A DNA stretch of 10,977 bases, taken from the NCBI GenBank assembly GCA_045580645.1, contig JAZNOG010000072.1:1-10977 (forward strand), written 5' to 3'. The stretch's first letter is position 1. Each line of letters begins with the position of its first letter. The notes beneath the pieces are model-generated. The model had not been told where the DNA came from, did not search any database, and saw only the letters and a program-made list of their open reading frames with translations. The translations under genes and the position numbers were made by a program. This document shows positions 1 through 10,977 of the stretch, piece after piece. The stretch comes from Bacilli bacterium (lineage in GTDB: Bacteria > Bacillota_I > Bacilli_A > RF39 > UBA660).

Positions 1-303
1 AAGATTCACATAATTTTAGATCAAATATTTGATGAGAGAACAACTATTGCTGATTGCGGTGGAATAAGTTACCCATACTTATGTTATAAAGTATATATGA
101 CAATAGAATATTGTGAATTATTAACACAAAAGCATTATAATAAAGAATTTGAAAAAATCAATAATGCAAGTAAATACTATGATGAATTATTAAATACATA
201 TAAAAAGAAAAATATATATGAAATATTTAATAAATTAACTAAAGAAATCGATGAGCATTGCGATAAGTTAAAGGAAAGAATAGAATTCTTTGATAAAAAT
301 TAA
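1..303 (+). CDS. hypothetical protein, C-terminal part (5' end probably outside window)
   Basis: Frame 1 has no stop from base 1 through the ATG at 97 to the TAA at 301-303. The 68-aa track ORF is therefore probably the tail of a longer gene. The sequence is K/E/N-rich and helical-looking, with no recognisable motif. Confidence 0.4.
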   Translation, partial: KIHIILDQIFDERTTIADCGGISYPYLCYKVYMTIEYCELLTQKHYNKEFEKINNASKYYDELLNTYKKKNIYEIFNKLTKEIDEHCDKLKERIEFFDKN

Positions 304-415
304 AATGTCAAATAGCCGATAACAACTGCTAGTACAGAGTTGCAAAAATTGACATTTAAATTATATTTTGATATTATTAAATTGTCAGTTGGTAGTATTA
401 CAACTGATGTTGTAA

Positions 416-448
416 GCAATTCCGAGCAGTATTAGGAATTGTTTTTTT
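416..448 (+). terminator. candidate rho-independent terminator
   Basis: Stem caattcc (417-423) pairs with ggaattg (435-441) around an 11-nt loop, followed directly by a T7 run (442-448). It lies in the convergent intergenic region between the + ORF ending at 303 and the - ORF ending at 496. Confidence 0.5.
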
Positions 449-469
449 ATGCAAAAAAATTTAGCAAAT

Positions 470-495
470 AAAAAAGTATGAAAATTAATCCATAC
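470..495 (-). terminator. weak candidate terminator after the VWA/metallopeptidase gene
   Basis: On the minus strand the sequence reads GTATG(495-491)-10 nt loop-CATAC(480-476), followed by T6 (the A-run 470-475 on plus). The stem is only 5 bp. Confidence 0.25.
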
Positions 496-2112
496 TTATC
501 TTGAACGACCTTTACTAGGGTTATCCATTTCAAAAGAATATAATCTTTCAAGTTGCTCTTCGGTAATATCAATTACTCTACCACCTCTAGGATTTATCCT
601 TGTTCCACCAAATACAATCCAAATTGCATCCATAGGTTTTTCAGGCATACTAGCTTCTCCATCAGTAAAAATAATTTTATTCTCTACTCTTCTTGAAAAA
701 GCACCTACAGCAACATCAAAATCTGTACCGCCTCCACCTTGAAATCTCATATTTTCTATATCTTCTTCAGTTCTTATTTCGTGGAAACCATAAAATTCAG
801 TATCAAAGCAACCTACTTTTACTCTTGAATGTTGAAGAATATTTTTACACTCTCTTAAGAAGTTTTTTAATAATACCTCATTAATTGAACCACTTGTATC
901 TAAAACTATTTCAGTTTCTGGCATAGGTTGTTCTTCTAAATTGGCAGATACAACACCATCTTCAATATAAGCATTTCTATAAGACCAATCAACATCATAT
1001 TTAATTGCTTCTCTTAATACATATCGCCAATCTATTAAAGGTTTTGCCCTACCTATATCAGTAACTGTTCTAATATCTCTATTAGTTGTAGTTCCTGCTT
1101 GTGTCGCTTGTTTAGCAATTGCTTCTTTTAATTCCTCTAGTTCTCTCTTTTTTTCCTCTAGATTTTTCTTAAAAGCATCTTTCTCTCCTAAACCTTCGCA
1201 TTCCTCTTGTTTCTTCTCAACTTCAGTTTTATCTTCTTTTTTTTCTGTTTTATCTTTATTAAATAATTTATCGAATAAACTTTCTTTTTTCTTACCTTTA
1301 CTTTGCTCTTCTTTGTGTTTCTTTACAGCATCTTCCCACATACTATGTGTATCGTGTCCAACATCTTCTTTAGTTTCTTCATGTTCATCTTGCTCTCCAG
1401 ATGTTCCACCTGTAGAACTACCTTTTTCTTGTTGTTCGTTTTGTTCAGATGAACTTCCACCACTTTGTCCACCGGTTTGTTCTTTTTGGTCTGGTTGTTC
1501 TTCACCAGAACTTCCACCACCACTTTGACCGTTTTGTTGTTGACTTTCTTGGTTTTGTGAGTTTTGACTTTGACCATTTTGATTTTGTTCATTTTGGTTT
1601 TCTCCACTACCACCTTGTGATTGTTGTTGTTGTTGAGAACTTTGTTGACCACTTTGTTGTTGAGAATTTTGACCCTGTTGTCCATTTTGTTGTTGTGATT
1701 GATTTCCTTGTTGTTGTTTTTTCTCATCTAATAACTTTTCATATAATTGTTCTGCATCATAATTAATTGCTTCTGCAATATCAACACCACCATCAATCAT
1801 TTTTAATCCATCTCTTTTAAGAAAAGCATTTATTACCGCATCAGTCGCAGTATTCCAAATTTGAGGATCTTTACCTTCACTTCTTAAAATATGATTAAAA
1901 GCAATATGACAAACTTCATGAGCAAACACAAATGTCTGTTGTTCAACACTCAAACTTTCTAAAAAATCTGGGTTATAATATATTGTTTTACCATCTGTAC
2001 CAGCAGTTGGTATTCCTTTATTTTCCTTATAATCAACACTTGCTACTACACTACCGAAAAAAGGATATTTAACAAGCATTTTTCTTTTTAAAGCTGCAAT
2101 ATCATATTTCAT
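496..2112 (-). CDS. putative zinc metallopeptidase (HExxH, DUF2201_N-like) fused to a C-terminal VWA-like domain, with a long disordered linker
   Basis: The N-terminal ~125 aa carry FAHEVCHIAFNH (HEVCH encoded at 1906..1920). The C-terminal ~140 aa carry a MIDAS-like VLDTSGS (DTSGS at 886..900), then GGGGTDF and IIFTDGE, the pattern of the VWA-like DUF2201 family that partners MoxR-type ATPases. A GAGGT RBS lies 7 nt upstream of the ATG at 2112. Confidence 0.85.
   Translation of the reverse strand: MKYDIAALKRKMLVKYPFFGSVVASVDYKENKGIPTAGTDGKTIYYNPDFLESLSVEQQTFVFAHEVCHIAFNHILRSEGKDPQIWNTATDAVINAFLKRDGLKMIDGGVDIAEAINYDAEQLYEKLLDEKKQQQGNQSQQQNGQQGQNSQQQSGQQSSQQQQQSQGGSGENQNEQNQNGQSQNSQNQESQQQNGQSGGGSSGEEQPDQKEQTGGQSGGSSSEQNEQQEKGSSTGGTSGEQDEHEETKEDVGHDTHSMWEDAVKKHKEEQSKGKKKESLFDKLFNKDKTEKKEDKTEVEKKQEECEGLGEKDAFKKNLEEKKRELEELKEAIAKQATQAGTTTNRDIRTVTDIGRAKPLIDWRYVLREAIKYDVDWSYRNAYIEDGVVSANLEEQPMPETEIVLDTSGSINEVLLKNFLRECKNILQHSRVKVGCFDTEFYGFHEIRTEEDIENMRFQGGGGTDFDVAVGAFSRRVENKIIFTDGEASMPEKPMDAIWIVFGGTRINPRGGRVIDITEEQLERLYSFEMDNPSKGRSR
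1378..1719 (-). repeat. low-complexity Q/N/S/G-rich coding tract (CAA/CAG/AAT/GGT-rich) inside the 538-aa gene
   Basis: About aa 132-245 read QQQGNQSQQQNGQQGQNSQQQSGQQSS...GGSSSEQNEQQEKGSSTGGTSGEQ. At the DNA level the tract is an imperfect tt-g-tt-g type microrepeat. This explains why three overlapping ORFs appear open there in other frames. Confidence 0.85.
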
Positions 2113-2121
2113 ACTTTAACC

Positions 2122-2514
2122 TCATATTTGAGCTACTAATGAGTAAATTTCTTCGCTTATTTTATCCTTATTAACTTCTTTTGCAGTAACAATTATTACA
2201 CAATCTTTTGGTAATTCAAAAGTAGATATTTTTCTATACTCTAATAATTCAATAAACTTTAATTGTTCTTCTTTATTAATTGAGTCAATTAAATCAATTA
2301 CTAATACTTTAGAATTATTATTAGTAACTAATTCATTATACCATTTAGGTGGCATATAATCTGCACCATCATAATGACCATTTAATTCTTTTGCATCAAC
2401 ATCTGCTGATATTACTATTGCACCAGGAATATCTTTACCAGAAATAAAATTAACTAATATTGGTGCTACATTTGCTTTAATGTAAGACATTAACAATTCT
2501 TTTTTATTTTCCAT
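2122..2514 (-). CDS. small hypothetical protein, possibly a degenerate (Walker-A-less) AAA-like fragment
   Basis: Its ATG (2514..2512) overlaps the TAA of the upstream gene (2516..2514) as TAATG. Its TGA (2124..2122) lies 9 nt before the next ATG. The segment KVLVIDLIDSINKEEQLKFIELLEYRKISTFELPKDCVIIVTA parallels HIVFLDEITNALPSIQGIAFNIVLDREVNGVWKLPENARIVAAG of the neighbouring ATPase, but there is no GK[ST] P-loop and no DE. Confidence 0.7.
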   Translation of the reverse strand: MENKKELLMSYIKANVAPILVNFISGKDIPGAIVISADVDAKELNGHYDGADYMPPKWYNELVTNNNSKVLVIDLIDSINKEEQLKFIELLEYRKISTFELPKDCVIIVTAKEVNKDKISEEIYSLVAQI

Positions 2515-4406
2515 TATCTTCTTATACCTCCTCCTGGCATATTTGCAAGTTTTGCTTCTGCAATTCTTTCTAGTCTTGATTCATCACCATGTATCCATAG
2601 TGCATCAAAAATTGCACCAAACTCTGCACCTAAACCTGTTACAAAACCTCTAACTTTATCAAGATGTTCTTCTTCTACTTGAGATAATCCCATAGTAGTT
2701 GCATATCTTTCTGCAGTATTTAAATTTTGTATATCTCTGTCAGTATAATTTCCATTTATTACATCATCTAATGTAATTACTTGTTGATTACAGAATTGAA
2801 CGAATTCTCTAGTAATATCTTCTCCAACTAATGCTCTTAACATTTCAGGACTACCTGTTGCATAAAGCATTTTTGAAGCCATTTCCCATTTTCTAGGGTC
2901 TGCATTTGGAGTTTCTCCATTATATTCACTTCTTAATGTTTCGCCTTTCTTATATGCGATATAAGAATAAATTGCAGGATGTATATTATGTTCACTTGCC
3001 CATTTCAACCAACTTTCAGTTGTTGTTTTAATATAAACATGAGCAAGTCTATTAAATAATGGTTCTGCTAATTGGTTTGCAGCAAGAGAGTCTTTCATAT
3101 CATTTCCTGCAGCAACTATTCTTGCATTTTCTGGCAATTTCCAAACACCATTTACTTCTCTATCTAAAACTATATTAAATGCTATACCTTGAATACTTGG
3201 TAATGCATTAGTTATTTCATCTAAAAATACAATATGCATTCTATCAGGTTCTTTTTCGCATTTTTCTTCTATCTTCTTTAACCAGCTAGGTTTTACATCA
3301 ATCATCTCTCCAGTTTCAGAATTATATACACTCTTACCATTTAAACTTTCTGGAGTTGCATTACGAAGATAAATTATTACACAATCAGGGTCTATTTGCT
3401 TTACTCTAGCACTTTTACCTTCTGAAGAAGGTCCGTGTAAGAATACTGCTACACCACTTTCAATTGCACCTTTTATAATTTGTTCTTCACTTACTTGTCC
3501 AAACTTTAATCCATAAGGATTTCTTCTCTTTTCAAGTCTCTTTTGTTCTTCTTCGTATTGTTTCTTTTCTTCTGGTGTCATTTCCTTAACAACACTAGGT
3601 ACCATATCTCTAGCAAAATATGTATTCAAATATTGGTACATTTCAGTATTTTTAAAATCACCATTATATTGTCTATCATTACAAAATCTAATTCCAGAAG
3701 CTAACAAAGTTTTGCTAACTAGCATTTTTGCTCTATCATCAACAATCCATTTTATTGGAGATACTTCCAACCACACATACATTCCAGGATGTACTGTAAC
3801 TCCATTAGATAATTTAAAGTTTTCATCAGTATCATTTGATTTTACTCTTACATAGCGTTTTCCATTATATTCAAATTCTTCATGTTGAACAGGACTAAAT
3901 CTTTCTGAATTTGCATTCCATCTTCTAGAATCTGTAGTATATGTTTTTCCAGTTCTTCTCAACACACCTGCTTGGAATGAATCATCAAGAATTCTACCCA
4001 AATTGGTATCAACTGCATATTGTGGATATTCGCCATACTCAACTTCCAAAAATCCGTGTCTTCCCTTCACTCCGTTCAGGGAGATGTCAGAGATGTTTGA
4101 GAACGGTAAAGCTGGGCGAACGGCACCGGAACGCTTACCAGCAGTCGTACAGCTACGATCACCAACTTTGTTGACACCACGAACGTCCCCATCGCCAGCG
4201 GAAGAAGATAAATACCACCAACCAGTTCTACCTCTCATTGAATTATCTCCATCTACATGATAATCACTAGATACATAAGCACCTAATAATATAGCAAAGT
4301 CGGAAATAGCACACTTTCCTCCCATTTTCTTTATAACATCTATCTGTTGACTTCCAAAAGTTTGTTCATCTGAAAGTAAGGTAAATTCATTATTATTAAA
4401 GTTCAT
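2514..4406 (-). CDS. DGR variable (target) protein: N-terminal VR-bearing ligand-binding-like domain fused to a MoxR/AAA_5-type AAA+ ATPase
   Basis: The track ORF starts at a GTG at 4454. The ATG at 4406 (MNFNNNEF...) has a strong GAGGTGG RBS (4418..4412) 5 nt upstream, so 4406 is preferred. The VR (4112..4208) encodes SSSAGDGDVRGVNKVGDRSCTTAGKRSGAVRP inside a ...GWWYLSS...VRPALPF context. The ATPase core has Walker A GPSSEGKS (3411..3434), Walker B IVFLDE (3216..3233), sensor-1-like IVAAGN and an LFNRL motif. No signal peptide or TM segment is apparent. Confidence 0.85.
   Translation of the reverse strand: MNFNNNEFTLLSDEQTFGSQQIDVIKKMGGKCAISDFAILLGAYVSSDYHVDGDNSMRGRTGWWYLSSSAGDGDVRGVNKVGDRSCTTAGKRSGAVRPALPFSNISDISLNGVKGRHGFLEVEYGEYPQYAVDTNLGRILDDSFQAGVLRRTGKTYTTDSRRWNANSERFSPVQHEEFEYNGKRYVRVKSNDTDENFKLSNGVTVHPGMYVWLEVSPIKWIVDDRAKMLVSKTLLASGIRFCNDRQYNGDFKNTEMYQYLNTYFARDMVPSVVKEMTPEEKKQYEEEQKRLEKRRNPYGLKFGQVSEEQIIKGAIESGVAVFLHGPSSEGKSARVKQIDPDCVIIYLRNATPESLNGKSVYNSETGEMIDVKPSWLKKIEEKCEKEPDRMHIVFLDEITNALPSIQGIAFNIVLDREVNGVWKLPENARIVAAGNDMKDSLAANQLAEPLFNRLAHVYIKTTTESWLKWASEHNIHPAIYSYIAYKKGETLRSEYNGETPNADPRKWEMASKMLYATGSPEMLRALVGEDITREFVQFCNQQVITLDDVINGNYTDRDIQNLNTAERYATTMGLSQVEEEHLDKVRGFVTGLGAEFGAIFDALWIHGDESRLERIAEAKLANMPGGGIRR
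4112..4208 (-). repeat. DGR variable repeat (VR)
   Basis: This 97 bp aligns without gaps to 5728..5824 (offset 1616) with 90/97 identity. Mismatches are at 4144, 4149, 4152, 4153, 4165, 4177 and 4198. At six of them TR has T on the plus strand, which is A on the coding minus strand. The VR is in frame inside the 2514..4406 CDS (codons 67-98 from the ATG at 4406, plus the first base of codon 99). Homology may extend 3 nt further to 4109, which would add one more A-site mismatch (4111 versus 5727). Confidence 0.9.
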
Positions 4407-4495
4407 TTTTTCCACCTCTTCTTGCTTATACATATATTTTAACATATTTTCCACGAATTTTATATGATTTTGCTATTTATTTATAAAAATTATTT

Positions 4496-5512
4496 TTATT
4501 GTAAAGGTTTGGTTTTATTTAAAAAACTTAAACTTTCATTAGATTTTTGTACTCTTGAATAAAAAGAATTTTTTCTTATATTTACATATTCTCTATTAAC
4601 AATCCCTTTATTTTCAAGTTTTGATAAAGCTTTTAAATGTTTTTTTATTCTCTTTTTTGATGAACTTCTTAATTTTTTTATAACTTTACCAGTATCAGTT
4701 AATGTTAATCTAAACCCTAAAAAATCTATACCATTTGACACTTTTCCAATTTGAGTTTTGCGATTTAAAGTTAATTTAAGATTATTAACACAAACTTTTT
4801 CTATTTCCTTTAAGCAATATTTTAAATATTCTTTATCTTTATGAATTAATATAAAATCATCCATATATCTTACATATCCCTTAATTTGTAATGTTTCTTT
4901 ACAAAGTCTATCTATTTCATCTAAATATAATAATGCAAACCATTGACTTGATAAATTACCTAATGGAACACCTACAAAAGGATTATCTTTTTCCATAAAG
5001 ATTCTAGCCATATATAACTCATCATCAGACAAACCAATTTTCTTTAATTTGTTTGACAATACTTCAAAATTAATGCTGGGAAAATACTTACTAATATCAC
5101 ATTTTAAATAATAAAATTGATTATTACCATTATTTATGTATTCCCTCTTTAAAAATTTAGTTAATCTATCTAATCCAAAATCTGTCCCCTTAAATTTTTG
5201 ACAAGCAACATTATCATAAATAATATGTTTACTTATTTTTGGTTTTAATACATGGGTACAAAAACACATAAGAACCACTCTATCCTTATATGTTAATGCT
5301 TCAATAAGTCTCTCTTTTGGCTCATACAAAATAAACTTACGATACTTACCGATTTTATATTTTCTTGAATTGATTTGTTTAATAATTTCACTTATATTTT
5401 TTCCTAAATCTAATTCAAATCTTATAACTTCTCCCCTATGTTGTTTTGATTTTCTACATGCTTTATGAGCGGCATATAGATTTTCAAATGTAAATATTTC
5501 ATCTAATTTCAT
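4496..5512 (-). CDS. DGR-type reverse transcriptase
   Basis: RT motifs occur in order: YEPKERLIEALTYKDRVV, DISKYFPSI, VPLGNLSSQWFALLYLDEID (the [I/L]GNxxSQxFA signature typical of DGR RTs), YVRYMDDFILI (YMDD at 4856..4867), LKLTLNRKTQI and IDFLGFRL. The size is 338 aa. An AAGGA RBS lies 7 nt upstream of the ATG at 5512. A TR lies immediately upstream. Confidence 0.92.
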   Translation of the reverse strand: MKLDEIFTFENLYAAHKACRKSKQHRGEVIRFELDLGKNISEIIKQINSRKYKIGKYRKFILYEPKERLIEALTYKDRVVLMCFCTHVLKPKISKHIIYDNVACQKFKGTDFGLDRLTKFLKREYINNGNNQFYYLKCDISKYFPSINFEVLSNKLKKIGLSDDELYMARIFMEKDNPFVGVPLGNLSSQWFALLYLDEIDRLCKETLQIKGYVRYMDDFILIHKDKEYLKYCLKEIEKVCVNNLKLTLNRKTQIGKVSNGIDFLGFRLTLTDTGKVIKKLRSSSKKRIKKHLKALSKLENKGIVNREYVNIRKNSFYSRVQKSNESLSFLNKTKPLQ

Positions 5513-5727
5513 AATTAGTTCCTTTCATAAAAAAATGAACACTTCAATAGTTTTACAAAAATAATATCAATCGTTGCAAAACGTAAGTGTTCGTATTTAT
5601 CTCCCACATTTTAAAATGGTAAGAAAAGAGTAAAATTCCTTCACCTTATGGATTTGATATACTTTACCTAAAATATACTTCACTACCCTGTTTTTTAAAT
5701 TCTTAAAGAATTTCTTCAAAAGTGAAT
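5513..5727 (-). ncRNA. probable spacer (Sp) portion of the DGR RNA between TR and the RT gene
   Basis: This ~215 nt has no ORF and lies directly 3' of TR on the transcribed strand. It contains an 8-bp stem, GAACACUU (5592..5585) with AAGUGUUC (5544..5537), followed by A+U7 and then the RT RBS. The position matches the TR-spacer RNA of characterised DGRs. Confidence 0.45.
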
Positions 5728-5824
5728 CTGGGCGAACGGCACCGGAACGCTTACCAGCATTCGTCCATTTACGATCACCATCTTTGTTGACATCACGAAC
5801 GTCCCCATCGCCATCGGAAGAAGA
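5728..5824 (-). repeat. DGR template repeat (TR)
   Basis: This is the non-coding copy of the 97-bp repeat, lying between the avd-like gene and the RT gene. It has 20 adenines on the minus strand and is ~54% GC in a far more AT-rich background. Read in the VR frame it gives SSSDGDGDVRDVNKDGDRKWTNAGKRSGAVRP. Confidence 0.9.
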
Positions 5825-5878
5825 GCCGGATATTAATTTTACCCTTAATTAAAAACCTTTCGGTTTAGAATCCTTAAT

Positions 5879-6460
5879 TTAATTTCTGTTTCTCCATCTT
5901 TCGTCATCACTTTTCTTCCAAGCGGCAACTAAATTAATTGCTTCTCCTATTTGTAACGAAATCTGTTTGAATTGTCGCTTTAATATACAATTAGAGTTTT
6001 CAGCGACCATTGATATATATCCAAGCATTTTTAATTTTATAATAGCATCTTTTTGAAATTCTTCTCTTTTCTTTTTATTTTCTACACTATCTATTCTTAT
6101 AAAATTTGCTTGTAATAATAACTCTAATGTTTCTAAACACATATTTTGCATACGATTAACAAATACACCTCTATATTTAGCAGGAGATTTTTCGGTTATT
6201 GCAATAATATATGCTCCTAACTTCTTTACAACAGTAATAACTATTAAATCATTAGAATTAGAAGGTATCTTACTTATTCTTTCTAATTCTTTATCTTCTT
6301 CTACTTGTTGTATTACTTGTTTTTTATTAAACTTTTCATTATTAGCAGTTGCCAAAGCTTGTTTTACTGCTACCTTATCATCAACACTGTTAATACATTC
6401 ATTTACATCATCTATTATTTTTGGTATCTTTAAATTGTTATCTCTACTTACTTGTAACAT
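5879..6460 (-). CDS. avd: Avd-like DGR accessory protein (four-helix-bundle type) with an N-terminal extension
   Basis: It sits immediately upstream of TR. The C-terminal ~125 aa (DLIVITVVKKLGAYIIAITEKSPAKYRGVFVNRMQNMCLETLELLLQAN...LQIGEAINLVAAWKKSDDERWRNRN) resemble Avd / 23S-IVS four-helix-bundle proteins, including the basic C-terminal W-containing tail. The track start at 6469 is a GTG. The ATG at 6460 has a GGGGTG element 6 nt upstream, so it is preferred. Confidence 0.65.
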   Translation of the reverse strand: MLQVSRDNNLKIPKIIDDVNECINSVDDKVAVKQALATANNEKFNKKQVIQQVEEDKELERISKIPSNSNDLIVITVVKKLGAYIIAITEKSPAKYRGVFVNRMQNMCLETLELLLQANFIRIDSVENKKKREEFQKDAIIKLKMLGYISMVAENSNCILKRQFKQISLQIGEAINLVAAWKKSDDERWRNRN

Positions 6461-6487
6461 CAATATCACCCCAACTTTTGGTCTTAT

Positions 6488-6496
6488 ATTATATCA
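6488..6496 (-). promoter_or_regulatory. candidate extended -10 element (TGATATAAT) upstream of the avd-like gene
   Basis: The minus strand reads TGATATAAT, ~28 nt upstream of the ATG at 6460. There is no good -35, and AT-rich DNA produces such matches by chance. Confidence 0.3.
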
Positions 6497-6515
6497 CTAA
6501 AACTATACTTTTAAT

Positions 6516-6731
6516 TTATTTATAGTTTTTTAAATAAGATGAATATTCTCTTAACAATTTAGATATCGTTCTATCGTTAGGTCTTTCTTTTTGTGCCAAT
6601 TCTAAAGCATAACATATTTTTTTTATTTGATACTTTTTTATATTATAGATGTCTAATGTCTGATTAACATTTGAAAAACAAGAACACAATTCTTCTTTAT
6701 TTAAATTTAAATAATTATTATTATCTATCAT
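6516..6731 (-). CDS. small hypothetical protein (71 aa), first gene of the minus-strand string
   Basis: A strong AAGGAGG RBS (6744..6738 region) lies ~7 nt upstream of the ATG at 6731. The product is basic and helical-looking, with no motif I recognise. Confidence 0.6.
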   Translation of the reverse strand: MIDNNNYLNLNKEELCSCFSNVNQTLDIYNIKKYQIKKICYALELAQKERPNDRTISKLLREYSSYLKNYK

Positions 6732-6817
6732 TTTTTTCCTCCTTATTTATTTGATTTAATACAATTAAATCCAAATTATCTATATTGCATGTTTTAAAAA
6801 ATTTCTTCTTTGCATTA

Positions 6818-6826
6818 ATTATAACA
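6818..6826 (-). promoter_or_regulatory. candidate extended -10 promoter element (TGTTATAAT) for the minus-strand operon
   Basis: The minus strand reads TGTTATAAT, a perfect TGnTATAAT, ~87 nt upstream of the ATG at 6731. It lies in the divergent intergenic region shared with the XRE gene. The -35 is poor (TTGCAC with a 21-nt spacing). Confidence 0.4.
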
Positions 6827-6846
6827 TATTTTGGTCGTAGTGTTGT

Positions 6847-6866
6847 GCAAAAAACGTATTTTTTGC
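6847..6866. promoter_or_regulatory. 20-bp near-perfect palindrome, candidate operator
   Basis: The sequence is gcaaaaaa-cgta-ttttttgc, with perfect 8-bp arms. It sits 35-54 bp upstream of the XRE ATG and just upstream of the candidate minus-strand -10. Confidence 0.4.
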
Positions 6867-6900
6867 TTTTAAATGAGAAAATTATATTGGTGAATGACTT

Positions 6901-7347
6901 ATGAATAAAAATTTAAAAGCATTAAGAGAACACGAAGAATTAACTCAAGAAGAAATTGCTTCTAAGTTAAATATATCTAGACAAAATTATTCTAGATGGG
7001 AAACCAACGAATTATTAATCCCACTTTATCATCTTAATGCATTAGCAAATTTATTTAATACAAGTATGGATTATATTATGGGATTATCTCCCTTAAATAC
7101 TCCTACCAATAATATAAATAATTTAGATTTAACTGAAATTGGTAAAAACATAAAAGAAATACGAGAAGAAAATAACTTATCAATGAGAGAATTAGCCAAA
7201 GTACTTAATACATCTCATTCTACATTATCTTCTTACGAACATGGGAACAATTTAATTATCATAAGTTTTGCTTTTGAAATTGCTTTAAAATATAACATTT
7301 CATTAGACTGGTTATGTAACAGAAGCAATAAAAAATATAGAAAATAA
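6901..7347 (+). CDS. XRE-family transcriptional regulator with two tandem HTH domains
   Basis: There are two HTH_3-like units: LKALREHEELTQEEIASKLNISRQNYSRWETNE...LNALANLFNTSMDYIMG and IGKNIKEIREENNLSMRELAKVLNTSHSTLSSYEHGNN...FEIALKYNISLDWLCN. Confidence 0.85.
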   Translation: MNKNLKALREHEELTQEEIASKLNISRQNYSRWETNELLIPLYHLNALANLFNTSMDYIMGLSPLNTPTNNINNLDLTEIGKNIKEIREENNLSMRELAKVLNTSHSTLSSYEHGNNLIIISFAFEIALKYNISLDWLCNRSNKKYRK

Positions 7348-7353
7348 AATATT

Positions 7354-7389
7354 GGAGAGCCATTTAAAAATTAATGACTCTCCTTTTTT
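7354..7389. terminator. bidirectional terminator between the convergent XRE and hydrolase genes
   Basis: Stem ggagag(cc) at 7354-7361 pairs with (ga)ctctcc at 7376-7383, with one internal mismatch. It is followed by T6 (7384-7389) on the plus strand and by a T-rich run on the minus strand. Confidence 0.55.
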
Positions 7390-8941
7390 AATATTGTGGA
7401 GTTCCATATCCAAAAATAACATTACTACTTAGTGAGTAATCTTTTTGTCTGCAAGTATCATTAGTTGAATTTCCTTCAACTGTATATACTCTTCCATTTT
7501 CTACTTTTTCAACTATTCCTACATGACTAACTGTTCCATCTACTTCCCAATCAAAGAATATAATATCCCCAGATTTAGGTGTATAACTCGATTCTTGCCA
7601 TTGTCCCATTGCTTTAAACCAATTTATACCATTTTGACACCCAGAAAATTTAGGAATAATACCTGCATCTAAATAACCAGATTCATTTGCTACCCAGCTC
7701 ACGAATATAGCACACCATTCTACTCTAGAATTAAAACCATACCAAGACCAGTAAGGTTGCCCACCTACATTACCAACTTGTGATAATGCAATTTGTACCA
7801 TATCAGGACTTCCTACAGGTGTACCAAATATTACTGATGACCACATCATAGAATAGTCATCACTTAATAAATCATTTACTTGTTTTCTTTGCATTGGAGT
7901 GAAGTTATATAAATTCATCATCTCTTCAAGTGATTTACTTGTTATATTAATATATAAAACTTTCTTTGTTAAATTCTCATTTAACTCATTTCCTACTTCA
8001 TATTCAATATCATTTGTTTCTTCTTTTATTTCAAAAGATACATTATTCATATCCCAAAATATTTTCTTTAATTCTGCTTTCTTTGTATCATCTAATGTTA
8101 TTACTTCAGTCTCATTAGTTCCTTTAGATATTTTAGCAGTATATATAGATAATATTTCTTTCCATTCTGCACGATCTGATTCTATTTTAAAATCATCATA
8201 TATATTAGTTTCTTGGATATTAGAAATTTTATCAGACATTTCAGTATTAATCTCTTTAACAACACTACTCATAGTAATTGTTCCAGTATCTTCACTAGAA
8301 AAGAAAATACCAAATATAGAACTACAAAGTAAACCTATTAAACATATAACTATAATCACAATTACTGCTACCCATCCACCAGCAATAATTGCAGAAATCA
8401 ATGCTTTTGTTCCTGCTATAATTGCCTTAACTGCCGAGATAGTTGCCTTAACTGCAACTTTTACACCTTGATATGTTTTTCTAGCAGTTTCTCGTGCTAG
8501 TTTTTGTACTCTTTGAGCATTTTTTATACTTTGCTGTGCAACTTTTTTCGTATTCTTTGCTGTTTTAATAGTAGAGTTCTTTACAACTCTTCCACTTGTT
8601 TTAACTCCTTTAGAAATATTCTTCATATTTCTTTTTTCAGCGAGTTTGCTCTTAATATTTTTAACTTTTATTTTACCTTTTTGTATATTCTGTTTAGTTT
8701 CGATAAAAGCATTTTTACCTTTTTTATTAAGTGGCGATGCACTAACAACTGCAGTTCTCTCTGCATTGTTAATTTTGTTAATTGCATATTCATTAGCATT
8801 AACCTCATTTGATTTATAAGCATTTTCACTTTTAGATTTAATATCAACTAATTTATCTTTTGTCTTTTGAGTAACAATAGTACTTTTATCAAGTGTCTTA
8901 ATTGTCCCCTTAACAACTTCTCTAGTCTTTATATTAGACAT
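7388..8941 (-). CDS. membrane-anchored CHAP/NlpC-P60 peptidoglycan hydrolase of a conjugation apparatus
   Basis: The protein has a Lys-rich N-terminal region and one strong TM segment (ALISAIIAGGWVAVIVIIVICLIGLLCSSIFGIFF). The C-terminal domain carries ...VEWCAIFVSWVANESGY...GDIIFFDW...VSHVGIVEKVENGRVYTVEGNS (CHAP Cys/His pattern). Its ATG lies 2 nt after the VirB4-like stop, with a GGAGA RBS. Confidence 0.85.
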   Translation of the reverse strand: MSNIKTREVVKGTIKTLDKSTIVTQKTKDKLVDIKSKSENAYKSNEVNANEYAINKINNAERTAVVSASPLNKKGKNAFIETKQNIQKGKIKVKNIKSKLAEKRNMKNISKGVKTSGRVVKNSTIKTAKNTKKVAQQSIKNAQRVQKLARETARKTYQGVKVAVKATISAVKAIIAGTKALISAIIAGGWVAVIVIIVICLIGLLCSSIFGIFFSSEDTGTITMSSVVKEINTEMSDKISNIQETNIYDDFKIESDRAEWKEILSIYTAKISKGTNETEVITLDDTKKAELKKIFWDMNNVSFEIKEETNDIEYEVGNELNENLTKKVLYINITSKSLEEMMNLYNFTPMQRKQVNDLLSDDYSMMWSSVIFGTPVGSPDMVQIALSQVGNVGGQPYWSWYGFNSRVEWCAIFVSWVANESGYLDAGIIPKFSGCQNGINWFKAMGQWQESSYTPKSGDIIFFDWEVDGTVSHVGIVEKVENGRVYTVEGNSTNDTCRQKDYSLSSNVIFGYGTPQY

Positions 8942-8943
8942 AA

Positions 8944-10977
8944 TTATTCTCCAGGTTTAGTTGTCATAAGTTTATATAATTTAGTATTTTTAGGAAATCT
9001 ATTAACAAAAGGTACAAGTGAACTACCATATTTAATTAAACCACATCCTGCTTCTGCATTTGTTATATAAGACATTTGCTCATCTGATATATTCAATAAT
9101 CTTCCTAACTCTTGTCTATCACTTGCAGCTTGATTAAGCATTACAATAAACTCACTATTTGATAACATTGTTGAAGCATCTACTGACGATAAAAGGTATT
9201 CCACATTTTGAGTTATTGCAGTTGGATATGCATTTCTCTTTCTGAACTGTCTCCAAGCACTATTAAAGAATGTTGCACTATATTCATTTTCAAATAATAC
9301 ATGAATTTCATCTATAAAAATATGTGTTCTTTTACCTTTTTTATAATTATCTGATACTCTATTTAACATTGCATCAGTAATAACTAATAACCCCATTGTT
9401 TTAAGTTGTTTTCCTAGTTTATAAATATCATAAGATATAATTCTACTATTAGTATCTACATTAGTTTCGTGTGAGAAAACATTTAAAGAACCATTAGTAA
9501 ATAACTCTAATGATAAAGCAAGTTCACTCGCTTCTTTTTCTGGTTGCTTTAATAACATATTTCTTAAATCAACTAATGTTGGTATTTTACCATTTTTATG
9601 ATATTCATCATATACAAGTGCAGTACATCTATCTATAATAGATTTTTCTTTTGGTCCTAATCCTTTTTTATCTAATTGTTCAAATAAAGATAAAATAAAC
9701 TCTGATTTATCAACAACAGGATTGGCACCATCTCCATATCCTTCTGTCATATCCATTGCATTTATATGGTCTTTACTACTTGCTGATATACTAATTACTT
9801 CTCCACCAAGAGCAGAAACTAATGCAGAATATTCACCCTCTGGATCACATATTAAAATATCATCTTCTGTTGATAATGCTAAAAACACAATTAACTCTTT
9901 CGCACTAAATGATTTACCACTACCAGGTACTCCCAATAAAAAAGATGATTGATTTAATAAGTTTGCTTTATTAACCATTATTAAATTATGACTTATAGCA
10001 TTTTCGCCATAATAAATACCACCCTTATCTTGTATTTCTTGAACTCTAAAAGGATGTAATACACCAAGACCTTCAGTAGTTAAAGTTCTTAATATATCAA
10101 CATCTCTAGCTCCAAATGGTAAAGCAGTACTCAATCCAGGATGTTGTTGATACCTCAAAGGTACTATTTGACATAAATGTTTTCTAGCAGTTATTAACAC
10201 ACTTTCAGTATCTGCATCAAGTTTTTCCTTTGTATCTGCTACTATTACAAGTGTTAGATTAGCAAACATCATTCTTTGGTCACGAGTTGTTAAATCATCT
10301 AAAAACTCTTTGCTTTCTTTTCTTTGTTGTTCTAAATCATACGGAACCATAGCAGAATAATTATTATTAGCATTTTGTTTTCTTTGCCATTGTGTAATAT
10401 TTGTTTCTACACCTAATAATCTATTTTCCACCTCTTTAACTGCTTCATCTGTTGGTACTGGTATTACATCAATACTTAACATCATATTGTTATTCATATC
10501 AGTAAGTTCTGCAATAAACGAATCTTTTATAAAACTAGCATATTCTTTTAAAAACAAAACTCTACCAAACTTATCTCCCATTTCAAAATAATCATTTTGA
10601 AAAGACATACCATTAGGACATATATAATCTTTAAAATTATGTCCTTTTTTCATAAGTGTAGATAAATCTAAATTATAATTAACTTCTTCGCCTATTCTAT
10701 AAAAATCGTGAAATACTCTTAATTTTTCTACTGCATTTAATTCAATACATTTACTACCTAACTTTGCAAGATGTGACGATATGTCAGTATATATTCTTCT
10801 AAAATAATTCTTCGCTTCTTCATAATTTTTCTTAAAAACAGATACTGTTAAATATATTTCTCTAACCATACCATTACTACCTATTGCTTTATCTAAAAGC
10901 ATTTGATTATATTCTTCTCTATAAATATCTAATCCATCATCTTTAAATGGTAATAATATTTCTTTTTCAAAATCTTT
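8944..10977 (-). CDS. VirB4-like conjugal transfer ATPase (Gram-positive TcpF / Tn916-Orf16 / CD1110 type), N-terminus outside window
   Basis: Walker A LLGVPGSGKS is encoded at ~9910..9933 and a Walker B-like THIFIDEIH is present. The frame stays open from the track ATG at 10902 up to base 10977 (25 more codons, no stop). Relatives of this family are larger than 652 aa, so the start is probably beyond the window. Confidence 0.88.
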   Translation of the reverse strand, partial: KDFEKEILLPFKDDGLDIYREEYNQMLLDKAIGSNGMVREIYLTVSVFKKNYEEAKNYFRRIYTDISSHLAKLGSKCIELNAVEKLRVFHDFYRIGEEVNYNLDLSTLMKKGHNFKDYICPNGMSFQNDYFEMGDKFGRVLFLKEYASFIKDSFIAELTDMNNNMMLSIDVIPVPTDEAVKEVENRLLGVETNITQWQRKQNANNNYSAMVPYDLEQQRKESKEFLDDLTTRDQRMMFANLTLVIVADTKEKLDADTESVLITARKHLCQIVPLRYQQHPGLSTALPFGARDVDILRTLTTEGLGVLHPFRVQEIQDKGGIYYGENAISHNLIMVNKANLLNQSSFLLGVPGSGKSFSAKELIVFLALSTEDDILICDPEGEYSALVSALGGEVISISASSKDHINAMDMTEGYGDGANPVVDKSEFILSLFEQLDKKGLGPKEKSIIDRCTALVYDEYHKNGKIPTLVDLRNMLLKQPEKEASELALSLELFTNGSLNVFSHETNVDTNSRIISYDIYKLGKQLKTMGLLVITDAMLNRVSDNYKKGKRTHIFIDEIHVLFENEYSATFFNSAWRQFRKRNAYPTAITQNVEYLLSSVDASTMLSNSEFIVMLNQAASDRQELGRLLNISDEQMSYITNAEAGCGLIKYGSSLVPFVNRFPKNTKLYKLMTTKPGE

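Follow-up and report, generated by a model that had tools for sequence, protein, structure and literature searches.

A DGR that diversifies a predicted MoxR-class AAA+ ATPase with a VWA-peptidase partner: a possible recognition-and-proteolysis system of gut Firmicutes

A minus-strand operon of a Bacilli bacterium (RF39; UBA660) joins a complete DGR, with Avd, TR (template repeat) and RT (reverse transcriptase) upstream of the target, to a 630-aa protein that combines a variable N-terminal domain with a predicted MoxR-class AAA+ ATPase, and to two further genes that encode p130, a degenerate paralogue of the ATPase core, and VWAP, a zincin-linker-VWA protein. The operon lies in a stretch of 10,977 nucleotides (contig JAZNOG010000072.1), here called the window, and every feature named in an earlier note on this DNA was found where it had been placed, on the minus strand. 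It is cargo on a Tn916/CTn-type conjugative element of this low-GC gut bacterium, and the same module occurs in hundreds of gut Firmicute species. We hypothesise, at somewhat below an even chance and on grounds of sequence and analogy, that the operon is a reprogrammable recognition-and-proteolysis system for genetic conflict.

The operon begins with a 71-aa ORF (6516..6731), which has no family match in Pfam, NCBIfam or PHROG searches and is present, among related loci, only in the near-identical locus L001. The Avd-like protein that follows (196 aa, 5879..6469) has an N-terminal extension of ~75 aa and matches phrog_3206 ('Avd protein of DGR', E 4.2e-13) and, under the curated cut-offs, Pfam bAvd (3e-4) and NCBIfam DivGenRetAVD (3e-5); avd and RT are found together in 14 related loci. 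The 103-nt TR (5722..5824) is situated between avd and the RT gene (338 aa, 4496..5512), whose product is matched by Pfam RVT_1 (8.9e-14), phrog_1423 (3.6e-92) and PADLOC RT (4e-30), the motifs YMDD and LGNLSSQ being read in its translation. With a GC content of 52% in a window of 28.7%, the TR includes 22 adenines (21%) and is 91% identical to the variable repeat (VR, 4106..4208), which spans codons 67-99 of the target. Seven of the nine mismatches over these 103 nt fall at TR adenines (binomial P = 4.8e-4), in agreement with the diversified segment that had been claimed near the target N-terminus, and 14 VR codons (aa 70-99) carry TR adenines. In 13 related loci, 131 of 138 VR/TR mismatches are at TR adenines, with individual loci showing 10-14 of 10-14. 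Moreover, 37 natural proteins that show 93-99% identity with the target have 4-11 different residues at each of aa 70, 72, 74, 77, 79, 80, 81, 83, 85, 86, 88 and 91 and at most three at every other position. Hypervariability among these near-identical variants is limited to adenine-bearing codons, and from such sequence patterns the DGR appears to be real and active in nature.

The target (2514..4406) has a GAGGTGG Shine-Dalgarno sequence 6 nt ahead of its ATG at 4406, and its homologues begin at the same residue. A sensor confined to the first ~100 aa had been proposed; the VR does lie there, but the AlphaFold2 model (mean pLDDT 90.5, pTM 0.88) confidently predicts the segment to be part of one compact, beta-rich domain of ~290 aa (aa 1-292, 3531..4406) rather than a separate small domain. 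Confident as the model is, Foldseek matched it to nothing in PDB or BFVD, and the domain alone as a query gave no matches in phages. DUF6273 is the sole recurrent Pfam match (6 of 25 members), and re-ordered sequences of the domain align to its C-terminal half or to its full length. The DUF6273-like halves have changed places and a beta subdomain of ~85 aa is inserted; the domain is possibly a circularly permuted DUF6273/C-lectin-like module, but the sequence evidence behind the label of lectin-like binder is weak and no fold match backs it. At its end the VR has a conserved '..VRP..' strand with an invariant R97, and an aromatic 'WW/YW-x-S' motif stands ahead of it.

The remainder of the target (aa ~300-630, 2514..3506) carries Walker A (GPSSEGKS, aa 325-332), Walker B (FLDE, 394-397), VAAGN (431-435) with the sensor-1 residue N435, an LFNR arginine (450-453) and a helical C-terminal region. 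Its top Foldseek matches are NorQ (9qhd, 9qh4) and CbbQ (6l1q), with E about 1e-8 and TM 0.58-0.67 on the target at a sequence identity of just 12-16%, and it matches phrog_1297 (E 1.7e-47). The AAA_5/MoxR-like assignment of the earlier note holds for the motifs, the folds and the phrog family; its Pfam label does not, the AAA_5 score being 17.7 bits against a threshold of 22, and because of this the MoxR assignment rests on the NorQ/CbbQ fold matches and phrog_1297. Of 86 family members, 82 retain both Walker motifs, sensor-1 and the arginine motif unimpaired, suggesting a MoxR-class motor under selection. The target, p130 and VWAP have no hydrophobic stretch (maximum Kyte-Doolittle 19-residue means of 1.28, 1.38 and 0.82), which supports the view that the target is cytoplasmic, as it had seemed at first reading.

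The target and p130 (130 aa, 2122..2514) share the sequence TAATG, in which stop and start codons overlap, and are translationally coupled. When aligned to the target ATPase region with hhalign, the p130 family gave a probability of 90.5% (E 1.3e-6, 123 columns); p130 is an AAA+ paralogue without a P-loop, in line with the AAA-like remnant first described. Nine nt separate its stop from the ATG of VWAP (538 aa, 496..2112), which had been recognised as an HExxH peptidase with a VWA domain and is matched above Pfam thresholds by DUF2201_N (1.9e-38) and DUF2201 (1.5e-14), and by phrog_1314 (E 4e-70). It is laid out as a zincin domain (aa 8-190, HEVCH), a low-complexity linker rich in Q/S/G/E/K (aa ~126-335) and a VWA domain (aa 402-516) with a DTSGS MIDAS; among 65 homologues, HExxH is kept by 59 and DxSGS by 52.

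More than 3470 homologues of the target were found, and its relatives at E<=1e-30 form 677 clusters at 50% identity. The expected co-conservation of the three genes was borne out: the VWA-peptidase adjoins the target in 72 of 76 related loci and p130 is present in 61, with cassette genes that overlap or are tightly spaced between flanks that are otherwise unconserved. The partnership of ATPase and VWA-peptidase thus appears conserved, whereas the DGR is accessory to it. Among 50 assessable loci with p130 the DGR is intact in 15 (about 30%), reduced to RT remnants in nine (18%) and missing from 26, and no DGR was seen in any of 12 assessable loci without p130. Family-wide mean pairwise identity is 37% for the VR segment against 83% for the ATPase, and in tandem paralogues (L041, L048, L027, L005, L044) the ATPase is 96-100% identical and the VR-equivalent segment 32-80%.

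Divergent from the operon is a gene for a double-HTH (Xre-type) regulator (6901..7347, plus strand; Pfam HTH_3 1.6e-26, two stretches), homologues of which adjoin the cassette in L001, L016, L032, L033 and L080. On the minus strand follow genes of ICE conjugation, namely a CD1108-like CHAP hydrolase (7388-8941; CHAP 4e-16) and a CD1110-family VirB4 ATPase (8944-10902; NCBIfam conju_CD1110 4.9e-270, 898 bits), and the remainder of the element is visible in L001 and L080 as TrbL, SSB, PrgI, PemK and two serine recombinases.

The DGR rewrites the 14 codons in the target N-terminal domain. We propose that the ATPase would form a ring like NorQ and CbbQ, its closest structural relatives, on which the hypervariable heads would be displayed as substrate-recognition N-domains. 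The VWA domain of VWAP may dock on this ring with its MIDAS site as adaptor, as in NorD and CbbO; what is said here of ring stoichiometry, VWA docking and p130 function is drawn by analogy from known systems. Once a head has bound its cognate ligand in the cytoplasm, for which a protein of an incoming phage or of a competing mobile element is the likeliest candidate, the complex would be remodelled by ATP hydrolysis, and the zincin domain would then cut either that ligand or a cellular target further downstream. Since changing specificities would be supplied by the DGR or, elsewhere, by a paralogue array with divergent heads, the module would act as a reprogrammable recognition-and-proteolysis system. 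This scheme of capture, remodelling and cleavage is plausible and wholly inferential. To our knowledge, the MoxR ATPases characterised to date remodel metalloenzymes and none hands substrates to proteases, which counts against this scheme.

The adenine-specific VR changes, the conserved motor and partnership, the variable head on a constant engine and the cytoplasmic location favour the conflict or defence function that we infer, and precedent exists in the DGR-diversified sensors of MoxR-vWA conflict systems (PMC7159879, PMC10907252). On the other side, PADLOC identifies no known defence protein among the target, p130 and VWAP, known defence genes do not regularly flank the related loci, and most family members have no DGR nearby.

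N4-like and jumbo phages also carry the homologous pair of ATPase and VWA-peptidase, as a core module of their early region, which speaks against a conflict role, and a chaperone role in phage virion assembly is a real rival to one in defence. The pair could assemble or proteolytically mature ICE complexes, or remodel host factors of establishment, with the DGR adjusting the head that binds substrates or host factors as these proteins differ from one new recipient to the next. Along both of its domains VWAP is homologous to JWAlpha gp36 and nACB1_059 (E 6e-31 and 2e-36), which are of the N4 gp25 type, the ATPase half has matches in 726 phage records, JWAlpha and nACB1 share the order ATPase, small gene, DUF2201, a virion-assembly role has been proposed for the jumbo-phage pair (Iyer et al. 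2021, PMC7824862), and the window copy, L001, L080, L016 and L032 lie within recombinase-bearing elements. However, the surroundings of most family members vary, are often plainly chromosomal and include no conjugation or phage genes, the fused family is found in one IMG/VR contig against 257 stretches in species-representative genomes, and an assembly chaperone with fixed clients would not obviously require about 1e10 variants of the head, or arrays of paralogues; we consider a mobile-element chaperone unlikely.

It is rather improbable that the module is a chromosomal housekeeping or regulatory MoxR-VWA remodeller, handling variable endogenous or nutritional ligands (in regulated proteolysis, for example) and captured by ICEs and DGRs only now and then. 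Many loci do sit amid housekeeping genes, such as L077-L079 (rplS, trmD, topA, rnhB), and the unconserved flanks and frequent absence of a DGR fit this view, yet those three copies are the ones that lack the VWA-peptidase partner, and their Walker A is also degenerate, with its lysine context lost. The patchy distribution of the family, with copy number varying between strains and paralogue arrays, the focusing of divergence on one surface segment beside a nearly invariant motor, and the recurrence of DGR linkage across targets of 50% to 100% identity are typical of conflict genes, not of housekeeping.

Very little probability attaches to export of the target through ICE type IV secretion or lysis, its head binding recipient or host-surface molecules like the classical DGR adhesins: the cassette is directly downstream of the VirB4 and CHAP genes and classical targets bind external ligands (PMC5758913), but most family members are outside ICEs and the target, at 630 aa, is a motor that runs on ATP, has two partners in the cytoplasm and shows no secretion signal or transmembrane segment. 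Just as improbable is a decaying DGR whose VR/TR similarity is a relic irrelevant to protein function, for although the nine RT-remnant loci have no TR, two of the nine window mismatches are off TR adenines and the TR contains AAA and AAG codons able to mutate into stop codons (unusual in a well-tuned DGR), the RT, Avd and TR are intact in the window, and both near-identical variants and related loci change at adenines.

The earlier note knew of no DGR feeding a MoxR and VWA-peptidase operon. The general idea is not new, because MoxR-vWA systems with a linked DGR are already in the literature under the names 'VMAP-ternary' and 'antigen sensors' (Kaur et al. 2020, PMC7159879; Doré et al. 2024, PMC10907252); what stands is that the present operon is a distinct variant, with a sensor fused to the ATPase, an N4 gp25-like partner, and unicellular gut Firmicutes and ICEs as hosts. 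VMAP-ternary systems likewise link a DGR to a MoxR-type AAA+ ATPase, a vWA protein and a peptidase, with a diversified target predicted to be cytoplasmic and a proposed logic of sensor, ATPase and effector. Their variable FGS/C-lectin domain, however, forms the C-terminal end of the vWA protein or of a separate target rather than being fused to the ATPase N-terminus, MoxR has a gene to itself, a VMAP protein takes the third place instead of an AAA+ remnant, the peptidases are mostly trypsin- or caspase-like whereas the operon has a zincin (DUF2201_N) on the vWA protein, and the hosts are multicellular cyanobacteria, Chromatiales and actinobacteria instead of small-genome unicellular Firmicutes.

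The N4 gp24/gp25-type pair (phrog_1297 and phrog_1314; Schitoviridae, jumbo phages) is homologous in its ATPase half and VWA-peptidase and shares the gene order and the conserved HExxH and MIDAS, but its ATPases lack the ~290-aa variable domain (matches to the target begin at aa ~300), its small proteins are not homologous to p130, and the phage examples examined have no DGR attached. NorQ/NorD and CbbQ/CbbO activate metalloenzymes (NO reductase, Rubisco). They come structurally closest to the ATPase module and have a partner with a C-terminal VWA domain and MIDAS, but, unlike the operon, have neither a hypervariable N-domain nor a peptidase on that partner.

Canonical DGR targets (Mtd, TvpA, tentaclins; PMC10743442, bioRxiv 10.1101/2024.10.15.618418) have the '..VRP..' strand, aromatic motif and DUF6273 signal in common with the operon target, yet they are surface or tail-fibre proteins with the VR in a C-terminal C-lectin/DUF6273 domain, whereas ours lies at aa 67-99 of a predicted cytoplasmic enzyme, in a domain with swapped halves, an inserted subdomain and no Foldseek counterpart among solved or viral predicted structures. 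P-loop/STAND NTPase targets (Wu et al. 2018 b7, b10, g1, PMC5758913; Doré et al. 2024) similarly unite an NTPase and a diversified domain in one cytoplasmic polypeptide, but with the NTPase (AAA_16/STAND) upstream and the VR C-terminal; the operon target has the reverse order and, unlike them, a predicted ring-forming MoxR-class AAA+ motor with a VWA partner.

The window (28.7% GC, 10,977 nt) carries a single long string of genes on the minus strand and, as its sole long repeat, a 103-nt pair at 4106-4208 and 5722-5824 that is 91% identical. Read along the coding strand, the template repeat (TR, 5722-5824) is flanked by an Avd-like gene and a reverse transcriptase (RT), and the variable repeat (VR, 4106-4208) lies within the next gene downstream, which encodes the 630-amino acid target protein (2514-4406, minus strand). 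TR and VR show nine differences, seven of them at TR adenines, a base that makes up 21% of the TR (binomial P = 4.8e-4); of the two non-adenine differences, one is G to T, at codon 86, and the other C to T, close to the 3' edge. The translated RT contains YMDD together with the DGR-type motif LGNLSSQ, matching the pattern YxDD plus [I/L]GxxxSQ, and has profile matches to RVT_1 (8.9e-14) and phrog_1423 (3.6e-92), while the Avd-like protein matches phrog_3206 at 4.2e-13, with the Pfam and NCBIfam Avd models below their cut-offs. The DNA fold of 4030-4125 gave no hairpin or cruciform downstream of the VR that was better than shuffles (z = 0.27); to our knowledge, not all DGRs have such a structure. 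No match came from an Rfam scan of the window, nor from a megablast search with its full sequence against plasmids and phages.

Because the target starts at the ATG at 4406, which is preceded by a GAGGTGG ribosome binding site and corresponds to the residue at which homologues start, the VR occupies codons 67-99 of 630. The TR spreads 21 adenines over 14 of these codons, giving a capacity of about 7.7e10 protein variants. TR codons 80, 85 and 91 (within 5722-5824) are AAA and AAG, from which adenine mutagenesis could produce stop codons; such stops are avoided by AAY codons, which most DGR templates prefer. At codon 86 (window 4149) the TR reads TGG and the VR TGT, a non-adenine difference common to the window and to a near-identical locus, L001 (Bacilli MAG GCA_017941985.1), their VRs otherwise differing. 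Natural variants carry C, G, W or Y at this codon, a set not producible by adenine mutagenesis of the window TR.

The variation is visible in nature. Among 37 natural proteins that are 93-99% identical to the target, 12 positions show 4-11 residue types and all of them fall within amino acids 70-91, and outside those positions no more than three residue types occur anywhere. Pooled over 13 related loci with an intact DGR, 131 of 138 TR/VR mismatches are at adenines. Within two clusters at 90% identity, 8 of 28 variable positions (weakly enriched) and 2 of 18 (not enriched) fell in the VR, so that the evidence for variation in populations comes from the 37 separate proteins near-identical to the target. 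The DGR is intact, and what it diversifies is a single surface segment in the N-terminal domain of the target, a cytoplasmic MoxR-class ATPase. Over the whole family, mean pairwise identity is 37% in the VR segment and 83% in the ATPase, so that the head is fast-evolving and the motor nearly fixed.

Several genomes that lack a DGR instead hold tandem target arrays (L041, L048, L027, L005, L044 and L035), in which the ATPases are 96-100% identical and the VR-equivalent segments 32-80%. The copies at L027, for example, share 32% in this segment versus 99% in the ATPase, and L041 has five full-length target copies and one partial, with two sets of the downstream p130 (130-amino acid) and VWA-peptidase genes. 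These arrays suggest that heads are exchanged or that gene conversion maintains a uniform motor, and two diversity routes, hypermutation and paralogue arrays, thus bear on the same protein segment of the target family. Duplicated targets of another kind are seen at 8530-17989 of L045, where four copies stand beside an intact DGR, and at 7705-11517 of L056, with two; in both cases the copies are about 100% identical to one another, VR included, and could be very recent duplications or assembly artefacts. In all groups, with or without a DGR, codons 67-99 are GC-rich and have an adenine content of 0.18-0.25, compared with 0.28-0.40 elsewhere in the gene. These segments may be fossil VRs or VRs diversified in trans, and amino-acid composition could equally account for them.

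The earlier note had placed the diversified segment in the first ~100 amino acids of the target. Its position near the N-terminus stands, but an independent 100-amino acid domain is rejected, as an AlphaFold2 model of the N-terminal 292 amino acids alone (pLDDT 90.5, pTM 0.88) forms one compact domain; this and the other structure models were built on alignments of 25-29 sequences. Foldseek of the N-domain model (pLDDT 90) against PDB and BFVD gave no match at E<=0.001, including none to the solved C-lectin DGR targets in PDB or the viral DUF6273 models in BFVD. A PDB sequence search with the target and tblastn of the N-domain against phage genomes found nothing, and an N-domain profile search gave chance-level matches only. 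A confidently modelled, compact variable domain with no structural neighbour is a possible new scaffold for massive sequence variation.

Only one Pfam signal recurs in the N-domain, that of DUF6273, a lectin-like domain present in many gut-phage DGR targets; it is detected in 6 of 25 relatives at E<=0.1 (best E 1e-4) and reaches 16.3 bits in the window protein, under the gathering score of 23.5. In the native order, amino acids 238-287 align to DUF6273 positions 20-68. We re-ordered ten family members as amino acids 205-272 followed by 5-106 and compared them with DUF6273. One re-ordered member aligned over positions 5-170, and in three others the former N-terminal segment fell at positions 59-170, 114-170 or 126-169, one of these three scoring 23.9 bits, over the gathering score. 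From these largely sub-threshold Pfam matches there is moderate support for reading the N-domain as a DUF6273/C-lectin-like module that is circularly permuted and carries an inserted beta subdomain. If so, the VR would sit at the usual structural place despite its nearness to the polypeptide N-terminus, and Foldseek could miss the relationship because it aligns sequentially. Canonical DUF6273 proteins, sought in the fetched loci for a native-versus-permuted profile comparison, were not found there. One family member of 913 amino acids (P0077; L067 357-3095) has an extra region ahead of the usual N-domain and ATPase, with a match to Fib_succ_major at 1.2e-5, below the Pfam cut-off; Fib_succ_major is another lectin-type DGR-target domain.

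The remainder of the target is a MoxR-class AAA+ ATPase. The Walker A (GPSSEGKS), Walker B (FLDE) and VAAGN motifs read from the sequence in the earlier note are present, and the Walker A, Walker B, sensor-1 and arginine motifs of the MoxR class are found together with an adjacent MIDAS-bearing VWA partner. In the AlphaFold2 model of the full-length target, made with 29 family members (mean pLDDT 84.5), the best PDB neighbours by Foldseek are NorQ (9qhd and 9qh4, including NorQ-NorD VWA complexes) and CbbQ (6l1q), with E of about 1e-8 and TM scores of 0.58-0.67 on the target. HMM searches of the kind proposed in the earlier note bore out the partner protein, with DUF2201_N and DUF2201 above their cut-offs, but left DUF6273 and AAA_5 (17.7 bits against a cut-off of 22) below theirs; the target is thus a divergent member, assigned to MoxR by Foldseek and by PHROG 1297 'ATPase' (phrog_1297), which covers amino acids 309-596 at 1.7e-47.

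The ATPase motifs are intact in 82 of 86 copies; one scan pattern adjoined Walker B, which biases the figure for that motif, and Walker A lay outside the pattern. One exception, L011, has FLNEI in place of the Walker B DE, and the other three (L077-L079) represent a chromosomal variant whose VWA-peptidase is lost. This variant (10001-12285; 71% identical) is set among rplS, a Zn ABC transporter, rnhB and topA, and retains the 130-amino acid gene without a VWA-peptidase. Its Walker A is degenerate (GPSSENKF), it carries LLNKFA, and directly downstream of it are Abi_alpha and zeta-toxin-like genes. Among distant family members (31-45% identity) many are without the Walker A lysine or glycine and sometimes without the Walker B DE. 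These sequences suggest that ATPase-dead versions of the same architecture exist.

Downstream, the gene layout is as first described: the target stop overlaps the start of the 130-amino acid gene (p130, 2122-2514) as TAATG, and p130 ends 9 nt before the 538-amino acid gene (496-2112). The view of p130 as an AAA-like remnant also held up. BLASTP of p130 against the ATPase found nothing, and the relationship was detected by profile-profile comparison (hhalign) only. There, a profile of 59 p130 homologues matched that of the target family across 123 columns of the ATPase core (probability 90.5%, E 1.3e-6), with the P-loop deleted and the Walker B glutamate lost. By sequence, p130 is classed as an inactive AAA+ paralogue, and, given its alignment to the AAA+ core, it is unlikely to be a VMAP protein. 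On comparison, p130 was not homologous to the small proteins of N4-like phages.

The 538-amino acid VWA-peptidase has, as claimed, an HExxH motif (HEVCH) and a MIDAS (DTSGS), and matches DUF2201_N (133.1 bits, cut-off 23.2; 1.9e-38) and DUF2201 (54.6 bits, cut-off 26.4; 1.5e-14). It consists of a zincin at the N-terminus and a VWA domain at the C-terminus, joined by a low-complexity linker of about 200 amino acids that is rich in Q, S, G, E and K, a layout that parallels NorD and CbbO. The linker (window 1100-1735, amino acids ~126-335) is encoded by degenerate 30-34-nt repeats of families D1, D3 and D4, and homologues range from 379 to 761 amino acids, mostly through the linker. None of the target, p130 and VWA-peptidase has a hydrophobic segment, in keeping with the proposed lack of a signal peptide or TM, and PADLOC gave no match for any of these proteins.

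The upstream part of the window encodes a CD1110-family VirB4 (conju_CD1110, 898 bits) and a CD1108/CHAP hydrolase. The whole element is seen at L001 and at L080 (85% identical), where TrbL, SSB, PrgI, VirB4 and CHAP are followed by a divergent double-HTH regulator and then Avd, RT, target, p130 and VWA-peptidase, and the element ends with regulators, PemK and two large serine recombinases, the recombinases lying outside the window. Given this arrangement and the conjugation genes of the window, the cassette is cargo of a Tn916/CTn-type ICE. The operon comprises six genes over about 6 kb, with no terminator-like site from avd to the VWA-peptidase and one after the CHAP gene. It is headed by a 71-amino acid ORF (6516-6731, minus strand) that does not recur beside the cassette, divergent from which is the double-HTH Xre-type regulator (6901-7347, plus strand), which does recur there in several loci.

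A word-indexed search gave more than 3470 target homologues, and an exhaustive search 7895 clusters at 50% identity with E<=1e-3 and 677 with E<=1e-30, many of these homologues being full length at 31-70% identity. Scanning one genome per GTDB species yielded 257 encoding stretches, and the best 80 of the 257 were kept as 75 loci, which come almost all from gut MAGs of Bacilli (RF39-like, 'Tenericutes', Coprobacillus CAG:605, Clostridium CAG:417) and Clostridia, with genomes as small as 1.46 Mb (L035). With L001 these make 76 loci, of which 72 have the VWA-peptidase directly downstream and 61 have p130, bearing out co-conservation of the three genes; in a Clostridia subclade without p130 the VWA-peptidase overlaps the target directly. 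Thus the ATPase is tightly and persistently linked to the AAA+ remnant and the zincin-VWA protein, and besides Avd and RT there is no other conserved neighbour.

Linkage to RT and TR, which the earlier note had proposed surveying in homologous loci, is partial. With L077-L080 added, so that the locus statistics include five metagenome look-up loci in all beside the species set, the 50 p130-containing loci with enough upstream sequence comprise 15 with an intact DGR, 9 with RT remnants without a TR and 26 with none, and none of 12 assessable p130-less loci has a DGR. Targets with this linkage range in identity from 100% to 50% and include one on an IMG/VR contig; as no other IMG/VR contig carried the family, the idea that it is mainly phage-borne was rejected. 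In three loci (L008, L013 and L036) the Avd-RT-target cassette is preceded, at about 3 kb from avd, by a further RT-like ORF (292-298 amino acids) and two 87-amino acid HTH genes. At 2300-3928 of L071 and 3220-4848 of L073, a few kb upstream of the DGR, is a 543-amino acid prepilin-like protein with a lectin-type end ('...GIGFRPVITIK'), which was rejected as a second target as it is not matched by the TR of that DGR.

By analogy with NorQ/NorD and CbbQ/CbbO, and with the role of AAA+ N-domains, the ATPase may form a ring displaying several variable heads, on which the VWA partner would dock and serve as an adaptor, so that ligand capture would be coupled to ATP-driven remodelling and zincin cleavage. 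A role in genetic conflict, which could be host or ICE defence against phages and rival elements, is in our tentative judgement the most likely, because the repertoire is large, paralogue arrays occur, distribution is patchy and some copies are on mobile elements. It is possible, if doubtful, that this module, which ICEs would spread, serves unicellular gut Firmicutes as a programmable intracellular immune receptor-protease whose DGR- or array-derived heads on a MoxR ring capture invader proteins that the docked zincin-VWA protein destroys or uses as a trigger. If true, this receptor-protease would extend DGR 'antigen sensing' beyond multicellular bacteria, would supply a function for the N4 gp24/gp25 module, long unexplained, and would involve a variable-domain fold absent from PDB and BFVD.

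The main rival is that the ATPase/VWA-peptidase pair is a chaperone or maturation device of mobile elements. Such a role has been proposed for jumbo-phage homologues (Iyer et al., 2021; PMC7824862), the ATPase half matches 726 phage records, N4-like phages carry the same order of ATPase, small gene and DUF2201, and the VWA-peptidase is homologous over both domains to the N4 gp25-type proteins JWAlpha gp36 and nACB1_059. Set beside the large head repertoire, we regard this explanation as unlikely. A housekeeping role of the module, to be read alongside its patchy distribution, is less likely again, and we give very little credence either to a translocated effector, given proteins without hydrophobic segments, or to a dead DGR, given the variation among natural proteins.

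Coupling of DGRs to MoxR-vWA systems is already known, and what is new is this architecture and not a category. About 80% of cyanobacterial and gammaproteobacterial VMAP-ternary systems are DGR-linked, and in them a lectin-fold domain is fused to the vWA protein (Kaur et al., 2020; PMC7159879), whereas here it is the ATPase protein that has the VR, the vWA protein being without one and carrying a zincin. In Thiohalocapsa, the targets of MoxR-associated DGR loci have been proposed as antigen sensors (Doré et al., 2024; PMC10907252), and DGR-diversified cytoplasmic sensors with MoxR-vWA machinery have been proposed as an adaptive-like immunity special to multicellular bacteria. P-loop NTPase targets listed previously have the NTPase upstream of a C-terminal VR (Wu et al., 2018; PMC5758913), a wiring that is reversed here, the variable domain being N-terminal to the NTPase. 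Thus the novelty claimed in the earlier note is narrowed: the general coupling had been described, but in the literature, as far as our incomplete coverage extends, we found no account of a variable domain fused N-terminally to a MoxR ATPase, of a DUF2201 partner or of a gut-Firmicute/ICE distribution. The family follows the same sensing logic in another wiring, in which the motor itself carries the sensor and is partnered by a zincin-VWA protein, and it is found in at least 75 species-level genomes of unicellular gut Firmicutes with small genomes, as well as on their ICEs. For specialists the interest lies in the reversed wiring, the small-genome unicellular hosts, the two diversity routes, the neighbourless variable domain and the N4 gp24/gp25 link, and the operon is small enough for transfer to a model host and testing. 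In N4-like phages the same gene order is annotated as homologues of N4 gp24 and gp25, which ties the cassette to an uncharacterised module of hundreds of phages.

Follow-up and report, generated by a model that had tools for sequence, protein, structure and literature searches.

The 10,977-nt stretch of DNA analyzed here (the window) very probably holds a diversity-generating retroelement (DGR), and the explanation that best accounts for the locus as a whole, to which we assign a probability of roughly 85%, is a complete DGR that has been recently active in its lineage. The original prediction had proposed a complete DGR; all of the parts it named are present and intact, and the reverse transcriptase (RT), the Avd-like gene, and variable repeat (VR) data from different samples support it. 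The mechanism is that of an ordinary DGR, and the target architecture is unusual and undescribed: the VR lies near the N-terminus, and the target is a cytoplasmic MoxR-type AAA+ ATPase, features that, like the conjugative carrier, had escaped the original prediction. The case is carried by the parts themselves (Table 1), the adenine specificity of the repeat differences, a template repeat (TR) that stays invariant while VRs differ from sample to sample, and a conserved RNA structure; recent activity in the lineage shows in sequence differences between samples.

Table 1. Features of the window, with positions counted from its first nucleotide.
Feature	Position	Strand	Remarks
Metallopeptidase-like (HExxH) and vWA-like protein, 538 aa	496..2112	-	Pfam DUF2201_N E = 1.9e-38, DUF2201 E = 1.5e-14
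130-aa gene	2122..2514	-	start codon overlaps target stop by one base (2514)
Target gene, 630 aa	2514..4406	-	N-terminal variable domain and MoxR-type AAA+ ATPase
VR	4106..4208	-	target codons 67-100
GC-rich VR 3' end, GGTGCCGTTCGCCCAG	4112..4127	-	encodes GAVRPA; candidate IMH
DGR reverse transcriptase, 338 aa	4496..5512	-	Pfam RVT_1 E = 8.9e-14; motif 4 LGNLSSQ, catalytic YMDD
Conserved structured spacer RNA	5513..5727	-	between TR and RT
TR	5722..5824	-	non-coding; 20 adenines in core 5728-5824
Avd-like accessory gene, 196 aa	5879..6469	-	GTG start; PHROG 3206 'Avd protein of DGR' E = 4.2e-13
71-aa ORF	6516..6731	-	upstream of Avd; conserved in close relatives, 53% in L047
Regulator, two HTH_3 (XRE-type) domains	6901..7347	+	divergent; Pfam HTH_3 E = 1.6e-26, two stretches
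Conjugation genes of carrier element	7388..10902	-	VirB4-like ATPase and CHAP hydrolase
CHAP-domain, CD1108-like cell-wall hydrolase	7388-8941	-	Pfam CHAP E = 4e-16
VirB4-like ATPase, CD1110 family	8944-10902	-	NCBIfam conju_CD1110 E = 4.9e-270, 898 bits against a cut-off of 325

The TR and VR form the sole long direct repeat returned by a repeat finder in the window (103 nt, 91% identity). Within it, the gapless 97-bp alignment of 4112-4208 with 5728-5824 described in the original prediction was reproduced with its 90 identities, leaving exactly seven mismatches (4144, 4149, 4152, 4153, 4165, 4177, and 4198). As had been claimed, six of these are T on the plus strand of the 5728-5824 copy—that is, A on the minus strand, which is the transcribed and coding strand—and the seventh (4149/5765; G in the TR, T in the VR) lies off the adenines. 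Given the 20 adenines of the TR core, a number that our count matched, at least six of seven mismatches would fall on them by chance with P = 2.4e-4 (hypergeometric), and a degenerate TR pattern in which each A is replaced by N has only two copies in the window, the TR and the VR, with 0 expected. The earlier list of substituted bases was accurate except at TR 5768/5769, which become C/G rather than G/C, and the codon changes derived from it (GAT>GCT, GAT>GGT, GAT>GTT, AAA>AGC, and AAT>ACT) were borne out; they yield D70A, D77G, D81V, K85S, and N88T from TR to VR, alongside an extra change away from the adenines, TGG>TGT (W86C). Both copies are indeed GC islands (VR 56%, TR 52%) in AT-rich DNA (28.7% for the window). 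The predicted repertoire of 4^20 (1.1e12) nucleotide variants is arithmetically correct and corresponds to about 1.9e10 variants at the protein level; about 15% of fully randomized outcomes would contain a stop, because the TR holds two AAA codons and one AAG codon. In practice only codons 70-88 (4143-4199) vary within the VR. In all lineages, TR/VR homology stops at the GC-rich 3' end, followed by the same difference, GAT in the TR and GCT in the VR. Because every related lineage shares this further A>C difference (5727/4111; codon 99, D>A) as a fixed change, it is a 3' boundary mark rather than a product of mutagenesis. By analogy, the GGTGCCGTTCGCCCAG end is a candidate IMH.

On the minus strand, the Avd-like gene is followed by the non-coding TR, the structured spacer RNA, the RT, and the target gene, and the reported placement of the non-coding copy between Avd and RT recurs in every lineage. 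The GNxxSQxFA signature attributed to the RT was found as PLGNLSSQWFA, together with YMDD; this protein matches PHROG 1423 (E = 3.6e-92), and its phage relatives include those of Bordetella phages and of the published DGR phage nd12. The Avd-like protein (193 aa according to gene callers) has an N-terminal extension of about 70 aa and gives weak, sub-cut-off matches to Pfam bAvd (E = 3e-4) and NCBIfam DivGenRetAVD (E = 3e-5); its gene adjoins the RT in relatives at 59-82% identity. The spacer contains a long-range helix in which 5726-5719, immediately 3' of the TR, pairs with 5647-5640, hairpins at 5678-5657 and 5624-5600, and a further helix (5592-5585/5544-5537) that precedes a U-run and the RT ribosome-binding site. 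Its length is 201-221 nt in nine of ten divergent lineages and 253 nt in L010, and its consensus comprises 48 pairs (95% of cells paired), with compensatory changes in 26 of the 48, versus 6-10 in slid controls and 0/500 shuffles.

The second repeat copy lies in frame in a downstream gene, as the original prediction had it, and forms a 32-codon patch (residues 67-98 of 630) near the N-terminus of the target. The target ATG at 4406 is preceded by AGAGGTGGA, and homologues are likewise called at 630 aa. From its N-terminus onward, the protein comprises a variable domain (aa 1-270), a linker, the AAA+ ATPase, whose Walker A motif is GPSSEGKS (at aa 325) and whose Walker B motif is FLDE, and a helical C-terminal part; it is predicted to be cytoplasmic, and inspection of the sequence found no signal peptide or hydrophobic segment. 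The ATPase half matches MoxR-class NorQ, CbbQ, and RavA as well as genes annotated 'MoxR family ATPase.' An AF2 model of the N-terminal domain (pLDDT 91.5, pTM 0.91) has no solved-structure match, and Foldseek found no C-type-lectin DGR target among its neighbors; the domain weakly resembles DUF6273, with weak DUF6273 matches within the family. In the model, codons 70-88 encode a predicted beta-hairpin and its flanking strands, and DUF6273-type VRs form a surface beta-hairpin (PMC10743442).

The target gene, the 130-aa gene, and the vWA gene keep their synteny across almost all related loci, the 130-aa gene following the target in nearly all of them. The 130-aa protein has no family match in Pfam, NCBIfam, or PADLOC and one weak PHROG match (E = 5e-4) to a family of unknown function. 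The metallopeptidase-vWA protein matches PHROG 1314 (E = 4e-70), contains a Q/S/G/E-rich low-complexity linker of about 200 aa, and weakly matches the MJ1213 minimal metallopeptidase. No family match was found for the 71-aa ORF in Pfam or NCBIfam. The VirB4-like ATPase of the window is N-terminally truncated relative to the 771-aa gene in the near-identical locus L037, which adds TrbL_2, PrgI, SSB, PemK, and two large serine recombinases. A conjugative element of the Firmicutes type, from uncultured gut bacteria, carries the cassette as cargo; related loci are carried by MAGs of uncultured gut Bacilli, 'Tenericutes,' and Clostridia.

The comparison of VRs among related genomes that had been suggested returned identical TRs, differing VRs, and hypervariable columns that coincide with adenine-bearing codons. 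The TR of the window is identical (100/100) to that of the independent assemblies L037-L042, and under this one TR the window and those assemblies carry three VR versions; the TR is likewise identical (103/103) in L124/L125. All 19 target proteins of 97-99% identity have different VRs, 92 of the 98 amino-acid differences from the TR-encoded peptide in these near-identical targets being at adenine-bearing codons, and sites within the VR diverge 35 times more than those outside it. A wider alignment of 40 proteins (93-99% identical) has its entropy maxima at codons 70, 72, 74, 77, 79, 80, 81, 83, 85, and 88. Across 14 distinct related TR/VR pairs, from lineages whose RTs are 48-60% identical, 146 of 154 mismatches are at TR adenines. 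Relative to the TR adenine fraction of 0.29 the binomial P is about 1e-66, a value that is overstated because lineages and sites are not independent and because the pair-finding score favored adenine mismatches by penalizing them less than others, which biases repeat boundaries and not core counts. Overall, about 6% of changes, including a recurrent one at W86, lie off the adenines.

In the proposed mechanism, the minus strand would be transcribed through Avd, TR, and the structured spacer; RT and Avd would copy the TR RNA into cDNA with misincorporation opposite template adenines, and the cDNA would take the place of the VR, which lies about 1.6 kb downstream. The boundary is probably set by the GC-rich 3' end that TR and VR have in common. 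The variable domain would then act as a ligand-recognition module that chooses which protein the ATPase engages, in concert with the metallopeptidase-vWA and 130-aa proteins. That this module steers an ATPase/peptidase machine, most likely serving as a retargetable sensor or substrate selector in conflict, is a tentative proposal that we hold at somewhat below even odds; the conflict would set the conjugative element against phages, other mobile elements, or host defenses.

The observation that only six of the 20 TR adenines differ in the window could also reflect a DGR that was active in an ancestor and is now silent, the six substitutions being an inherited snapshot. One VR version (P0010) is identical in nine contigs from several samples, so VR turnover is not fast relative to spread, and relatives occur at every stage of DGR decay: the RT is cut by a recombinase trio in L123, Avd is missing in L124/L125, and the cassette is absent from L043-L045. 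Target homologues mostly lack an intact DGR, and some of the many relatives in which it is lost or broken carry VRs identical between contigs. We nevertheless regard a fossil as improbable, since Avd, TR, spacer RNA, RT, and VR are all intact in the window and 98-100% identical to their counterparts in L037-L042, whose VRs differ from that of the window and from one another under an identical TR, and since the VR differs in all 19 close relatives. A still less credible account, with hardly any probability left to it, is an ordinary duplication or gene-conversion tract with a chance adenine bias beside an unrelated RT of a group II intron, retron, or defense system. In NCBIfam the RT does score best against the group II intron RT model, and its PADLOC listing contains many DRT models, all of them below family cut-offs; however, the RT is far closer to phage DGR RTs and to the 328-aa reverse transcriptase of the 8ub7 series (PDB 8ub7_A, E = 2.7e-37) than to group II or retron RTs (E = 1e-8 to 1e-12 for group II and other RTs), Rfam found no intron or retron RNA family, and both the adenine bias, in the window and across the family, and the invariable position of the non-coding copy argue against it.

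A different question is what an active DGR of this kind would serve. The variable domain might be, rather than a sensor that triggers defense, the substrate selector of an offensive or counter-defense machine with which the conjugative element, on entering a new host, would remodel or degrade variable host defense proteins; we consider this rather unlikely. In its favor, plasmids and the early gene set of the N4-like phage Pastis include homologous ATPase and metallopeptidase pairs, the module matches PHROG families 1297 and 1314 strongly and sits in a cargo slot of a conjugative element, and PADLOC returned no defense match for the target, the 130-aa protein, or the vWA protein. Published precedents, by contrast, read DGR-linked MoxR-vWA systems as sensors (PMC7159879; PMC10907252).

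Compared with BPP-1 (Bordetella phage; Avd, TR, bRT, Mtd) and other canonical DGRs, the locus shares an Avd-like gene, a non-coding TR adjoining an SQ-motif RT, and a structured RNA on the 3' side of the TR; as in those systems, TR and VR diverge in an adenine-specific way and have in common a GC-rich 3' end marked by a fixed difference between the two. The locus departs from them in its gene order (avd-TR-RT-target), in a VR that is not C-terminal, in a predicted cytoplasmic target with an AAA+ ATPase, in a TR that uses GAT, AAA, and AAG codons and so makes stops possible, and in having no predicted hairpin beyond the VR (z = 0.4); its carrier is a conjugative element, whereas that of BPP-1 is a phage. 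Close known systems are the tentaclin DGRs (phages nd4/nd12) and the DUF6273-type targets of Faecalibacterium phages (PMC10743442; PMC11792537), which likewise place the variable domain at the N-terminal end and have the same type of VR motif (WW..S...VR.V..G....VRP.L). The nd12 RT is 43% identical to the one here and also precedes its target; hhalign superposes the two VRs, and the sequence similarity (BLASTP E = 0.029, hhalign probability 2%) is not significant alone. The nd12 VR lies at about aa 225-259, however, and tentaclins are proteins of the phage tail that contain Ig-like domains, whereas the variable domain here is fused to a MoxR ATPase.

DGRs are also reported as cargo of integrative conjugative elements in the case of Legionella LdtA and Bacteroides type V pili (bioRxiv 10.1101/2024.11.15.621889), but the proteins diversified there are surface lipoproteins or pilus adhesins that carry the VR at the C-terminus, unlike an ATPase without an export signal. 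In phage and plasmid pairs of a MoxR-like ATPase and a DUF2201 metallopeptidase/vWA protein, the ATPase is homologous to the ATPase half of the target (25-30% identity) and the next gene encodes a metallopeptidase or vWA-like protein. These ATPases lack the 300-aa N-terminal variable domain and have no DGR, and no record in the collections of phages and plasmids spans 80% or more of the target. An N4-like phage carries such a bare pair in its early region, and a Thermus plasmid also has one, so the basic role of the pair need not be defense. DGR-diversified domains occur in MoxR-vWA conflict systems (Kaur et al., 2020, PMC7159879; Dore et al., 2024, PMC10907252), and these ternary systems resemble the locus in combining a diversified binding domain with a MoxR-class ATPase, a vWA protein, and a peptidase-type domain, and in having a predicted cytoplasmic target. 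They carry their variable C-type-lectin/FGS domain at the C-terminal end of the vWA protein or of a separate target, whereas here it is N-terminal on the MoxR ATPase; the locus has no VMAP, iSTAND, FtsH, or beta-propeller third component, its vWA protein itself includes the peptidase, an HExxH DUF2201_N domain, and the locus is carried by a conjugative element of gut bacteria rather than found in multicellular cyanobacteria or purple sulfur bacteria. The function tentatively proposed here parallels that of the DGR-diversified MoxR-vWA systems proposed for multicellular bacteria.

The window contains a single long direct repeat, returned by a repeat finder as 4106-4208 paired with 5722-5824 (103 nt, 91% identity). 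Within it, the 97-nt core (4112-4208 against 5728-5824) from which the original prediction of a complete DGR had been drawn aligns with exactly seven mismatches, and six of these are, as claimed, T in the plus-strand 5728-5824 copy—that is, A on the minus strand. At the seventh (4149/5765), the template repeat (TR) has G and the variable repeat (VR) has T. The core TR carries the 20 minus-strand adenines that had been counted, and the chance of at least six of seven mismatches falling on them is low (hypergeometric P = 2.4e-4 for the 97-nt core). With each A of the TR replaced by N, the degenerate pattern occurs at two sites in the window, which are the two known copies, against zero expected. 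Both copies form the predicted GC islands (VR 56% and TR 52% G+C, against 28.7% for the window). The TR is non-coding and lies between the Avd stop and the RT start, and the VR is in frame within the 630-aa ORF, again as described. The proposed codon changes (D70A, D77G, D81V, K85S, and N88T) hold, and a further W86C in the VR comes from a non-adenine change; at TR 5768/5769 the substitutions were called correctly, but the order of the two bases was not. The window TR has no stop codon, but the two AAA codons and one AAG codon in it would yield a stop in approximately 15% of fully randomised outcomes.

The 3' end of the VR is a GC-rich stretch common to TR and VR. Just beyond the core, an A-to-C difference at 5727/4111 (GAT in TR, GCT in VR) is identical across all lineages compared; it would mark the 3' boundary of the repeat, as expected for an IMH/IMH* pair, with the GC-rich stretch as candidate IMH. 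No hairpin or cruciform was predicted 3' of the VR, and the fold of 111 nt across the VR 3' end was no better than that of shuffled sequences (z = 0.40).

Comparison of the VR among related genomes, the check that had been proposed, bears the adenine claim out: the TR is identical and the VRs differ at TR adenines. Wherever DNA was fetched—the window, the near-identical elements L037-L042 (100/100 positions identical to the window TR), and the loci L124/L125—the TR was the same, and the VRs of the window and L037-L042 fall into three versions that depart from it at adenines, with one G-to-T exception each in the window and L037 VRs. Homologues of the target number in the thousands in public assemblies. 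When the 40 closest (93-99% identical) are aligned, the high-entropy columns (codons 70, 72, 74, 77, 79, 80, 81, 83, 85, and 88) coincide exactly with the adenine-containing TR codons. For the closest group of 19 proteins, all 19 VRs are distinct between samples, adenine-bearing codons account for 92 of the 98 residues at which they differ from the TR-encoded peptide, and per-site pairwise divergence is 35x higher inside the VR than outside. The arrangement also recurs in distant lineages (RT 48-60% and target 33-53% identical), and 146 of 154 mismatches over 14 distinct related TR/VR pairs are at TR adenines; the pair-finding score was lenient to adenine mismatches, which biases repeat ends and not the counts inside repeats. 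The identification of a DGR is real, and its original interpretation was right. Nine contigs from several samples share one VR version without change, which speaks against very fast turnover.

A recurrent non-adenine change was also observed: W86 (TGG in the TR, window 4149) is replaced by C, G, and C in three of the 19 close VRs. Its codon is flanked by AAA (85) and ACG (87), and the G-to-T change of L037 falls in the adjoining codon 87. The site may be a local non-adenine error hot spot of the RT.

The genes around the repeats are collected in the table. The RT ORF has a motif 4 with SQ and the catalytic YMDD, and matches PHROG 1423 with E = 3.6e-92. Its best PDB sequence match is 8ub7_A, a 328-aa "Reverse transcriptase" (E = 2.7e-37), compared with 1e-8 to 1e-12 for group II intron and other RTs in the PDB; the 8ub7 entries are, we assume, Bordetella phage bRT complexes. 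By tblastn, phage relatives of the RT include those from Bordetella and Faecalibacterium phages and from nd12, a phage with a published DGR. By these matches, the protein appears to be a DGR-clade reverse transcriptase. The Avd-like protein matches the PHROG family "Avd protein of DGR" (E = 4.2e-13); its matches to the Avd models of Pfam and NCBIfam fall below their cut-offs, and a search of PDB sequences gave no match. The protein is 193-196 aa long, with an N-terminus approximately 70 residues longer than the Avd profiles (profile match aa 77-187), and this extension is kept in relatives. Either the 71-aa ORF or the two-HTH regulator could take part in control of the cassette. A promoter scan performed no better than on shuffles, and megablast of the window against phage and plasmid collections returned no match.

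Features of the cassette in the window, and TRs of related loci that contain an in-frame stop codon (coordinates of each locus)
Feature	Position	Strand	Remarks
Regulator, two XRE-type HTH domains	6901-7347	divergently transcribed	beyond the 71-aa ORF
71-aa ORF	6516-6731	-	directly upstream of Avd; conserved; no family match
Avd-like gene	5879-6469	-	PHROG "Avd protein of DGR"
TR	5722-5824	-	followed by a 212-nt spacer
RT gene	4496-5512	-	motifs LGNLSSQ and YMDD
Target gene, 630 aa	2514-4406	-	89 nt past RT; VR is codons 67-100
130-aa gene	2122-2514	-	after target
538-aa gene	496-2112	-	DUF2201_N and DUF2201 vWA-like
TR with in-frame stop, L001	9715-9788
TR with in-frame stop, L002	7012-7088
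TR with in-frame stop, L009	9709-9784
TR with in-frame stop, L111	1435-1505

The spacer between TR and RT is strongly conserved in sequence across 10 lineages; nine of them place the RT start 201-221 nt from the TR, and the tenth (L010) places it 253 nt away. A structured RNA spans window positions 5513-5727 of the minus strand, for which RNAalifold predicted 48 pairs, 26 with compensatory changes. In an explicit count, 95.2% of cells were paired, compared with 41-56% when partners were slid; double changes occurred in 26 pairs, compared with 6-10 in the slid controls; and none of 500 shuffles reached the observed pairing values. The outermost helix joins the eight bases just 3' of the TR (5726-5719) to 5647-5640, clamping the 3' edge of the TR, and shows a CA/UG to UG/CA exchange in three lineages. 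Priming in the Bordetella DGR needs its TR-spacer architecture, which this TR-clamping helix recalls. A further helix (5592-5585 with 5544-5537; seven of eight pairs compensatory) is followed by a U-run just ahead of the RT ribosome-binding site; this helix and U-run were not called by a simple terminator scan, and Rfam gave no known RNA family for the spacer RNA. A covariation-supported RNA for this DGR family should be useful for work on priming.

The VR occupies residues 67-98 of the 630-residue target. C-terminal VRs have been described as near-universal among DGRs (Roux, 2021; PMC8144416), and the N-terminus was diversified in three of 372 DGRs in an earlier survey (Wu, 2018; PMC5758913); the position found here departs from this typical, non-obligatory site. 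The C-terminal half of the target contains Walker A (GPSSEGKS) and Walker B (FLDE) motifs. The full-length model matches NorQ, CbbQ, and RavA at approximately 1e-7 in Foldseek, the tblastn matches are annotated "MoxR family ATPase", and PHROG 1297 is matched at 1.7e-47, all of which identify this half, at the level of sequence and model, as a predicted MoxR-class AAA+ ATPase. The target had no match among PDB sequences.

The first 270 residues are modelled with high confidence as one unit (pLDDT 91.5, pTM 0.91), in which the variable codons lie in a beta-hairpin region, on strands 64-71, 74-78, and 84-88 and on the loop between the last two. Foldseek returned no significant neighbor for this model (best E = 0.12 in the PDB and 0.033 in BFVD), and no C-type-lectin, Mtd, or TvpA structure was matched in either collection, so that no fold, lectin or other, could be assigned. 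The VR segment has weak similarity to DUF6273 and Fib_succ_major, the sole link to named families. Residues 20-68 of the DUF6273 profile correspond to aa 238-287 of the window target and residues 120-168 to aa 45-101 of relatives, and in P0241, another protein with the variable domain, the DUF6273 match spans two tandem copies; a circular permutation relative to DUF6273 is suggested by this, with E-values too weak to claim it. With nd12 tentaclin, hhalign sets the tentaclin VR on the window VR (WW..S...VR.V..G....VRP.L) without statistical support, and direct homology of the N-domain was not significant despite the aligned motifs.

The variable-domain family comprises 1,799 cluster representatives at E <= 1e-3. 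Many members are stand-alone proteins of 270-340 aa, and others join the domain to ATPase, ankyrin, LRR, or DUF4116 modules. A Rickettsiales MAG locus (L014, 6067-6963) encodes a stand-alone 298-aa variable domain as the DGR target, upstream of its RT. Two other proteins with the domain have further architectures: P0077 (913 aa) carries an extra Fib_succ_major-like domain ahead of the N-domain and ATPase, and P0241 (818 aa) has two tandem N-domains and DUF4116 repeats. The family could supply a new scaffold for engineered diversification.

The target, 130-aa, and 538-aa genes are kept together in almost every related locus. The 538-aa protein combines a DUF2201_N metallopeptidase-like domain with HExxH (E = 1.9e-38) and a DUF2201 vWA-like domain (E = 1.5e-14). 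The two are parted by a low-complexity linker of approximately 200 aa (window ~1100-1750) that is acidic, rich in Q, S, G, and E, and imperfectly repetitive (repeat families D1, D3, and D4). The 130-aa protein matched nothing in Pfam, NCBIfam, or PADLOC, and one PHROG family of unknown function weakly; its reading as a degenerate AAA+ half was dropped after BLASTP detected no similarity to the target (E = 1.1). ATPases homologous to the C-terminal half of the target were also seen in Erwinia phage Pastis (L127, 4077-6274; N4-like), among early genes, and on Thermus oshimai plasmid pTHEOS01 (L128), in both cases followed by a metallopeptidase or vWA-like gene and lacking variable domain and DGR. 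Upstream of the cassette lie a CD1110-family VirB4-like ATPase (conju_CD1110, 898 bits; cut-off 325) and an adjoining CHAP-domain hydrolase. The near-identical L037 also has TrbL_2, PrgI, SSB, XRE-type regulators, a sigma-like factor, PemK toxin, and two large serine recombinases. Given the ATPase, the hydrolase, and these L037 neighbors, the cassette therefore sits in a cargo position of a Firmicutes-type conjugative element. Hosts of related loci are uncultured gut Bacilli, "Tenericutes", and Clostridia MAGs.

To our knowledge, no prokaryotic system of targeted protein hypermutation other than the DGR has been described, and almost all of the reported targets are proteins of the cell surface or virion whose VR is C-terminal and has a lectin fold. 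The mechanism of the present DGR is ordinary: mutagenic retrohoming, per established DGR biology, fits every feature tested. What is unusual is the N-terminal VR, a variable domain lacking a recognizable lectin fold, the direct MoxR ATPase fusion, and carriage on a conjugative element in unicellular gut bacteria. Diversification here falls within the first hundred residues of a predicted cytoplasmic ATPase with a vWA-metallopeptidase partner. Our literature search found no paper on this architecture and none on a DGR with DUF2201, and papers on DGRs with MoxR concern different arrangements; large DGR catalogues may nevertheless include such loci without remark.

One comparison is with the MoxR-vWA ternary conflict systems of multicellular bacteria, in which DGR-diversified lectin domains have been proposed as invader sensors (PMC7159879; PMC10907252). 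The pairing of a MoxR-clade ATPase with a vWA protein is common to both. In those systems, however, the third component is VMAP, inactive STAND, FtsH, or a beta-propeller, whereas here it is the 130-aa protein; their diversified FGS/C-type-lectin domain lies on the vWA protein or a separate sensor, and here on the ATPase N-terminus; and their hosts are multicellular, unlike those of the present loci (Kaur et al., 2020). The locus would thus work like these systems without belonging to them.

The hairpin, the fusion to a ring-forming MoxR ATPase, and the vWA-metallopeptidase neighbor suggest that the target serves as a recognition module: a hypervariable, solvent-exposed hairpin on an ATPase-fused domain would determine what the ATPase/vWA/peptidase machine acts on. 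The alternative to a sensor is a role in counter-defence or host takeover, suggested by the occurrence of the bare ATPase and metallopeptidase pair on plasmids and in the early region of an N4-like phage, and the lack of a PADLOC defence-system match for the target, 130-aa, and vWA proteins is consistent with it. A more far-reaching reading is tentative, and we give it a probability of roughly 0.3: the cassette would be a DGR-programmable intracellular recognition device on a conjugative element of unicellular gut bacteria, in which a hypervariable N-domain of undescribed fold, wired to a MoxR motor and a vWA-metallopeptidase, redirects a single ATP-driven machine for remodelling or proteolysis as the phage, plasmid, or host-defence proteins it meets change. 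If so, a single operon would hold an "antibody-plus-effector", and DGR antigen sensing would extend past multicellular bacteria and C-terminal lectin folds. If the variable domain selects the machine's ligand, the locus would amount to compact, portable, adaptive-like intracellular recognition.

The related loci also give a clear picture of how frequently a DGR is lost after acquisition. Among 44 metagenomic loci in which the sequence reaches 2.3 kb or more beyond the start of a target homologue on the upstream side, three have a complete DGR, one has an RT without Avd or TR, 15 retain RT fragments only, and 25 have no RT. The DGR is often lost, decaying repeatedly beside the conserved target module. 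A trio of tyrosine recombinases in L123 has left residues 184-338 of the RT and eliminated both the TR and Avd. L124/L125 have another gene in place of Avd, and their TR is still 103/103 identical. Contigs L043-L045 have no cassette and share an identical VR, which could make them natural controls; the ORF upstream of their target reads like a putative transketolase.

In-frame TAA or TGA codons were observed in the TRs of several related lineages, and a faithful copy of such a TR would therefore truncate the target. Such stops might work as an on/off switch, or be no more than a cost of this codon usage. In L002 and L009, a stop is retained in the VR, within which the target ORF terminates.
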